Below the pieces are notes generated by a model that was given only the letters and a program-made list of their open reading frames with translations, had not been told where the DNA came from and ran no database searches. A DNA stretch of 64,000 nt from Candidatus Kaiserbacteria bacterium (lineage in GTDB: Bacteria; Patescibacteriota; Minisyncoccia; Phycocordibacterales; Phycocordibacteraceae): contig JACRFL010000002.1 in assembly GCA_016217905.1 (NCBI GenBank), forward strand, positions 18,817-82,816. Direction: 5' to 3'. Every line of letters starts with the position of its first letter. The first letter of the stretch is position 1. Positions 1-64,000 of the stretch are shown here, piece after piece. Both the position numbers and the translations under genes were made by a program.

Positions 1-216
1 CGATTGTAGCCGAGTCCTTGCCAAGTTTTGAGCACCTCGGAGAGCGGCGCAGCGGCAAGCTTCTTGGCTGTTGAAAATTTCTTAATGAACTTTCTATAAA
101 ACGGTATCACGCGCTCTACTTGGGTCTGCTGCAGCATGATTTCTGAAACAAGTATTTGATACGGGTCATGCGTTTCCCTCCAGGGCAAGCTATGCCGTCC
201 GAATTTTTTATAATGC
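1..216 (-). CDS. mutY: A/G-specific adenine DNA glycosylase MutY-like, N-terminal part (partial; continues past window start). Start codon uncertain (ATG at 216 or upstream GTG).
   Basis: Minus-strand translation gives ...MHYKKFGRHSLPWRETHDPYQILVSEIMLQQTQVERVIPFYRKFIKKFSTAKKLAAAPLSEVLKTWQGLGYNR. This matches the conserved MutY N-terminus (LPWQ...VWLSEVMLQQTQV..VIPYF..F..FPT...LA.A....V...W.GLGYY). Not in the ORF track because it is truncated by the window edge. Confidence 0.55.
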
Positions 217-247
217 ATCCACACCACGCGCCGAAAATGCGGTATCG

Positions 248-901
248 TCATTTCGCCTTCGGCCAGCGGTTGGCGGCGGGTGGCCAGAGTTTCGTTAAGG
301 GATGCCCCGCGCACTCATGCCGCCGTGCGGAACACACGTAGCGCCCGTAGAGAACGAGGCCGTTATTGACATATTTCCAATCTTTTTTCGGTATGAGCGC
401 CTCAAGATCTTTCGAGATTTTTGTCAGATCATCATCCCGGTCGGTGAGATCGAAACGCTTGGCGAAACGCTTTACATGCGTATCGGTCGCGATGCCTTCC
501 CATACGCCGTAGAGCTCGCCAAGGATGACGTGCGCCGTTTTATAGCCGATGCCGGGAAGCGCGACGAGTTCCGCCTCCGTGCGCGGCACGGCTCCGCCGT
601 GCCGCGCCTCCACTTCCTTCGCCGCGGCGATAATCGCCTTTGCTTTGTTACGGAAGAACGGTATCGAGGAAATCTCTTTCGTAAATGCCGCCGTGCTCGC
701 CCTCGCAAAGTCGCGCGCCGTTTTGTATTTCTTAAAAAGCGTTGCGGTGAGTCGATTCACCGCCTTGTCGGTGCATTGCGCAGAGAGGATGACGGCGACG
801 ACGAATTGGAACGGTGTCTGGTATGTGAGCTCGCTCTCCGGAGAGGGGTATGTCCTCTTCAAATACGCGACGATTTTTTTCGCGCGCTCCTTGCGATTCA
901 T
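248..901 (-). CDS. nth: Endonuclease III-like HhH-GPD DNA glycosylase
   Basis: HhH motif LPGIGYKTAHVIL and a GPD-type fold with the catalytic Lys/Asp region. The C-terminus keeps only C-x6-C of the usual C-x6-C-x2-C-x5-C FeS cluster. Confidence 0.8.
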   Translation of the reverse strand: MNRKERAKKIVAYLKRTYPSPESELTYQTPFQFVVAVILSAQCTDKAVNRLTATLFKKYKTARDFARASTAAFTKEISSIPFFRNKAKAIIAAAKEVEARHGGAVPRTEAELVALPGIGYKTAHVILGELYGVWEGIATDTHVKRFAKRFDLTDRDDDLTKISKDLEALIPKKDWKYVNNGLVLYGRYVCSARRHECAGHPLTKLWPPAANRWPKAK

Positions 902-2067
902 AACACCTTGCTCGTATGCTCTTCGCGCGGGAATGCGAAGTTAAAAAAGAGCTGCAGGAGCACGCCGATGGAAAAAACGGTGAGGAGAAGCACGGCGAAA
1001 GATCCGACCGCCGGCACGAGCGTTATGAGTGAGAACGCGAGCATCCCGAGCACGCCATCATGCCACAGCATCGCGCTGCGGTGCGCGAAGCGGTGCGCGA
1101 ACAAGCCACCGAGGAGGATGCCGGCGTACATGACCGCAAGAACCGTCATGAGGACGTAGAGGACGAACAGGAGGAGCGCGAGACCCATGCCGACGAACGT
1201 GAACGAAAGCAGCATGAGCAGGATCGGCGTGGCAGCGAGAATAGCGAAACCGAGCAGCATGGAGAGGAGGATGCTTCGGGGGCGCGCCGCATAGGCGCGT
1301 TCCACGACCGCTTCCGCGAGCCTCGGGAACAGGCCGGTGAGGAGCCCGGCGAGGATGAGGGCGCCGAGAATGCGCACGAAAAGGAAGAAGCCGATGCTCA
1401 CGAGCGCGAGGATACGCGAAGTGCCGGCGCCCGGCAGATAGGACGCGCTTGTGTACTCAACGCCGCCGGCGAGCGTCGCCGACTCGGGAATCACCGCCGG
1501 CTCGGGGGCTTCATAGGAAAGCGTGCCGCGGACCGTCGTGCTCGCCGAAAGCGTCACGCGGCCGCTCGCGACGACTCGCACGGGACCCGCGAAATCACCG
1601 CCAAGCAGGATGTCGTTGCCGTATACGGTGACCGGACCCGCCGCTCCGTCTGTTAGAGCGACATCGACGGCGGCGACAAAAACGCTTCCGTCGGCACTGC
1701 CGGAATCGCGTACGGAAACGCCGAGGGCGACCAGGTCGCCTCCTACGGGTTCCAGGACGGCGATGCTCCCGCCCAGAACCTTAAGGTCGCCCCCGACGCG
1801 CGCGCGCGAACTTAGGGAACCGGCGAGAAGAGATACATCGCCCCGCACCGGAGACGCGACGACGATCGAGCCGGCGACCGCCGTGAGGTCGCCCTGCACC
1901 GGCGCCGTGGTGACGACAGAAACGCCGCCTGCGTACGCGTTCCCGGGCGAGGAACTCGCGACGAGGAGCGAGCGGGCCGCTGAAAAAGACGCGGGCGCGC
2001 GCGAGGCGAACGCGGCCGCCGGCAGAATAAGGAGGAGGATAAGCGCGGCGAGAAGCGAGCGGCGCAT
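898..2067 (-). CDS. Hypothetical exported/membrane protein: signal peptide, Gly/Asp/Val-rich beta-helix-like (bactofilin-like) repeats, C-terminal polytopic membrane domain
   Basis: N-terminal MRRSLLAALILLLILPAAAFA signal. Repeats of GGDL/VxxGxV. About 170 aa of hydrophobic C-terminal helices. Its stop overlaps the nth start (ATGA). Confidence 0.55.
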   Translation of the reverse strand: MRRSLLAALILLLILPAAAFASRAPASFSAARSLLVASSSPGNAYAGGVSVVTTAPVQGDLTAVAGSIVVASPVRGDVSLLAGSLSSRARVGGDLKVLGGSIAVLEPVGGDLVALGVSVRDSGSADGSVFVAAVDVALTDGAAGPVTVYGNDILLGGDFAGPVRVVASGRVTLSASTTVRGTLSYEAPEPAVIPESATLAGGVEYTSASYLPGAGTSRILALVSIGFFLFVRILGALILAGLLTGLFPRLAEAVVERAYAARPRSILLSMLLGFAILAATPILLMLLSFTFVGMGLALLLFVLYVLMTVLAVMYAGILLGGLFAHRFAHRSAMLWHDGVLGMLAFSLITLVPAVGSFAVLLLTVFSIGVLLQLFFNFAFPREEHTSKVL

Positions 2068-2072
2068 GGCAA

Positions 2073-2576
2073 CTAGGCTGCCGGAGGCATCGAGAGACTG
2101 CGCGGCGGAGTGGACGGTTCGACGGGGCGGGGCTCCCGCGGCGCGGGTCGCCCGTTTCTGCGTATCGGCTCAAGCAGGATTGCGCACGCGAAAATGAGGA
2201 GCGTGATGAGGGCCGAGACGGAGCAATAGACGCAAAACTCGCGTATCACGAATGCCTGGACGACTACGAAGTACGCCGAGGCGGCGACGCCGACGGCCGA
2301 TGCCGCTTGAAGAGTCCGGCGCACGCGGCGATCGGGGGCGACGATTTCAAGCGCGGCGAGAACGAAGAGGGCGGCGTAAAAAAGGACGCCGAGTTCGGCA
2401 ACGGGGATGTTGAATATGCGCGCATACTGGCTCGTGACCACACTGTTGCAGCCTGAAAGGCTTTGGGCACTGCAGATGAGCGGCGTTCCGTTCAATTCAT
2501 TCTGCGTAAGGTAGAAGGCGTCCGCGAGCCCGGAAAAAGCCAGGAAGAGAAGGGCGATAACGGCCGCTCGTTTCAT
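2073..2576 (-). CDS. Vitamin K epoxide reductase (VKOR)-family thiol-disulfide oxidoreductase
   Basis: 4-TM protein with a loop Cys pair (CSAQSLSGC) and an intramembrane CVYC (CxxC) active site. Start chosen at the internal MKRAAVIALLFLAF. Confidence 0.7.
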   Translation of the reverse strand: MKRAAVIALLFLAFSGLADAFYLTQNELNGTPLICSAQSLSGCNSVVTSQYARIFNIPVAELGVLFYAALFVLAALEIVAPDRRVRRTLQAASAVGVAASAYFVVVQAFVIREFCVYCSVSALITLLIFACAILLEPIRRNGRPAPREPRPVEPSTPPRSLSMPPAA

Positions 2577-2619
2577 GGCCCCAGGATACGCGCTTTGTCG
2601 CATCCGCGCAAATTGCGCG

Positions 2620-3567
2620 ATGCCGAAACGAGCGTCGGGGACGCAGTATAATACCGCAGTGGACAAGAAACTGATTCGTGCGGCAGTCGCCCTAATTCTC
2701 GCGCTTGCGGCGGGCGGCGCAGGGTACACTCTGGGCGGCTCCCCGAAGGAGAGCGTCGATATTTCGGCGCAAACCGTCTCGGCGCCGGCGGCTGGCTCGA
2801 CCCGTGTTCTCTACAGCCTCGATCAGAAACGGAACGACGAGGAGATCATCGCGCTCATCGACAGTGCGGAGAAGTACGTCTATTTTGCAATCTACACCTT
2901 TACGCTCCCGAATGTCGCCGACGCGCTCGTCGCCGCGAAAAAACGTGGCGTTGAGGTGCGGGGGGTTATGGATTCCGAACAGAGCAGTAATAGCTATGGC
3001 GCCCCCCTTACCGAGAAACTGCGGGCTGCCGGCATTCCAGTCGTGGTCGAGAAGCACGCGACAGGAAACGGCATCATGCATATCAAGCTCCTAGTAACCG
3101 AACGCGCGTATGCGACCGGCAGTTACAACTGGACGAAATCCGCGACGACCATCAACGACGAGGTCCTTGAGATCGGCACCGATCCGGCGCTTCGCCAAGC
3201 GTACGAAAATATCCTGAAACGGCTCCTCGACGCCTACCGAGGAAACAGCGCGGCCGCGGGAGCGGCCGCGAATGTTTCTATCGGCACCATCGACTATGCA
3301 CAGGCCTCTGCGCACATCGGCGAATACGCTTCCGTGAAGGGAGCGCTCGTCAAGGCCTATACGTCCAAAAGCGGAACGGTCTTCCTCGACTTCTGCACAA
3401 GCTACAAGACCTGCCCGTTCTCGGGCGTCATCTTCGCCGACGATGCGCGGAAGTTCGGCGACCTCTCCCGCTACGAGGGGTCCACCGTCACCCTCACCGG
3501 CAAGATTTCCTCCTACCAAGGCAAAGCCGAAATCGTCCTCTCTTCTCCGAGCCAGCTTTCGCCATAG
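2620..3567 (+). CDS. Secreted phospholipase D-family (Nuc-like) nuclease with a C-terminal OB-fold-like domain
   Basis: N-terminal TM/signal region. HKD motif HIKLLVTERAYATGSYNWTKSA (HxK...GSxN). C-terminal about 100 aa beta-rich domain (SVKGALVKAYTSKSGTVFLDFC...GKAEIVL). Confidence 0.7.
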   Translation: MPKRASGTQYNTAVDKKLIRAAVALILALAAGGAGYTLGGSPKESVDISAQTVSAPAAGSTRVLYSLDQKRNDEEIIALIDSAEKYVYFAIYTFTLPNVADALVAAKKRGVEVRGVMDSEQSSNSYGAPLTEKLRAAGIPVVVEKHATGNGIMHIKLLVTERAYATGSYNWTKSATTINDEVLEIGTDPALRQAYENILKRLLDAYRGNSAAAGAAANVSIGTIDYAQASAHIGEYASVKGALVKAYTSKSGTVFLDFCTSYKTCPFSGVIFADDARKFGDLSRYEGSTVTLTGKISSYQGKAEIVLSSPSQLSP

Positions 3568-3612
3568 CGTTGCGTATTCTGCTTTTTTTATGCTATATTC
3601 TGACTACTTCCA

Positions 3613-4206
3613 GTGGCTACCGATCGACTTCGCATCAATAACGAAATCCGCGCGCAGGAGCTGCGTGTCGTTGGCGCTCAAGGAGAGAATCTGGGAATTC
3701 TCGCGCTTGATGCGGCCTTGGCGGCCGCAAAGCAGGCGGGACTCGACCTTATCGAGATCTCGCCCTCGGCCGTCCCGCCCGTTGCGAAGATCATGGATTA
3801 TGGTAAATTCGAGTACGAGCGAAGTAAGAAGGAGAAGGTAGCAAAGGCCAAGGTCAAGATATCCGAGACTAAGGAGGTCCAGATCAAGGTCGGTACCGGC
3901 GACAACGACATGGCCCTGAAGGCGAAAAAGGCCGCCGAGTGGCTCGCCGAGGGGCACCGGGTGCGCGCCGAGCTATTTCTCAAAGGCCGCTATAAGAGCA
4001 TGGAGGAGGCGTTCCTCAAGGAACGTCTTGAGAGATTCCTCAAGATAATTCCCTACGCCTATAAGGTCGCCGAGCCAATCGCGCGGAGTCCGAAGGGCTT
4101 CGCCGGAGTTATCGAACGCGATCTGGTCGCCCAGGCAAAACGGGAGAAAGAAAAACTTCACAATGAAAACCATTCGATAAACTCAGGGCAAGCCAATAAA
4201 TCATGA
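3613..4206 (+). CDS. infC: Translation initiation factor IF-3
   Basis: INNEIRAQELRVVG...GENLGIL...AKQAGLDLIEISP...VAKIMDYGKFEYE. The ORF track M corresponds to a GTG at 3613. Confidence 0.85.
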   Translation: MATDRLRINNEIRAQELRVVGAQGENLGILALDAALAAAKQAGLDLIEISPSAVPPVAKIMDYGKFEYERSKKEKVAKAKVKISETKEVQIKVGTGDNDMALKAKKAAEWLAEGHRVRAELFLKGRYKSMEEAFLKERLERFLKIIPYAYKVAEPIARSPKGFAGVIERDLVAQAKREKEKLHNENHSINSGQANKS

Positions 4207-4397
4207 AAACCAATAAATCATATTCAAAAAGGATTCGCGTCACCCGCAACGGGAAGCTTGTTGCGCGCGCAAAGGGCCAGAACCATTTCAACGCGAAGCA
4301 GAGCGGCGGACAGCGACGCGCCAAACGCCGCTCCGTCACGCTCAATCTCTCAGCCAAGGTGCGCGCCCGCTTTCTCCCCGGCACCGGCGCCAAGTAA
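4203..4397 (+). CDS. rpmI: 50S ribosomal protein L35
   Basis: MKTNKSYSKRIRVTRNGKLVARAKGQNHFNAK; follows infC. Confidence 0.9.
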   Translation: MKTNKSYSKRIRVTRNGKLVARAKGQNHFNAKQSGGQRRAKRRSVTLNLSAKVRARFLPGTGAK

Positions 4398-4418
4398 TTC
4401 CCTACTAACTTTTTATTT

Positions 4419-4766
4419 ATGACCAGAATCAAAGGTGGAGTGCACGCCAATAAGCGCCGCAAGAACGTTCTCGAGCGAGCCAAGGGATACCGCGGCGTCC
4501 GTTCCAAGAAAGAGCGATATGCGCATGAAGCGCTGATGCGTGCCGGTCGCTACGCCTTCGCCCACCGTCGCGACAAGAAGACCGACTTCCGCCAGCTCTG
4601 GATCGTCCGGCTCAACGCCGCCGTCCGCGAGAACGGCCACAAGTCCTACAGTACGTTCATTGCGAAATTCAAGAAGAACGGCTTCCAGCTCGACCGCAAG
4701 GTCCTCGCCCAGTTCGCCTCAGAACACCCTGAGGTCTTCGCACGTATCGCGAGGCAGGTTATCTAA
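4419..4766 (+). CDS. rplT: 50S ribosomal protein L20
   Basis: MTRIKGGVHANKRRKNVLERAKGYRG...; infC-rpmI-rplT operon. Confidence 0.95.
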   Translation: MTRIKGGVHANKRRKNVLERAKGYRGVRSKKERYAHEALMRAGRYAFAHRRDKKTDFRQLWIVRLNAAVRENGHKSYSTFIAKFKKNGFQLDRKVLAQFASEHPEVFARIARQVI

Positions 4767-4799
4767 ACGAAAGCCGCTCCAAAAAGAGTGACTTTCGTT

Positions 4800-6191
4800 T
4801 CAAATCTTCTTTACCGAATCTTTCGTGATTTCCCACGTCTGACCGTAGTCGGGAACGATTGCGTTCCCGCCCAAGTAGTCGTGAATGCGCTGGGCGAGGA
4901 AGCGCTCCTCGGCGGGTTCGCCGATGGCGGTAAAGATGGCTTTCGTACGCCTCTCTGCAAGCGCCGCTTCGGCAAACTGGAGGAGTCCGTCGCGATCGGC
5001 GTGCGCCGACCAGCCCTCGAGCACCTCCACCTTCGCGTGCGCAACCACCTCTGCTCCGTTTATGCGTACCGTCTTCGCGCCCTCCTGGATGCGCCGCCCG
5101 GGGCTCCCGGGGGCCTGGTAGCCGACGATGATAAGCGTGGTCGCCGGGTCGGACAGGTACTGCGTCTCCCAGCGCCCGATGCGGCCGCCGTGGCTCATCC
5201 CCGCGCCAGCGATGATTATTTTCGGGTTCGGCGCCTTCTCTATCGACGCCGACTCTAAGCGTGAATTTGTCTTTGTGAGGAACGGGAATTCAAAAATGCT
5301 CCCTTCCCGCTTCATTTCATCCTCGGTCTCCGGCTTGAAATAGGTCATTCCCCACTTCTCGTAGACCTCCGTTACATGGATTGCAAGCGGCGAATCGAGA
5401 AAGACCGGAATCTGCGGAAGACTGTCTTCCGCAAAAAAGTTGGAGAGCTCGTAGAGCATGAGCTGGGTGCGCTCAAGCGAGAACGCAGGGATGAGGATCG
5501 TGCCGCCGCGGGCTATCGCGCGCACAAGCGTATCGCGCAGCGTCGCAACGCGCGCGCTCGACGGCGGGTGGATCCGATTGCCGTAGACGCTTTCCATCAC
5601 GAGCGCGTCCGCATCCTCTACCGGTTCCCAGTCAGGAAGAAGCGGCGAAGGCGAGTTGCCGATGTCGCCCGTAAGCGCGACGGCGACGCCCACCTCGTCT
5701 CTGATGCGCACGCTCGCGGAACCGAGGATGTGCCCGGTATTGCGCAGATACGCGGAGAGCCCGGGAGCGACCTCTTTTTCCGTATGGTACTCGAACGTTT
5801 CGATGAGCTTGAAGGTTTCCTCAACGTCTTTCTCCTCGTAGAGCGGTTCTCTGCCGCGGCGCGCGGCTTCCTCCGCGAGAATGCCGACGGAATCGCGCAA
5901 GATGAGTTCGGAAAGGTCCCTTGTCGGCGGCGTCATGTAAATTTTCCCGCCAAAGCTGTTCCGCACCAGCTTCGGGATACGGCCGACGTGGTCGAGATGC
6001 GCATGAGTCAGCACGAGCGCGTCGACCGTTTTCACATCGTACGGGAACGGCCCGTACACGCACTCCTCGCATAGGTGAGCACCCTGTTCGATGCCGCAAT
6101 CGACGAGAACTTTCCCGCGTGATCCCTCAATTAAAAAATTGGAACCGGTCACCTTCCCCGCTCCGCCGTAGAAACTAAGTCTGAGTGACAT
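4800..6191 (-). CDS. MBL-fold / beta-CASP family ribonuclease (RNase J/CPSF-like RNA-metabolising hydrolase)
   Basis: HAHLDH metal-binding motif. GG.GKVTGSNFLIE...VLVDCG N-terminus, plus beta-CASP region motifs. Confidence 0.75.
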   Translation of the reverse strand: MSLRLSFYGGAGKVTGSNFLIEGSRGKVLVDCGIEQGAHLCEECVYGPFPYDVKTVDALVLTHAHLDHVGRIPKLVRNSFGGKIYMTPPTRDLSELILRDSVGILAEEAARRGREPLYEEKDVEETFKLIETFEYHTEKEVAPGLSAYLRNTGHILGSASVRIRDEVGVAVALTGDIGNSPSPLLPDWEPVEDADALVMESVYGNRIHPPSSARVATLRDTLVRAIARGGTILIPAFSLERTQLMLYELSNFFAEDSLPQIPVFLDSPLAIHVTEVYEKWGMTYFKPETEDEMKREGSIFEFPFLTKTNSRLESASIEKAPNPKIIIAGAGMSHGGRIGRWETQYLSDPATTLIIVGYQAPGSPGRRIQEGAKTVRINGAEVVAHAKVEVLEGWSAHADRDGLLQFAEAALAERRTKAIFTAIGEPAEERFLAQRIHDYLGGNAIVPDYGQTWEITKDSVKKI

Positions 6192-6507
6192 GCTTATTGT
6201 ATAGATTACTATACAACCGCTCGTTCGGCGAACACGCAGCTATGCGGCATTGCCGTGTGCTGCCGCCTCACTTCGCGGCTGTAACGCCAATCGCCCTGTT
6301 TCCGAAGAAACAGGGCGATTGGCGGAGCCGTTCCCTAGTGCAACTTAATCTTGCCAGGTGGGGTTCCTGCGCGATGGCGTAGGAACGAATAAACGCTCGC
6401 ATTGCTACCGACGACCCGGAACCCCGAGAATTCGGCAAGTTGCGTTTTTAAGAACAGCTCCAGCCCCTAGTATACTCCTGCCGCGCAAAAGGCAAGGGAA
6501 AACTGAA

Positions 6508-6531
6508 AACGCAGCGCATTGCGTGGCTTTT
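6508..6531 (-). terminator. Putative intrinsic terminator downstream of map::ndk
   Basis: Minus-strand hairpin ACGCA-ATGCGC-TGCGT followed by UUUUCAGUUUUCCC. Confidence 0.3.
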
Positions 6532-6532
6532 T

Positions 6533-7903
6533 CTAGTCGCCGTGGCGTTTGTAGCTTTGGATTTTCTTCCCTCCAAACCAGTGATCAATCTCGTGTGCGG
6601 CTTCTTCCGGCGTTTCTGAAGCGTGGAGAATATTCGCTACGGCGCGCTTCTCTGCATTCGCAACCGCCGGTGAATCGTTGGAGAAATCTCCGCGGATGGT
6701 ACCCATATCGGCCTGGTACGGCATCGTCGGTCCGCAAATCTTGCGCACCATGTCCACTGCGTGTGTCCCTTCAACTACCATCTTCACGAGAGGCGCAGAA
6801 AGCATATAGTCTACGAGCCACTTCCGAATCTCGGGACCGATCTCTTCCGGCACCGTGGTGCCGAAGTCCGCCATCGCATCGAATTGGTATTTTTCGTACG
6901 TTACGAGCGTCTTCTCGCCAAGACGCCTAATCCACGCCGCGTCCTTAGGATAGTGGTTATCAACCTCTTCAAATGACGGTTGAAACATCTCGAGCGCAAC
7001 GATCTTGAGATCACGCTGTTCAAAACGCTTTATAACTTCGCCGATGAGGCCTTTCTTCACGCCGTCCGGCTTGATCATTACGTATGTCTTCTCTTCTTTC
7101 GGATTCTTGTTGGCCATGGTTTGAAAAATAAAAGCGCCTGCGGCGGTTATGATACGCGCCCCGCCCTTCTCAAGCAAGATGGTGTGTTCGAAGTGGGCGC
7201 TCCTCGAGCCATCCTTGGTGCGGTAGGTATAGCCGTCGGGAGCTAGGACAACCGCCGCTTTGCCCGCGCTCGCGATGGGCTCGAGCGCGAGCACCATGCC
7301 CTCGGTGAGCAACTCGCCCTTACCCGGGCGGCCGAAGTTCGGAATGAACGGTTCTTCGTGTACGAGGTCGCCGACACCGTGCCCGCCGAGTTCTCTCACC
7401 ACGGTGAATCCCGCCCGCTCAATCTCCTCCTGTATCGCGTGGGAAACATCGCCCATATGATTCCCCGGGACGGCCGCGGCGATGCCCGCCGCAAGCGCGG
7501 CTTCGGTCGCGCGCATAAGCTTCTTGGACACTTCGTCCACCGTGCCCACCGGTACGGTAATCGCCGCGTCGACGACGACGCCCGCGTGGCGCAGGCCGAG
7601 ATCGAGGCCGACGATGTCGCCCTCCTTCAGCGTCTTGGCCGACTCATTCGGAATACCATGCACGACTTCATCGTTAATCGAGACGCACAGCGTCGCCGGA
7701 TACGACCGTCCCGCGCCCTCGGGCGTGTAGCCGAGGAAGCAGGGATCATCGCCTCCGTCGCGGATAAGCCGCTCCGCGAGGTCGTCGAGCTCTTCGGCGG
7801 AAACGCCGGGCGCCACCTTCGCGCGAAGCGCTTTCAACACGGCCGCGAGGCGCTTCCCCGCCTCAATGAGGCTCGCCCGTTCGGTGTCGTTTGCGATTGT
7901 CAT
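6533..7903 (-). CDS. map-ndk: In-frame fusion of methionine aminopeptidase type I (N-terminal about 262 aa, 7118..7903) with nucleoside diphosphate kinase (C-terminal 194 aa, 6533..7117; an internal ATG sits at 7117)
   Basis: MAP metal ligands are present (DIVGLDLG..D, HGVGDLVHE, EHTILL). A linker AAGAFIFQT is followed by MANKN...YVMIKPDGVKKGLIGEVIKRFE...GTIRGDF...NILHASE (NDK catalytic His motif). There is no stop codon between them. Confidence 0.8.
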   Translation of the reverse strand: MTIANDTERASLIEAGKRLAAVLKALRAKVAPGVSAEELDDLAERLIRDGGDDPCFLGYTPEGAGRSYPATLCVSINDEVVHGIPNESAKTLKEGDIVGLDLGLRHAGVVVDAAITVPVGTVDEVSKKLMRATEAALAAGIAAAVPGNHMGDVSHAIQEEIERAGFTVVRELGGHGVGDLVHEEPFIPNFGRPGKGELLTEGMVLALEPIASAGKAAVVLAPDGYTYRTKDGSRSAHFEHTILLEKGGARIITAAGAFIFQTMANKNPKEEKTYVMIKPDGVKKGLIGEVIKRFEQRDLKIVALEMFQPSFEEVDNHYPKDAAWIRRLGEKTLVTYEKYQFDAMADFGTTVPEEIGPEIRKWLVDYMLSAPLVKMVVEGTHAVDMVRKICGPTMPYQADMGTIRGDFSNDSPAVANAEKRAVANILHASETPEEAAHEIDHWFGGKKIQSYKRHGD

Positions 7904-8466
7904 GCGATCTTGAGCGCTGCGTTGATATCGGCGGCGATTTCCTCCGGCGTCTGCTCGCCGTTCACTTCGATAAGCATGCAGGATGTGCGGAACAGCTCGA
8001 TTGCCGGTTCGGTATATTCATAATATTCCTTCAACCGCTCATCAACGACCGCGTCGTCGGCGCGGCTCTCGATCTCTTTTCGAAGATCGAGACGCCGGCG
8101 GACCTCTTTGTCGGAAACCCGGATATTCACAATAATACCCTGCCGTCCGAGCCACGCGAGAGAGTCGATGACGAGCTCGGCCTCCGGTATCTTGCGATTG
8201 AATCCGTCGAAAATGATCCCTCGGTCATCGGGAATTGAAAAGAGGGACTTCAGATAGAGATACATCGCGAACCAATGTGGCTGGAGTTCTCCCGCGTCGT
8301 TTTCGGTTTTTACCTTACGCCCAACCGGCGTGTCCTCTTCTGCAATTTCGCGGAAGAGCTTCCCCGAGGAAAAAACCGTCCAGCCCGTCTTCTGCGAAAG
8401 CAGTTTCGCCTGTGTCCCCTTCCCGCACCCCGGCTTCCCTATAAAAAATATCGTGGGTGTGCCCAT
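7900..8466 (-). CDS. adk: Adenylate kinase (short form, no zinc lid)
   Basis: GKPGCGKGTQA P-loop, plus the G.LFRE and GFNR/DGFPR-type motifs. Confidence 0.9.
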   Translation of the reverse strand: MGTPTIFFIGKPGCGKGTQAKLLSQKTGWTVFSSGKLFREIAEEDTPVGRKVKTENDAGELQPHWFAMYLYLKSLFSIPDDRGIIFDGFNRKIPEAELVIDSLAWLGRQGIIVNIRVSDKEVRRRLDLRKEIESRADDAVVDERLKEYYEYTEPAIELFRTSCMLIEVNGEQTPEEIAADINAALKIA

Positions 8467-8484
8467 CCGCTCACTCTAGCATTT

Positions 8485-9759
8485 TTAGTACTCGCGGAGC
8501 GACACCTGGGCGTCGATCTTGTGGGCGAGGTCGAGAGTGACCTGCACCGCGATGAGAAGCGCCGTGCCGCCGAGAACGAGCGTCGTGACGCCCGTGAGCC
8601 CCTGGATGATGCTCGGCGCGACCGCAAGAAGGCCGAGGAAGACGGCTCCGGGAAGCGTGACGCGATTGACGACCTTGCCGATGTACTCCTCCGTCTCCCG
8701 GCCGGGGCGCACACCCGGAACGAATGCTCCCGATTTTTGGAGATTCTCCGCGACGCGGTGCGGCTCGAACGTGACTGCGGTATAGAAATAGGTGAAGAGC
8801 ACAACGAGCAGGAAGTACGTCGCACCGTAATTCCACGGATTAGAGAGAAATCCTGTGTACCAGAGCGCCGCTCCCGCGGCAAAAGAAACGTGAAGCGCGC
8901 CGAGCATAGAGAGCGCCATCTGCGGCAGGAGAAGGAGGGAGAGCGCGAATATGATGGGGATCACTCCGGCCTGAAGGAGACGGATCGGGAGATACGTCGC
9001 CGCGCCCTGCGAGAGCGCCGCGCCGCGTACCGCGCGCGCGTAGGCGATCGGTATCGAGCGTTCGGCGTCGGAGACGACAACAACCGCGTAGATCATCGCG
9101 AGCGCAAGAAGCGTGAACGCGAGATAGGCGGGGACGCTCGCCGCGGTGGCGGAAAAGAGAGTCTGCGAAATGCTTGAGGGCACTCGAGCGAGGATGCCCG
9201 CGAGAATGATGAGCGACACTCCGTTGCCAATGCCGAACTCGGTCACGAGCTCGCCGAGCCACATGAGAAGCAGGGAGCCGGCAGCGACGAGCGCGATATT
9301 CGCCACAAGCGCCACCGCCCCCAGAGGCGCTATGACGCCCTGTCCCTCGAGCAGGAACAAGAAGCCGATACCCTGCAAAATAGCGATAGGGATTGTGAGT
9401 AGGCGGCTCCACCCGATAAATTTCGCGCGACCTGCCTCGCCTTCCTCAAAGTATGCCTGCTTCACCTGCGGAAAAATAATCGTGCCGAGCTGCATGATGA
9501 TCGATGCGGTGATATAGGGACCGACGCCTAGCATCACGACCGAGAGCTGGGAGAGCCCGCCGCCCGAGAAAATGTTCAGGAGACCGAAAAATTGGTTGTT
9601 CGCAAAGAATGATGCGAGCGCATTTTTATCGACACCCGGGATCGGCACCGACGCGAGAAGGCGGAAGAGCGCAAGCGCCCCGACGAGGAACAGGATCCGG
9701 AAACGAATCTCGGGATCTCCGAAAGAGAGCTTGAGCTTGCGGAAAAAGGAATTAAGCAT
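8485..9759 (-). CDS. secY: Preprotein translocase subunit SecY
   Basis: 10-TM protein with typical SecY N-terminus; sits between rplO and adk. Confidence 0.95.
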   Translation of the reverse strand: MLNSFFRKLKLSFGDPEIRFRILFLVGALALFRLLASVPIPGVDKNALASFFANNQFFGLLNIFSGGGLSQLSVVMLGVGPYITASIIMQLGTIIFPQVKQAYFEEGEAGRAKFIGWSRLLTIPIAILQGIGFLFLLEGQGVIAPLGAVALVANIALVAAGSLLLMWLGELVTEFGIGNGVSLIILAGILARVPSSISQTLFSATAASVPAYLAFTLLALAMIYAVVVVSDAERSIPIAYARAVRGAALSQGAATYLPIRLLQAGVIPIIFALSLLLLPQMALSMLGALHVSFAAGAALWYTGFLSNPWNYGATYFLLVVLFTYFYTAVTFEPHRVAENLQKSGAFVPGVRPGRETEEYIGKVVNRVTLPGAVFLGLLAVAPSIIQGLTGVTTLVLGGTALLIAVQVTLDLAHKIDAQVSLREY

Positions 9760-10204
9760 GGCGGGTGCCGCCGGCGGCCTCGACGGCGGTGAGCGCCGCG
9801 GCGGAAAGTGCGCATTGCTTCACGACAAGCGCTTTCGTGAGAGAACCCGTGCCGAGAATCTTCACTGAAGGCGCGCGGCCCTTCGCCCGGCGCACGAGCC
9901 CTTTGGCAAGCAGAGTCGCCGGCGACACCGTCTCTCCGGCCTTGTACGCCGCTTCAAGCGCGGCGAGATGCACCGTGGACACCGGGATGCGGTTCGTGCG
10001 GACAGTGCGCGCGCGATTCTTGCCGTGGCCGCGGCGCTTCGGGAGTTTCTTGATGAGGTCGCGGACTTCCGGGCGGATCTTGTGCCCGGCGCGGGCGGTC
10101 TGTCCCTTGCCGCCGCGGCCGGAGGTCTTTCCGCGCTTGCCACCGCGGCCGACGGGCGGGTTCTTCTTATTTTTGGTGCGAGGCGCGAGTGTGTGCAGTT
10201 GCAT
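9752..10204 (-). CDS. rplO: 50S ribosomal protein L15
   Basis: GRGGKRGKTSGRGGKGQ glycine/lysine-rich L15 signature. Confidence 0.95.
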   Translation of the reverse strand: MQLHTLAPRTKNKKNPPVGRGGKRGKTSGRGGKGQTARAGHKIRPEVRDLIKKLPKRRGHGKNRARTVRTNRIPVSTVHLAALEAAYKAGETVSPATLLAKGLVRRAKGRAPSVKILGTGSLTKALVVKQCALSAAALTAVEAAGGTRHA

Positions 10205-10214
10205 ATGAAGGGTT

Positions 10215-10841
10215 TTACGCCCCGCGCAATTTCTTCAGTGCGCCGACTGTCGCGCGGGCGATAGTGAGTTTGTTCTTGGAACGGCTGTGGATTTTGGTCA
10301 CCACGTCGGTTACGCCCGCGAGATCGAGCACGGTGCGCACCGCCGAGCCGGCGACAAGGCCACGGCCCTTTGAGGGGATGAACTCGACGACCGAGGATGC
10401 GTATTTCATCGACACCTGGTGCGGAATCGATCCCGATTTCGTACGAGGGACGGCGAAGAGATGTTTCTTCGCGTCGCGCGTCGCCTTGTCGATCGCGAGG
10501 GCGGTGTCGGTTCCCTTGCCGAGGCCGACACCGACGCGACCCTTCTTATCGCCGATCACGACGACGAGGCTGAAGTTGAAGCGGCGACCGCCCGCCATCA
10601 CGCGCGCCACGCGCCGCACGTCGATGGTTACCTGTTCGAACTCGCCCCGTTCCCGCGGCGCACGGCCGCGGCCGGAGCGCGGACCGCGGCTGCGCAGGGA
10701 CCCGCGGCTGCGCTTCCGCGGCGCAGCCGCCGGGGACGCAACCTCCGCGACCGTCGCTTCCGCAGCGGCGTTTCCCTCGACCGCGACTTCCGGAGCGCGT
10801 TCCGTCTCCTGCACCGTTTCCTGTTCCATCGGTGTCGTCAT
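10215..10841 (-). CDS. rpsE: 30S ribosomal protein S5, with an acidic/Ala-rich N-terminal extension of about 70 aa
   Basis: FEQVTIDVRRVARVMAGGRRFNFSLVVVIGDKKGRVGVGLGKG...; directly abuts rplO (no L30 gene). Confidence 0.95.
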   Translation of the reverse strand: MTTPMEQETVQETERAPEVAVEGNAAAEATVAEVASPAAAPRKRSRGSLRSRGPRSGRGRAPRERGEFEQVTIDVRRVARVMAGGRRFNFSLVVVIGDKKGRVGVGLGKGTDTALAIDKATRDAKKHLFAVPRTKSGSIPHQVSMKYASSVVEFIPSKGRGLVAGSAVRTVLDLAGVTDVVTKIHSRSKNKLTIARATVGALKKLRGA

Positions 10842-10844
10842 ATA

Positions 10845-11195
10845 TTAAAATGAGAGTCCTCCTGTGCGCGCGGCGTCCGCGAGCACCTTGACCTGCCCGC
10901 CGTAGCGATAGCCGCCGCGATCGAAGACAACGGCGATGATTCCCGCGGCTTTCGCCTTCTTCGCGATCGCTTCTCCGACGGACGCCGCTTGCACCGACTG
11001 CGATCCTTTGAACTCGCGGCCGTGTGCCGCGGCAATCGTCTTTCCCGCCGTGTCGTCGATGAGCTGCGCGGAGACGAATCGATTGCTCCGGTGGACGGCA
11101 AGGCGCGGCCGCTTTGCGGTACCCGAGACGCGTGCGCGCACGCGCGCGTGGCGGCGTTTGCGAAGCTCACTTTTCGTCGTGGGTTTGTGATTCAT
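10845..11195 (-). CDS. rplR: 50S ribosomal protein L18
   Basis: RLAVHRSNRFVSAQLIDD...GIIAVVFDRGGYRYGG. Confidence 0.95.
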   Translation of the reverse strand: MNHKPTTKSELRKRRHARVRARVSGTAKRPRLAVHRSNRFVSAQLIDDTAGKTIAAAHGREFKGSQSVQAASVGEAIAKKAKAAGIIAVVFDRGGYRYGGQVKVLADAARTGGLSF

Positions 11196-11197
11196 AC

Positions 11198-11728
11198 TTA
11201 CACGGCCTTCTTGCCCTGCTTGCGGCGGATGATCTCGCCCTCGTAGCGGACGCCTTTGCCAAGGTACGGCTCCGGTGGCTTGACGCGGCGGACGTTCGCC
11301 GCGAACTGCCCGACCGACTCCTTGTTCGCGCTTTCGAGCGTCATCACGTTCTTCTCCACCTTCGCCGTCATGTCTTCTGGAATGGAGAGCGACACCGGGT
11401 GGGAGAATCCGACGGCGAGCACCACATCCTTCCCTTTCACCTCCATCTTGTAGCCGACGCCGTCGAGCACGAGCTTTTTCACGTATGGAGTTTCGACCCC
11501 TTTCACCATATTTTTCACATGCGACGCGAACGTGCCGGTGAGCGCCTTGGCGAGGCGCGAGCGGTCCTTCGGCGTGACGGAAACGGCACCGCCCTCGATC
11601 GCGATCTCGACCGCAGGATGCACGCGCTTCGTGATTGTGCCCTTCGGGCCCTTCACGGTGAGCACGCCGCTGGACACCGAAACATCGGTCTTCCCTAATG
11701 AGATCGGCTTTTTCGCGAGGCGTGACAT
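11198..11728 (-). CDS. rplF: 50S ribosomal protein L6
   Basis: MSRLAKKPISLGKTDVSVSSGVLTVKGPKG; start taken at the internal Met of the track ORF. Confidence 0.9.
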   Translation of the reverse strand: MSRLAKKPISLGKTDVSVSSGVLTVKGPKGTITKRVHPAVEIAIEGGAVSVTPKDRSRLAKALTGTFASHVKNMVKGVETPYVKKLVLDGVGYKMEVKGKDVVLAVGFSHPVSLSIPEDMTAKVEKNVMTLESANKESVGQFAANVRRVKPPEPYLGKGVRYEGEIIRRKQGKKAV

Positions 11729-11756
11729 AAGTTTATTTATAATGAGCGTGGTCGAA

Positions 11757-12161
11757 CTACCAAATCTCAAAAAGCTCTTCGCCGCCGACGCGGTTCTTCC
11801 TCGCCTCGGCGTCCGAGACGATCCCCGAAGATGTCGAGAGGATGCGCGCTCCCGCGCCCCCCTTCACCTTGTGGGCGCTCGCGTGCGAAGCGTACAGTCG
11901 GCGGCCGGGCTTGCTCACGCGCTTCACGCCGCGCAGCCGCGCCGCGCCGCGCTCGTCGTACTCGAGCGTCGCGACGATCTCCTTTTTCACGCCGTCTTCT
12001 CCCCGCTCCTTCACGTCGACGGTATGAATGAAATCGAGTTCTTTGAGTTTCTTCGCGATGGCAAGAATATGGGCGGAATACGGCACGGACACCTGCGCCT
12101 TGCCGATCCTGGCGGCGTTCTGGAGACGAATGATGAAATCGCCGACGCGGTCGCTTACCAT
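11757..12161 (-). CDS. rpsH: 30S ribosomal protein S8
   Basis: [18 protein letters not shown]...; spc operon position. Confidence 0.95.
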
Positions 12162-12424
12162 GATGCCTTTTTAACGCCCGGTATCTTCCCCTCACGCGCG
12201 AGCTCGCGAAACTGGATACGCGAGAGGCCGAACGTGCGCATGTAGCCGCGGGAGCGGCCCGAGATCGCGCAACGATTCTTGAGCCGTACCGGCGAAGAAT
12301 TTCTCGGGAGCTTCTGGAGACCCTCGGCATCCCCAGCCAATTTCAAAGCAGCACGCTTGACCGCGTACTTCTTCACGAGTTTCGCCTTCTTGGCGTATCT
12401 CGCGAGCTGGGATTTCTTTGCCAT
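12155..12424 (-). CDS. rpsN: 30S ribosomal protein S14 (long, non-zinc type)
   Basis: [41 protein letters not shown]. Confidence 0.9.
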
Positions 12425-12463
12425 GAGAAAAAATAAAGCTCCGAGGAGCGTAGCTACAGAATA

Positions 12464-13021
12464 TCAGCGTTTTACGCTTGCGTCAACGATGAGTGGGAAG
12501 CCGAGATGGCGCAGGAATGCTTCGGCTTCGGCTTTCGTTTTTGCCGTCGTGACGATGGTAACGGCAAAGCCGAAGACGTCCTTGAGGTCCTCGTCGCTCG
12601 TCTCCGGAAAGATGGTGTTCTCCCGAATACCGATGGTGAAGTTCCCCATATCATCGATCGCCGACGCTTTCAGCCCGCGGAAGTCGCGGGTGCGCGGAAG
12701 CGCGATGTGGATGAGCTTGTCGAGAAAGTCGTACATCCGCGCGCCGCGAAGCGTCACTTGGAGGCCGACGGTGTCTCCTTCGCGCACCTTGAATGAGGCG
12801 ATCGAGGTGCGCGCGGGGCGGGGTGAGGGCTTCTGCCCCGTGATCTTCGCGAGACGATCGGAGATGAGTTCAATCTGTTTCTTGTCGCGCTTCTTCCCGA
12901 CGCCGGAAGAGACGATGACCTTGCTCACGCGAGGGCCCTGCATCGGGCTCGTATAGCGAAACACTTCCGCGAGCGCGAGATAGGTGGAGTGCTGGCGCTG
13001 CTTGGTGATAGACATGCTCAT
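12464..13021 (-). CDS. rplE: 50S ribosomal protein L5
   Basis: L5 motifs (GQKP..RARKSIA.FK.REG..VG..VTLRG..MY.FLDKL). Confidence 0.95.
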
Positions 13022-13236
13022 GTTTCGATGCGCGCGACGTTCGAGGCATCGATCGGCCGAGGACGTTCGACGATGCGACCGACCGTTCCGGAACGACCCT
13101 TCAAATGGCGCTTCGCCAGGGCGACCCCCTCGACGAGGACGGCATTGTTTTTCGGCAGGGCGCGCAGAACCATGCCGGACTTCCCTTTGTCCTTGCCAGA
13201 AATGACTTTCACTTTGTCTCCTTTTTTGACGTGCAT
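13018..13236 (-). CDS. rplX: 50S ribosomal protein L24
   Basis: [26 protein letters not shown] motif. Start taken at the internal Met; SD GGAGG lies in the rplN 3' end. Confidence 0.9.
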
Positions 13237-13244
13237 ACGAAAAA

Positions 13245-13622
13245 TTAAACGACCTCCGGCGCTAAGGACACGATGGAGTGCCATCCGAGTTCGGAGAGCT
13301 CGCGCGGCACCGGACCGAAGATGCGGTTCCCCTTCGGAGCCATCTCCTTACCCTGCTTTTCGATGAGGACGACGGCGTTTTCATCGAAGCGGACATACGA
13401 GCCGTCCTTGCGGCCAAAGGGCTTCGTCTGCCTCACAATGACTGCTCGGTAGATGTCTTTCTTTTTCACCGCTTTGCGCGGCTGTGCGGTCTGGATGGAG
13501 ACGACGACCGTGTCGCCGATGCCCGCGTAGCGGCGCTTACTTCCGCCAAGCACTTTGAAGATCCGGGCTATCTGTCCGCCGGAATTGTCCGCAACCGTAA
13601 CGATGGATCGGTCTTGCAACAT
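13245..13622 (-). CDS. rplN: 50S ribosomal protein L14
   Basis: [43 protein letters not shown]. Confidence 0.95.
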
Positions 13623-13624
13623 AA

Positions 13625-13900
13625 TTACATTTTCTCGCCCTCTACCGACACGGTCTTGGTCGGGTCAATGGCGAAGCACTTTAACTTCGAGATCGGGCGC
13701 GTTGCGACAATCGTCACGGTGTCGCCGACCTTTGCCGTATTGCCCAGATCGTGCGCGAGATACTTCTTCGAGCGCACGAAGTACTTCTTGTACTTCGCGT
13801 TCTTCACGTAGCGATCGACGCGCACCGTGGCGGTATCCTTCATCGCCGCTTTCACGACGACGCCGACGAATGATTGGGGGCGGACAGTTTTGTTTTTCAT
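13625..13900 (-). CDS. rpsQ: 30S ribosomal protein S17
   Basis: MKNKTVRPQSFVGVVVKAAMKDTATVRVDRYVKNAKYKKY; internal start. Confidence 0.9.
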   Translation of the reverse strand: MKNKTVRPQSFVGVVVKAAMKDTATVRVDRYVKNAKYKKYFVRSKKYLAHDLGNTAKVGDTVTIVATRPISKLKCFAIDPTKTVSVEGEKM

Positions 13901-13904
13901 GGTG

Positions 13905-14105
13905 TTAGGCCGCCGTGAGCGATCGCGCGTGTTGCTCGGTGAGCACCCGCGCGATCGCTGCGCGGAGCTTCTTCGGAGCATTGCTATCCTTGGCGCGCGC
14001 GCCGACGGCAGAGAAGCGCTCCGTGCGCAGCTGCGCACGCGCGTCGGCGAGAAGCTTCGTAAGCTCCTGATCGGATTTCGTCGTCATGTTTTCTTTTTTT
14101 GCCAT
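13905..14105 (-). CDS. rpmC: 50S ribosomal protein L29
   Basis: Short helical protein (KSDQELTKLLADARAQLRTERF) located between L16 and S17. Confidence 0.9.
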   Translation of the reverse strand: MAKKENMTTKSDQELTKLLADARAQLRTERFSAVGARAKDSNAPKKLRAAIARVLTEQHARSLTAA

Positions 14106-14127
14106 ACAAATCGGAAAAAAGCAATAT

Positions 14128-14550
14128 CTAGTGGCGGGTGACGATGGTCGTCTTCACCGGCAGTTTCATTCCCGCCTGTCGCAAGTGCGCACGGGCGACT
14201 GTCTCGGGAACGCCGTCCATCTCAAAGAGCACGCGACCGGGACGCACTTCGAAGACGTAGTGCTTCGGATCGCCCTTGCCGCTGCCCATGCCGACTTCCG
14301 CTGGCTTCGCGGTCACCGGGCGATCCGGAAAAATGCGGATCCAGAGTTTGCCCGTCTTGGCAGTGGCGCGCGTGAGTACCTTGCGGGCCGACTCGATCTG
14401 GTTGCTCGTCACGCGCGCGCTCGAGAGCGCCTTGAGCGCGAAGGAGCCGAAGACGAGCGTGACGCCGCGCGTGTCGGGGCGGTTGAGGCTCCGCTCGTTC
14501 TTGCGCTGCGTCTGCCACTTGCGGTGCTTCACTTTTTTAGGGAACAACAT
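14128..14550 (-). CDS. rplP: 50S ribosomal protein L16
   Basis: MLFPKKVKHRKWQTQRKN.... Confidence 0.95.
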   Translation of the reverse strand: MLFPKKVKHRKWQTQRKNERSLNRPDTRGVTLVFGSFALKALSSARVTSNQIESARKVLTRATAKTGKLWIRIFPDRPVTAKPAEVGMGSGKGDPKHYVFEVRPGRVLFEMDGVPETVARAHLRQAGMKLPVKTTIVTRH

Positions 14551-14562
14551 ACAAAAATATTA

Positions 14563-15276
14563 TTAGCCACGGGTGCCGGTGCCCTCCGGCAAGCCCACCG
14601 CCGTTTTCTTGTCCTGATACACATTCCCGCGGTAAATCCACACCTTGATTCCGATGACGCCGTAGGGCAGGTACGCCTGATCGTGCGCAAAGTCAATGTC
14701 GGCGCGGAACGTCTGAAGAGGGATGCGGCCTTTCTTGATCTCCTCTTTGCGGCTCATCTCCGCGCCCCCGAGGCGGCCGGAAATCGCAATACGCACGCCT
14801 TCGACCTCACGCGCGGCGATGACTTTCTCAACCGTCTGCTTGAGTACGCGGCGAAACGGCATGCGCTTCTCGAGCCCCTCCGCGACCATATAGGCGACGA
14901 CTGCAGCGTCCGTTTCCGGCTGGCGCACCTCGTTGATGTCGAGCTTGACCTGCTTGCCCGAGGGAAGGGCGGAAGCGGAGGCCTTCCGGACGATTCCGGT
15001 CAGATCGGCACGCAGCTTTACCGCGTTCTCGCCGGAACGGCCGATGACAAGGCCCGGGCGCGCGGTCGAAAGGATGACGCGCAACTCGCTCTCGGAACGC
15101 TCGATCTCGATGCCGCTCGTGTACGTGCCGCGCAAGCGCTTCGTGAGAAACCGGCGAATCAACTCGTCAATTTTGACGTTCTCGCGGTAGCTCTTCTTAT
15201 CCGCAGAGAACCAGCGGCTCTTCCAGTCACGGATGATGCCGAGACGGTGCGCGTAAGGGTGTACGGTGTGCGTCAT
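14563..15276 (-). CDS. rpsC: 30S ribosomal protein S3
   Basis: MTHTVHPYAHRLGIIRDWKSRWF plus a KH domain (GRSGENAVKLRADL). Confidence 0.95.
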   Translation of the reverse strand: MTHTVHPYAHRLGIIRDWKSRWFSADKKSYRENVKIDELIRRFLTKRLRGTYTSGIEIERSESELRVILSTARPGLVIGRSGENAVKLRADLTGIVRKASASALPSGKQVKLDINEVRQPETDAAVVAYMVAEGLEKRMPFRRVLKQTVEKVIAAREVEGVRIAISGRLGGAEMSRKEEIKKGRIPLQTFRADIDFAHDQAYLPYGVIGIKVWIYRGNVYQDKKTAVGLPEGTGTRG

Positions 15277-15281
15277 AGAAA

Positions 15282-15602
15282 TTATGCGAGAGTGACCTTC
15301 ACCCGGCTCTTCCGGCGGCGGATGGCGGAGGCGCGTCCGAACGCGCGCGGCATATAGCGCTTCAGCATGCCGGCGCTCTCGACGACAATCGACTGCACCT
15401 TCAGGGCGTCGACCGGTTTGCCCTGCCCTTTTGCATTAGCGGCTGCGCTTTTGATGAGCTTTTTGAGGGGTTCGGCGGCGCGGCGCGGCAGGAATTCGAG
15501 CGCCACAAGCGCATCAGAGACTTTCTTCCCTTTCATGAGGTCGGCCACGAGACGGACCTTGCGCGGCGTCTGATTGTAGCTCTCGAGGATTGCGTATGCC
15601 AT
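15282..15602 (-). CDS. rplV: 50S ribosomal protein L22
   Basis: AILESYNQTPRKVRLVADLMKGKKVSDALVALEF. Confidence 0.95.
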   Translation of the reverse strand: MAYAILESYNQTPRKVRLVADLMKGKKVSDALVALEFLPRRAAEPLKKLIKSAAANAKGQGKPVDALKVQSIVVESAGMLKRYMPRAFGRASAIRRRKSRVKVTLA

Positions 15603-15605
15603 ATA

Positions 15606-15950
15606 TTATTTCTTTGCTGCGGCCGGAGCTTCTTTCGCCGCCTTCGCGGAGGCGATTTCCGCCTCTTGTTTCTTCGCTTCCATCTCCTTCTGCATCTTTC
15701 CGCCGTGACGGAGGAACTTCTTGGTGGGCGAGAACTCGCCGAGGCGATGCCCCACCATTTCCTCGGATACGAGGACTTCAACATGCGACTTGCCGTTGTG
15801 GACGCCGAAGGTAAAACCGACCATCTCCGGGCTCACCTGGCTCCGGCGTGCCCATGTATTTATCACCCCGGCAGAAGCCGGTTTTTTATTCATGACCTTC
15901 TTCAGGAGTTTTGCGTCCACGAAGGGTCCTTTCGCAAGTGAGCGTGACAT
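15606..15950 (-). CDS. rpsS: 30S ribosomal protein S19, with a Lys/Ala/Glu-rich C-terminal extension
   Basis: [19 protein letters not shown]...[11 protein letters not shown]. Confidence 0.95.
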
Positions 15951-16018
15951 AAAAGTAATGAAAAGCCCGCTCAGCGGGATAGTAGAAAGATACAGGAATA
16001 ATAGTCCATGGTCAAACG

Positions 16019-16867
16019 TTACCCCTTCCTCTTTTTCCCTACCTTACGGCGGCTCACAATAAACACATTCGAATACTTTTTCGGCGTGCGGGTCTTCTGG
16101 CCTTTGCCCGAGGGCTTGCCCCACTTGGTCTTCGCCCTGCGGAGCCCGCGACCCTGCTTGCCCTCTCCGCCGCCGTGCGGATGGTCGACCGGATTCATAG
16201 CGGTGCCGCGAACGGTCGGTCGGATGCCCATCCAGCGGCTGCGACCAGCCTTGCCGATGATGACGAGATTGTATTCTTCGTTGCCGACCGCACCGACAGA
16301 GGCCCACGCGAGATCGGAGATTTTGCGTATCTCGGTCGAAGGGAGCTTGATCTGCGCGTAGCCGGCGTCGTGCGCGACCACTTCAGCGAAGGTGCCGGCG
16401 GAACGCACAAGCGACGCGCCTGAAAGCGGAGCGATCTCGATGTTGTACACGAACGTGCCGACCGGTATCTTCCCGAGCGGGAGACGATTTCCGGGGGTCA
16501 GGGGCGCATTCTCGGAAACGATAAACGTACTGCCAACTCCCACCTCCTTCGGCACGATAACGTAGCGACGCGCACCGTCGCGGTAGAGTGCACGAGCGAT
16601 GAACGCGCTGCGGAACGGATCATATTCGACGGTCTCAATCTTCGCCGGGATATTTTTCTTGTCGTACGTGAAATCAATCTCGCGCAAACGGCGCTTGTGC
16701 CCACCGCCCTGATGCCGCGTGGTGATGCGCCCGAAGGCGTTCCGGCCGCCCCGGCGTTTCTTCTTTGCGAGAAGCGGCTTGTGCGGAGAGTCGCCCGAAA
16801 GGAGCTCCTTGTACGGAAGCGTGGTCATGTGGCGGCGGCTCTTGGTGGTCGGTTTGTAGGATTTCAT
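16019..16867 (-). CDS. rplB: 50S ribosomal protein L2
   Basis: [16 protein letters not shown]; [10 protein letters not shown]; HPHGGGEG. Confidence 0.95.
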
Positions 16868-16875
16868 ACAGAATA

Positions 16876-17235
16876 TTATGCGAACTGGATCGTGTCGCCC
16901 GCGTTCAGATACACGTACGCTTTGCGGCGCGCCGCGCGCCGGCCTATGCCGCGCTTGGTGCGCATCATCTTGCGCTTCCCGGGAAGATTCACGATGCGGA
17001 TCTTCTTCGGGTCGACGTTGTAGATCTCCTTGATGGCGCCCGCGATGGCGGCCTTCGTCGCGCGCGCGGGGATCGCAAACGCGTACACGCCCTTCTCGGT
17101 AGCGATGAGCGCCTTCTCAGAGAACCACGGAGCGCGGATGATCTCGTGCGCAACTCCCTCTGCGGTTGGCGCAGTGCGCGCGCGGCGGCGCGGCGCGATC
17201 TTCTTCTCTTTCTTCGTAGTGCCAAATAGTGCCAT
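16876..17235 (-). CDS. rplW: 50S ribosomal protein L23
   Basis: IIRAPWFSEKALIATEKGVYAFAI. Confidence 0.9.
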   Translation of the reverse strand: MALFGTTKKEKKIAPRRRARTAPTAEGVAHEIIRAPWFSEKALIATEKGVYAFAIPARATKAAIAGAIKEIYNVDPKKIRIVNLPGKRKMMRTKRGIGRRAARRKAYVYLNAGDTIQFA

Positions 17236-17241
17236 AACGAT

Positions 17242-18045
17242 TTATTTAGACTTCGCCTGCCCTGAGTCTGCCAAACGGGCGCGGGAGAGAAGCGTCTTAA
17301 ACGCCTCCTCCGGCTTCTCAATGATGAGGTACTTGTGGGAAAGCACGTCCACCGGATTGATGTTGCGCAGCTCCTCTGTCGCGACGTTGCCGAAATTGCT
17401 GAAGCTCTTGATCACGTTCGCGTCGTATGCGGAGAGCGCGAGAAGCGCGGCATTCTTTTTCTTCGCAGCAAGCCCGACAGCGTTCGCTCCCTCCGCGAGT
17501 GCCGCGAGCACCATCTTCGCGGCACGTGTCTTCGGCGACGTAAACGCGAACGTGTCCACGAGGATTATCTCGCCGTCTTTCGCCTTCCTTGAGAGCGCCG
17601 AGAGAAGGGCGCCAACGCGCATCTTCTTGTTTATCTTCTCGCTGTAGTCGCGGGTCGAGCGCGGACCGAAGGTGATGCCGCCGTGGCGCCAGATCGGCGA
17701 GCGGCTGGAGCCGTGGCGGGCTTGCCCGGTGCCTTTCTGCTTCCACGGCTTCTTGCCGCCGCCTGCAACCTCGGAACGATCCTTGGTGTGGGCGCGGTTC
17801 TGGCGCAGGTTCGCCTGCATTGCGGTCGTGACCTGGTGTACCAGGTCGCCTTTCCAGGACATGCCGAAGATGCTCTCCGGGAGCGCAATAGAGCCGACCT
17901 TCTTGCCGTCCATCGAGAAAATAGAATGTTCAAGCGAAGAGCCAGCGGGAGAAAAACCGGTAGTAGGACTCGGCCTAGCGGCCCGGAGCGCGACCGGTTT
18001 TTTTCCTGCTGGTGATTTCTCGACGATTTTTTTAGCGGTAGCCAT
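17242..18045 (-). CDS. rplD: 50S ribosomal protein L4, with an N-terminal extension
   Basis: GGGKKPWKQKGTGQARHGSSRSPIWRHGGITFGP. Confidence 0.95.
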   Translation of the reverse strand: MATAKKIVEKSPAGKKPVALRAARPSPTTGFSPAGSSLEHSIFSMDGKKVGSIALPESIFGMSWKGDLVHQVTTAMQANLRQNRAHTKDRSEVAGGGKKPWKQKGTGQARHGSSRSPIWRHGGITFGPRSTRDYSEKINKKMRVGALLSALSRKAKDGEIILVDTFAFTSPKTRAAKMVLAALAEGANAVGLAAKKKNAALLALSAYDANVIKSFSNFGNVATEELRNINPVDVLSHKYLIIEKPEEAFKTLLSRARLADSGQAKSK

Positions 18046-18046
18046 A

Positions 18047-18676
18047 TTATGCAGAAATTACTTCAAGCAGAGTGCCGCGGCGGCCCGGCACGGCGCCGCT
18101 GACGATAATCTCGCCCGCTTTCGCGTCGACGGCGAGCACTTTGAGATTCGTCACGGTCACGCGATCGCCGCCCATGCGGCCGGCCATGCGCATGCCCTTG
18201 GCGACTCTGCCGCCCGCGCGGCCGCCTGAGCCGCCGATAGAACCGGGGCTGCGCTCGGTATGCTTCTGGCCGTGCGAACGCGGGCCGCCGTGGAAGCCGT
18301 GGCGCTTCACTACGCCGGCGAAGCCCTTGCCCTTGGTGAGACCCGAGACCTGCACGACATCTCCCACTGCAAAAATATTTGCACTGATTTCATCTCCCAC
18401 TGCCGCCTGCCCCTGCTCACTTTCGCCGGACAATCTAAACTCTTTGATTGCCTGAAATCCCCTGCCTTTGGTGTGTCCCAAGACTGGCTTGGTGATGTTT
18501 TTGATCTTACGCGCGCCTTGGCCGACCTGAATCGCCGCGTACCGATCCTTGCCCTCTTTCGCCTTGACCTGCGTAACGACGACCGGGTCGGCGGCAAGGA
18601 TAGTTCCCGCGCGGGCACGACCATCCTCCCCGAACACTCGGGTCATTCCTTCTTTCTTGGCGAGAATGAATTTCAT
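18047..18676 (-). CDS. rplC: 50S ribosomal protein L3
   Basis: MKFILAKKEGMTRVFGEDG...GKGFAGVVKRHGFHGGPRSHGQ. Confidence 0.95.
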   Translation of the reverse strand: MKFILAKKEGMTRVFGEDGRARAGTILAADPVVVTQVKAKEGKDRYAAIQVGQGARKIKNITKPVLGHTKGRGFQAIKEFRLSGESEQGQAAVGDEISANIFAVGDVVQVSGLTKGKGFAGVVKRHGFHGGPRSHGQKHTERSPGSIGGSGGRAGGRVAKGMRMAGRMGGDRVTVTNLKVLAVDAKAGEIIVSGAVPGRRGTLLEVISA

Positions 18677-18820
18677 TAAAGCAAATCGCGCCACAGCAAT
18701 CGCTTGGCGCGATTTGCTGGAGGTCCCTTAGGGGACATAGCGATCTCGCTACTCTACACGACCAGCTTAAAACACGCAACCGCCCTTACGAGCGGTTGCG
18801 TGTTTTCTTGGTCGTCTGCT

Positions 18821-19246
18821 TTAAACCATTTTTACATCGATCGTGACTCCCGAGGGGAGATTGAGGTTCGTGAGGGCCTCGATCACCTTCGGCGAGGGAT
18901 TCAGGATATCGATGAGGCGCTTATGGATGCGCATCTCGAACTGCTCTCTAGCGTCCTTGTGGACAAAGGTGGAGCGGTTCACCGTCCAGCGCTTGATCTC
19001 GGTCGGGAGCGGGACCGGGCCAACGACGACGGCGTCGAAGCGAGCGGCGGTGTCCATGATCTGCTTCACCGAGAGATCAAGGATCTTGTGCTCGTAGGCG
19101 CGGACGCGGATACGGAGCTTGTGTTCCGCAGCCGGGGCGACCGGAGCGGCCTTCTTCTTCGGCACCGTCTTCTTCGCTACAGCCTCTGTCGTCTTCTTAA
19201 CGGCGTGCTTGGCCGGCCTCTTCGCTTTAGTCGCAGTCTCGGGCAT
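18821..19246 (-). CDS. rpsJ: 30S ribosomal protein S10, with a Lys/Ala-rich N-terminal extension of about 37 aa
   Basis: HKLRIRVRAYEHKILDLSVKQIMDTAARFDAVVVGPVPLPTEIKRWTVNRSTFVHKDAREQFEMRIHKRLIDIL. Confidence 0.95.
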   Translation of the reverse strand: MPETATKAKRPAKHAVKKTTEAVAKKTVPKKKAAPVAPAAEHKLRIRVRAYEHKILDLSVKQIMDTAARFDAVVVGPVPLPTEIKRWTVNRSTFVHKDAREQFEMRIHKRLIDILNPSPKVIEALTNLNLPSGVTIDVKMV

Positions 19247-19254
19247 TGTAGTGA

Positions 19255-20454
<1,200 letters not shown>

Positions 20455-20597
20455 AGTAATTATCGATAATATTCTAATAAATCACGAATATTCCGACGCC
20501 TGTCTGCGCAGGCAGGTGAGTCGGAACAAACTCCTAAGCTTGCCGACTCACAAAAAGCAGACAAGCCAAAGAGCGACGCCAAGATGCGTTAGGAGCA

Positions 20598-20625
20598 CTA
20601 TACGAGAAGGCTTCGGGAAATGCAA
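20598..20625 (-). promoter_or_regulatory. Candidate sigma70-like promoter for tuf (TTGCAT-17 bp-TATAGT, minus strand)
   Basis: Hexamers read on the minus strand in the fusA-tuf spacer. Downstream is a 5' UTR of about 135 nt containing a 9-bp stem (GTGAGTCGG...CCGACTCAC). Confidence 0.3.
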
Positions 20626-20654
20626 CTCGCCACGGGGATAAAATAGAGTGGAAG

Positions 20655-20744
20655 ATTACTTCCTACTCGCGATGATGTCTTGGGCGATATTGTTCGGGAC
20701 AGTGTCGTAGTGGTCGAATTCCATGGTCATCGAGCCGCGGCCTT
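20655..20744. repeat. Relic duplicate of the fusA 3' end (90 bp, 100% identical to 21293..21382)
   Basis: Direct sequence comparison. It encodes ...[30 protein letters not shown], identical to the EF-G C-terminus. Confidence 0.9.
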
Positions 20745-20747
20745 TTG

Positions 20748-21014
20748 TTAGATACGGTAAATCCAACTGTGCGGCCCGCAAGTGAGAAATAGCGCGGTCG
20801 AGGCGTCGAGCCAACGGAAAATAATCCGATACTGTCGATTGATCCTGAAACTCCAAAGTTCGCGCTGTTTCGGATGCAACTTTTCGGTATGCAGTGACGG
20901 ATGGTAAGGATTCTCGCTGAACAATATCCATTTCTTATGTGCTTGCTTCCGCACTGCGGCGGGCAATTCGGCAAAACGCCTTTCGAATTCAAAAGTGGTC
21001 TCGACCGCGATCAT
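20748..21014 (-). CDS. Type II toxin, RelE/ParE superfamily
   Basis: ENPYHPSLHTEKL...ELWSFRINRQYRIIFRWLD...CGPHS matches the RelE/ParE core (..L.enP.....kL.......R....YRiiy.......Ih.igpH). Overlaps the upstream antitoxin by 4 nt. Confidence 0.7.
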   Translation of the reverse strand: MIAVETTFEFERRFAELPAAVRKQAHKKWILFSENPYHPSLHTEKLHPKQRELWSFRINRQYRIIFRWLDASTALFLTCGPHSWIYRI

Positions 21015-21244
21015 GCGGCGCGAATTTTGCTGGGCATATGTACCCGGTGACTACGCCCAGCGTGGTAGTCGGCTTCGGCACGTGTCACACTCGCGAGGAA
21101 CTCCGGATTGAATAAACCAAAGGAAGCTGCGAGTCGCTCCAAGCGGTCGGCGTCAAGCTCAAGCACAAGCTTATGGCTCTTCGAATTTTTCGAACGAATG
21201 GTGGCAGCAATGCGGTTCATGTCCACAGTATAACACGCCTTCAT
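21011..21244 (-). CDS. Putative antitoxin partner of the RelE/ParE toxin (small; family uncertain)
   Basis: 77-aa ORF immediately upstream of, and translationally coupled to, the toxin. Located in the low-GC insert. The start may be the internal MNRIAATI. Confidence 0.45.
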   Translation of the reverse strand: MKACYTVDMNRIAATIRSKNSKSHKLVLELDADRLERLAASFGLFNPEFLASVTRAEADYHAGRSHRVHMPSKIRAA

Positions 21245-21293
21245 GAATTAAAGAAAATCGCCCAGGATTGATGAGTACGGCGTATCGGCCAAA

Positions 21294-23441
21294 TTACTTC
21301 CTACTCGCGATGATGTCTTGGGCGATATTGTTCGGGACAGTGTCGTAGTGGTCGAATTCCATGGTCATCGAGCCGCGGCCTTCGGTCATGGAGCGGAGTG
21401 TGGTGGTGTAGCCGAACATCTCCGAGAGCGGCACCTTTGCATGCACGACCTTGTTCATCCCGCGCTCTTCCATTCCTTCTATCTGCGCGCGCTTCCCGGA
21501 GAGGTTACCGGTGATGTCGCCCATGAACTGGTCCGGCACGACGACCTCGACGCGCATAATCGGCTCGAGAATGACCGGCTTCGCTTTCTGCGCCGCTTCC
21601 TGAAAGGCCATCGACGCGGCGATCTTGAAGGCGATTTCGGATGAGTCGACGTCGTGGTAGCTGCCGTCATAGAGGTCGACCGAGATGTCGACCATCGGGA
21701 AGCCGGCCAGATATCCGCGCGACATCGCCTCGCGCACGCCCTTCTCCACCGCCGGAATATATTCCTGCGGGACGACACCGCCCTTGATGTTGTTGACGAA
21801 TTCGAAATGATCCTCGCGAGTAACGTTCTTCGCCACTTTCGCTTCCGGATCGACCGGCTCCATCTTCTTCATCTTGATCTTCACGTGGCCGTACTGACCG
21901 CGGCCGCCGGTCTGCTTGATGTACTTCCCTTCGGCCTCCGAGGAGCCGAGAATCGTCTCGCGATACGCCACTTGCGGCTTGCCCACGTCCGCGACGACGT
22001 TGAATTCGCGCTTCATGCGGTCAACGAGAATTTCAAGGTGCAGCTCACCCATGCCGGAAATGATGGTCTCGTTCGTCTCCTCGTCGGTCTTGATGCGGAA
22101 GGTCGGGTCCTCGTCGCTAAGCTTCCTGAGCGCGATGCCCATCTTCTCCTGGTCGGCCTTTGTCGAGGGCTCGATGCGGAGGCTGACAACTGGTTCGGGG
22201 AATTTGATCTGCTCAAGCACGATAGGGCTCGCCTCGTCGCAGAGCGTGTGCGAGGTCTTCGTATCCTTCAGTCCCACCGCGGCGGCGATCTCCCCGGTGA
22301 ACACCTTTTCGACTTCTTCGCGCTTGTCGGCCTGGAGCCGGACGATGCGGCCAACGCGCTCCTTCGAGCCGGTCGTCGAGTTGTAGACGTAGGAACCGGC
22401 GGTGAGGGTACCCGAATACACGCGGAAGAAGGTCAGCGCGCCGACGAAAGGATCGGTCTGGAGTTTGAACGCGAGCGCACAGAACGGCTCGTCGTCGGAG
22501 GCGTGGCGCTCGATCGGCTCGCCGGTTTTCGGGTTCGTGCCGGTTGCGGGCGGCAGGTCCAAGGGCGACGGTAGATAGTCGACGACCGCGTCGAGCACGA
22601 GCTGTACTCCCTTGTTCTTGAGCGCGCTCCCGCAGTAGACGGGGAAGATTTCGTTATTGACGACCGCCTTGCGCAGGATCGCTTTCAATTCTTCAACGCT
22701 CGGCTCTTTGCCCTCGAGATAGGCGCTCATCGCTTTGTCATCCTGCTCGACGATGCGCTCGATAAGATCGGCGCGATACTTCTTCGCATCTTCGAGAAGG
22801 TTCGCCGGAATCTCGCCCTCAATCACCTCCTCACCCATATTCCCAGAGAAGGTATACGCCTTCATCGCGAGCAAGTCGACGACGCCCTCATGCGCGCTCT
22901 CCTCGCCGATGGGGATCTGCATGCGGATGGCCTTTTTCGAGAGACGATCAAGGATGCTCGCGTAGGAGCGCTCGAAGGAGGCGCCGACGCGATCGAGCTT
23001 ATTGATGAAACAGACGCGCGGTACCTGCGCCTCATCCGCATAGCGCCAGTTGGTCTCGGACTGAGGCTCTACCCCCGCCACCCCGTCGAAGACGACGATC
23101 GCGCCGTCAAGCACGCGCATCGAGCGCTTCACCTCGGCGGTGAAGTCGATGTGGCCGGGAGTGTCGATGATATTGAAGCGAAATTTCTTGGTCGTATCCT
23201 TCTTGTCGGACTCGCCGGTCTTTGTCCAGAAACAGGTGATGGCGGCGGCGGTGATGGTGATGCCGCGCTCGCGCTCCTGCTCCATCCAGTCGGTCGTTGT
23301 CTCGCCCTCATGCACCTCGCCGATCTTGTGCTGGCTACCCGTATAGAAAAGCACGCGCTCGCTGGTCGTCGTCTTGCCCGCGTCGATATGCGCGATGATG
23401 CCGAAATTGCGTACTTTCTCTAACGGATAGTCTCTGTTCAT
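21294..23441 (-). CDS. fusA: Elongation factor G
   Basis: [18 protein letters not shown] and NKLD G-motifs; complete domains I-V. Start set at the [15 protein letters not shown] Met. Confidence 0.97.
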
Positions 23442-23572
23442 AAAGTTTCTAAAAAATAATCCGCCAGCTGGCGGACGCCGAAGCGTTATCAACAGAATAG
23501 CCGAAATGAGAGAAATTGCAAAGTGCAGGTATGCGCAGTAAGATTTAAGAGGAGTTCAAACGAGGAAAAAAG

Positions 23573-23788
23573 ATGGGGAGACTGAAACCAGATTCTGTCG
23601 AGCACATGCTTGGAAGAGCTGATTACTTTGCAGGGCTGGTAACGGAAACGTCTGATCCAGTGTACTGGCCACCGGAAAGGATCCGAGAGGCACTCGCGGT
23701 ATTGCGCCCTGCACGGGACCTCAGGCATGCGACATACGCAACAGCTTGTGCCGCGGCCGAATGTGTAGAGTTCAAGGCAGCGTATTGA
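23573..23788 (+). CDS. Small hypothetical protein (71 aa) inside the hicAB insert
   Basis: GAGGA-type RBS 8 nt upstream. Followed by the terminator at 23811..23835. No recognisable domain. Confidence 0.35.
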   Translation: MGRLKPDSVEHMLGRADYFAGLVTETSDPVYWPPERIREALAVLRPARDLRHATYATACAAAECVEFKAAY

Positions 23789-23810
23789 AGCCTCGCTTCT
23801 CCCATTAACC

Positions 23811-23835
23811 AAAAAACCCGCGTTCCGCGGGTTTT
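23811..23835. terminator. Bidirectional intrinsic terminator (AAAAAACCCGCG-TTC-CGCGGGTTTT)
   Basis: GC stem of 6 bp flanked by an A-run and a T-run. Lies between the hicA/rpsG relic and fusA. Confidence 0.6.
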
Positions 23836-23885
23836 ACATTATTCAAAATCCCTCGACGTCGCCAGGGATGATTTTGTAAACAAAA

Positions 23886-23939
23886 TCACCACGCGAAGTG
23901 GGCGAAGGCCTTGTTGGCGTCGGCCATGCGGTGCATCAT
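23886..23939. repeat. Relic duplicate of the rpsG 3' end (54 nt; about 48/54 identical to 24563..24616, all differences synonymous or in the stop codon)
   Basis: The minus-strand reading gives MMHRMADANKAFAHFAW*. The genuine S7 C-terminus is EMHRMADANKAFAHFAW*. Confidence 0.75.
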
Positions 23940-24172
23940 TTGCCTTGCAACAATTTCAAAAATTCATCCGCTGATATTTTCGCCTGCCTAAGAATGCTGG
24001 CCAAGTCCTTGCGTGATATATCGCGCGAATGACGCGGCACCGTTGCAAATCGTGTCGGATCAGCGGCGTGCCGTAGAAATACGTGACTTCCCTTCTGTCT
24101 AATAATCGTGAACCCCGCCTTAAGGAGCGCGGCGATGATTGTCGCCGCACGAAGCATCGGCAAAATGCTCAT
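23936..24172 (-). CDS. hicA: HicA-family toxin (mRNA interferase)
   Basis: LLKAGFTIIRQKGSHVFLRH...TVPRHSRDISRKDLASILRQAKIS matches the HicA consensus (..GF...RQKGSH......G...TVP.H...L..G.L.SIL.QAGL). Confidence 0.8.
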   Translation of the reverse strand: MSILPMLRAATIIAALLKAGFTIIRQKGSHVFLRHAADPTRFATVPRHSRDISRKDLASILRQAKISADEFLKLLQGK

Positions 24173-24468
24173 GCGTATACGGTAACTGGACCGGCTATTC
24201 TTGCAGTTTTACCCTTTCCGGTTATGTGTCCTTCATCATCAATAACTATTTTTCCGTCATCGAATGCAATTTCGCACAGTCCTTCAATAAGGTCATTCGC
24301 CATGTATTTTGCGTCAGCAAGAGTGGAACCTTGCGTCATTGTTTTTTGAAAGCTTGGGACTTCTACAAGATATAATTTGTCAGACCGGTCATACCATATG
24401 AGCGCATTAAAAATGCCATATTTAGTCTTGATAAGATATTTCCTTTTCATCCGCCAAGTATAGCACAA
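24169..24468 (-). CDS. hicB: HicB-family antitoxin (N-terminal RNase H-like HicB domain)
   Basis: KYLIKTKYGIFNALIWYDRSDKLYLVEVPSFQKTMTQGSTLADAKYMANDLIEGL is close to the HicB N-domain consensus. Overlaps hicA by 4 nt. Start may be the internal MKRKYL. Confidence 0.65.
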   Translation of the reverse strand: MCYTWRMKRKYLIKTKYGIFNALIWYDRSDKLYLVEVPSFQKTMTQGSTLADAKYMANDLIEGLCEIAFDDGKIVIDDEGHITGKGKTARIAGPVTVYA

Positions 24469-24562
24469 CGGCCAATTTTGATTACTACCAAGTGAGTGAG
24501 CGAAAAGAAATTCCTATTTCACTTTTCGAACGAACGCGGGGAGGAAGCTTTGTCCTCAAAGC

Positions 24563-25027
24563 TTACCACGCGAAGTGGGCGAAGGCCTTGTTCGCATCCG
24601 CCATGCGGTGCATCTCGTCCTTCTTCTTAATTGCATCGCCCTCGTTCTTGGCGGCGAGGAGGAGCTCGGCGGCGAGCTTCTCCGCCATCGGCTTCCCTTT
24701 CTTCGCGCGTGCCGCGGTAATCAACCAGCGGAAGGAGAGAGCGAGGCGCCGATTCTGCGGCACTTCCCGCGGCACCTGGTAGTTCGCCCCGCCGACGCGT
24801 CGCGAGCGGACCTCCATCAGGGGCGAAACGTTGCGCAGCGCCGCTTCGAAGGTCTCGAGCGGGTCGGCGCCGCCTTCTTTAACCGCGGCGAGCGCGTCGT
24901 AGACAACCGCGCGGGCGGTGTCCTTCTTCCCGTCCCACATGACCGCATTGATAAAGCGGGTGAGCGTCTCCGAGCCGTAGGTGAGGTCGGGGCGCCAGGT
25001 ACGCTTCTTTTTAAGGGGTCGGCGCAT
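24563..25027 (-). CDS. rpsG: 30S ribosomal protein S7
   Basis: FINAVMWDGKKDTARAVVYDAL...VGGANYQVPREV. Confidence 0.95.
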   Translation of the reverse strand: MRRPLKKKRTWRPDLTYGSETLTRFINAVMWDGKKDTARAVVYDALAAVKEGGADPLETFEAALRNVSPLMEVRSRRVGGANYQVPREVPQNRRLALSFRWLITAARAKKGKPMAEKLAAELLLAAKNEGDAIKKKDEMHRMADANKAFAHFAW

Positions 25028-25028
25028 G

Positions 25029-25442
25029 TTATTTTGCCGACGGGCGCTTCGCGCCGTAGCGCGAGCGGGCGGTGCGGCGCTTCTCGAGACCGCTTGTGTC
25101 GAGCTTGCCGCGCACGATGGTGTACTGCACGCCGATGTCCTTCACCCTGCCGCCGCGAAGCATCACGACCGAGTGTTCCTGGAGATTGTGCCCCTCGCCG
25201 GGAATGTAGGCGGTGACTTCCATCCCGTTGGTGAGGCGGACGCGGGCGATCTTGCGGATGGCGGAGTTCGGCTTCCTCGGAGTCTTGGTAGTCACCTTGG
25301 TGCATACGCCACGCTTAAAAGGCGAAGGATAGTAGGTCGGACGATTCGCGAGCGCATTAAAACCGCGGGCCAAGGCGGGCACGCTCGTCTTCGACGATTT
25401 CGACTTTCGCCCCCTCTTGGAGAGCTGGTTGATGGTGGACAT
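25029..25442 (-). CDS. rpsL: 30S ribosomal protein S12
   Basis: [15 protein letters not shown]...[19 protein letters not shown]...[14 protein letters not shown]. Confidence 0.97.
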
Positions 25443-25572
25443 TTAGAAAAAGAAGACCCGAGGTGGGTCACAAGCAATATAAAGGAATGGTGAGAGGAAT
25501 GCAACTTGGGCAGGCCGTAGGGAAAGTGGTTTGAATCTTTCCCGCATTTTCCTACAGACTACAATCTACTCC

Positions 25573-26235
25573 CTACAAACTATTTTCATCGATCGGCTCG
25601 CGGTAAGGGTCGGACGAGTACGCTCTTGGGAGCGCGGGGTTCGCGGGCGTGACGGGAATCGCGGCGGGGCGGGGCGGGGCGGGAGGTTCTGTCTGCAGTA
25701 TAGGAGGGGCGAATCGCGGTTCCGGAATCCGCGGCGGGACCTTGTTGAACTCGATATGCGGCTCCTCGTGATCCTCGAGCAGCCGGTCGCTCTCCATCGA
25801 CCTCGGAGTTGGGGAGGTCTGACCTTCCCCACTACTCACGGGAGGTTGCGGGGGTTGCGGAATGTAGCGCGGCGCTGGCGCGCTCATCGCCCGCGGCGCC
25901 GAGGGCGGTGCCGCGCCCCTCCGCTCCTCTTCCCGCAGCGGTACGAAGATCTGAGCATTGACATCCTGCACGATGCCGTCGACGGTCTCCCGGTCGAGAT
26001 GTGCCTCCTCGGCAAGCGCCTGAACGAACTCGTCCGGGTTCTCGACACCCATCAGGAGCAACATTATTTCTCGCTCGAGCACGCCGCCCTGATCGATGCG
26101 CAAACCGTACTTGGTCATCATATTCCTTGCGACTGCCGTATATCTCCCCTGCGTGAGATATGTGCGTATCACCGGCGGCAAGGTCTGCATCACTTGCTTG
26201 ACATCATCCTCTAGATTTTGGTTTTGTGGATCCAT
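25573..26235 (-). CDS. Hypothetical protein: globular N-terminal domain of about 105 aa plus a Pro-rich, low-complexity C-terminal half
   Basis: PPxPP-rich tail (APPSAPRAMSAPAPRYIPQPPQPPVSS...). Last gene of the four-gene operon upstream of rpsL. Confidence 0.5.
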   Translation of the reverse strand: MDPQNQNLEDDVKQVMQTLPPVIRTYLTQGRYTAVARNMMTKYGLRIDQGGVLEREIMLLLMGVENPDEFVQALAEEAHLDRETVDGIVQDVNAQIFVPLREEERRGAAPPSAPRAMSAPAPRYIPQPPQPPVSSGEGQTSPTPRSMESDRLLEDHEEPHIEFNKVPPRIPEPRFAPPILQTEPPAPPRPAAIPVTPANPALPRAYSSDPYREPIDENSL

Positions 26236-26252
26236 ACGTAATGTATCTCCGA

Positions 26253-28331
26253 TTACGGCTTTGGGGCTGCGGGTGCAGATGTCTTAGCTCTATCCTCTGC
26301 CTCTTTTTCCTCCCGCGCCATCTCCTTAATAAGTTCCTCCAATTTGTCTTTATTGGGTTTCGAGGTCCTGATTTTCTTAGCCGCCTCCGAACCGCCCGGA
26401 CCAAATAGTGCCCAACCTGCTAGCGAGCCTTCGATATTCTTGGCGTACTGCTCGCGACGGGCTTTTGCGCCAGCGGGCCTGACCTCGCTTTCTTTCTTCG
26501 CCTCGATACTTTTTTCAACATTCGTTTTTGCTTCCGTTGCTTTTGAAAGTTCTTCTTCGGTCTTCGTAACCTTCTCAAGCGCTCTCACGACACCGGCTTC
26601 AGCAGCCATAAGCTTTTCTTGATTTTTCGGGTCTGTGTCCCAATAACGATCCCCCCTCTTTTCTTCCGCAATACGGTCGCGCTCTTTGGTCGCCGTATCG
26701 TGCTCGCTCTTTGCCATATCATGCGAGCCTTGTGCCGTTGTCCGCTTTATTTCTGCATCCTTTATGGCCTTATCCTCTTCCCTCGTATTCTCTGTACGCG
26801 CCGTCTCGCGTCCTGTAAGAGATTTTGCGTACTCTTCGTGTCCCTTAACAGACTTTTCCTGTCGCGCTCGATATCCGCCCTTCTGCGCTGCTCCAGCGTC
26901 AACACCGCCGTATGGCAGTTTCCCTAGTACTCCTGTACCGCGCACGTCAAAACTCGCTTTCGCTCCACGATCGAATGTGCTGGCCAGCAAGCGTCCTCTC
27001 TTAGTTTCGCCCCAGCTGCTTGAACGAACCTTGCGCGAGAGATACTGCGACCCTGCTCCCACCGTAGAGCGCATGCCAAAAGCGGTCGCGCCGAACGTGA
27101 GCTTGCCGGCAAGCTTCGTCGCTCCGGCGGCGCCGAAGGCGGAGATCTTTTTCGAGACGATAACGACCGCGAGGAGGAGTCCCATCGCGACGAGGAAGGA
27201 GAGCATCAGACTCGCGAAGCCAGTCAGATCGTTACCGCCCACAAATCCTGTCCAATCTTTCGTACACGTTGCGCCCGGAGTGGACGGGGCGCAAATGCCG
27301 GTTAAGAAATTGACATCGGTGATGACCGCGAGCGCGATGTAAAGCAGGAGGAGGAGTACCGGCGCGGTGATGGTCTGTTCAAAGAGCGTGCTCCACCACT
27401 TCCCTGCCGAGCTCGCGAGCTTGGGCACCGCGAGCCCGGCGAAGCCGATGGGCGCGATAATAATAAGGAAGAGGAGTATGACAAACCGCGCGATGAGCAC
27501 GAACGCGAGCGAGAACATCACGAATGCCGTGATCAGGAAGAGAATGGTGCCCATAAAGCCGATAATCCAGGAGTTTCCCGATGTGAATACCCCTGTATTC
27601 ACCCTCCCTTGGCCGTAGATACTTTGTAGCCCAATCTGGTCCATAATCTTGTTTGAAATACCTTCGTTTTCGGGCGAGGTATTTAACTTGGCTAAAAAGT
27701 CGGGGGTCACCGGGTTACCGCCGTTAATCTGGGTGAAAAATTGCGTCGCGAAGAGGTTCCCGGTGTCGATAACCGCCTCGGCAAAAAAGAGCGAGAAGTT
27801 GAGGAAGACCGCGGCGACCAAGAGCATCGGGAGCATCTTCTTCCCGTAGCCGAGCCGTTCGGTGTTGAGAATGATGGAGATGCCGACCGCGAGGAAGCCG
27901 AAGATGAGCACGATGTTGCCGATGTCGCGCAGGATTCTCCAGGTGACGCCGACGGCGGAGAGCTTGTTCACGTAGTCCCCCATCGTGACGACGGTGAAGT
28001 ACACCGCGTAATCGAGCGTCATAGCCGCGACACCGACGAGCCACGCGAAGAGGCTCATGATCCAGGTCATAATTTTACCGAACCCCTCGCCAAGATCGCT
28101 GCTCGGCGGGAGCGTGCTCGGCGTTCCGGCGGCGGGGTTACTCTGGCTCACGTAATTCTCCGAAGTTACGCAGGTGCCATCTACCTGGTAGACCCCGCCA
28201 CCGGAGCCCGGTGCGCCCAGATCGCACGCCTGCCCGGGCCGGGGCTCGGCATGCGCGACGGGAGTACCCACGCCCGCCGCACCGACGAGGAGCACAAGAG
28301 CGACGAACGATGATGATAAGAAGCGCCGCAT
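26253..28331 (-). CDS. Large polytopic membrane protein (692 aa): signal peptide, Cys-containing exported N-domain, about 7 TM helices, and a C-terminal Lys/Glu/Arg-rich coiled-coil tail of about 270 aa. Topology resembles VirB6/TrbL-like proteins.
   Basis: N-terminal signal MRRFLSSSFVALVLLVGAAGVGTPVAHA. Multiple hydrophobic helices. Tail KSEHDTATKERDRIAEEKRGDRYW...EELSKATEAKTNVEKSIEAKKESE... ending APAAPKP. No ATPase motifs. Confidence 0.55.
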   Translation of the reverse strand: MRRFLSSSFVALVLLVGAAGVGTPVAHAEPRPGQACDLGAPGSGGGVYQVDGTCVTSENYVSQSNPAAGTPSTLPPSSDLGEGFGKIMTWIMSLFAWLVGVAAMTLDYAVYFTVVTMGDYVNKLSAVGVTWRILRDIGNIVLIFGFLAVGISIILNTERLGYGKKMLPMLLVAAVFLNFSLFFAEAVIDTGNLFATQFFTQINGGNPVTPDFLAKLNTSPENEGISNKIMDQIGLQSIYGQGRVNTGVFTSGNSWIIGFMGTILFLITAFVMFSLAFVLIARFVILLFLIIIAPIGFAGLAVPKLASSAGKWWSTLFEQTITAPVLLLLLYIALAVITDVNFLTGICAPSTPGATCTKDWTGFVGGNDLTGFASLMLSFLVAMGLLLAVVIVSKKISAFGAAGATKLAGKLTFGATAFGMRSTVGAGSQYLSRKVRSSSWGETKRGRLLASTFDRGAKASFDVRGTGVLGKLPYGGVDAGAAQKGGYRARQEKSVKGHEEYAKSLTGRETARTENTREEDKAIKDAEIKRTTAQGSHDMAKSEHDTATKERDRIAEEKRGDRYWDTDPKNQEKLMAAEAGVVRALEKVTKTEEELSKATEAKTNVEKSIEAKKESEVRPAGAKARREQYAKNIEGSLAGWALFGPGGSEAAKKIRTSKPNKDKLEELIKEMAREEKEAEDRAKTSAPAAPKP

Positions 28332-28333
28332 AT

Positions 28334-29995
28334 TTAAGGACCCCCGCCCCCGCCACCAAACGGCGTACAGACCGAGATCTTGAGCGCTTGCGCGTTCGTG
28401 CTGATGAGGTTCATTCGGTCAACCAAGGTACCCCCCGAGACCACGAGCGAGCCCGAGGGACTCGCGGTCGCTTGGCCCGTCGACTGCGCTTCTTGCGTCG
28501 CGCTCGCAATATCGGCCGGAGTGGGCGGTGCGCTCTGGAGCTCCAGAACATCGGCGCCGAGAGTGTTCGTCGCCGCCTGGACCCGTTGCAGGTTCGCGGT
28601 GGCGGTGGCGGCTACTGTCGAAGCGGCAGAGACTTGGGTGAGGACAGGAGCCACCCCGCTCGCGAGTGCCGCCCGTGCCGCGCTCGCTTGCGCCCTTGCG
28701 GTGCTTGCGAAAGCCGGATCCGCGCTCGCGGCTTGCGCGGCGGCGGTGCAGAAATCCGCCAAGTCGGTAACGTTGGTCGACGCCACGTCCGCCGAGGCGG
28801 CGACGGTGTTCCAGGCCGTTTTGTATTGGTTTACGCGGTTTGACGCGCTTGAGACCAGTGTCGCCGTGCTCGCCGCGGCACCCTGAAGCACGGCGGATTC
28901 GACTCCCGCGGAAGACCCTGCCTGAAATGCGGGAGAACTCCCGGCATCAATGAGGCCGCCGGACCCGCGACCGCCAAGGACGTCCTTCGCGAGATTGATA
29001 GTGCCCATGATAGTGGCGATACTGCCTAAAAGCTGACCGAATTGCGTGCCGATATTCCCGATCTGGACGAGCTTATCCTGGCCGCCGCCGAGCGCATGAT
29101 TAAGGCCAGCCGTAATGGTCGACGCCGGCGTCCTGATGGTGCCCGGGGTGCCGTCTTTGTTTGTGCACGGGTCCCCGGGAGCAGTGCCCGGACCTCCGCT
29201 CACATACGCTCCGGTCGTCTCGTCTATGTTGGCTCCATCGCTGCCGGGGCGCTCCGGGCCGCACCACGAGAGGAAGCCTTGGCCCCAATTGAGCTCCGCA
29301 AGCCGCGCGGCGGTCGCCCCCGCGACGAGATTCGCGAGCTGGCTCTGCGAACTCTGGTAGAGGGTATAGGGATTGTTCTGCGGCTCGGTTGTAAGCGCGA
29401 ACCACGCGCGCGCGCCCCCCTGTGACCAGTCCCCATTGAGAAACCCGTTTACATTCGGCGACGCGAGATTAAGCGTGTTTCGATTCGCGGCCAAGAACCC
29501 GGCAGCGCTCGTGTTCTGGACGTAGTTCCTTTGCAATGACGAGGAGATCGATGAGGCGAAGGGCGAAGTTGAATTCCGCCCGAATTGGGCGATGAAGGCG
29601 AATGCCTTCGCGTCTCCGACCTTCCGCTGATTTTCCTGCAAATTCTGCACGAATTGCGTAGAACCGGTCCCGTTTGCGTTGGGCTTAGTGACAAACGCTA
29701 TGACGCCGGCGGTGAGCGCCTTCAGCAGGAGGCCCGACTTGATAAAGGCAATCGGCGCAAGCACGTAGTCGTTGACCTGCTTCGCGACGGTTGCGAGGGT
29801 GGTTATTGGATCCGCGATGGCGGAAATGCCGGTTGCTACGGCGGTTATGGTCTCTTGAACCCAACCAACAGCATCGCCCACAACCACAACTGGAATTGCA
29901 TGCGCTCTCTGCGGCGCAACAAGAAATGCGGAAGGCGCGAGAAGCGCGACTGTGAGAACTGTCGCGAGTATTGAAGCAAGAGGGCGCGTACTCAT
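28334..29995 (-). CDS. Secreted Ala/Ser/Thr/Gly-rich low-complexity protein (553 aa), C-terminus GGGGGGP
   Basis: Signal peptide ending AHA|IP, then over 500 aa of A/S/T/G/Q/N-rich sequence. Start overlaps the upstream gene by 4 nt, and its stop/start junction with the downstream gene is separated by 2 nt. Confidence 0.55.
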   Translation of the reverse strand: MSTRPLASILATVLTVALLAPSAFLVAPQRAHAIPVVVVGDAVGWVQETITAVATGISAIADPITTLATVAKQVNDYVLAPIAFIKSGLLLKALTAGVIAFVTKPNANGTGSTQFVQNLQENQRKVGDAKAFAFIAQFGRNSTSPFASSISSSLQRNYVQNTSAAGFLAANRNTLNLASPNVNGFLNGDWSQGGARAWFALTTEPQNNPYTLYQSSQSQLANLVAGATAARLAELNWGQGFLSWCGPERPGSDGANIDETTGAYVSGGPGTAPGDPCTNKDGTPGTIRTPASTITAGLNHALGGGQDKLVQIGNIGTQFGQLLGSIATIMGTINLAKDVLGGRGSGGLIDAGSSPAFQAGSSAGVESAVLQGAAASTATLVSSASNRVNQYKTAWNTVAASADVASTNVTDLADFCTAAAQAASADPAFASTARAQASAARAALASGVAPVLTQVSAASTVAATATANLQRVQAATNTLGADVLELQSAPPTPADIASATQEAQSTGQATASPSGSLVVSGGTLVDRMNLISTNAQALKISVCTPFGGGGGGP

Positions 29996-31038
29996 GGAGT
30001 CTTGGTCGTCCTGGCCTGCTGCTTATCCTCGACATTCTTCATGATATTCACGAAGGAGGCGCCCGGCGCTCCGGCAGAGAGAGAGACGCCAGTCGCCGCG
30101 TATATCTCGCGGATATGCAGAAACGCCGTTGCGAGAGACTGCGCGGCGTCCGGGTACTGTTCGAGCGCGACGATAGTCGCCAGCGGGTCGTCGTTCACGC
30201 GCGCGAAGTCAGACGTTATCCCGCTTATCCGAATCATGGTATTTACAAGCAGGAGGTCGTCTGCGGCGAGCTCCTGCGGCACAGGGAGCATCGCGAGCCC
30301 CGCCGCGGCATCCCGATACGCCTTCGCTATCGAGGCGATGGATGAAAACGCCGTCGCATCATTTTTCTCAAGCGCGTCCTTCAGATATTCGACCTCGCTT
30401 TTCGAAGTATCGGGTCTGTTCTTCGCGAACACCGCCTCGGCGCTTGTCGCAAACGCCGTGAGAGCGTCTCTTCCCGAGCCGGAGACGGTGATATCCTTCG
30501 CGGATTTGTAATCGGGAGCAATGGCCACCATTGATGAGATCGACCGTATGCTTTCATTCGCGATATTCCGCATGTCCGCTTCGGAGAGATCCGCGCCGCC
30601 GGCAGCCTGTCTCGCCGCGAGATAGAGCGAGAGGAAGCTTTTCGTAAAGGCGTTCGTGAGCGTCCCCTCCGCCGGGGCGGGCGGAAGGCCGTCTGCGTCA
30701 GGGGCGGACGGCGACGAGGTTGCGACAGCAATGTCGGCGATCGCCTTCGGCACGACGAGCCCCTTCGCGACCGCCTGGCCGTCGGTCATGCCGAGACTGA
30801 AGGTGTCGACGATGTTCGGAGAAGTGCCGTAAAGCGCCTCTTCCCAGTCGGGGAGGCCGTCGCCGTCTGAATCTTTCACCGCTATCGCCTGTAAGAGCGC
30901 CGTCTCGGTAGAGGCCTCGGCGACCGAGGGCGACTCGATGCCGCGCGCGAGCAGATACGCTCCGGCAACCAACACTGCCGAGAAAAGAGTTGCGGCCAAG
31001 ACTCGCCAGTTTCGTAGAATCTGCCCCATAGTATTCAT
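29992..31038 (-). CDS. N-terminally membrane-anchored extracytoplasmic protein with a calcium-binding-like DSDGDGLPDWEE motif
   Basis: Single TM (RVLAATLFSAVLVAGAYLLA). DxDxDG-type motif. First gene of the four-gene operon. Start uncertain (ATG at 31038 or 31029, or the upstream start at 31110). Confidence 0.5.
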   Translation of the reverse strand: MNTMGQILRNWRVLAATLFSAVLVAGAYLLARGIESPSVAEASTETALLQAIAVKDSDGDGLPDWEEALYGTSPNIVDTFSLGMTDGQAVAKGLVVPKAIADIAVATSSPSAPDADGLPPAPAEGTLTNAFTKSFLSLYLAARQAAGGADLSEADMRNIANESIRSISSMVAIAPDYKSAKDITVSGSGRDALTAFATSAEAVFAKNRPDTSKSEVEYLKDALEKNDATAFSSIASIAKAYRDAAAGLAMLPVPQELAADDLLLVNTMIRISGITSDFARVNDDPLATIVALEQYPDAAQSLATAFLHIREIYAATGVSLSAGAPGASFVNIMKNVEDKQQARTTKTP

Positions 31039-31079
31039 AGGGAAGTATAGCAGCCGCACCCACACGGAGAAGTAGTTGT

Positions 31080-31832
31080 CTACACTAAGTGGTGCATGAG
31101 GGCAAGCCATGCAGAGAGCGGCAGGTCCTCGGCGCGGGCTTTTTCGGGAATATTTCCTTGCGGAAGACTCGCTTCCGCAAAGTTTTTCCGCACGAATTTC
31201 CGTTTATGCGCGAAGCCGGCGTGCAGAAGCGCGAAAAATCGTTTTTCTTCGGCGCGCGTAGTGAAATTCTTACGAGAAATATCGCGAACGGTGAGCACGG
31301 CAGAATCTACCTTGGGTGCGGGTGCAAAAGCGCCGCGCGGAACGGTGAATTCGTATTTCGGTGTGCCATAGGCCTTTACGGAGAGTGATAAAATGCTTTC
31401 TTTTTTTGAGCGGACAATACGCTCGGCGACCTCCTTCTGCACAAGAAGCGTCATCGCGCTCGGCTGATTGTCCGATTCGAGAAACATGCGGAATATCTCA
31501 CCCGTAAGATAGTATGGAATATTCGCCACGAGAGAGTACCTCTTCGGAAGAGCGGAAATATCAAATGTGCGGATATCACCGTGGACGAGCTCGAGATGGT
31601 CGCTTGCGATTTCATTTTTAAAAGCAATCTGCAGCTTTTCAAAAAGGTCGCGATCCGCCTCAACGGCAATCACCTTCCCCGCCAGTTTCAATAATTCCTT
31701 CGTGAGCATTCCCGTTCCGGGACCGATTTCTAACACGGCCGAGTTCGGCGCGAGTTTAGCCGTGAGTGTGATACGCTCCGCAATGCGCGCGTGCATCAGG
31801 AAGTTCTGCCCTAAAGATTTTTTAGCACCCAT
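31080..31832 (-). CDS. rsmA: 16S rRNA (adenine1518/1519-N6)-dimethyltransferase
   Basis: SLGQNFL, LEIGPGTGMLT and ANIPYY motifs. Confidence 0.9.
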   Translation of the reverse strand: MGAKKSLGQNFLMHARIAERITLTAKLAPNSAVLEIGPGTGMLTKELLKLAGKVIAVEADRDLFEKLQIAFKNEIASDHLELVHGDIRTFDISALPKRYSLVANIPYYLTGEIFRMFLESDNQPSAMTLLVQKEVAERIVRSKKESILSLSVKAYGTPKYEFTVPRGAFAPAPKVDSAVLTVRDISRKNFTTRAEEKRFFALLHAGFAHKRKFVRKNFAEASLPQGNIPEKARAEDLPLSAWLALMHHLV

Positions 31833-31994
31833 ATGATGTATAATTCTATACTACCTATGAACAATAACCGTATTACAGGAATTTCTAAATAAGGGGCATG
31901 CGGGATGGAAGGGTTTGCCGGAACACAAGAGACGACACATCGAAACCGCTCTTAAAGAACACTTCGGCATCACCGAACCGGAAGAAGAGGCTGT

Positions 31995-33926
31995 CTAGGC
32001 CTCAATTACCTCCTCCCCATTCGTCTCGTCGTAGAGCACGAGCGCGCTGTCGATGTCGGAGAGAAACGACGACGGCTCTGCGAAACAGTCGCTGCCGTAG
32101 ATCTTGCGTACGCGCGCGAGAGTGAGGATAAGCCGCTCTTTCGCACGCGTCATCGCGACGTAGAAGAGCCGCCGCTCCTCCTCTTCGTCGCGGTCATCGT
32201 CGCCGCCCACTCCTTCGTGCGGGAAAAGCCCCTCTTCCATGCCGGCGACGAACACCGTATCGAACTCGAGTCCCTTCGCTGCGTGGACGGTCATGAGGGT
32301 GACGCCCGTCTTCCCGTTTTGATCCATCTCGTCCTGGTCGCTCGCAAGCGCCGCCTCTGCGAGGAAGGCAGCGATGCCTTCCTTGCCGGGCGTGGCATCG
32401 TGCCGCGCGGCGACAGACGCGAGCTCTTCGACGTTCTCGAACCGTCCGCGGTCCTCTTCGTTCCCCTCGTCGAGAAGCGCGCGACGCATGCCGCTTTTCT
32501 CGATGACGAGCTTCACGAACTCGGAGGGAGTGAGCGTGTCGGCCACTTGAGAAAGCTCGGCAACAGCGCGCTCGAATTGCTCCACTTTCGCCAATTCGCC
32601 GGCGCGCAATTGCTCCCGCTGCCCTGCGGCGAGCTTGCCGAGCGTCACCTTGCCGATGCCGCGCGGCGGCGCAGAGGCCGCGCGGAGCTTGTCGACCTCT
32701 CTTGAGAGGTCCGTCGCGAGGCGCATCCACGCGAGCGCGTCCTTCACCTCTCTGCGCGAGAAAAAGCGCGTGCCGAGAAGCCGGTACGGCACGCCCGCGC
32801 GCAAGAGTCCTTCTTCGAGGGCGCGGGATTGAAAATTCGTACGGAAAAGTATGGCTATTTCTCCGAGTTTCGCCCCTTGTCTCATCAATTCCCGTATCTT
32901 CGCGGAGATCCAGCGCGCCTCGTCCTCGGCGCTCCGCGCGATATGAACAACAATGGGTTCACCCGCTTCCCGCTCGGTCGTCGAGTTTTTCTCTTTGCGA
33001 TTTTTATTTTTCTCGATGACCGCGTTCGCCGCATCGACGAGATTTTTCGTCGAGCGATAATTGCGCTCAAGAATAATCGTCTGCGATTCCGGGTATCTTT
33101 TTTCAAAGTCTAAAATGTTCTCCATCTTGGCTCCTCTCCATCCGTAAATTGCCTGATCTCCATCTCCCACGACAAAAAGATTTTTGTGTTTCGCCGCGAG
33201 AAGACTTGCGAGTCTTTCTTGCAATTCGTTCGTATCCTGGTACTCGTCGATGTGTATGTAGCGCCAGCGATCCTGCGCTCTCTCGCGAATGTCGGGGTGC
33301 TCTTCAAGGAGGCGCACGGGGAGCGCGATGAGGTCGTCGAAGTCGAGCGCCTTCTCTGCCGCGAGCATTTTCTCGTAACGGAGCCAGGCCTCCGCGGCGA
33401 CGCGCGCGCCAAAGCTGTTCTTCGCATATTTCTCATAAAACTCGTGCGCGCGCATGCCCTCCCCTTTCGCCCGCGAAATGCGGCCGAGGATGGCACGTGG
33501 CGAGAGCTCTTTGGCCCCCACGTCGAGCGCCTTCAGCGCGGCGGCGACCGCTCTCTCCGAATCGTCGCGGTCGTACACGCTGAAGAAGCGCGGGACGCCG
33601 ATGACCTTCCCATAGCTCTCCAGCAGCTCGCGCCCGAGTCCGTGGAACGTCGCCAGAAACGGAGACGAGCCCGGGCTATCGTCGCCGAGCATCGCACGGA
33701 CGCGCTCGCGCATCTCGCGGGCGGCTTTATTGGTGAAAGTAACGGCAAGGATCTCCTCGGCGTGGACGCCGCTCCGTATGAGGTGGTAGACCCGCGTCGT
33801 GAGCACGCGCGTTTTCCCGGCTCCGGCGCCGGCGAGGACGGACACGGGTCCGTCGAGGGCCACGATCGCGCGCTTCTGTGCTTCGTTCAATCCGTCGAGA
33901 TAGTTCACCGTCCGAATATAGCGCAC
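31995..33926 (-). CDS. UvrD/PcrA/Rep-family ATP-dependent DNA helicase
   Basis: Walker A GAGAGKTRVLTTR, a DEYQDTN-type motif and the helicase motifs of superfamily 1A. Confidence 0.85.
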   Translation of the reverse strand: MRYIRTVNYLDGLNEAQKRAIVALDGPVSVLAGAGAGKTRVLTTRVYHLIRSGVHAEEILAVTFTNKAAREMRERVRAMLGDDSPGSSPFLATFHGLGRELLESYGKVIGVPRFFSVYDRDDSERAVAAALKALDVGAKELSPRAILGRISRAKGEGMRAHEFYEKYAKNSFGARVAAEAWLRYEKMLAAEKALDFDDLIALPVRLLEEHPDIRERAQDRWRYIHIDEYQDTNELQERLASLLAAKHKNLFVVGDGDQAIYGWRGAKMENILDFEKRYPESQTIILERNYRSTKNLVDAANAVIEKNKNRKEKNSTTEREAGEPIVVHIARSAEDEARWISAKIRELMRQGAKLGEIAILFRTNFQSRALEEGLLRAGVPYRLLGTRFFSRREVKDALAWMRLATDLSREVDKLRAASAPPRGIGKVTLGKLAAGQREQLRAGELAKVEQFERAVAELSQVADTLTPSEFVKLVIEKSGMRRALLDEGNEEDRGRFENVEELASVAARHDATPGKEGIAAFLAEAALASDQDEMDQNGKTGVTLMTVHAAKGLEFDTVFVAGMEEGLFPHEGVGGDDDRDEEEERRLFYVAMTRAKERLILTLARVRKIYGSDCFAEPSSFLSDIDSALVLYDETNGEEVIEA

Positions 33927-34106
33927 AAACCGCTCTCCACAGGCACCGGGGAGGGCGATTGACTGTCCGCCCCCCTTGGCTATACTCGAGGTATCGGCTG
34001 TATGGAGGTACTCAAGGAATGGCTTATATAAGCCATTTTTGTATTAGGAAGACCCACCGAAATCCCTGTTTCCCTTATCGACTCGAATAAACATCTTTCC
34101 GACCCG

Positions 34107-35201
34107 ATGCCGCAGGGCACGAGGCTGGATACATACAAAACAGCCCGACAGCTCGCGCTGCTTGCGCTGGGGTTTGCGGTCGGCGTGATCGCTTCTTCTT
34201 TTATACCCGACAAGGCGCGCGCCTTCTGGCCTTTTTCTACAAACGCGGATGCCGCCACTGTGGCGAGCTTCCCGCACCAGTCGAGTTCGGAGATCTACGT
34301 ACGGGCCGCGGTCAATATCGATCCGAATCCGAACAAGGGCCTTAGCGGCATCCAGACGAGCGGCGGTCGCGCGCTGCTTGCGTATGGCGGCCCTTCCGGA
34401 ACGATAGCCGACGTCGCGGGCAGAGCATCGTCCGACCGCATCTCCGTGTACGTCGTGCGCGAAGGCGACACGCTCTCGGACATTGCGAACATGTTCGGCG
34501 TCTCGGTGAACACCCTCTTCTGGGCGAACGACCTCAAGAGCGTCCGCGACGTGCACCCCGGCGATACGCTCGTCATCCTTCCCGTCTCGGGTGTCGAGCA
34601 TGTCGTCAAGAAAGGCGATACGCTCAAGTCGATTGCAAAGAAATACAGCGCCGACGCGGACGACATCGCCCAGTTTAACGGCCTCGACCCTGATGCGGCG
34701 CTTGAGGTCGGTTCGACCATCATCGTCCCCGGCGGCGAGATCGTATCGCCCGCGCCGCGCTCCTCCTCTCCCTCCTCCGTCCGCGAACCGTACCTGGGCG
34801 GCGGCGGCTCCGTTCGACCAGGCTACTATGGCAACACGGTCGAGGGCGGCGTCATCACGCAGGGTATTCATGGCTGGAACGCGGTGGACATCGGAGCGGC
34901 ACGCGGCACGCCGATATACGCGGCCGCGGACGGTATCGTCACCGTGGCACGCAGCAACGGCGCCTGGAACGGCGGCTACGGCAACTACGTGGTCATCACG
35001 CACGGCAACGGCACGCAGACGCTCTACTCGCACATGAGAAACGCGGTCGTTTCGTCCGGTCAGACGGTGTCGTCGGGACAGATCATCGGGTACGTCGGAT
35101 CGACCGGCCTCTCCACCGGCGCGCATCTCCACTTCGAAGTGCGCGGCGCGGCTAATCCGTTCCGCAATTGCCGCGTCGGCAGTGTGTGCTCGCCGCAATA
35201 A
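34107..35201 (+). CDS. LysM-domain M23-family peptidoglycan endopeptidase
   Basis: Two LysM repeats (YVVREGDTLSDIANMFGVSVNTLFWAN...; HVVKKGDTLKSIAKKYSADADDIAQFNGL). An M23 core (GIDIGAARGTPIYAAADGIV...GNYVVITHGNG..TLYSHM......G..V..GQ.IGYVGSTGLSTGAHLHFEV). Confidence 0.85.
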   Translation: MPQGTRLDTYKTARQLALLALGFAVGVIASSFIPDKARAFWPFSTNADAATVASFPHQSSSEIYVRAAVNIDPNPNKGLSGIQTSGGRALLAYGGPSGTIADVAGRASSDRISVYVVREGDTLSDIANMFGVSVNTLFWANDLKSVRDVHPGDTLVILPVSGVEHVVKKGDTLKSIAKKYSADADDIAQFNGLDPDAALEVGSTIIVPGGEIVSPAPRSSSPSSVREPYLGGGGSVRPGYYGNTVEGGVITQGIHGWNAVDIGAARGTPIYAAADGIVTVARSNGAWNGGYGNYVVITHGNGTQTLYSHMRNAVVSSGQTVSSGQIIGYVGSTGLSTGAHLHFEVRGAANPFRNCRVGSVCSPQ

Positions 35202-35249
35202 TTTCTATACAACGGAGGATCCCCCCTGGCGGCGCGATTGTGCACCGGC

Positions 35250-36830
35250 TTATTCGAATCCGAAGAGGCCTCGCGGACGGTACTGGAGCGCCTCGTGCAC
35301 AAAGGAGGGCGTAACAACATCGGCGCCGCATAGGTCGGCGATGGTGCGTGCGACGCGCATGGTGCGGTGGAAACTCCTCGGCGAGAGCGAGAGACGGGCG
35401 GCCGCCGAGGTGAGAGCTTCTTTTGCGGCTGTAGTGAAGCCGCTCTTTTCATCGAGCTCCCTGCCCGAAAGCGCCGCATTCGTCGCGCCCGGTCTCCCGG
35501 CGCGCTTCTGCGCCCTCGCGCGCGCCGCGACGACGCGCGCCCGCACCGCCTCGGAGGCTTCGCCGCTGCCGAGCTTCGCGAGTGTGTCGTGCGGGACGAG
35601 CGGCACCTCGATCCAGAGGTCGAGCCGGTCGACGATGGGGCGCGAAATGCGGCGCGCCTGTTTCGCCGCGGCGCGCAGCGCGACGCGCGCGTCGTTGGAC
35701 AGGGTGTCCGCGGGATTCATCGCCGCGACGATCATGCAGTCGGCCGGGAACGTGATCGTCGCACGCGCACGTGACACCGTAACGATGCGGTCCTCGAGCG
35801 GCTGCCGGAGCGCCTCGAGCGTCCGCGAGTCGAACTCGGGAAATTCGTCCAGAAAAAGGACGCCCTTGTGCGCGAGCGTCACCTCCCCCGCCTTGGGGAA
35901 GGTGCCCCCGCCGACGATAGCGACATGCGATATCGAATGGTGCGGAGCGCGAAACGGCGGCCAGTGAACCGCCTCTCCTCCCTGCAGGAGCCCGGCGGTC
36001 GAGTGTATCGCGGTCACTTCGAGCACCTCGTCGTCGGAGAGCGGCGGGAGGATGCCGGCGAGCGCGCGGGCGAGCATCGTCTTCCCCGTTCCCGGCGGAC
36101 CGTAGAAAACGATGTTGTGCCGCCCCGCCGCGGCAATTTCCAAAGCACGCTTCGCGCTCTCCTGTCCTTTGATATCGCTAAGGTCGATCGCGGGTGGCGG
36201 CAGTTCTGCTCGGCGATCGCGCAAGAGGCGCGGAAGCGGCCTCTCGCCCTTCATATGATGTAGCAGTTCGGCGAGCGATGTCGGCGCATAGACAGCAACG
36301 CCCTCGGCGAGAAGCGCTTCGCGGGAGTTTCCCGGCGGGACGAAAACGGTCTTTGTTCCGCGCCGCTTCGCGGCGAGCACCTGCGGGAGGACGCCGCGCA
36401 CGGCGCGCAGCGAACCGTCGAGCGCGAGTTCCCCGATGAGCAACATCTCTTCCGCAGGCGGTGATACGTCGCCCGCAGCGATAAGGTACGCGAGCGCGAG
36501 CGCGAGATCGTAGTGCGAACCCTCTTTCTTCAAATCCGCTGGCGAGAGGGAGAGAACGATGCGTTTATTCTGCTGCTTCGGCGGCTTGTAACCGGAGTGG
36601 CGTATTGCGGCGCTGATCCTGTCGCGAGCCTCCTCAACCGCCTTGTCGGCGAGACCGACGACCGCGAAATTGTGCAATCCGCGCGTGAGATCCGCCTCGA
36701 CATTGACCAGCTCCGCTCCCGAGCCGACCGGCTGCGCGGCGAGCGTTTTCGCGTAACCGAGTTTCGGCAATGAGCGAGCGGTCGGAGAAGGCGCGCGAAC
36801 CGATGCGGATTTCGGCCGTGCCGCGTTCAT
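35250..36830 (-). CDS. comM: YifB/ComM-family Mg-chelatase-like AAA+ ATPase
   Basis: N-terminal ComM/Lon-like domain, Walker [12 protein letters not shown], sensor motifs and the C-terminal Mg-chelatase subunit ChlI domain. Confidence 0.85.
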
Positions 36831-36836
36831 GGAGTA

Positions 36837-37184
36837 TCACAAGTGCTCGACACAGGTCGTCGCGGCGGGGTCGGCCTCGAGCCGCTCCTCTCCTATCGGG
36901 CGGCCGCACACTTCGCAGATTCCGTATGTTTTCTTCTCGATTCTCGCAAGAGCCGCAAGCACGGTGTCGTAACGCGCCTCAAGATCGGCAAGAACGGCCT
37001 CGTTCCTTTCGCGGCTGATTACTACATCCGCCTGATCGGCCAGATCCGCCTCGGAGCCCGTCTCCGAGGGGACCGCTTCCCAATCGCCCGGAACTGCAGG
37101 GTTCCTCCGGCCGATACCCCCCATCTCTGACTCGAGCTTGAGCTTCTCCGCCTCAAGCTTTTTCCTGAAATGCTCGGTCTTCAT
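36837..37184 (-). CDS. DksA/TraR-family zinc-finger protein
   Basis: Coiled-coil N-terminus plus a C-terminal CEVCGRPIGEERLEADPAATTCVEH finger. Confidence 0.6.
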   Translation of the reverse strand: MKTEHFRKKLEAEKLKLESEMGGIGRRNPAVPGDWEAVPSETGSEADLADQADVVISRERNEAVLADLEARYDTVLAALARIEKKTYGICEVCGRPIGEERLEADPAATTCVEHL

Positions 37185-37207
37185 TCCACTATGGTAGCAG
37201 ATAAATG

Positions 37208-38323
37208 CTATCGCGTCCGCGATGTGGCGAGCCGATTGAGTATCTCGGAAAATACGGCCGGGTCGCGCGCGATGACCAGCGTCTTCTGATTCCAGTAACC
37301 ATAGAGAACGATACTGCGGCCAGCAGTGTCGCGGTACACGCGTACGTCGTGATTATCGACGACCTCGTCGCGGAAAACGGCCTGGGGCGCCATCGTTGTC
37401 GTCGCGTGCGGCGAGGAGGTCGCCGCAGAAGCGGAAGCGGCGGCCGGATACGCCGGGAAAAGCGCCCCGAGATCGCGCGGCATACGCGCCTCCCACGCGA
37501 GCAGCCCGCCGAACGTGCCGCTGTACGACGAAACGGAAAGTATGAAAAACGGGCTCGCCGAGCCGCCCGCGTTCGCGACGCCGGCCATGCTGCCGTCTGC
37601 GTTTATGTTGCGCACAAGAACATCGGGCGCCGAGAGAGGGAGCGCCGAAAAGACGCTTTCGGCGGACGTGCTTGCGACGTAGAGAAGCCGGACAGCGCTC
37701 GGAGCGAGCGGACGAGCGACCGACTCCTCGATTGCCGCAAGAAGCTCGGCGCCCGTTCCCGAAAGCGGCTCGCGCTCGTCGACGAATATCGGAGCCATCG
37801 CGCCGGCCTCCGGCGTGACGGGAACCGTTATGGTCACATAACTGCGATACGCGCTGTATGCTCCTATCCCGCCCGCGATAAGAAGCACGGCGCCCGCGCC
37901 GATATAAAGCGCGTTTCCCCACGGGAACTTTTTCTTCTGAAGCGGCGCCTCACGGCCCGCATCCTGCTCGGCGGCGAGCACCGTTGCGGTCGATGCGCGA
38001 GTCTCTTTCACCCTTTCTGAAAAATCTCCGGAATACGTTTCCAGAGGAGATACGAGCGGCGGGGTCGCCTTTGCCGGCACCGGCTTCTGTATCGGAGCGG
38101 CGGTCGGAGCCGGAGTAGGCGGCAGAGGCGATCCCGCGACGAGACGTTCCGAAGGAGCGGGATGCGCGGGTTCAAGAGGGGCCAGATCGGGAACGCCGCC
38201 TTTCTGGAGGATCTCCATGTCGCCGGCGAATGTGCGAATGTATTTCTCCGGCTCCTGCCCGCCGGCAGATGACAATCCTTTGTCCGGAGCGGAGGACTGC
38301 GTCGTCGTTTTAGTGTCCATCAC
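37208..38323 (-). CDS. Hypothetical single-pass membrane protein with a Pro-rich N-terminal region
   Basis: One TM (ALYIGAGAVLLIAGGIGAYSAY). No recognisable catalytic motif. Confidence 0.45.
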   Translation of the reverse strand: MMDTKTTTQSSAPDKGLSSAGGQEPEKYIRTFAGDMEILQKGGVPDLAPLEPAHPAPSERLVAGSPLPPTPAPTAAPIQKPVPAKATPPLVSPLETYSGDFSERVKETRASTATVLAAEQDAGREAPLQKKKFPWGNALYIGAGAVLLIAGGIGAYSAYRSYVTITVPVTPEAGAMAPIFVDEREPLSGTGAELLAAIEESVARPLAPSAVRLLYVASTSAESVFSALPLSAPDVLVRNINADGSMAGVANAGGSASPFFILSVSSYSGTFGGLLAWEARMPRDLGALFPAYPAAASASAATSSPHATTTMAPQAVFRDEVVDNHDVRVYRDTAGRSIVLYGYWNQKTLVIARDPAVFSEILNRLATSRTR

Positions 38324-38360
38324 TGCCTATAGTAGCGTACCCGACGCGCGGCGCTACTCG

Positions 38361-38876
38361 TTATGCCCGCGACACGATGGTGAATGTACGCGGATCGTCG
38401 CACATGTCGGTGAATGCGTGCGCGGCTTCCCTTAATTTGCTTGACGAGGATTTGCCGAAGGCGATGACTTCAACCTGGCACCCTTCGTTGAGGTCGAGAT
38501 ACTGGATGAGCGGCACGAAGTCGCCGTCGCCGGTCACGAGAACGACGGTGTCGAGCTTCGGCGCGAGCTTCACCGCGTCGATCGCCATGCCGACATCCCA
38601 GTCGGCCTTCTTCGCGCCGTCGGCGAAGACCTGGAGGTCTTTCACCTTGGTCTCGATGCCCATCTTGGTAAGCGCTTCGAAAAAGTTTTTCTCCTCGCCG
38701 CTCTCCGTCGAGATAACGTACGCGATGGCGCGCACGAGGATGCGGCCGCCGACGGCCTCCTCGAGGATCTTTCCGAAGTTGACGCGCGCTTTGTAGAGAT
38801 GCTTCGCGCTGTGGTAGAGATTTTGCGTATCGATGAACACGCCGACGCGCTGGGCTGGATGTTTGATGACTGCCAT
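38361..38876 (-). CDS. NYN-domain (LabA/DUF88-like) putative RNase
   Basis: VGVFIDTQNLYHSAK...VLVTGDGDFVPL motif pattern of NYN/PIN-like domains. Start set at the internal MAVIKHP. Confidence 0.65.
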   Translation of the reverse strand: MAVIKHPAQRVGVFIDTQNLYHSAKHLYKARVNFGKILEEAVGGRILVRAIAYVISTESGEEKNFFEALTKMGIETKVKDLQVFADGAKKADWDVGMAIDAVKLAPKLDTVVLVTGDGDFVPLIQYLDLNEGCQVEVIAFGKSSSSKLREAAHAFTDMCDDPRTFTIVSRA

Positions 38877-39007
38877 ATAAATACAGTAAGTAGTTTGTAG
38901 GGAGTAGGTTGTAGAAAAATACAAAAACTCCCCGTGCTATTAAAATTCAGCGGCGTAGCCGCCACTCTCATACTACCCCCTACTCCCTATCCCCTACAAC
39001 CCTGGTG

Positions 39008-39274
39008 TTATTTCTTCAACCCCAATTTCTTGATAAGCGCATTGTAGCGGCGCTTGTCGGAAGTCTCAAGATAGCGCAAGTGAGAGCGGCGGTCGGCGAC
39101 CATCTGGAGCAGTCCCCGGCGGGAATGAAAATCCTTCGGGTTCTTCTTCAGATGCTTCGCAAGCTCGTCGATCTGCTTTGAGAGAAGCGCGACCTGCACA
39201 TCCGGCGAGCCGGTGTCCATGTCGTGCCGGGCGGTGCTTTTCATAACCGCCATCTTCTTCTTCGTGGTAAGCAT
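39008..39274 (-). CDS. rpsO: 30S ribosomal protein S15
   Basis: DTGSPDVQVALLSKQIDELAKHLKKNPKDFHSRRGLLQMVADRRSHLRYL. Confidence 0.9.
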   Translation of the reverse strand: MLTTKKKMAVMKSTARHDMDTGSPDVQVALLSKQIDELAKHLKKNPKDFHSRRGLLQMVADRRSHLRYLETSDKRRYNALIKKLGLKK

Positions 39275-39365
39275 GAGTAAAGCCACCTTACCACGCCTTG
39301 CGAAAATGTGCAAGTGACGCAGAACGCGATCTGCGCACAATATTCTGCGTTATACTACAGTTACG

Positions 39366-40286
39366 ATGAACGTCGAAAACGCGAAACGGCAATTTCTTGA
39401 ACACACCGAGATAGAGCGCGGCCGCGCAGTGAAGACCGTCGAGAACTACGACCGCTACCTTTCGCGCTACTTCGCGCAGATGGATATCAAAGACATCGGC
39501 GACATCAGCGAAGAGAGCGTCCGCGCATTCCGCCTTTGGCTCAACCGCCAGCCGGGAACGAATACCGACTCAATGAAGCGCCGCACGCAGAATTACTACA
39601 TGATCGCGCTCCGTGCTTTTTTGAAGTTCCTCCGGAAGCGCGATGTCGAGGCCATCAGTCCTGAGAAAATAGAGCTTGCGAAGCTCCCCGAGCGCCAGCT
39701 CGACCTTATTACCACGGCCGAGCTTGAGCGGCTTATGCAGGCGCCGCGGGAGGCGTTTGAAAAGGAAAAGGATCCCGATAAAGCAAGGAATTATTTGCGC
39801 GACCGTGCCATCCTCGAACTCCTCTTCTCGACCGGGCTGCGCGTGTCCGAGCTCTGTTCGCTTAATTCCGATATCGACCTATCGCGCGACGAGCTCTCGG
39901 TGCGTGGCAAGGGCGAGAAGGTGCGCGTCGTCTTCCTCTCGAGCGCTGCCAAGGAGGCGGTGCGGAATTATTTGAAAGCGCGAGACGACATGGAGGAAGC
40001 GCTCTTTGTCGACGGGCGGCCGAACAAGCTGCACCGCATTATCCCGCGTGACATCCAGCGGCACTTGAAGGCGTACGTCGCGCGCGCGGGCATCACAAGC
40101 GTGGTCACTCCCCACACCCTTCGCCACGCCTTTGCGACCGACCTGCTCTCTAACGGCGCCGATATCCGCTCGGTCCAACAGCTCCTCGGCCACGCCTCCA
40201 TCAACACCACGCAGATCTACACGCACATCACCGACAGTCATTTGCGAGAAATACACAAGAAGTACCACTCGCGTTCGAGAGGTTAG
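39366..40286 (+). CDS. xerD: Tyrosine site-specific recombinase XerC/XerD family
   Basis: N-terminal SAM-like core-binding domain. Catalytic region with R...HTLRHAFATDLLSNGADIRSVQQLLGHASINTTQIYTHI (R-H-R-Y). Confidence 0.85.
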   Translation: MNVENAKRQFLEHTEIERGRAVKTVENYDRYLSRYFAQMDIKDIGDISEESVRAFRLWLNRQPGTNTDSMKRRTQNYYMIALRAFLKFLRKRDVEAISPEKIELAKLPERQLDLITTAELERLMQAPREAFEKEKDPDKARNYLRDRAILELLFSTGLRVSELCSLNSDIDLSRDELSVRGKGEKVRVVFLSSAAKEAVRNYLKARDDMEEALFVDGRPNKLHRIIPRDIQRHLKAYVARAGITSVVTPHTLRHAFATDLLSNGADIRSVQQLLGHASINTTQIYTHITDSHLREIHKKYHSRSRG

Positions 40287-40338
40287 TGACACATACAATT
40301 TCAGAAACGGAAACGAAGAGGCGCCGCGTGCGCGGCGC

Positions 40339-40611
40339 CTAGTCATCATGCATTATTGCCCACTCCACTTCGCCTCGGTCGTCAAACCCGAAGCACAAAT
40401 AAATCTCTTCAAAACCGTAAGTCGGGAGACATTCGTTTGCGCAGTCGATGATGTCGAGCAACGGCACAACGAGCCTTCTCCCTTCTTGCTCGAGACCGAT
40501 AAGGATACTTTCGCTCGCCTTAGGATCGATTAGTATCCCCCAATTGCCGTAATCGGCGTCTTCGGATTCTTGCATGAACCCCACGAGCTCGCGGATCGTA
40601 AAAAGAGACAT
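40339..40611 (-). CDS. Hypothetical small protein
   Basis: ORF of 90-110 aa with no recognisable motif. Start ambiguous (40611 or 40671). Confidence 0.3.
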   Translation of the reverse strand: MSLFTIRELVGFMQESEDADYGNWGILIDPKASESILIGLEQEGRRLVVPLLDIIDCANECLPTYGFEEIYLCFGFDDRGEVEWAIMHDD

Positions 40612-40700
40612 AGTCACCTCGCGTGAATGAGCATCCGGACCCCACTTTACGCCAATATCACAACGAGGCAAGCCACGTCATTGCGGTATACAATAGCCGT

Positions 40701-41471
40701 ATGAAAATCGTCTCGTGGAATGTAAATGGTCTGCGCTCGCTCGCCAAGGACGGCTACTGGGAATCCTTCTTGAAGGGCATAAAGCCGGACATCTTCTGCT
40801 TGCAAGAGACCAAGGCGAACCCGGAGCAGCTCGGAGAGGAGTTCCTCTCTCCTGACGGCTACTCGGCATTTTTCTCCTCTTGCCGGGTACGCAAGGGTTA
40901 CAGCGGCGTCGCATTGTATTCAAAGATTGAGCCTCTCAAAGTTATTTACGGCCTGGGAATACAGGAATTTGACCAAGAAGGTCGCTTTATCGGCGCTGAA
41001 TACGAAGACTTCTGGCTCTTAAACGCGTACTTCCCCAACGCCGGTCAAGGCCCCGAGCGGCTTGATTACAAATTGCGTTTCTATGACGCCTTCCTCGCAT
41101 TCGCGGAGAAATTGCGCGAACAAAAGCCGGTCATTTTCTGCGGTGATGTGAACACCGCACACGAGGAGATAGACCTCGCCCGGCCCAAAGAAAATGACGC
41201 AAACACTGGCTTTCTCCCCGAAGAGCGCGCCTGGATAGACGAGGTCGTGAGCGCCGGCTACGTCGACTCCTTCCGCCATTTCCATCCCCACACCAAGGAG
41301 GCCTACAGCTATTGGGACTTGTTTACCCACGCCCGCGACAGAAACATCGGCTGGCGTCTCGACTACTTCTTCGTCGCGAGTGAATTTATAAAACATATTA
41401 AAAAAGCCGAGATCCACCCAGACATTTACGGCTCCGACCACTGCCCTGTCTCGATTACCATCTCTTCTTAA
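40701..41471 (+). CDS. xth: Exodeoxyribonuclease III (AP endonuclease, EEP family)
   Basis: MKIVSWNVNGLRS..., QETK, ..GDVN..H..IDL.., SYW and a C-terminal GSDHCP motif. Confidence 0.9.
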   Translation: MKIVSWNVNGLRSLAKDGYWESFLKGIKPDIFCLQETKANPEQLGEEFLSPDGYSAFFSSCRVRKGYSGVALYSKIEPLKVIYGLGIQEFDQEGRFIGAEYEDFWLLNAYFPNAGQGPERLDYKLRFYDAFLAFAEKLREQKPVIFCGDVNTAHEEIDLARPKENDANTGFLPEERAWIDEVVSAGYVDSFRHFHPHTKEAYSYWDLFTHARDRNIGWRLDYFFVASEFIKHIKKAEIHPDIYGSDHCPVSITISS

Positions 41472-41717
41472 TTATTTATACGTATACGTAGTATCGTTCC
41501 TTCGACCGACAAATTCGATTTTGACCGTGTTGTGTGTGGTATAAGAAAAAATGACCCGGATATCGCCCTTCCGCACGCGGTACATATTTTCCGTTCCTTT
41601 GAGTTTTTTCACATTCAACCCGATGAGATCATTGCGGCTTAAACGCGCGATTAGGATATTCAGAGATTCACGCTCCTTCTTTGTCAGTGAGTTGAGAAAT
41701 TTATTTATTTTTTGCAT
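41472..41717 (-). CDS. Type II toxin, RelE/ParE superfamily
   Basis: NMYRVRKGDIRVIFSYTTHNTVKIEFVGRRND matches YRVRVGDYRIIY...VGHR. Its stop codon abuts the xth stop. Confidence 0.7.
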   Translation of the reverse strand: MQKINKFLNSLTKKERESLNILIARLSRNDLIGLNVKKLKGTENMYRVRKGDIRVIFSYTTHNTVKIEFVGRRNDTTYTYK

Positions 41718-41970
41718 CGAATCGCTTCATTGCAGTAATAAATTTATCTATTGACATACCGCCTTCCTTTCTGAAATCGACAACCGTCTCCCAAGTGCCC
41801 TCGTCACCCCACTCGTCCACTGGGACCAGCTTGAAGACCGGCCGAGAGCGGCGTACGACCGTAAACGATTTGCCCTGTTCCGTCTGGCGAATATAGGTAC
41901 TCATATTCTCCCGGAGCTCCTTGAGCCCGATAATCCGCTGTACCTTTTTTGTTGCGATAGCCATATGCAC
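41701..41970 (-). CDS. Phd/YefM-family antitoxin
   Basis: IGLKELRENMSTYIRQTEQGKSFTVVRRSRPVFKLVPVDEW matches the Phd/YefM N-domain. Overlaps the toxin start. Confidence 0.65.
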   Translation of the reverse strand: MHMAIATKKVQRIIGLKELRENMSTYIRQTEQGKSFTVVRRSRPVFKLVPVDEWGDEGTWETVVDFRKEGGMSIDKFITAMKRFDAKNK

Positions 41971-42018
41971 GAAGTTTATCTAAAGATAATCTTCCCGTCA
42001 ATGGGTTATATACACGCC

Positions 42019-42067
42019 CACGACATTCTACGGCTCCGACCACTGCCCCGCCTCCATTTCGCTCTAA
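42019..42067. repeat. Relic duplicate of the xth 3' end (diverged; 26/27 nt core identity gacatt(c)tacggctccgaccactgccc, frameshifted by 1 nt, ends in TAA)
   Basis: Without the extra C it reads DIYGSDHCPASISL*. The genuine xth end is DIYGSDHCPVSITISS*. Confidence 0.5.
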
Positions 42068-42346
42068 AGGACAGTCCGCGGAGCGGACTGAGCAGGTTAT
42101 CCACACTGTGTCCTTTACAGTGTCTTTTATGAGAATATACTCAACAGAGGACGGGATGTTCTTTATTGATCTGTCCGGCATCAGATGCGCCAGACGAGGC
42201 ACCTGCCACCGCTGCGCGGCGATCCGCGACACAAGCCCTTTGGCACGGTGTTCCTTAGTCGGAGCGCCAGCATGCATTAAGCAAAAAGCTGCCCCACTCT
42301 CTGGTCGGAGACCCTATCATTCACGCCCCTGCTCCTTTTTGTCTCC

Positions 42347-42368
42347 GGCCGCTCTGGGCGGCTTTTTT
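42347..42368 (+). terminator. Intrinsic terminator-like hairpin (GCCGC-TCTGG-GCGGC then TTTTTTG)
   Basis: GC stem plus a T-run on the plus strand, downstream of the xth relic. Confidence 0.4.
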
Positions 42369-42420
42369 GTTCCACGTGGAACTTATTTCATATACAACTA
42401 TGGAAGTCAGACTTCGATAG

Positions 42421-43890
42421 TTAACACACATGGTGCTTCTCCATTATGTGCTTTATTTCCTCATCTTCTGCGGCCTCCCTCCTCTGCTTCCCTGCTTCGC
42501 CAAGCGCCCTCAGCTCATCTTCGGATAGTTTCAGTAGTTTTTCGGTCTTTGTGTCAAGATATTCCTCGGTATTTTTATCAGCATCATCAAGTATTTCCTC
42601 AAGGAGGGCGTTGAGTGCCCAGCCAATCTTCGGTCCAGGGTTCACGTGGAACTTTTCCATGATATGTGAGCCATCTGTCTTAAGCATCTTGACTGAAATG
42701 GGATCGCGAAGTGCCTGATCAACCATCGCCTTGTACTTACGAAAGCGGAAGGGCTGCTCCTTTGGCCTGCCGGTGCCTATGCGGTCACAGATACGGAGAT
42801 TGAGCAGGTCCCAGATGTTCTCCTCACCAACGTTCGTTATCATCCTGCGGACTGCCGAGAGGGTAATCTGCTCCGGATCAGAGAAGAACATATGCCACCT
42901 CACTAATTTGACGACTTTTTCTATAGTCTCCCGCGGGAAGTGAAGATTTTCGAGCGCCTTCTTTGTTACACGTGAACCAACGACCTCGTGCCCATGGAAG
43001 GTCCAATCCTTCTTCTCCTCCGACCAGCGACGAGTCTCCGGTTTCGATATGTCGTGGAAGAGTCCGGCGAGGCGAATGTCAAAATCCCAGTTCTTGTCGG
43101 CCCCATGTTGCATGGTACGCAAATTGTGTTCAAAGACATCATACGAATGCGCCTGATTCTGCTTGACGCCGATGCCGCGGATAAGGTCTGGCACGATAAA
43201 TTTAAGGATTCCAAGCTGTTGTGCGAGGACAAGAGCGCTCATTGGCTGAGAAGAATTGAGAATTCTGGCGAGCTCATCCTTTACTCTTTCACGTGAAACG
43301 TGGTTTAAATGCTCGCTATTTTCGCTTATCGCCTTAGCGGTAGCGCCGTCTATGCCGAAGCCAAGCTCGGCGACGAAACGGACCGCACGGAGCACACGTA
43401 GCGCGTCTTCGTTAAAGCGCTCTGTCGGATTCCCTACTGCTCGCACGATTTTGTCCTTTATGTCCTTTTGACCCTCATGGGGGTCGACAATGTGTCCTTT
43501 AGAATCTTCAAGGGCGATTGCATTGATGGTAAAGTCGCGCCGCGCGAGATCTTCGATAAGCGACGTGTCGAAGGTGACTTGATCTGGCCGACGTTTATCA
43601 GAATATCCTGACTCAAGCCGATAGGGAGTTACTTCAACAATAGCGAGGCGCGAATCCTCTGCGCCTGTTTTCACCCCGACAGTACCGTAATCATTTTCAT
43701 AAAAAGAGTCAGGAAATACGGCTTGAATCTGCTCTGGGGAGGCATTGGTAGTGATATCCCAGTCCTTTGGCTCTAGCCCGATAATAAGGTCACGAACGCA
43801 TCCGCCGACCAAATAGGATTCATATCCCTCCCGCCGCAAACCGCTGGAGACAAGCTCAATTTCTTTCGGGATGCGGTAATGCATTTTCAA
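42421..43890 (-). CDS. cca: CCA tRNA nucleotidyltransferase / poly(A) polymerase family with HD domain
   Basis: GGCVRDLIIG..DWDIT head domain, then an HD-type region (RLAGLFHDISKP). Confidence 0.85.
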   Translation of the reverse strand: MKMHYRIPKEIELVSSGLRREGYESYLVGGCVRDLIIGLEPKDWDITTNASPEQIQAVFPDSFYENDYGTVGVKTGAEDSRLAIVEVTPYRLESGYSDKRRPDQVTFDTSLIEDLARRDFTINAIALEDSKGHIVDPHEGQKDIKDKIVRAVGNPTERFNEDALRVLRAVRFVAELGFGIDGATAKAISENSEHLNHVSRERVKDELARILNSSQPMSALVLAQQLGILKFIVPDLIRGIGVKQNQAHSYDVFEHNLRTMQHGADKNWDFDIRLAGLFHDISKPETRRWSEEKKDWTFHGHEVVGSRVTKKALENLHFPRETIEKVVKLVRWHMFFSDPEQITLSAVRRMITNVGEENIWDLLNLRICDRIGTGRPKEQPFRFRKYKAMVDQALRDPISVKMLKTDGSHIMEKFHVNPGPKIGWALNALLEEILDDADKNTEEYLDTKTEKLLKLSEDELRALGEAGKQRREAAEDEEIKHIMEKHHVC

Positions 43891-43941
43891 ATCGTATCAT
43901 AAACTCGTGTCTTCACTCGCTTGGTAGTACTATGAAGGCAC

Positions 43942-44013
43942 GCCATCGTGGTGAAATGGATATCACATCTGACTTCGGATCAGACGTTCCGGGTTCGAAT
44001 CCTGGCGATGGCA
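43942..44013 (+). tRNA. tRNA-Arg (anticodon TCG)
   Basis: Manual fold. Acceptor GCCATCG/CGATGGC. D-stem GTGA/TCAC. Anticodon stem TCTGA/TCAGA with loop CTTCGGA. T-arm CCGGG-TTCGAAT-CCTGG. 72 nt, no encoded CCA. Confidence 0.7.
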
Positions 44014-44055
44014 CTGGAAAAAGAAATGGACGACATGGTATTATGTCGCCCAGCA

Positions 44056-44129
44056 GCGGGTATGGTTCAATGGTAGAACATCTGGTTGCCAATCAGATGA
44101 TGGGAGTTCGATTCTCCCTACCCGCACCA
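44056..44129 (+). tRNA. tRNA-Gly (anticodon GCC)
   Basis: Manual fold. Acceptor GCGGGTA/TACCCGC. D-arm GTTC-AATGGTA-GAAC. Anticodon loop TTGCCAA. T-arm GGGAG-TTCGATT-CTCCC. Encoded CCA. 74 nt. Confidence 0.8.
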
Positions 44130-44262
44130 GAAAGGCGGAAAATGTGACCGCAAAACGACTTTTGTAGCTGTGCAAAAGTCTGTGGACATTGGGGATAAAG
44201 GACAGATGACTTTTGGAGGAGTCCGTGAAATAGTGAGGAAGTGAGCCATATTTCTAAAGGCC

Positions 44263-44658
44263 GTGGACATCTCTTCTAGGACTCGCAAAGAAGTCGGGGC
44301 GATCGGAGAAAAAACAGCCGCCGAGTACCTCCGGCGACATGGATTCGCCGTTGTAGATCACAACGTCGCACGCAAAACGGGGGAGATCGATCTCGTCGCG
44401 CAGAAGGAAAACACGCTGCATTTTGTCGAGGTGAAGACGATGCTCTCCGACGAATTTCCGGATGAAAAACATGCGGGAGACGATTATGACCCGTCTATCA
44501 ACCTGCACGAAGCGAAGATACGGAAAGTCGCGCGCACGGGGGAGTGGTATGTCCTTGAGCACGGATGGGAGGGGGAGTGGCAAGTGGACGGGTGCCTCGT
44601 GTGGCTGCGTCGCCGGGACGGCATGGGGAAAGTCCGCTATCTGCCACAAATCGTCTGA
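44263..44658 (+). CDS. yraN: YraN/UPF0102-family endonuclease-like protein
   Basis: GEKTAAEYLRRHGFAVVDHNVARKTGEIDLVAQKENTLHFVEVKT matches the UPF0102 pattern. Confidence 0.75.
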   Translation: MDISSRTRKEVGAIGEKTAAEYLRRHGFAVVDHNVARKTGEIDLVAQKENTLHFVEVKTMLSDEFPDEKHAGDDYDPSINLHEAKIRKVARTGEWYVLEHGWEGEWQVDGCLVWLRRRDGMGKVRYLPQIV

Positions 44659-44702
44659 CGATGCTACAGTGCGGGCAGCCCCTTGATATAGCTCGGGGCA
44701 AG

Positions 44703-44773
44703 CGGGCCGGAGTATGCCGGTAGTACGCGTCCTTTGGGAGGATGTAGACCGAGTTCAATTCTCGGCGGCCCGA
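44703..44773 (+). tRNA. tRNA-Pro (anticodon TGG)
   Basis: Manual fold. Acceptor CGGGCCG/CGGCCCG. Anticodon stem CGTCC/GGATG with loop TTTGGGA. T-arm CCGAG-TTCAATT-CTCGG. 71 nt, no encoded CCA. Confidence 0.65.
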
Positions 44774-44811
44774 TATACTCCTGAAACGTTTGCCCCGTTC
44801 ACGCACTTTCA

Positions 44812-45237
44812 TTGCCCGCTTGTGCAGGGGGGTCTGGTATGATTTACAGTATGAATAATCAAAAAATGGTTACGTGGATCTTGCGCGTTGCGGTTGCGGG
44901 CGAATTCATCGGACATGGCGTTTTCGCACTTCAAGGCAAAAAACAGTGGGTTGAGTGGTTTACCATTTTCGGCATTTCTGACGCAGGTGTAGCCACTCAA
45001 CTTCTGTTTTTCATTGGCCTTCTCGATATCGCGGTTGCGCTGGTTGTCCTTGTCTGGCCGGTTCGCGCGGTTCTGCTCTGGGCCGCGTTTTGGGGGTTTT
45101 GGACCGCGCTTATGCGCCCGATTGCTGGCGATCCGATCTGGGACTTCGTAGAACGTTGGGCGAACTGTGGCGCGCCTTTGGCGTTACTTCTCCTTGTTGG
45201 CTGGCCGAGGAGCTTGCGGGAGTGGTTTGGAAGATAA
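44812..45237 (+). CDS. Hypothetical 4-TM membrane protein (DoxX-like topology)
   Basis: Four hydrophobic helices; start may be the internal MNNQKMV. Confidence 0.45.
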   Translation: MPACAGGSGMIYSMNNQKMVTWILRVAVAGEFIGHGVFALQGKKQWVEWFTIFGISDAGVATQLLFFIGLLDIAVALVVLVWPVRAVLLWAAFWGFWTALMRPIAGDPIWDFVERWANCGAPLALLLLVGWPRSLREWFGR

Positions 45238-45255
45238 CGCCGCAATTCTTACGCA

Positions 45256-46377
45256 TCAGGGGAGTTGTGCGACGAGAACTGCCTCAAGAGCCGGTATCCG
45301 AAGGGAGAATTCAGTTATGACTGCCGAGATCGGCCCGGCGAGAAGCACGTCGAGCGCCCGGCCGGTCTCGCCTGCGTATGCGGCGCGAATGTAGGACGCC
45401 GTAATGGCGTCGAGTGCGCGGGTCTCCGTCGCGCCCTTAATGGTGCTCGTCGTGATGGTACCCACGAGCTCGCCCGAAGCGGAGGCGACTCCGCCGCCGG
45501 AAGACCCTTCCTGCGCGGCAGCCGAGCCGCCAAGCGCGAAGACATCGACGGTGTTCGTCGCGAACGTAAAAACGCCCTTCACTAGGCCGAACACGATCGT
45601 CGGAAAAAGTGACGATTGTATCTGATCCGCCGTAAGAAACTGTGCGCCGTACGAGGCGATGACGACCGGCGTTCCCTCGGAAGGCGGCGTCAACGCCAGC
45701 GGCACGGAAGGAAAGGTTTGGGGAAGCGGTGCGGATGTCGCGCTTTTTGTGATGGCAAGCAGCGCAAAATCGTATTCGCCTGTTCCTGTCGGCTCGATTT
45801 GTGCAATCACGCGCGCATTCGCGCTCACCCATGAGGGCGAGATGTAGGCGAGTGCCGCCCGATAGCGGTCGGCGGCCGGAGTGCCCGCGCGGATCGTGCA
45901 GGAAACGCCGCGGTCGGCGAGGAGGAAGTATTGCGCGATGTGGGCGTTGGTGAGGATGACGCCCTTCGGGTCGATCATCACCCCGCTGCCGCTTATGGAA
46001 TGCAGGCCGCTCCCGGAGGGGACGTAGCACAGGATATTCACGAGCGCGCTGCGCAGTGCCGAAGCGGCGGCATCGAGAGCGCCGGCAGACGAAGACGGCG
46101 CGGCGACTGGCGCCGGGGCGGGGACTTCTGCCGCGACGGGTTTTTCAGGCTTCTTCGGAGGCGTCTTATGTGTCGCGGGGGCGCTCGTCGCAGCGCTTGT
46201 TTCGGTTCTTGAAGAGTGACGTTCCGGCGAGGCTACGGAGAGCGACGGAGGGGACTCGGGAAGAGCGGATTCCGGAGGCGGCGAGGAGACCACGCCGCCG
46301 AAAAACGCCAGAGTGAAAACGCCGAAAAGAAGTGCGGCGATAATGCCGAGGTAGGGCGTGAAGCGCGACATATTCAT
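45256..46377 (-). CDS. Membrane-anchored trypsin-like (S1 family) serine peptidase
   Basis: N-terminal TM. His region GVILTNAHI. Ser region GSSGGGV (the GDSGGP-like motif). Pro/Ala-rich linker. Confidence 0.7.
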   Translation of the reverse strand: MNMSRFTPYLGIIAALLFGVFTLAFFGGVVSSPPPESALPESPPSLSVASPERHSSRTETSAATSAPATHKTPPKKPEKPVAAEVPAPAPVAAPSSSAGALDAAASALRSALVNILCYVPSGSGLHSISGSGVMIDPKGVILTNAHIAQYFLLADRGVSCTIRAGTPAADRYRAALAYISPSWVSANARVIAQIEPTGTGEYDFALLAITKSATSAPLPQTFPSVPLALTPPSEGTPVVIASYGAQFLTADQIQSSLFPTIVFGLVKGVFTFATNTVDVFALGGSAAAQEGSSGGGVASASGELVGTITTSTIKGATETRALDAITASYIRAAYAGETGRALDVLLAGPISAVITEFSLRIPALEAVLVAQLP

Positions 46378-46409
46378 ACGCTAGCGCAAAAATGCTATTC
46401 TCGCACTAC

Positions 46410-46480
46410 GCGGGACTAGTTTAGTGGCAGAACAGGAGGTTTCCAACCTTCTAGCGGGAGTTCGATTCTCCCGTCCCGCA
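46410..46480 (+). tRNA. tRNA-Gly (anticodon TCC)
   Basis: Manual fold. Acceptor GCGGGAC/GTCCCGC. D-arm GTTT-AGTGGCA-GAAC. Anticodon loop TTTCCAA. T-arm GGGAG-TTCGATT-CTCCC. 71 nt. Confidence 0.7.
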
Positions 46481-46510
46481 CAAAATCGTGAGGAGGAGTA
46501 CCATAGGCGC

Positions 46511-47638
46511 ATGGAACCCCTCGCTGCGCGGATACGGCCACAGACCCTCGACGAGGTCGTCGGGCAGGAGCATCTTGTGGGAGCAGGGAAGCCTTTGCGT
46601 GTTGCGGTAGAGAAGAAACATAAATTCTCATTCATCCTCTGGGGCCCGCCGGGGACGGGGAAGACGACCATTGCACGTATTTATGCGCGCGCGCTCGATG
46701 CCGAGCTCTTTGAGCTCTCGGCGGTCTCGGCAGGGAAGGATGACATTCGGGAAATTATTGAAAAGGATGCAGAAGAGAAGGATAAGGTGCTCTTTCTCGA
46801 CGAGATCCATCGCTTTAATAAAAGCCAGCAAGATTTTCTTCTGCCCTATGTCGAGAGCGGCGAGCTGACGTTCATCGGCGCGACCACAGAGAATCCCTCA
46901 TTCGAGGTCATCGCGCCGCTCCTCTCACGCTGCAGAGTGTTCGTGCTTGAGCCGCTCTCGGAGGAGGCGCTTCGCGCGATTGTTAAGAACACGAAGATAA
47001 AAGTGGATGACGATGCGTTCGACTGGTTGCTGGGGTATTCAAACGGCGACGCGCGCAAGGCGCTCGGGATGATGGAGGGGGCGAAGTCGTTGTATGGGGA
47101 GGTCACAGTCGAGACGTTGAATAAAGCGCTTGAGTCGCCGCACCTGCGCTACGACAAGAAGGGCGAAGAGCACTATGACACGGTGAGCGCGTTTATTAAA
47201 AGCATGCGCGCATCGCAGGCGGACGCGGCACTCTACTACCTCACGCGAATGATCGAAGCGGGAGAGGACCCGCTCTTTATCGCGCGCCGGATGGTGGTCT
47301 TCGCGAGCGAGGACATCGGTCTCGCCCAGCCCACCGCACTTGTGGTCGCAAATGCAGTCTTCCGCGCGTGCGAGACGATCGGCTATCCGGAATGCGCCAT
47401 CAATCTCGCCCACGGCGTCGCCTATCTCACGCAAGCGAAGAAAGATCGAGGTGCATACGACGCCCTTCGCGCCGCGCAAGCCGATGTGCACGCGTATGGC
47501 AACTTGCCAGTACCTAAAAAGATTCGTAATCCCGTGACGAAGCTGATGAAGGAGCTCGATTATGGGAAGGGGTATGAAAAATATGATAATGAGAGTTATC
47601 TGCCGGACGCATTGAAGAAAAATAAGTACTTGAAATAA
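46511..47638 (+). CDS. rarA: Replication-associated recombination protein A (AAA+ ATPase RarA/MgsA)
   Basis: [17 protein letters not shown] Walker A, FLDEIHRFNK Walker B/sensor and the MgsA C-terminal domain. Start set at MEPLAARIRP, preceded by GAGGAGGAG and downstream of the tRNA. Confidence 0.85.
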   Translation: MEPLAARIRPQTLDEVVGQEHLVGAGKPLRVAVEKKHKFSFILWGPPGTGKTTIARIYARALDAELFELSAVSAGKDDIREIIEKDAEEKDKVLFLDEIHRFNKSQQDFLLPYVESGELTFIGATTENPSFEVIAPLLSRCRVFVLEPLSEEALRAIVKNTKIKVDDDAFDWLLGYSNGDARKALGMMEGAKSLYGEVTVETLNKALESPHLRYDKKGEEHYDTVSAFIKSMRASQADAALYYLTRMIEAGEDPLFIARRMVVFASEDIGLAQPTALVVANAVFRACETIGYPECAINLAHGVAYLTQAKKDRGAYDALRAAQADVHAYGNLPVPKKIRNPVTKLMKELDYGKGYEKYDNESYLPDALKKNKYLK

Positions 47639-47680
47639 AACAACGCGGCGCCTCTGACGCCGCGTTGTTTAACACTGAAA

Positions 47681-47953
47681 TTATTTCACCGCGTCCTTGA
47701 GTGCCTTTGCAGGGCGGAACTTCGCGGTGCGGGTCGCCGCGATGTGGATCGTCTCGCCAGTTCGGGGATTGCGGCCCTGGCGCGCGGGGCGCGCTTTCGT
47801 CGCGAAGATACCAAGACCGGCAATCGATACTTCGTCGCCGGATTTGAGGCCGGAAACAATTGAATCGATCATGGTCTCGACGGCGCGTTCGGCGTCGGCC
47901 TTGGTGCTTCCGAGAACGCCGTGCACCTTGTCGACAATGTCTGCTTTGTTCAT
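47681..47953 (-). CDS. hup: DNA-binding protein HU
   Basis: MNKADIVDKV...GLGIFATKARPARQGRNPRTGETIHIAA. Confidence 0.9.
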   Translation of the reverse strand: MNKADIVDKVHGVLGSTKADAERAVETMIDSIVSGLKSGDEVSIAGLGIFATKARPARQGRNPRTGETIHIAATRTAKFRPAKALKDAVK

Positions 47954-48144
47954 GAGAATCTGCTAATTGCTAATCCCCACGACCACGCTGGGGTGGGTAT
48001 GAGAGAAAGTATAGGAAATGCGCCACATTGTGCAATAGGGCTTGCCAAGTGGTCGTGGATAGCGCGAAATCACGCTCCGATAGACCTCAATGGAAAAAAG
48101 AGCCCGGGAGCCGAGGCTCCCGGGAATTGTTTACCCGACGAAGA

Positions 48145-48474
48145 TCAAATGTTTTTGAAGATATAGAGACGAACCGGACAGTCGCGGGAGATCCCGCACA
48201 AACCGTCAAACGAGAGAAGTTCTCTGGTCCTCGGGCAGTCGCACCTCGTTACGGGGATCCCGTGGCCGACCATAAGGGGACAGTCCGGTGCCGACGGTGG
48301 CGGCTCGATCTTGCCGTCAAACTCCCTGCGGACAAACACCGCCAAATCGCTGTGCGTGGCCGTTGGAATCTTTTTCTTCGACCTTATCATCCTCCTGTTC
48401 ATTTGCGCCTGCCGCCGCTCCTCCATGGCAGTGAAGAACTCGCGTGAGTAACCGGTCACGGTCTCTCCTTTCAA
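48145..48474 (-). CDS. Hypothetical Cys-rich small protein
   Basis: 109-aa ORF with CPLMVGHG...CDCP...CG...CP cysteine pattern. No confident family assignment. Confidence 0.3.
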   Translation of the reverse strand: MKGETVTGYSREFFTAMEERRQAQMNRRMIRSKKKIPTATHSDLAVFVRREFDGKIEPPPSAPDCPLMVGHGIPVTRCDCPRTRELLSFDGLCGISRDCPVRLYIFKNI

Positions 48475-48620
48475 GTAACATCGGACAATTGGGCAAAAAA
48501 ATGCCGCGCACCGCGCGGTTTTCAGATTCTATATTGCCTGCTGTGTCTCATACCTCCTCAATTCTCCTCCGACGGCTCGCCTTTGGCAAGCCGAGATTGT
48601 CCACAAGCGCGGAATGCGCT

Positions 48621-50129
48621 TTATCGCGCAAATTCGACAACGCGGTTCTCGCGGATGATATTGACCTTGATTTCGCCCGGATATTTGAGCTCTTCTTGGA
48701 TGCGCTTGGCGATGTCGCGCGCAAGCGTGTGCATCGCGAGGTCGGAGACCTTGCCGGGGTTCACAAAGATGCGTATCTCGCGACCCGCGGCGATTGCATA
48801 GACTTTTTCAACGCCCTCAAAGGTCGCGGCAAGCCGCTCGAGGTCGCCGAGGCGCTCGAGATAGCGGTCCACCGTGTCGCGGCGTGCTCCCGGGCGACCG
48901 CCCGAGATAGCGTCAGCCACCTGTACGATGACCGCCTCCGGAGTTTCGTACGGGTACTCCTCGTGATGCGACTGCATCGCCTGTATCACGCGCGGGTCGA
49001 CCCCAAACTTCTCGAGGATGCGCCGCCCGATTTCGACATGCGTGCCTTGCACGTCGTGGTCGACCGCCTTGCCGATATCGTGGAGGAGGGCGCCCGCGCG
49101 CGCGACGCTCACATCCGCTCCGAGTTCCGTTGCGAGCATACCGGCGATATACGCCATTTCGACAGAGTGCGTAAGCACGTTCTGCCCGTAGCTCGTGCGG
49201 AAGTGGAGACGCCCGAGAAGCGCAACGAGCTTCGGGTCAAGTCCGATGACGCCCGTCTCGTAGGCTGCCGCCTCGCCCTTCTGCTTCACGATTTCCGCGA
49301 CTTCGGCGCGCGTTTTTTCAACCGTTTCTTCTATTTTCGCCGGCTGGATGCGGCCGTCGACGATGAGCTTTTCGAGCGCGATCTTGGCGATGGCGCGGCG
49401 CAGCGGATCGAAGGAGGAGAGGGTTATACGGTCCGGCGCGTCGTCGATGATGACATCGACGCCGGTCGCGCGTTCAAACGCCTTGATATTCCGCCCCTCC
49501 TTGCCGATGATCTTCCCTTTTACGTCCTCGGAGGGGAGCGCGACCGAGAGCGACATAACTTCGGCGTTGACCGCGTTAGCGAGACGGTGGATGACGCTCG
49601 TGAGGATGGCGCGCGCCTTATCCTCAAGGCGCTCGCGGCCGTGCGCGGCGAGTTTCTGCAGCCGCAGAAGGATCGCCTCCTCGTGCGCGCGCTCTATTTC
49701 GGAAAAGAGCTTCGCGCGCGCCTCCTCCTCGGAGAGATGTGCGACTTTCGCGAGTTCTTTGGAACGTTCTGCGGTAAGATTTTCCGCTTCGCTCTTCGCG
49801 CGCGCCGCTTCCTGTTCGCGCGCGCGGACTTCATTTTCTTTTTCATCAAGAAATTCTTCGCGGGAGGCGACACGCTCTTCTCGCGCGCCGATTTTTTCTT
49901 CGCGTTCTTCGATTGGCGCGAGGCGCTCGGTCTCAACGACCTCCGCGCGGAACTCGGCATCCGCGATAATCTTCGCCGCCGCCTCCTGCGCCTGGAGCAG
50001 TTTCCGCTTCGTGTCGAGTTCGACCGAACCGCGGCTTGCAAGGCCGATAAGGACGCGCAACACGTAGCCGAGTACCACGCCGCCGACGCCTGAAAGCGCG
50101 AGCATGATAAGTATGATTTTGAGTGACAT
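48621..50129 (-). CDS. rny: Ribonuclease Y
   Basis: N-terminal TM, coiled-coil, KH domain (IGKEGRNIKAFERATGVDVIID) and HD domain (LLHDIGKAVDHD). Confidence 0.9.
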   Translation of the reverse strand: MSLKIILIMLALSGVGGVVLGYVLRVLIGLASRGSVELDTKRKLLQAQEAAAKIIADAEFRAEVVETERLAPIEEREEKIGAREERVASREEFLDEKENEVRAREQEAARAKSEAENLTAERSKELAKVAHLSEEEARAKLFSEIERAHEEAILLRLQKLAAHGRERLEDKARAILTSVIHRLANAVNAEVMSLSVALPSEDVKGKIIGKEGRNIKAFERATGVDVIIDDAPDRITLSSFDPLRRAIAKIALEKLIVDGRIQPAKIEETVEKTRAEVAEIVKQKGEAAAYETGVIGLDPKLVALLGRLHFRTSYGQNVLTHSVEMAYIAGMLATELGADVSVARAGALLHDIGKAVDHDVQGTHVEIGRRILEKFGVDPRVIQAMQSHHEEYPYETPEAVIVQVADAISGGRPGARRDTVDRYLERLGDLERLAATFEGVEKVYAIAAGREIRIFVNPGKVSDLAMHTLARDIAKRIQEELKYPGEIKVNIIRENRVVEFAR

Positions 50130-50274
50130 ACGACGCCCGTTTTGTTAGCCCCGTCCCACAAGAGGGGGCGGGATAAAGTTCTAAAAAGGTGAGGGCGGTG
50201 AGGCGGTCGGGACAGTCAGTCAGCGAGGCGGTATGAGGGGACTGTAGCACAAACGAAGCGCGCCGGCGATAAGC

Positions 50275-50285
50275 GCGCAGTGTTT
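50275..50285. repeat. 11-bp direct repeat GCGCAGTGTTT (left copy; right copy at 51485..51495) bounding the AT-rich island
   Basis: Exact 11-mer at both boundaries. The left copy sits exactly where GC content drops. Both copies are the 3' arm of a GC hairpin. Confidence 0.45.
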
Positions 50286-50352
50286 TAGAAAATTAAGATT
50301 AAATCTAGTTTATAATCAACTATTAATAGCTTTACAATATATTTAAAAGTGG

Positions 50353-50381
50353 TTGACAATCAATAAACCAAGGAATACAAT
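50353..50381 (+). promoter_or_regulatory. Consensus-like sigma70 promoter TTGACA-17 bp-TACAAT for the island gene
   Basis: TTGACA at 50353..50358 and TACAAT at 50376..50381. The -10 element overlaps the annotated ATG, so the true start may be downstream or the transcript leaderless. Confidence 0.35.
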
Positions 50382-51417
50382 GGCCTTAATGAATCGAGAA
50401 ACTGAGGTATTACAGCTGGCAAAGCTGAAAAAAAGACTGAAAACTATGGATATTATGGATTCCTTTGGGATCTCGAGACAATATGCCGTTGTCCTAGTCA
50501 ACGACCTAATATCAAAAGGTAAATTGGTTAAGGTTGGTTCAACAAATAGAGCTTACTATTTGTTACCAGAATCAGCCGACGAGGCCGGGGCATTCCCTAC
50601 ACGGATTTCTAAACGGCTAAAAAATGTAGGGCTCCAAGAGCACGAAATTTATGAAGATATTCAAAACCAATATCCTCCCGTCAAACGCGTTTCTGAAAAT
50701 GTCAGAAGTATTTTTAATTACGCATTCTCTGAAATATTAAACAACGCAATTGAGCACTCGCAATCAAAATATATAGAAGTTGAGGTATCTGTTCAAAACC
50801 GCAAATTGCGTTTTATCATCAACGATTTCGGAATCGGCGTGTTTCGTAACATCATGAAAGAAAAAGGATTGAGAACAGAAGTGGAGGCAATGCAGGACTT
50901 GCTGAAAGGAAAGACCACCACGATGCCGAAATCTCATTCAGGTCAAGGCATATTCTTTACGTCAAAGGCGGCCGATGTGTTTACACTTCAAAGCTACGGA
51001 TATATTTTAACGATAAATAACAAGATACACGAGGTCTCATATAAAATCCTTCCCGCTCTTAAAAGAGGTACGCGAGTTAGTTTTTCAATTGACGTTAATT
51101 CCCCGCGACATCTGAGCGTTATCTTTAGGAAATTCAGTGTCGGTACAGAATTTGCATTCAACAAAACAGAAATAAAAGTGAAGTTGTACGCTTCTGGCGA
51201 CGGAATCCACGTATCCAGATCTCAGGCACGACGTATTTTGGAAGGATTAGATAAATTTGAATCTATAATTCTCGATTTCGATAAGGTGCCGACAATTGGA
51301 CAAGCGTTTGCAGATGAAGTTTTCAGGGTTTTTAAAGAAAAGTATCCAAATATTGAAATCCAACCAGTAAACATGGATGACGCAGTTCGTTTTATGGTCG
51401 AAAGAGTCGGTAAATAG
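50380..51417 (+). CDS. Winged-helix HTH + GHKL-type (HATPase_c, anti-sigma/serine-kinase-like) ATPase + C-terminal STAS-like (DUF4325-like) domain protein
   Basis: N-box E..NNAIEHS. G1 box INDFGIGV. G2 box SGQGIFF. N-terminal wHTH (LQLAKLKKRLKTMDIMDSFGISRQYAVVLVNDLISKGKLVKV). C-terminal about 90 aa domain. AAGGAA RBS. Confidence 0.6.
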   Translation: MALMNRETEVLQLAKLKKRLKTMDIMDSFGISRQYAVVLVNDLISKGKLVKVGSTNRAYYLLPESADEAGAFPTRISKRLKNVGLQEHEIYEDIQNQYPPVKRVSENVRSIFNYAFSEILNNAIEHSQSKYIEVEVSVQNRKLRFIINDFGIGVFRNIMKEKGLRTEVEAMQDLLKGKTTTMPKSHSGQGIFFTSKAADVFTLQSYGYILTINNKIHEVSYKILPALKRGTRVSFSIDVNSPRHLSVIFRKFSVGTEFAFNKTEIKVKLYASGDGIHVSRSQARRILEGLDKFESIILDFDKVPTIGQAFADEVFRVFKEKYPNIEIQPVNMDDAVRFMVERVGK

Positions 51418-51462
51418 AGGACTTGAGCTGCAACTTCGCGAAATCCGACTTCGTGGGAAACG

Positions 51463-51495
51463 AAACACTGCGCCGACGAAACCGGCGCAGTGTTT
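51463..51495. terminator. Hairpin with 13-bp stem (AAACACTGCGCCG-ACGAAAC-CGGCGCAGTGTTT), a probable bidirectional terminator between the island gene and clpP
   Basis: Perfect inverted repeat; U-rich tract follows on the minus (clpP) side. Confidence 0.5.
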
Positions 51496-51508
51496 CAGTG
51501 CTGTTTCG

Positions 51509-52081
51509 TCAATTAAAAACCTTGTCGACGAGACCGTACTTCTTCGCCTCCTCGGCGGTCATGAAGAAGTCGCGCTCGACGTCCTTCTCGATCTTCGCGA
51601 GCGGCTGGCCGGTATTCTTCGAGAGGATCTTGTTCAGCACGGCGCGCAGCTTCAAAATCTGCTTCGCGGTTATCTCGATGTCGGTGGCCTGACCCTCGGC
51701 ACCGCCGTGCGGCTGGTGGATCATCACTTCGGCGTTCGGCAGCGCAAAACGCTTGCCCTTTTCTCCCGCAGAGAGGAGAATCGCCGCGCCGGAGGCCGCC
51801 ATGCCGACGCACACCGTCGAGACATTCGGCTTCACGTGATTCATCGTGTCGGCCATCGCAAGGGTCGCGGTAACCGAGCCGCCCGGACTGTTGATGTAGA
51901 GCGAAATGTCCTTCTTCGGGTCCTCGGCTTCAAGGAAGAGGAGCTGCGCGATGACGAGATTGGCGACATCGTCATCAATAGGGCCGCCGAGAAAGACGAT
52001 GCGTTCCTTGAGGAGGCGCGAGTAGATGTCGTACGCGCGCTCGCCGAATTGGCTCTTCTCGATAACCATCGGGACGAGCAT
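51509..52081 (-). CDS. clpP: ATP-dependent Clp protease proteolytic subunit
   Basis: Ser region GMAASGAA, His region MIHQPHGG and Asp of the catalytic triad. [11 protein letters not shown]-terminal region. Confidence 0.95.
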
Positions 52082-52135
52082 AGATGCGCGGGGTGAAGAT
52101 TTCATAGGTAAAAGGTTAAAGATAAAATGTCAGAA

Positions 52136-52309
52136 TCATTGCGCGGCCGCAGGCTCGGTGAATGCCCGATTTTCCGCGATTCGCTTGCCCCAGGAGTAGA
52201 ACGCGCCGATGACGATCATGAGCACGATGATGGCAATCGAGATGACGACGCCCCAAGACTGCGCTTTGGGCGACGGGATTCCGGGCGGGAGGAGTTTCTC
52301 GTCTTCCAT
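52136..52309 (-). CDS. Small hypothetical membrane protein (57 aa), not in the supplied ORF track
   Basis: Translation: MEDEKLLPPGIPSPKAQSWGVVISIAIIVLMIVIGAFYSWGKRIAENRAFTEPAAAQ*. One TM. Fills the clpP-ppa gap. Confidence 0.3.
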   Translation of the reverse strand: MEDEKLLPPGIPSPKAQSWGVVISIAIIVLMIVIGAFYSWGKRIAENRAFTEPAAAQ

Positions 52310-52311
52310 AG

Positions 52312-52836
52312 CTACTTTTTATCGTCGTACATTTTTCGGGCCCGCTCAAAAGCGGCTTCGGCTTCGACGCGACCCTTATAGCCCTTGATCACGACCTCGG
52401 CCGGTTTACCTTTGAGATTCTTGTACGTTTCGAAGAAATGCGCAAACTCCTTCAGCGCGTGTTTATTAAGATCCGCCAAGTCTTGGACATCGTCCCAGCG
52501 CTTGTCCTCCGTCGGGACGGCGATAATCTTATCGTCAGCGTCGCCGCCGTCAATCATGTTAAGAATACCGACTGGACGCACCGTCACCAGGACGCCCACA
52601 TTGAGCGGGTAGGTCGTGAGCACGACGACATCGAGTGCGTCACCGTCATCCCACAATGTCTGCGGGACGAAGCCATAATCGAACGGGTAAGCGGCCGCAT
52701 CGTAATTCGCCCGGTCGAGCTTGATGAGACCGGTTTTCTTGTCGATCTCGTATTTATTGTGTGAATCCTTTGGGATCTCGATGACAACGTTCATCTCCTC
52801 CCTCGTTCCCGGGTCGATATCGTGGAGCAAGTTCAT
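52312..52836 (-). CDS. ppa: Inorganic pyrophosphatase (family I)
   Basis: DHNKYEIDKKTGLIKLDR...DGDALDVVVL...IDGGDADDKIIAV. Confidence 0.95.
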   Translation of the reverse strand: MNLLHDIDPGTREEMNVVIEIPKDSHNKYEIDKKTGLIKLDRANYDAAAYPFDYGFVPQTLWDDGDALDVVVLTTYPLNVGVLVTVRPVGILNMIDGGDADDKIIAVPTEDKRWDDVQDLADLNKHALKEFAHFFETYKNLKGKPAEVVIKGYKGRVEAEAAFERARKMYDDKK

Positions 52837-52851
52837 ACGCGAATCAGTATA

Positions 52852-54234
52852 CTACTCGTCTTTTGCCTTGTCGCGGTCTTCTCCGGCGTCCGCAACGGTC
52901 TCATCGCTCGAGGGGAGAGCGGCGAGTTCTTCTTCGGCGGGAAGCTCGGTTACTTGCGGGGCCTCGTCGGTAATTATCTCCACGCTTTCGGTCGGCATGA
53001 CGCCCGCCGCTTCGGCGGGCTGCTCCTCGCCGTTTACAACAGCGACCGTTGTGCCATCGGATTCCGCGACTTCCGTACCGGCGGCGGACACGATGTCGAT
53101 ATTCCATCCCGTGAGCTTCGCGGCAAGGCGGACGTTCTGTCCGCCGCGACCGATGGCAAGCGACTGCTCGTCTTCGGCGACGGTCACGGTGGCGCGGTGA
53201 TCCGCTTCATCAAGGACGACCTCGATCGGGGTGGCGGGCGAGAGCGCTTCCTTCACGAACTCTTTCGCGTCGTCGTTCCATTCGATGATGTCAATGCGTT
53301 CGCCGCCGAGCTCGCTCATCACGGTCGAGACGCGCACGCCGCGCTGGCCGACCAAGGAGCCGACCGGGTCGACATGCGCATCGAGCGAGGCGAGCGCTAT
53401 TTTGGTGCGGCTGCCCGGCTCGCGCGCGAGCGCTTTTACTTCGATAGCGCCTGAGGCGAGCTCCGGCGCTTCCATCTCGAAGAGCTTCACGACGAAAAGA
53501 GGATGCGCGCGAGAGAGCCGCAGGTACACGCCGCGGAAGCCTTCGTCCACCGCGTAGAGGTACGCGCGGATGCGCTCGCCGATGCGGTACCGCTCGCCGG
53601 GGATCTGCTCCTCGTAGGGGATGATGCCGGTCGTGCGCCCGAGATCGATGAAAAGAGCTCCCCGCTCCATGCGCTGGACGGTGCCGCTTACGATCTGCCC
53701 CTTCTTCTCGCCGAACTCCTCCATCATCGAGAGCTTCTCGGCTTCGCGCACCTTCTGGATGACCACCTGCTTGGCGGTCTGCGCCGCGATGCGGCCGAAG
53801 TCGTCCTGCGGCTCAAGCGGGAAGATGATCTCCTCGCCGACCTCCGCGCCACGCTTCATCAACCTCGCGTCGGCCAGAAGAATGTGCTTCTCCGGATCAA
53901 AACGCGGAAGCTCTCCCTCGGCTAAATCATGTTCTGCATGATCGCCCGACCATCCGCCGCGCGGATGGTGTAGAGCGAGATGTTCTTCCGCGACCACCTC
54001 ATCCGGGGCGGGGAAGCGCACCGTCGTGTCGTCCGCCACCGTCTTCACCTGCTCAAAGGAGATGGTGCCCGTGTTGAGGTCGAGCTTGGCGCGCACGACC
54101 TGCCCGCGCTTGCCGTATTCGCGCTTGTAGGCGGTTGCCATCGCGCTCTCGATAGCCTCGACCATCGTGGCGCGGCTGATCCCGCGGTCTTCAAACTCCC
54201 CGAGCACTGCATTGATGGTCTTTAAATCAATCAT
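52852..54234 (-). CDS. nusA: Transcription termination/antitermination factor NusA with an acidic C-terminal tail
   Basis: N-terminal domain (INAVLGEFEDRGISRA...), S1 domain, two KH domains (GSLVGQRGVRV; AIGRGGQNVRLAAKLTGW). Start at the internal MIDLKT. Confidence 0.9.
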   Translation of the reverse strand: MIDLKTINAVLGEFEDRGISRATMVEAIESAMATAYKREYGKRGQVVRAKLDLNTGTISFEQVKTVADDTTVRFPAPDEVVAEEHLALHHPRGGWSGDHAEHDLAEGELPRFDPEKHILLADARLMKRGAEVGEEIIFPLEPQDDFGRIAAQTAKQVVIQKVREAEKLSMMEEFGEKKGQIVSGTVQRMERGALFIDLGRTTGIIPYEEQIPGERYRIGERIRAYLYAVDEGFRGVYLRLSRAHPLFVVKLFEMEAPELASGAIEVKALAREPGSRTKIALASLDAHVDPVGSLVGQRGVRVSTVMSELGGERIDIIEWNDDAKEFVKEALSPATPIEVVLDEADHRATVTVAEDEQSLAIGRGGQNVRLAAKLTGWNIDIVSAAGTEVAESDGTTVAVVNGEEQPAEAAGVMPTESVEIITDEAPQVTELPAEEELAALPSSDETVADAGEDRDKAKDE

Positions 54235-54376
54235 ATGGAATGTGTATGTCGCACTGTTTATAAAGAAAGCCCCGTTGGGGCATTCAGGTGGGGAGAAGTA
54301 TATCAAACCTACTTTGGGTGTCAACAATGGCTGAGAGGGTATATACTGGGCGCACTTATTCATTAACTACAGACAC

Positions 54377-54640
54377 ATGGCTGAAGGACTGCAGGAAGGA
54401 TCGTGGGAGGAACAAAAGAGAAACCTGGACAAGAATCCAGATTTTCACATGGACACGAGCAAGGAAGTCGACCCGGTAGAAAGGCTTGTCGAGCAGTTGG
54501 GATGGGAAGGCGCGCTGGAGCGTGTCCAAGAGAATCTTGATAAAAATCCCAATGACGAAGAGGCTCGTCGGCAGGCGAATCTTATGGTCAATCTTATGAA
54601 CAAAAAAATGCAGGGGCTGAGGGATAAACTAAGCCACTAA
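54377..54640 (+). CDS. Small hypothetical acidic protein (87 aa) in a lower-GC stretch
   Basis: ORF only; helical/charged; about 45% GC. Confidence 0.3.
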   Translation: MAEGLQEGSWEEQKRNLDKNPDFHMDTSKEVDPVERLVEQLGWEGALERVQENLDKNPNDEEARRQANLMVNLMNKKMQGLRDKLSH

Positions 54641-54710
54641 AACTCGGAATACGTTTCGTGTGTGCAATGCGCGTCCAGCCACAGGCCGGACGCGCTATAC
54701 TGTACTCTCT

Positions 54711-55013
54711 ATGCCCGGTATGACAACTTCGGATAAAAACTTTCACTATGTCTATGTGCTTGAAAGCGCATCGGATGGTAAGCGATATATCGGGATGACT
54801 GCGGATCTACGCCGACGGTTCCAAGAGCATCAAAAAGGTAAAAGTTTTGCTACGGCTCCGCGGCGGCCTTTCTCGCTCATTCACTACGAAGCAGGTCGGT
54901 CGTATGTAGACGCCAAGAACCGCGAGAAGTATTTCAAGACAACGGCAGGCCGCCGCTCTCTTGCAAGGCGACTTCGAGATTACGTCGAAAGGCGTGATCC
55001 GAAGTTGTCATAA
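54711..55013 (+). CDS. GIY-YIG nuclease-domain small protein
   Basis: FHYVYVLESASDGKRYIGMTADLRRRFQEH (GIY...YIG with the Arg/Glu catalytic residues). Confidence 0.7.
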   Translation: MPGMTTSDKNFHYVYVLESASDGKRYIGMTADLRRRFQEHQKGKSFATAPRRPFSLIHYEAGRSYVDAKNREKYFKTTAGRRSLARRLRDYVERRDPKLS

Positions 55014-55019
55014 CCGGGT

Positions 55020-56768
55020 ATGCACGTTTCGGAAGGAGAACTGAAAGAGTTCATCATCGATTCGGGCCTCGTCGCTAAGAAAGATATCGACACGGCGGAT
55101 CTTGAGGCGAAAGAGCGCGGACAATCGCTCGGCGACATCCTTGTCTCTCGCGGCTCCCTGACCGAAGACGCGCTCCGGCGCATCCAGGCGTACGTGCTTG
55201 GCATTCCTTTTGTGAACCTGAAAGAGCATCGCGTGCCAGCCGACGTTCTCGCCCTCATCCCCGAGCCGATCGCGCGCACGCATAACATTATCGCCTATAA
55301 GAGAGAGGGGGATTCCCTTGACGTGGCGATGCTCGATACCGAGGACCTCGCGTCGATCGATTCGGTGCGGAAAAAGACCGGATTCAAGATATTGCCGCGG
55401 CTCACCGACACCGAGAGCATCAAATATACGCTCCTTCAGTATCAGAAGTCGCTCAAGGACGAATTCGGGGACATCATCTCGACCGAAGCGGGGAAGATCC
55501 GCGTTGTCGCAGAGGGCGGGAAGGATCTCTCGGGCGACGAACTCAAGAAGATCGCCGAAGACTTGCCGATCGTGCGTATCGTCGACACGCTCCTGCGACA
55601 CGCCATCGTGCAAGACGCTTCCGATATTCACATCGAGCCCATGGAAACCGAGGTGCTCGTCCGCTATCGCATCGACGGCATCCTGCACGACGCCATGACG
55701 CTTCCGAAAACCGCCGCCGCTGGCATCGTCGCGCGCATCAAGGTGCTCGCGAACCTGAAGCTCGACGAGAAGCGCTTGCCGCAGGACGGCCGCTTCAAGA
55801 TGGAGACCGAGGCCGACCGCGTGTCCTTCCGCGTCTCGATCCTTCCCACCTTCTTCGGCGAGAAAACCGTCATGCGCCTTTTGCGCGAAACAGGGGAGGG
55901 CTTCACGCTCGATGTGCTCGGGCTCCACGGCGAGAACATGGAGCGCATTCATCATGCGCTCAAGCAGACGACCGGGATTATCCTCATCAGCGGACCGACC
56001 GGAAGCGGCAAGACCACGACCTTGTATACGATGCTCGACATCCTGAACCAGCCGGACGTGAACATCTCGACCGTCGAGGATCCGATCGAGTATCAGATGA
56101 AGCGCGTCAACCAGACACAGGTGAATCCGCAGATAGGGTTCACCTTCGCGAACGGGCTCCGCTCGCTCGTGCGCCAGGACCCGGACATCATCATGGTCGG
56201 CGAGATCCGCGACGGCGAGACCGCGTCGCTCGCTATTAATGCCGCGCTGACCGGCCACCTGGTGCTCTCTACCATCCACACCAACAGCGCGGCGGGCGCC
56301 ATTCCGCGGCTGATCGATATGGGCGTCGAGCCGTTCCTTCTCGCTTCCACCATCCGCGTTATCGTCGGGCAGCGATTGGTCCGTAGGCTCTGCGAGGGCA
56401 AGGAAGCGTATGCGATGGACAAAGCCATGCGCGCGAAGATTGCAGCAGATGAGGAATTCGCCACCGTCTTCAGGGTTCTTCAGGAGGAGAAGTTGGTAAA
56501 AAAAGGCTCCGCTATCGACGATATTTCTTTCTATCGGCCCGTTCCTTCGGTCGAGTGCGAGGATGGCTATAAGAGCCGCATCGGCATCCACGAGGTGCTC
56601 GCGGTATCGCCGACTATTCGCGAGATCATGCTCCACACAAGCACGAGCGACGCGCTCGAGGAACAGGCGCGGAAGGAGGGCATGCTCACGATGTTCGAGG
56701 ACGGCCTCTACAAGGCCGCCCGCGGCATCACGAGCATTGAAGAGGTGCTGCGCGCGATAACCGAATGA
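55020..56768 (+). CDS. pilB: Type IV pilus assembly / type II secretion ATPase (GspE/PilB family)
   Basis: N-terminal GSPII-E domain. Walker A GPTGSGKTTTLY. Asp box, Walker B and His box. CxxC-less tetracysteine-like region. Confidence 0.9.
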   Translation: MHVSEGELKEFIIDSGLVAKKDIDTADLEAKERGQSLGDILVSRGSLTEDALRRIQAYVLGIPFVNLKEHRVPADVLALIPEPIARTHNIIAYKREGDSLDVAMLDTEDLASIDSVRKKTGFKILPRLTDTESIKYTLLQYQKSLKDEFGDIISTEAGKIRVVAEGGKDLSGDELKKIAEDLPIVRIVDTLLRHAIVQDASDIHIEPMETEVLVRYRIDGILHDAMTLPKTAAAGIVARIKVLANLKLDEKRLPQDGRFKMETEADRVSFRVSILPTFFGEKTVMRLLRETGEGFTLDVLGLHGENMERIHHALKQTTGIILISGPTGSGKTTTLYTMLDILNQPDVNISTVEDPIEYQMKRVNQTQVNPQIGFTFANGLRSLVRQDPDIIMVGEIRDGETASLAINAALTGHLVLSTIHTNSAAGAIPRLIDMGVEPFLLASTIRVIVGQRLVRRLCEGKEAYAMDKAMRAKIAADEEFATVFRVLQEEKLVKKGSAIDDISFYRPVPSVECEDGYKSRIGIHEVLAVSPTIREIMLHTSTSDALEEQARKEGMLTMFEDGLYKAARGITSIEEVLRAITE

Positions 56769-56769
56769 T

Positions 56770-57984
56770 ATGAAATTCCGCGTCACGATACGCAAAGAAG
56801 GGGCGCCGGACGCCGTGCGCGTACTTGAGGCGCCGTCGCGTTTCGCGATATACGAACAGGTCCAAAAAGACGGCGGAGTCGTCGTCGAGCTCTCCGAAGG
56901 CGAAGGAAGATTCAAACTTCCTGCGTGGCTCTCTTACAGCATCGGCTCCGGCGTGAAGCATGCGGAAATAATCCGGGTGGCGAGAAATCTCTCCGCGATG
57001 CTCGCCGCCGGCCTCTCGCTCTCCAGAGCGCTCTCGGTCATTGAGCGGCAATCAAACAACAAGCACCTCAAAGCGATTATGACCGGGCTGTCCGAGTCGA
57101 TAAAGAAGGGGTCGTCGTTCAACGAGGCGCTCTCCGCGTATCCGAAGGTCTTCCCCGCGCTCTTCATCGCGATGGCGCGTGCGGGAGAAGAGTCGGGGTC
57201 TCTTTCCGACGCGCTTTCCGTCGTCGGGCTCCAGATGGAGCGCTCGGAGGAGCTCGCGCGCAAAGTCAGGGGTGCGATGATCTATCCGTCGATCGTCATT
57301 TCCGCCGTCTTCATCGTAGGCGTCTTGATGCTCATCTACGTCGTCCCGACCCTGACGAGCACGTTCACGTCGCTGGGCGTGCAGATTCCGCTCGCCACCC
57401 GCATTATCGTCGGCCTATCCGATTTCATGGTGGCGCACGTTACCACGGTGATCATTGCGCTCATCGCGCTCGTTACCGGCGGCGTCGCGTTCGTCCGGTC
57501 GCGCCGCGGCAGCCGCATCGTGATCGCGGTCGCGCTCCACGTACCCGTCATCGGCGAACTCGTGCGCGAGACGTACGCGGCGCGCGCCTCCCGCACGCTC
57601 TCTTCGCTCCTTTCCTCCGGCGTGCCAGTCCTTGATGCACTTTCCATAACGAAAGACGTCGTGCGCGCCGAAGCGTTCGCAAGGGTCGTCGGAGAAGCGG
57701 AGGAGCTCGTCAAGAAGGGCGAGCTGCTCTCGGCGTCTTTCGCACAACATGCGAATCTTTACCCGATCTTGATGAGCGACATGCTTACGGTCGGCGAGGA
57801 GACCGGGAAGGTCGCGGAGATGCTGAAGCAGATCGCAGAATTCTACGAGGGCGATGTCGCAGAACGCACGAAAGACCTCTCGACGATCATCGAACCGATC
57901 CTGATGCTCATCATCGGGACGTTCGTCGGCATTTTCGCCGTCTCGATGATTGCCCCGATTTACTCGCTTTCATCGGCAATCTGA
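56770..57984 (+). CDS. pilC: Type IV pilus / T2SS platform protein (GspF/PilC family)
   Basis: Two T2SSF repeats, 3 TM helices; immediately follows pilB. Confidence 0.9.
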   Translation: MKFRVTIRKEGAPDAVRVLEAPSRFAIYEQVQKDGGVVVELSEGEGRFKLPAWLSYSIGSGVKHAEIIRVARNLSAMLAAGLSLSRALSVIERQSNNKHLKAIMTGLSESIKKGSSFNEALSAYPKVFPALFIAMARAGEESGSLSDALSVVGLQMERSEELARKVRGAMIYPSIVISAVFIVGVLMLIYVVPTLTSTFTSLGVQIPLATRIIVGLSDFMVAHVTTVIIALIALVTGGVAFVRSRRGSRIVIAVALHVPVIGELVRETYAARASRTLSSLLSSGVPVLDALSITKDVVRAEAFARVVGEAEELVKKGELLSASFAQHANLYPILMSDMLTVGEETGKVAEMLKQIAEFYEGDVAERTKDLSTIIEPILMLIIGTFVGIFAVSMIAPIYSLSSAI

Positions 57985-59696
57985 TGCCCTCAACCGCGCA
58001 CACCCGGAGGGGCGGATTCGGTCTCATCGACGTCATCGTGAGCATCGCACTCACGCTCATCCTCTTCCTTTCTCTCTTCGGCATCCTGCGCGCCTCGCTC
58101 CTCGTCTCTTCGCTCGCCCGCGCCAAGGCCGGAGCGACCACGATCGCCCAAGTGCAGATGGAATATATGCACGGACTCTCTTATGACTCCGTGGGCACGG
58201 TGGGCGGCATCCCTTCCGGCGCGGTCGTGCAGGATGCGACCACCACCGAGAACGGCATCGATTACGCGGTTCACACCTTCGTGAGCTACGTCGACGACCC
58301 TGCCGACGGCACCGGCGCGAGCGACACGAACGGCATCACTATCGACTACAAGCGGGCGCGTGTTACCGTCTCTTACACGATTGCGGGGCGCACACGATCG
58401 GTCGCTCTGGTAGGCCACTTTGCTCCGCCGGGCATTGAGAGTACGAACGGCGGCGGAACGCTTGCGATAAACGTCGTAAACGCGACCGGCGCGCCGGTAA
58501 ACAATGCGACCGTACACATAACCAACGGCGCGACCGCGCCAACCGTTGACCTCACCACCTTCACCAACAACGCGGGCGTCGTGTATCTGCCCGGTGCGGC
58601 GACCTCCTCGGAATACCAGGTCGCCGTGAGTAAAGCCGGTTACTCGAGCGCGCAGACCTACACGCGCGACCTGATCAACCAGAACCCAACCCCGGGCTAT
58701 CTTGCGGTCGCCAAGGACCAAACCACGAGGAGCACTTTCGCCATCGACCTCCTCTCCACTCTCACGCTCGCGACCTTCTCGCCCATCGCCACAAGTACCT
58801 TCGCCGACGCCTTTGCCGATGCGTCAAAGCTTGCCGCAATGGCTTCGACGACGATTACCGGCGGCGCGCTCGCGCTCCTTTCGGGCGAGACAAGCGGTTC
58901 CGCGCGCTCTCTAGCGACGACGTCTGCGTATCTCGCGAGCTGGGGCGAGGCTAGGGCGACAACGACGATCCCCACGGGCACCTCCGTCACGCTCCACGTA
59001 TACGACGGGGCGGGGAACTTGATTCCCGATGCCATCCTACCCGGCAACGCGGCAGGCTTCGGCAGTTTCCCCGTGCCGCTTTATGGCATCGGAACGACGA
59101 CATATCCCTCGCTCGCCCTGGGGGCGAATTTCACCGGCACGGAAAGCAGCACCCCCGTTATCACCGGCTGGTCGCTCTCGTACGCGTCGGGGCCGACGCC
59201 CCTGTCGAACGTCTCCTTCACTCTCACCGGTGCCAAAACCATCGGATCCACCGGCGGCGGCGCGCCCATCTACAAAACAGTATTTCCCGCGTCCACCGGC
59301 GGCGACGGCACACAGGGCGTCATCCTTGAATGGGACAGTTATAAACTGAATGTCGCGAACTACGGCATTGTGGACGCCTGTCCGTCGCCGCCTTACGCTA
59401 TCGCCCCGGACACGACGCCGAGCGCCACGCTCTTTCTGGCACCGGTGCCCTCCCACTCGCTGCGCGTGGTTGTTACCGACAATGCGGGCGCGGCAGTCGA
59501 CGGCGCGAGTGTGACGGTCGCGCGCGCCGGATTTTCGCAGACGGTGCCGAGCTCCTCGTGCGGCTCGGCATATTTCGACACCCTCGCAAGCGCAAGCGAT
59601 TACACGGTAACGATAGCAAAGATAGGTTACACGACCACCGATTTCACCGGGATCTCCGTAAGCGGCGCCTCGACCGTCAACGCGAGCTTTCCTTAA
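57984..59696 (+). CDS. Giant pilin-like protein (570 aa): prepilin-type N-terminal helix (GFGLIDVIVSIALTLIL) plus beta-sandwich (CarboxypepD_reg/Big-like) repeats
   Basis: Class III-like signal with G|FGLID (Asp rather than Glu at +5). Repeats such as TLAINVVNATGAPVNNATVHITNG and LRVVVTDNAGAAVDGASVTVARAGF. ATGA-type overlap with pilC. Confidence 0.65.
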   Translation: MPSTAHTRRGGFGLIDVIVSIALTLILFLSLFGILRASLLVSSLARAKAGATTIAQVQMEYMHGLSYDSVGTVGGIPSGAVVQDATTTENGIDYAVHTFVSYVDDPADGTGASDTNGITIDYKRARVTVSYTIAGRTRSVALVGHFAPPGIESTNGGGTLAINVVNATGAPVNNATVHITNGATAPTVDLTTFTNNAGVVYLPGAATSSEYQVAVSKAGYSSAQTYTRDLINQNPTPGYLAVAKDQTTRSTFAIDLLSTLTLATFSPIATSTFADAFADASKLAAMASTTITGGALALLSGETSGSARSLATTSAYLASWGEARATTTIPTGTSVTLHVYDGAGNLIPDAILPGNAAGFGSFPVPLYGIGTTTYPSLALGANFTGTESSTPVITGWSLSYASGPTPLSNVSFTLTGAKTIGSTGGGAPIYKTVFPASTGGDGTQGVILEWDSYKLNVANYGIVDACPSPPYAIAPDTTPSATLFLAPVPSHSLRVVVTDNAGAAVDGASVTVARAGFSQTVPSSSCGSAYFDTLASASDYTVTIAKIGYTTTDFTGISVSGASTVNASFP

Positions 59697-59701
59697 ATCC
59701 C

Positions 59702-60307
59702 ATGCGCTTTACTTTTTATACCCGCGGATTCACCCTCATCGAGACGCTCGTCGTCGCGGCGCTCACGGCTATCGTGACGGTCGCGCTGGGCGGGCTCATT
59801 CAGTATTTCTATAAAACCAATGCCTACGTGCTCGAGCAGACACAGGCCACCGAGAGCGCCCGCCGCAGCATCGAGAGCGCGATGGCGGATCTGCGCGAGG
59901 CTTCTTACGGAGCCGACGGCTCCTATCCGCTTATGGCGGCGGCGACGTCGAGCGTTACCTTCTATGCCAACATTGACAGCGACACGGCGATCGAAAGGGT
60001 TCGCTACTACTTGTCGGGAACGACGCTCTACCGCGGCACCACGAAGGCTTCCGGAAACCCGCCCTCCTATGCGGGACAACCCGAGGTCGCGACGCTTGTG
60101 GTCGACAACATCCGCAACGGAACAAGCACGCTCTTTTCTTATTTTGATTCGGCCGGCAACCAGCTTTCCGACCCTATCAACATATCCCTGGTCGCTTCGG
60201 CGAAAGCGCGCGTGATGACCGACGTGAACCCGAACCGCGCGCCGGAGATATTCACGCTCACCGGCAACGCGACATTAAGGAACGTGCGCAGTACAATAAA
60301 GCCATGA
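59702..60307 (+). CDS. Type IV pilin (prepilin with canonical G|FTLIE N-terminus)
   Basis: MRFTFYTRGFTLIETLVVAALTAIVTVALGG. Confidence 0.8.
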   Translation: MRFTFYTRGFTLIETLVVAALTAIVTVALGGLIQYFYKTNAYVLEQTQATESARRSIESAMADLREASYGADGSYPLMAAATSSVTFYANIDSDTAIERVRYYLSGTTLYRGTTKASGNPPSYAGQPEVATLVVDNIRNGTSTLFSYFDSAGNQLSDPINISLVASAKARVMTDVNPNRAPEIFTLTGNATLRNVRSTIKP

Positions 60308-61737
60308 CGCCGCGCGCCTTCCGGGGATCGACGACGCTCCTGGTACTCGTCTTCGGAGGCATTTTCCTCCTTGTGCTCTCGGCGCTTTCCGGACATGTGC
60401 TCGTGCAGAATCGGGCAGAAGATGTAACGCGCATCAAGGCCGAAGCATTCAACGTCGCTGAAGCGGGCTTGGAGTATTACCGCTGGCATCTGGCGCACTT
60501 CCCGAGCGATTTGACAAATGGCACCGGCCTTCCCGGCCCCTACGCGATCGCCATACCGGATCCCTCCGGCGGGGCCATCGGCACCGCTTCGCTTGCAATT
60601 ACGCCGAACACCAGCTGCAACCAAACAACCTCAATCGATATCGCGTCCACGGGTACCGCTTCTGATGGACCCTCATTTTCCCAAACCGTTATCGGCCGCT
60701 ATGCACAGACCTCGGTCGCCTCCTACTCTTATATCGTGAACGACAGCGTGTGGGCGGGAAGCGACCGCATCATTAACGGTCCGTACCACAGCAACGGCGG
60801 CGTGCGCATGGACGGGACGACCAATGCGCCGGTTACCAGTTCGGTTTCGAGTTGGACCTGCACGTCCTCCTTCGGATGTTCCCCGAATGCGACCGAGCCG
60901 GGCGTTTTCGGTGGCGGCTCCAATCAGAATCTCTGGAGGTACCCGACCCCGCAGCTTGACTTCGCCGGCATCGCCGCCGATTTTACTTCGCTCAAGGCGA
61001 CTGCGCAGTCGCGCGGCATTTATCTGCAGCGGTACAGTTCGGGCGCGAGCAACAGCAGCGCGTATCATAAGGGGTATCACCTCGTTTTCAATAGCAACAA
61101 CACGGTCACGGTATACCGCGTTTCTTCCGCGACAAGACTGACCGTCACGCCCGTCAACAGTAGCGACCCGACGACCGATTACGCGCTCATCGGCAACCAA
61201 ACGTCCTACAACACCTACACCATTCCCTCGAACTGCGGCCTTATCTTCGTCGAGGACAACACGTGGGTGGAGGGAATCATACCGTCGAAGGTAACGCTCG
61301 TCGTCGCGAATGTCACCACGACCGGCGTTACGCCTGACGCATTTCTGAAAGGCAGTATCACCTACGCGTCGGCCGACGGGTCCGGCGGCTTCACTCTCAT
61401 CAGCTCCCATGACATTCTGATAACCCCCAATTCTCCGCAAAACATGACGCTTAACGGCGTCTTCATCGCGCAGAGCGGGGCATTCGGGCGCAACTATTAC
61501 GGCAACGCGGGCTGGGGCTGCGACGGCACTTACGAGCCCCGCGGCACGCTCACCATTCTCGGCTCCACCATTTCAAACAAACGCACGGGCACGCAGTGGA
61601 AAAGCGGCTGCTCGCCCGGCAATGCGGGGTATCTCTCGCGCATCGACTCTTTCGACCGCATGCTCGCGAACGATCCGCCGCCGTTCACTCCCGTCATTTC
61701 GACCGATTACTCCTTCGTCGACTGGCAGCAGAAGTAG
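60304..61737 (+). CDS. PilX-N-like minor pilin / pilus-associated large protein (477 aa)
   Basis: N-terminus RGSTTLLVLVFGGIFLLVLSALSG resembles the PilX N-terminal domain. Ser/Thr/Asn/Gly-rich beta-rich remainder. Overlaps the upstream pilin stop. Confidence 0.55.
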   Translation: MTPRAFRGSTTLLVLVFGGIFLLVLSALSGHVLVQNRAEDVTRIKAEAFNVAEAGLEYYRWHLAHFPSDLTNGTGLPGPYAIAIPDPSGGAIGTASLAITPNTSCNQTTSIDIASTGTASDGPSFSQTVIGRYAQTSVASYSYIVNDSVWAGSDRIINGPYHSNGGVRMDGTTNAPVTSSVSSWTCTSSFGCSPNATEPGVFGGGSNQNLWRYPTPQLDFAGIAADFTSLKATAQSRGIYLQRYSSGASNSSAYHKGYHLVFNSNNTVTVYRVSSATRLTVTPVNSSDPTTDYALIGNQTSYNTYTIPSNCGLIFVEDNTWVEGIIPSKVTLVVANVTTTGVTPDAFLKGSITYASADGSGGFTLISSHDILITPNSPQNMTLNGVFIAQSGAFGRNYYGNAGWGCDGTYEPRGTLTILGSTISNKRTGTQWKSGCSPGNAGYLSRIDSFDRMLANDPPPFTPVISTDYSFVDWQQK

Positions 61738-61772
61738 CGCTTCGCGCGGATGGGGGCTGCTATACTTTCCCC

Positions 61773-62516
61773 ATGCTCGTTATCGCGAACTGGAAGGCGT
61801 ACGTCGAAGACGCGAGGAAGGCGCTCCTTCTCTTCGCGGCAAGCAAGCGGGCCGCGCGCGCGACCGGGATCAGCATCGTACTCGCTCCGCCCGCGCCTCT
61901 TCTGGGAATCCTGTCGAGAAACAACCGCTCGACGGTCGCGTTCTGCGCGCAGGACGTCTCGGCAACCACCGGTGGCCCGGAGACCGGCGAGGCGACCGCG
62001 GCGGCATATGCAGCAGCGGGCGCGACGTACGCGCTCGCCGGCCACTCCGAGCGGCGGACGCGGGGCGACACCGATCAAATCGTCTCCGAAAAAATAACGC
62101 GCGCGCTTGCGCACGGGCTCACGCCCGTTCTGTGCGTCGGCGAACGTGAGCGCGACGGCGAAGGCCGCTACCTTGCCTACCTGCGCGAGGAGCTTACGGA
62201 GGCGCTCAAGCCGCTTGCGCCGAAAGAGCGCGCGAACATCGTCGTCGCGTACGAACCTCTCTGGGCCATCGGAAAGGACGCTTCGCTTTCCATTGAACCG
62301 AACGATCTGGCCGAGATGACGCTCTACATACGCAAAGTACTTGCCGAGCTCCTTCCGGGCAAAAGCTCCTCCCGTTCCCGCATACTCTACGGCGGTTCGG
62401 TCGAGTCCGGGAACATCCGCGCGCTCGCGGCAAGCTCCGGCGTCGACGGATTTCTCATCGGGCACGCATCGGTCGATCCGCTGAACTTTCCCCAGATCGT
62501 AAAGCGGCTTATATAA
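61773..62516 (+). CDS. tpiA: Triosephosphate isomerase
   Basis: IANWKAY, AYEPLWAIG and YGGSV motifs. Confidence 0.9.
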   Translation: MLVIANWKAYVEDARKALLLFAASKRAARATGISIVLAPPAPLLGILSRNNRSTVAFCAQDVSATTGGPETGEATAAAYAAAGATYALAGHSERRTRGDTDQIVSEKITRALAHGLTPVLCVGERERDGEGRYLAYLREELTEALKPLAPKERANIVVAYEPLWAIGKDASLSIEPNDLAEMTLYIRKVLAELLPGKSSSRSRILYGGSVESGNIRALAASSGVDGFLIGHASVDPLNFPQIVKRLI

Positions 62517-62518
62517 CG

Positions 62519-63685
62519 ATGCGCAGCGTCCGCGATATACCGTTTTTCGCGAATATTCCGATACTGGTGCGCGCCGCCCTGAATGCCCCCGTCAAAAACG
62601 GGGAGGTGGTGAATGACTACCGCTTGCGGCGAGCCGCGCCGACCATCCGTTTTCTTGCCGAACGGGGCGCAAAAGTCGTCCTCATAAGCCACCTGGGCGA
62701 ACAGGGGACCGAGACTCTCTCCCCTGTCGCGCGCGCGCTCGAAAAAATCGTTCCGGGAACCTCGTTTTTCGGCGAGACTGTCGGGGAACGCGCCCGCGCT
62801 GCGGTGCGCGACCTGCCGCCAAGGAATGTCCTCGTTCTCGAGAACCTGCGCCGCGATAAGGGCGAGCGTACAAACGACCGCGCATTCGCCCGAGAGCTCG
62901 CCGCGCTCGCCGACGTCTTCGTCCAGGACTCGTTCGACACCTGCCACCGTGCGCACGCCTCGATCGTCGGCGTCCCGGAGCTTCTGCCGAGCTATGCGGG
63001 GCTCCTGCTCGAGGAGGAAGTGCACGAACTCTCGCGGGCGCTCGCTCCGAAGCGTCCGGCGCTCGCGGTCATCGGCGGAGCGAAGTTCGGCACGAAAGAG
63101 CCCGTGCTCATGAGGCTTCTGCAGACGTACGACCACGTGTTCGTCGGCGGAGCGCTGGCGAACGATTTTCTAAAAGCCGCAGGACAGCCTGTGGGAAAGT
63201 CGCTTGTCTCGACCGCCGATTCCTCGCATGTGAAAAAACTTCTTGTCAATCCGAAACTCGTCATACCGGTGGACTCGCTCGTCATACCCGCGAGCGCGGT
63301 CGGCACGCCGAACGCGCGGGCGAGAGCGCGTATCGCGAGTCCCGGAGGAGTGTGGTCCGACGAAGTAATCCTCGATCACGGGCCGGGCACCTCCGCGCTT
63401 CTCTCCAGTCTCGCAGAGAAAGCGAAAACCATCCTCTGGAACGGTCCTCTAGGGAAGTATGAAGACGGACTCACGGACGCGACCGATGCGTTTGCGCAAG
63501 CGGTTGCAGCCTCAAATGCCCACTCAATCGTCGGGGGCGGCGACACGATTGCAGCCATAGAGAAGCTCGGCCTCTTGTCGCGGTTCTCCTTCGTCTCCAC
63601 CGGTGGCGGCGCGATGCTCGACTTTCTTGCGAAGGGCATGCTCCCCGGCATTGAGGCCCTCGACAATAGCCCATTTACGCGGTAA
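62519..63685 (+). CDS. pgk: Phosphoglycerate kinase
   Basis: RxDxNVP-like N-terminal region, VLISHLG, GGAKFGTKE and GGGA...FL C-terminal motifs. Confidence 0.9.
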   Translation: MRSVRDIPFFANIPILVRAALNAPVKNGEVVNDYRLRRAAPTIRFLAERGAKVVLISHLGEQGTETLSPVARALEKIVPGTSFFGETVGERARAAVRDLPPRNVLVLENLRRDKGERTNDRAFARELAALADVFVQDSFDTCHRAHASIVGVPELLPSYAGLLLEEEVHELSRALAPKRPALAVIGGAKFGTKEPVLMRLLQTYDHVFVGGALANDFLKAAGQPVGKSLVSTADSSHVKKLLVNPKLVIPVDSLVIPASAVGTPNARARARIASPGGVWSDEVILDHGPGTSALLSSLAEKAKTILWNGPLGKYEDGLTDATDAFAQAVAASNAHSIVGGGDTIAAIEKLGLLSRFSFVSTGGGAMLDFLAKGMLPGIEALDNSPFTR

Positions 63686-63737
63686 CGTGCAGCCTACAAA
63701 CGGCCTATGGTGGCCGTTTGAAAAGGGGGAGTTATCT

Positions 63738-63941
63738 ATGAAGCTGATCGCTTTAGCTGTAACCGTCCTGATGGGGACTATGTTCCTCGCAGTAAAGTTC
63801 GACTTGGGATTGTTCGGAACGGTGGTGACGGGCATCGTGCTCTCCGTCATCGTGGCCCTGGTGAATGAGGCCGTCGACGTGGCGTTCCACGGCCCGCTCG
63901 GTAACAGGCGATTGGACGAATCCGAGTTCGAAGAAGAGTGA
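63738..63941 (+). CDS. Small hypothetical 2-TM membrane protein (67 aa)
   Basis: AAAGGGGGA RBS 8 nt upstream of the ATG. MKLIALAVTVLMGTMFLAVKF...VVTGIVLSVIVALV. Confidence 0.4.
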   Translation: MKLIALAVTVLMGTMFLAVKFDLGLFGTVVTGIVLSVIVALVNEAVDVAFHGPLGNRRLDESEFEEE

Positions 63942-64000
63942 AAAAAGCTTTGACACGATACGCGCCCGCACCTCTGGTGCCGGCGCTTTTTGTTACGATT

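Follow-up and report, generated by a model that had tools for sequence, protein, structure and literature searches.

The window analysed here, a 64-kb stretch of a Candidatus Kaiserbacteria genome, contains an AT-rich islet of ~1.2 kb between rny and clpP, with a single gene, here called X, between its flanking repeats (Table 1). The islet has 37–39% GC in a genome of 59% GC; as an earlier note on this DNA had described, GC drops near position 50286 and recovers near 51420, and in 200-nt windows it changes from 0.53–0.66 outside to 0.33–0.45 within about 50286–51420. Among 600-nt windows of the 64 kb it has the lowest GC (0.367; next lowest 0.453), and its tetranucleotide correlation with the host is −0.13, far below that of the host windows (mean 0.835, minimum 0.328). 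The dinucleotide relative-abundance distance is unremarkable, with 24 of 202 host windows equal or higher, and failed as a discriminator of the islet. A departure from the host signature, raised in the earlier note, thus holds for tetranucleotides but not for dinucleotides, and the anomaly is therefore mainly one of base composition. No RNA family was found in the islet region with Rfam. The host is a tiny, groundwater-type bacterium.

Table 1. Features of the islet, its flanks and a second cassette, in coordinates of the window.
Feature	Position	Strand	Description	Basis
Second cassette	41427..42065	+	Same junction signature as the islet; 3′ end of an Exo_endo_phos gene (41427–41463) repeated at 42029–42065	
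ParE-like ORF	41472–41717	−	Inside second cassette	Pfam
Phd/YefM antitoxin	41701–41970	−	Inside second cassette	Pfam
rny (RNase Y)	48621..50129	−	Core gene, left flank of the hotspot, transcribed away from the islet	Pfam RNase_Y_N, KH_1, HD
Putative rny promoter −10 region	50241..50250	−	TGCTACAGT (minus strand), directly adjoining the relic terminator arm; empty sites have the same layout	
Left repeat copy	50251..50288	+	Decayed clpP terminator relic; 11-mer at 50275–50285 (+)	Alignment to right copy
X promoter and putative operator array	50309..50381	+	Phased repeats and −10 element TACAAT at 50376–50381	
Gene X	50389..51417	+	342 aa: wHTH ~1–58, SpoIIAB/VapK-like GHKL ATPase/kinase ~72–235, DUF4325 STAS-like ~259–341	
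Right repeat copy	51458..51498	+	Bidirectional terminator with 14-bp stem at 51462–51496, common to X and clpP; 11-mer at 51485–51495 (+)	
clpP	51509..52105	−	Core gene, right flank of the hotspot, convergent with X	Pfam CLP_protease, 7e-84

The ATG at 50389 is the start conserved in homologues, and the resulting product is the same as NCBI's P0001. Pfam matched X to DUF4325 and HATPase_c_2, the former (PF14213) with 53.7 bits (gathering cut-off 23) and an E value of 1.8e-14 over residues 282–336 (in a 345-aa numbering of X). In the AF2 model the STAS-like domain has a beta-alpha-beta-alpha-beta-alpha fold, and the GHKL domain, with a profile match, a Bergerat fold and N, G1 and G2 boxes, has SpoIIAB and RsbW as its nearest structural relatives. 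The winged helix, Bergerat-fold ATPase and DUF4325-type module assigned in the earlier note were thus all correct by Pfam profiles, AF2 model and structure comparison. Across 134 diverse family members, residues E115, N118, N119, H123, D146, G148, G150, T177, T178, H183, G185 and G187 are 96–100% conserved; on this alignment the ATP site of the family is invariant. Mean column identity is 61% and dN/dS is 0.034. X is conserved across 650 or more clusters (50% identity) of the library searched, with all named close homologues belonging to Patescibacteria. Neither a recombinase-like domain (Pfam, fold comparison) nor a nuclease, TIR, PIN or membrane effector domain (Pfam) was found in X.

GHKL-kinase/STAS pairs have recently been shown to link DNA damage with the expression of immune genes and the release of toxins (Chambers et al., EMBO J 2026, PMC13373217); CapKS controls immune-operon expression, with CapS an autoregulating wHTH-STAS repressor under GHKL kinase control, and VapKSC confers protection of about 2-log (PMC13373217). 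VapK/VapS and CapK/CapS are the closest characterised relatives of X, which we rate as an uncharacterised one-chain variant of this kind, a putative DNA-binding kinase switch. VapS (2.7e-17) and the C-terminal domain of X both belong to DUF4325 and align with each other (hhalign E 0.003), the GHKL domain aligns to VapK from N box to G1 box (hhalign E 1.8e-5), and the two share a (K/N)TT lid motif. However, X is one polypeptide with an extra N-terminal wHTH and places GHKL before STAS, whereas VapK has STAS before GHKL, and in contrast to the three-gene operon vapK-vapS-vapC with its PIN nuclease, X occurs on its own in Patescibacteria, with no VapC/PIN partner (none of 15 loci has an adjacent PIN gene). 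All modules of CapK/CapS, namely HTH/wHTH, GHKL kinase and STAS, are present in X, but in the order wHTH-GHKL-STAS as opposed to HTH-STAS-GHKL in CapK and STAS-wHTH in CapS; hhalign gave short, weak matches to these proteins in the wHTH (E 1.1e-3, probability 20%) and the N box/G1 region (E 2.8e-3, 11%), and neither CapK nor CapS matched DUF4325. CapK and CapS are also encoded by two adjacent genes upstream of an immune operon and use palindromic operators, whereas X is a single gene with direct repeats, usually without a downstream operon and with none in the window.

A further difference lies in the STAS-like domain. Profile alignment with SpoIIAA yielded nothing usable, and the acceptor site was instead read from the hhalign alignment with VapS, in which the acceptor Ser48 falls on Gln305 of X; among the 134 family members position 305 is Gln in 99% and position 306 is Gly or Ala in 96%. 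The STAS domain of X therefore cannot be a canonical phospho-acceptor, and the CapS/VapS mechanism does not apply to it literally. The kinase-plus-STAS unit that the earlier note likened to partner switching survives as an analogy to VapK/VapS and CapK/CapS, without the canonical acceptor. A kinase and a STAS module merged in one chain lacking the acceptor serine would predict a different switching logic, for which a pseudo-substrate, an ATP-state switch and alternative acceptors (Ser276, Ser278 or Thr260) are candidates.

The structural proximity to SpoIIAB and RsbW, together with the JGI annotation of homologues as 'anti-sigma regulatory factor (Ser/Thr protein kinase)', might also indicate a housekeeping anti-sigma regulator that controls a sigma factor by partner switching. 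We regard this as very unlikely: in 15 genomic contexts no PP2C phosphatase, separate antagonist or adjoining sigma factor gene was seen near X (the sole sigma-type match being a short Sigma70_r4_2 ORF ~2.3 kb off in L001), and most relatives have an empty site. Unlike the SpoIIAB-SpoIIAA and RsbW-RsbV pairs, moreover, X has a predicted DNA-binding domain of its own with putative operator repeats, and its STAS domain shares one chain with the kinase, lacks the acceptor serine and has no detectable sequence similarity to SpoIIAA.

Upstream of X, the consensus TTGACA-17-TACAAT promoter reported earlier is present at 50353–50381 with an 11/12 match in the promoter scan. Only 7 nt lie between its −10 element and the start codon, so the X mRNA is probably leaderless. 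The promoter is part of an array composed of a degenerate TTTATAAT (50309), TTTACAAT (50331–50338) and TTGACAAT (50353–50360), the last of which forms the −35 element. The repeat TT(T/G)ACAA occurs two to five times upstream of X in 14 of 15 loci, overlapping the promoter, with 126-fold enrichment, strand specificity and 11/22-nt phasing, and is thus inherited together with X; the single exception is the 5′-truncated copy in L001. Such promoter-overlapping, phased repeats suggest that X is autoregulated. Since the repeats coincide with promoter hexamers, however, they might be stacked promoter elements and not operators. Within the 64 kb, TTKACAAT is confined to the X promoter region, which rules out a regulon inside the window and would make X a solo autoregulator without an obvious output.

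At the islet edges, the 11-mer GCGCAGTGTTT occurs in both places given by the earlier note, with a hairpin partner at 51463–51473 (minus strand), and nowhere else in the 64-kb window (0.01 expected). This 11-mer is only part of a longer, 38/41-nt imperfect direct repeat (local alignment score 35; null maximum 27) that is near-perfect in L001, where the copies are 37/40 identical. The 11-mer is thus no discrete target-site duplication or att core but the best-preserved part of an imperfect duplication, ~40 nt long, of the clpP terminator; none of the other clpP-rny loci contains it, which rules out a conserved att core. The right copy is a strong terminator in both directions (−26.8 and −27.4 kcal/mol, z −5.2 and −5.8), whereas the left 'hairpin' has a 7-bp stem (−14.4 kcal/mol, z −1.3) and is no better than shuffled sequence; of the two GC hairpins described previously, only the right one therefore stands, with a stem of 14 bp instead of 13. 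The rny-proximal arm of the left repeat matches the terminator of the empty site in L006, and the block TTTGTG(c/a)TA(c/g)AGTCCCCTCATACCGCC, which comes after the one terminator of the empty sites L006, L008, L009 and L011, is kept at the islet, where the sequence contiguous with the relic arm may contain the −10 region of the rny promoter.

The two flanking genes are adjacent in 70 related species, and rny is 66–89% identical across 80. In ~50 of the 70, including the nearest relatives L006–L009 and L011, the search for an empty site that the earlier note had proposed returned a clpP-rny gap of 85–350 bp with one terminator, and no remnants of X were found in these empty sites. Other species carry alternative cargo in the gap, specifically toxin-antitoxin pairs, a YafQ/ParE toxin, TrmB, NUDIX, a MurA-like enzyme, a zeta-toxin-like kinase and GIY-YIG, which makes the gap a hotspot. 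The empty sites, alternative cargos, foreign composition and flanking repeats together support the earlier view of a single-gene accessory islet at a conserved junction. Hairpin duplication was also considered as a general feature of cargo at this gap and was rejected, as the two terminators of the other cargos are unrelated.

The arrangement rny-X-clpP, in the same orientation, recurs in three other genomes, L001, L002/L003 (an ENA/NCBI and a Logan assembly, respectively) and L042. An abrupt switch in composition within a metagenome-assembled genome could arise from a chimera of assembly or binning, but recovery of the same arrangement in independent assemblies from different samples, with host-derived repeat sequence at both junctions, makes this explanation extremely improbable. 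A 269-aa gene adjoining X in L002 was considered as TrmB-like, for which Pfam gave no support.

Compared with the L001 copy, X of the window has a dS of about 1.4 and a four-fold identity of 0.505, equal to the 0.50–0.56 of the flanking genes, yet its GC4 is 0.38–0.42 against 0.71–0.86 in host genes. The earlier description of X as foreign and unameliorated thus holds for its AT-richness, but X is not a simple recent arrival, as its synonymous divergence equals that of the flanks and the same site is occupied in three other genomes. The persistence of a GC3 of 38% over roughly one substitution per synonymous site, in a genome with GC3 of 70–80%, cautions against taking low GC as a sign of recent transfer. 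Synonymous divergence of this kind fits long vertical residence or repeated transfer alike, and X might accordingly be an old, vertically inherited and often lost resident of the gap, its AT-richness a gene-specific equilibrium (through weak selection or biased gene conversion and low expression) and its repeats a duplicated terminator. The shared site and orientation in the window and the three other genomes, X identities that track those of the flanks in two comparisons (91.5% vs 87–94%; 79% vs 74–88%), a GC4 that is still low at this dS and the partial amelioration of X in L042 (GC4 0.65) are all consistent with such a history. It would nevertheless require a dozen or more clean losses that left no remnants, and X occupies another hotspot in close relatives and is surrounded by target-derived repeats at unrelated sites, a tRNA gene among them. 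In addition, the 37/40 identity of the L001 repeat copies is hard to reconcile with an insertion as old as a dS of 1.4, and we consider vertical residence unlikely.

X-bearing genomes are scattered over the rny+clpP tree, and L004 and L086, whose flanking proteins are 80–92% identical to those of the window, carry X at a different hotspot, after an exonuclease gene. X was AT-richer than its host in 10 of 10 loci measured. Significant flanking target duplications are present in 6 of 15 X loci (the window, L001, L086, L097, L098 and L099) and span 34–78 nt, from an exact 34-nt tRNA-Arg half in L098 to 78 nt in L099, with copies often 8–30% diverged; the other nine loci have no significant flanking repeat. 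The repeats differ at every site, no att core is shared among the X loci, no dif-like sequence was recognised, and no integrase, transposase or recombinase gene lies between the islet repeats, although a Xer-like recombinase gene adjoins the second hotspot. The same junction signature marks a second cassette within the window, of toxin-antitoxin type, which is its second-lowest GC stretch and is flanked by a 37-nt direct repeat of 84% identity with a 20-nt exact core (score 55; null maximum 26). Integrase-less elements with att-like repeats include cis-mobilisable elements, Xer-dependent IMEX and dif modules. The X cassettes resemble these in their small, recombinase-free cargo, their target-derived direct repeats, their use of gene 3′ ends or tRNA genes and the empty sites in relatives, but their repeats vary by site, share no common core and are linked to no recombinase.

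The patchy distribution, AT-richness and mobility of X, along with a promoter that looks tightly autoregulated, raise the possibility of a self-contained defence, abortive-infection or addiction module, in which a kinase effector or toxin would be restrained by the pseudo-substrate STAS domain and wHTH autorepression and released by an infection or DNA-damage cue. The nearest characterised relatives regulate or constitute anti-phage systems (PMC13373217), toxin-antitoxin modules occupy the hotspot in other genomes, and in L100 alone X directly precedes an MmeI-type restriction-modification gene and overlaps its start, recalling CapK/CapS upstream of immune operons. We nonetheless find this reading, which the earlier note had suggested, doubtful and without direct support: none of the PADLOC-DB 2.0.0 defence models matched at E ≤ 1, effector domains are missing as described above, no neighbour of X is conserved across 15 contexts, and the high conservation of the family is unlike that of fast-evolving defence genes. 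Phage copies, for which the earlier note had proposed a search, and plasmid copies were likewise not found, with no relative in IMG/VR and no tblastn match in 50,697 phage records and 72,556 plasmids; viral matches were at the level of domains only (phrog_3364 in PHROG, viral folds and a phage DUF4325 protein matching the STAS-like domain), and a phage origin of X was rejected on these searches.

With moderate confidence, we favour a reading of the islet as a small cassette with horizontal mobility and of X as a one-polypeptide, autorepressing and ATP-switched relative of VapK/VapS and CapK/CapS. The cassette would consist of ~100 nt of promoter/operator and one gene, and would lodge at the 3′ end of clpP in a cargo hotspot of Kaiserbacteria-like genomes. 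Insertion would have placed the cassette between two copies of the clpP terminator, of which the clpP-side copy now probably terminates both clpP and X, while the rny-side copy would have decayed until the 11-mer was what both still share. Integration may have proceeded through a recombinase acting in trans or a homology-directed single crossover of an excised circle. The N-terminal winged helix is predicted to bind the phased repeats over its own −35 and −10 elements and so to repress X, with the putative ATP-dependent GHKL domain and tethered STAS domain switching DNA binding or oligomerisation and the non-phosphorylatable STAS serving as pseudo-substrate or as a sensing surface. If X behaves like CapK and VapK, it could be triggered by a stress cue, for example single-stranded DNA.

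A broader proposal, which we consider quite unlikely, is that X represents a Patescibacteria-wide class of one-protein stress, ssDNA or phage sensors or addiction proteins without a separate effector, which would move with toxin-antitoxin cassettes between a few hotspots and duplicate 34–78 nt of the target end in the process, through a recombinase-free or trans-mobilised mechanism not described so far. It is conceivable, though remotely so, that X itself takes part in mobility, as the phased repeats lie near one cassette end like arm-type sites. The target-end duplications at X and at toxin-antitoxin cassettes offer a handle on the movement of small cassettes in genomes with few recognisable mobile elements, and X is one of the few candidates for a signal-responsive regulator among these uncultivated, reduced bacteria. 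In a metagenome scan with X, the matches L088–L091 proved to be spurious matches to a LysR regulator, and two true relatives, L086 and L087, were recovered.

The islet, the low-GC stretch between rny and clpP that holds the lone gene X, has the lowest GC within the 64 kb: in a window of roughly 59% GC, values fall to 0.33–0.45 from ~50286 to 51420, confirming the abrupt drop described in the earlier note. The foreign composition claimed there held for tetranucleotides, the islet profile being anticorrelated with the host (r = −0.13, vs. a host mean of 0.835 and minimum of 0.328), but not for dinucleotide relative abundances, which showed nothing unusual relative to the host. The 11-mer reported at both edges (GCGCAGTGTTT) was indeed found in the window solely at 50275 and 51485 and as a complementary hairpin arm at 51463 (0.01 expected), and is the longest exact run within a longer alignment of the edges (50251–50288 with 51458–51498; 38/41 nt; score 35, null maximum 27). 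Hairpins had also been proposed at both edges; in predicted folds, the one beside clpP is a strong bidirectional terminator, whereas the one beside rny is no different from shuffled sequence. Because the left copy has an rny-proximal arm of the host type, represented by the close relative L006, the flanking repeat is a duplicated clpP terminator with a functional clpP-side copy and a decaying rny-side copy, and the 11-mer is its vestige.

Features of the window, of X and of the compared loci (L-numbers, relative genome loci)
Feature	Locus	Coordinates	Strand	Description
rny	Window	48621–50129	−	Pfam-confirmed; left flank of islet
X	Window	50389–51417	+	342 aa
clpP	Window	51509–52105	−	Pfam-confirmed; right flank of islet
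X, wHTH	Window	Residues 1–58		AF2 model
X, Bergerat fold	Window	Residues ~72–235		AF2 model; disordered lid 175–186
X, STAS-like	Window	Residues 259–341		AF2 model; beta-alpha-beta-alpha-beta-alpha
NYN-rpsO-Xer-like tyrosine recombinase-exonuclease block	Window	38361–41471		Conserved; recombinase 39366–40286
Exo_endo_phos gene	Window	40623–41471		Target of second mini-islet
Second mini-islet	Window	41427–42065		Phd/YefM antitoxin and ParE-like ORF, both on minus strand; GC ~0.45
Alternative gap cargo	L029; by eye L017, L022, L026, L028			YafQ/ParE toxin and upstream small ORF
Alternative gap cargo	L028			TrmB regulator
Alternative gap cargo	L074			NUDIX
Alternative gap cargo	L033			MurA-like enzyme
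Alternative gap cargo	L058			Zeta-toxin-like AAA_33 kinase
Alternative gap cargo	L015			GIY-YIG protein
X flanks	L086			63 nt of Exo_endo_phos gene 3′ end on both sides, plus third partial copy
X flanks	L097			~65-nt repeat; score 74
X flanks	L098			Exact 34-nt copy of tRNA-Arg(CCT) 5′ half
X flanks	L099			78 nt of Xer-like recombinase gene 3′ end

A scan for RNase Y with one genome per species yielded 80 Kaiserbacteria-like loci, and clpP and rny could both be placed in 70. The empty rny-clpP site anticipated by the earlier note is common: the two genes are just 85–350 bp apart, with one hairpin each, in ~50/70 placed loci, including those most closely related to the window (L006, whose rny is 89% identical, L007–L009, and L011). 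Their order is clpP stop, single GC hairpin, TTTGTG(c/a)TA(c/g)AGTCCCCTCATACCGCC, and rny; the L006 hairpin folds strongly (−30.2 kcal/mol, z −5.8). Other gaps hold alternative cargo, or else X, which occupies the gap in one orientation throughout in the window, L001, L002/L003 (79% identical), and L042 (78%). These four X-bearing loci are scattered on a neighbor-joining tree of rny and clpP, each having neighbors with an empty or differently filled gap, and a search of all 80 loci detected no remnant of X. The clpP-rny gap is a genuine cargo hotspot, in which X is accessory. Independent assemblies have the identical rny-X-clpP arrangement, and an assembly chimera is therefore ruled out.

The putative rny promoter is immediately adjacent to the clpP terminator, and the rny 5′ leader (window 50130–50250, minus strand), which spans ~110 nt, is conserved among relatives and includes the GC hairpin CCCGCCCCCTCTTGTGGGACGGGG, had no match in Rfam. 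In the rny leader region of L011 (~5760–5900) and L015 (~960–1090), long inverted repeats (ACACCACATTTGGCATCGTGCC ... GGCACGAnCACAATAATGCCAAAAGTGGTGT) mark an insert of ~130 nt between terminator and leader, which might be a structured RNA or else MITE-like; the GIY-YIG ORF of L015 is in the same region.

Flanking repeats were also found around X elsewhere, with unrelated targets in L086, L097, L098, and L099, although nine X loci had no significant repeat. In L001 they span 40 nt and are 37/40 identical, each copy being a perfect 15-bp-stem hairpin, and the copies differ solely by an inverted 3-nt loop; this near-identity favors a more recent event in L001. Three different exonuclease-gene C-terminal coding ends lie in series around X in L086 (4800–4900, 6030–6095), which suggests successive insertions at one gene end. 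In L098, X is flanked by an intact tRNA-Arg(CCT) (442–517) and the copy of its 5′ half (1822–1855), an unusual duplication since with integrative elements it is usually the 3′ half of the tRNA that is copied. The L099 repeat has an AT-richer gene-attached copy (GC 0.45 vs. 0.55 in the displaced copy). Compared between sites, the repeats have no common core sequence, and the X cassette contains no recombinase; candidate mechanisms of integration would be a recombinase acting in trans or an excised circle entering by a single crossover directed by homology. The islet is best read as an accessory cassette, small and mobile, in a hotspot.

The window also contains a second mini-islet, a ~560-bp lower-GC insert after the Exo_endo_phos gene, flanked on both sides by 37 nt repeated from the 3′ end of that gene (84% identity, 20-nt exact core), the gene-attached copy having an AT-richer tail and the displaced copy being GC-richer. 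The block that ends with this gene is common to the window, L004, L086, and L099, and in the latter three X stands at its end; in L004 and L086, block proteins are 80–92% identical to those of the window, and X takes the place of the toxin-antitoxin insert. The block thus marks a second cargo hotspot, adjoining a resident recombinase gene, and because L004 and L086 carry X where the window carries the toxin-antitoxin insert, one clade draws small cassettes from a common pool and places them in at least two hotspots. Further low-GC stretches of the window (0.46–0.47) are at 23900–24500 and at 54200–54800, the latter after nusA and holding an 87-aa ORF (54377–54640) with no Pfam family. Downstream of nusA in L001 (9961–12924) are two DNA methyltransferase genes and an HNH gene, which may be another variable region, of restriction-modification type; in the window, compared with L001 indirectly, a short unannotated ORF alone was seen beyond nusA.

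The composition of X does not simply reflect a fresh arrival. GC3 is 0.38 in the window X vs. 0.68–0.80 in neighboring genes, yet the window and L001 copies of X differ by a dS of ~1.36 (dN/dS 0.034), and their four-fold-site identity (0.505) equals that of rny, clpP, and nusA (0.50–0.56). GC4 of X is nevertheless still 0.38 and 0.42 in the window and L001, vs. 0.71–0.86 in host genes. These values fit either X copies acquired separately from an AT-rich pool and diverging in parallel, or an X that resists amelioration. As to whether relatives carry X at host-like GC, a point raised in the earlier note, X was AT-richer than its host by 0.03–0.20 in 10/10 loci measured, but the L042 copy is partly ameliorated (GC4 0.65). 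The L001 copy (5968–6924), otherwise intact and 91.5% identical to the window X, directly abuts the terminator copy, lacks the promoter/operator and ~20 N-terminal codons, and may be a recently disabled copy.

The three domains proposed for X were borne out by Pfam, with matches above cut-offs to DUF4325 (1.8e-14), HATPase_c_2, and HATPase_c and weak matches to wHTH families, and by an AF2 model from 35 homologs (pLDDT 80.6, pTM 0.64). The family is large and rigid, with >6,900 clusters detected at the 90% identity level and 650 at the 50% level having E ≤ 1e-30; mean column identity is 61%, and nearly all members listed are ~335–360 aa; all top matches with taxon-specific names are Patescibacteria. 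Among 134 diverse members, ATP-site residues are 96–100% conserved, Gln305 is 99% conserved and followed by Gly or Ala in 96%, and Thr260, Ser276, and Ser278 are the only conserved Ser/Thr of the STAS domain. DUF4325 is scarcely mentioned in the literature searched.

The closest characterized systems are CapK/CapS and VapK/VapS/VapC, in which a GHKL kinase activated by ssDNA phosphorylates a STAS protein at a conserved serine, whereupon the CapS wHTH repressor leaves DNA or the PIN toxin is freed from VapS-VapC (PMC13373217). Published sequences of CapK, CapS, VapK, and VapS from that paper were compared with X. Like the C-terminal domain of X, VapS belongs to DUF4325 (2.7e-17); its residues 29–96 align to the X family profile, and the VapK kinase aligns from N box to G1 (E 1.8e-5), while CapK and CapS gave weak matches. 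The phospho-acceptor Ser48 of VapS falls on the nearly invariant Gln305, and X is therefore a wHTH joined to a VapK-like kinase and a VapS-like STAS domain from which the canonical acceptor has been removed. Because both operon structure and acceptor serine differ, X is filed as a variant of the CapKS/VapKSC kind rather than a member, namely an uncharacterized single-chain variant of kinase-STAS signaling modules, and very probably acts as a DNA-binding switch that is ATP-dependent and autoregulated.

Upstream of X, the predicted TTGACA-17-TACAAT promoter was found at 50353–50381. ATG 50389 is the best choice of start since the NCBI model and homolog N-termini agree, and the mRNA is probably leaderless because the promoter ends 7 nt 5′ of this codon. 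The 130-nt region preceding X contains, in 14/15 loci, 2–5 copies of TT(T/G)ACAA, all on the coding strand at 11- or 22-nt spacing, overlapping the −35 and sometimes the −10 and enriched 126-fold vs. the rest of those loci; the exception is L001, where the promoter is lost. In the window the motif occurs at the X promoter only, and L087, with a 44% homolog, has a palindromic variant. The helical phasing and co-inheritance with the conserved wHTH suggest cooperative autoregulation of X; alternatively, the array could be read as a stack of promoter-like hexamers.

The likeness to single-gene defense or abortive-infection islands drawn in the earlier note gained no direct support: X had no match in PADLOC, and no copies were found in phages or plasmids. 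No conserved neighbor was seen across the 15 contexts examined, which include CPSase/OTCase genes, pilus genes, rplS with tRNAs, Pif1, and Fe-S cluster genes, among others; in L004 and L099, X is near the Xer-like recombinase. A defense or addiction role would be plausible by association. The sole context examined in which X resembles the first gene of a defense operon is L100 (4001–7805), where the X stop and the start of a 914-aa MmeI-family type IIL restriction-modification gene overlap.
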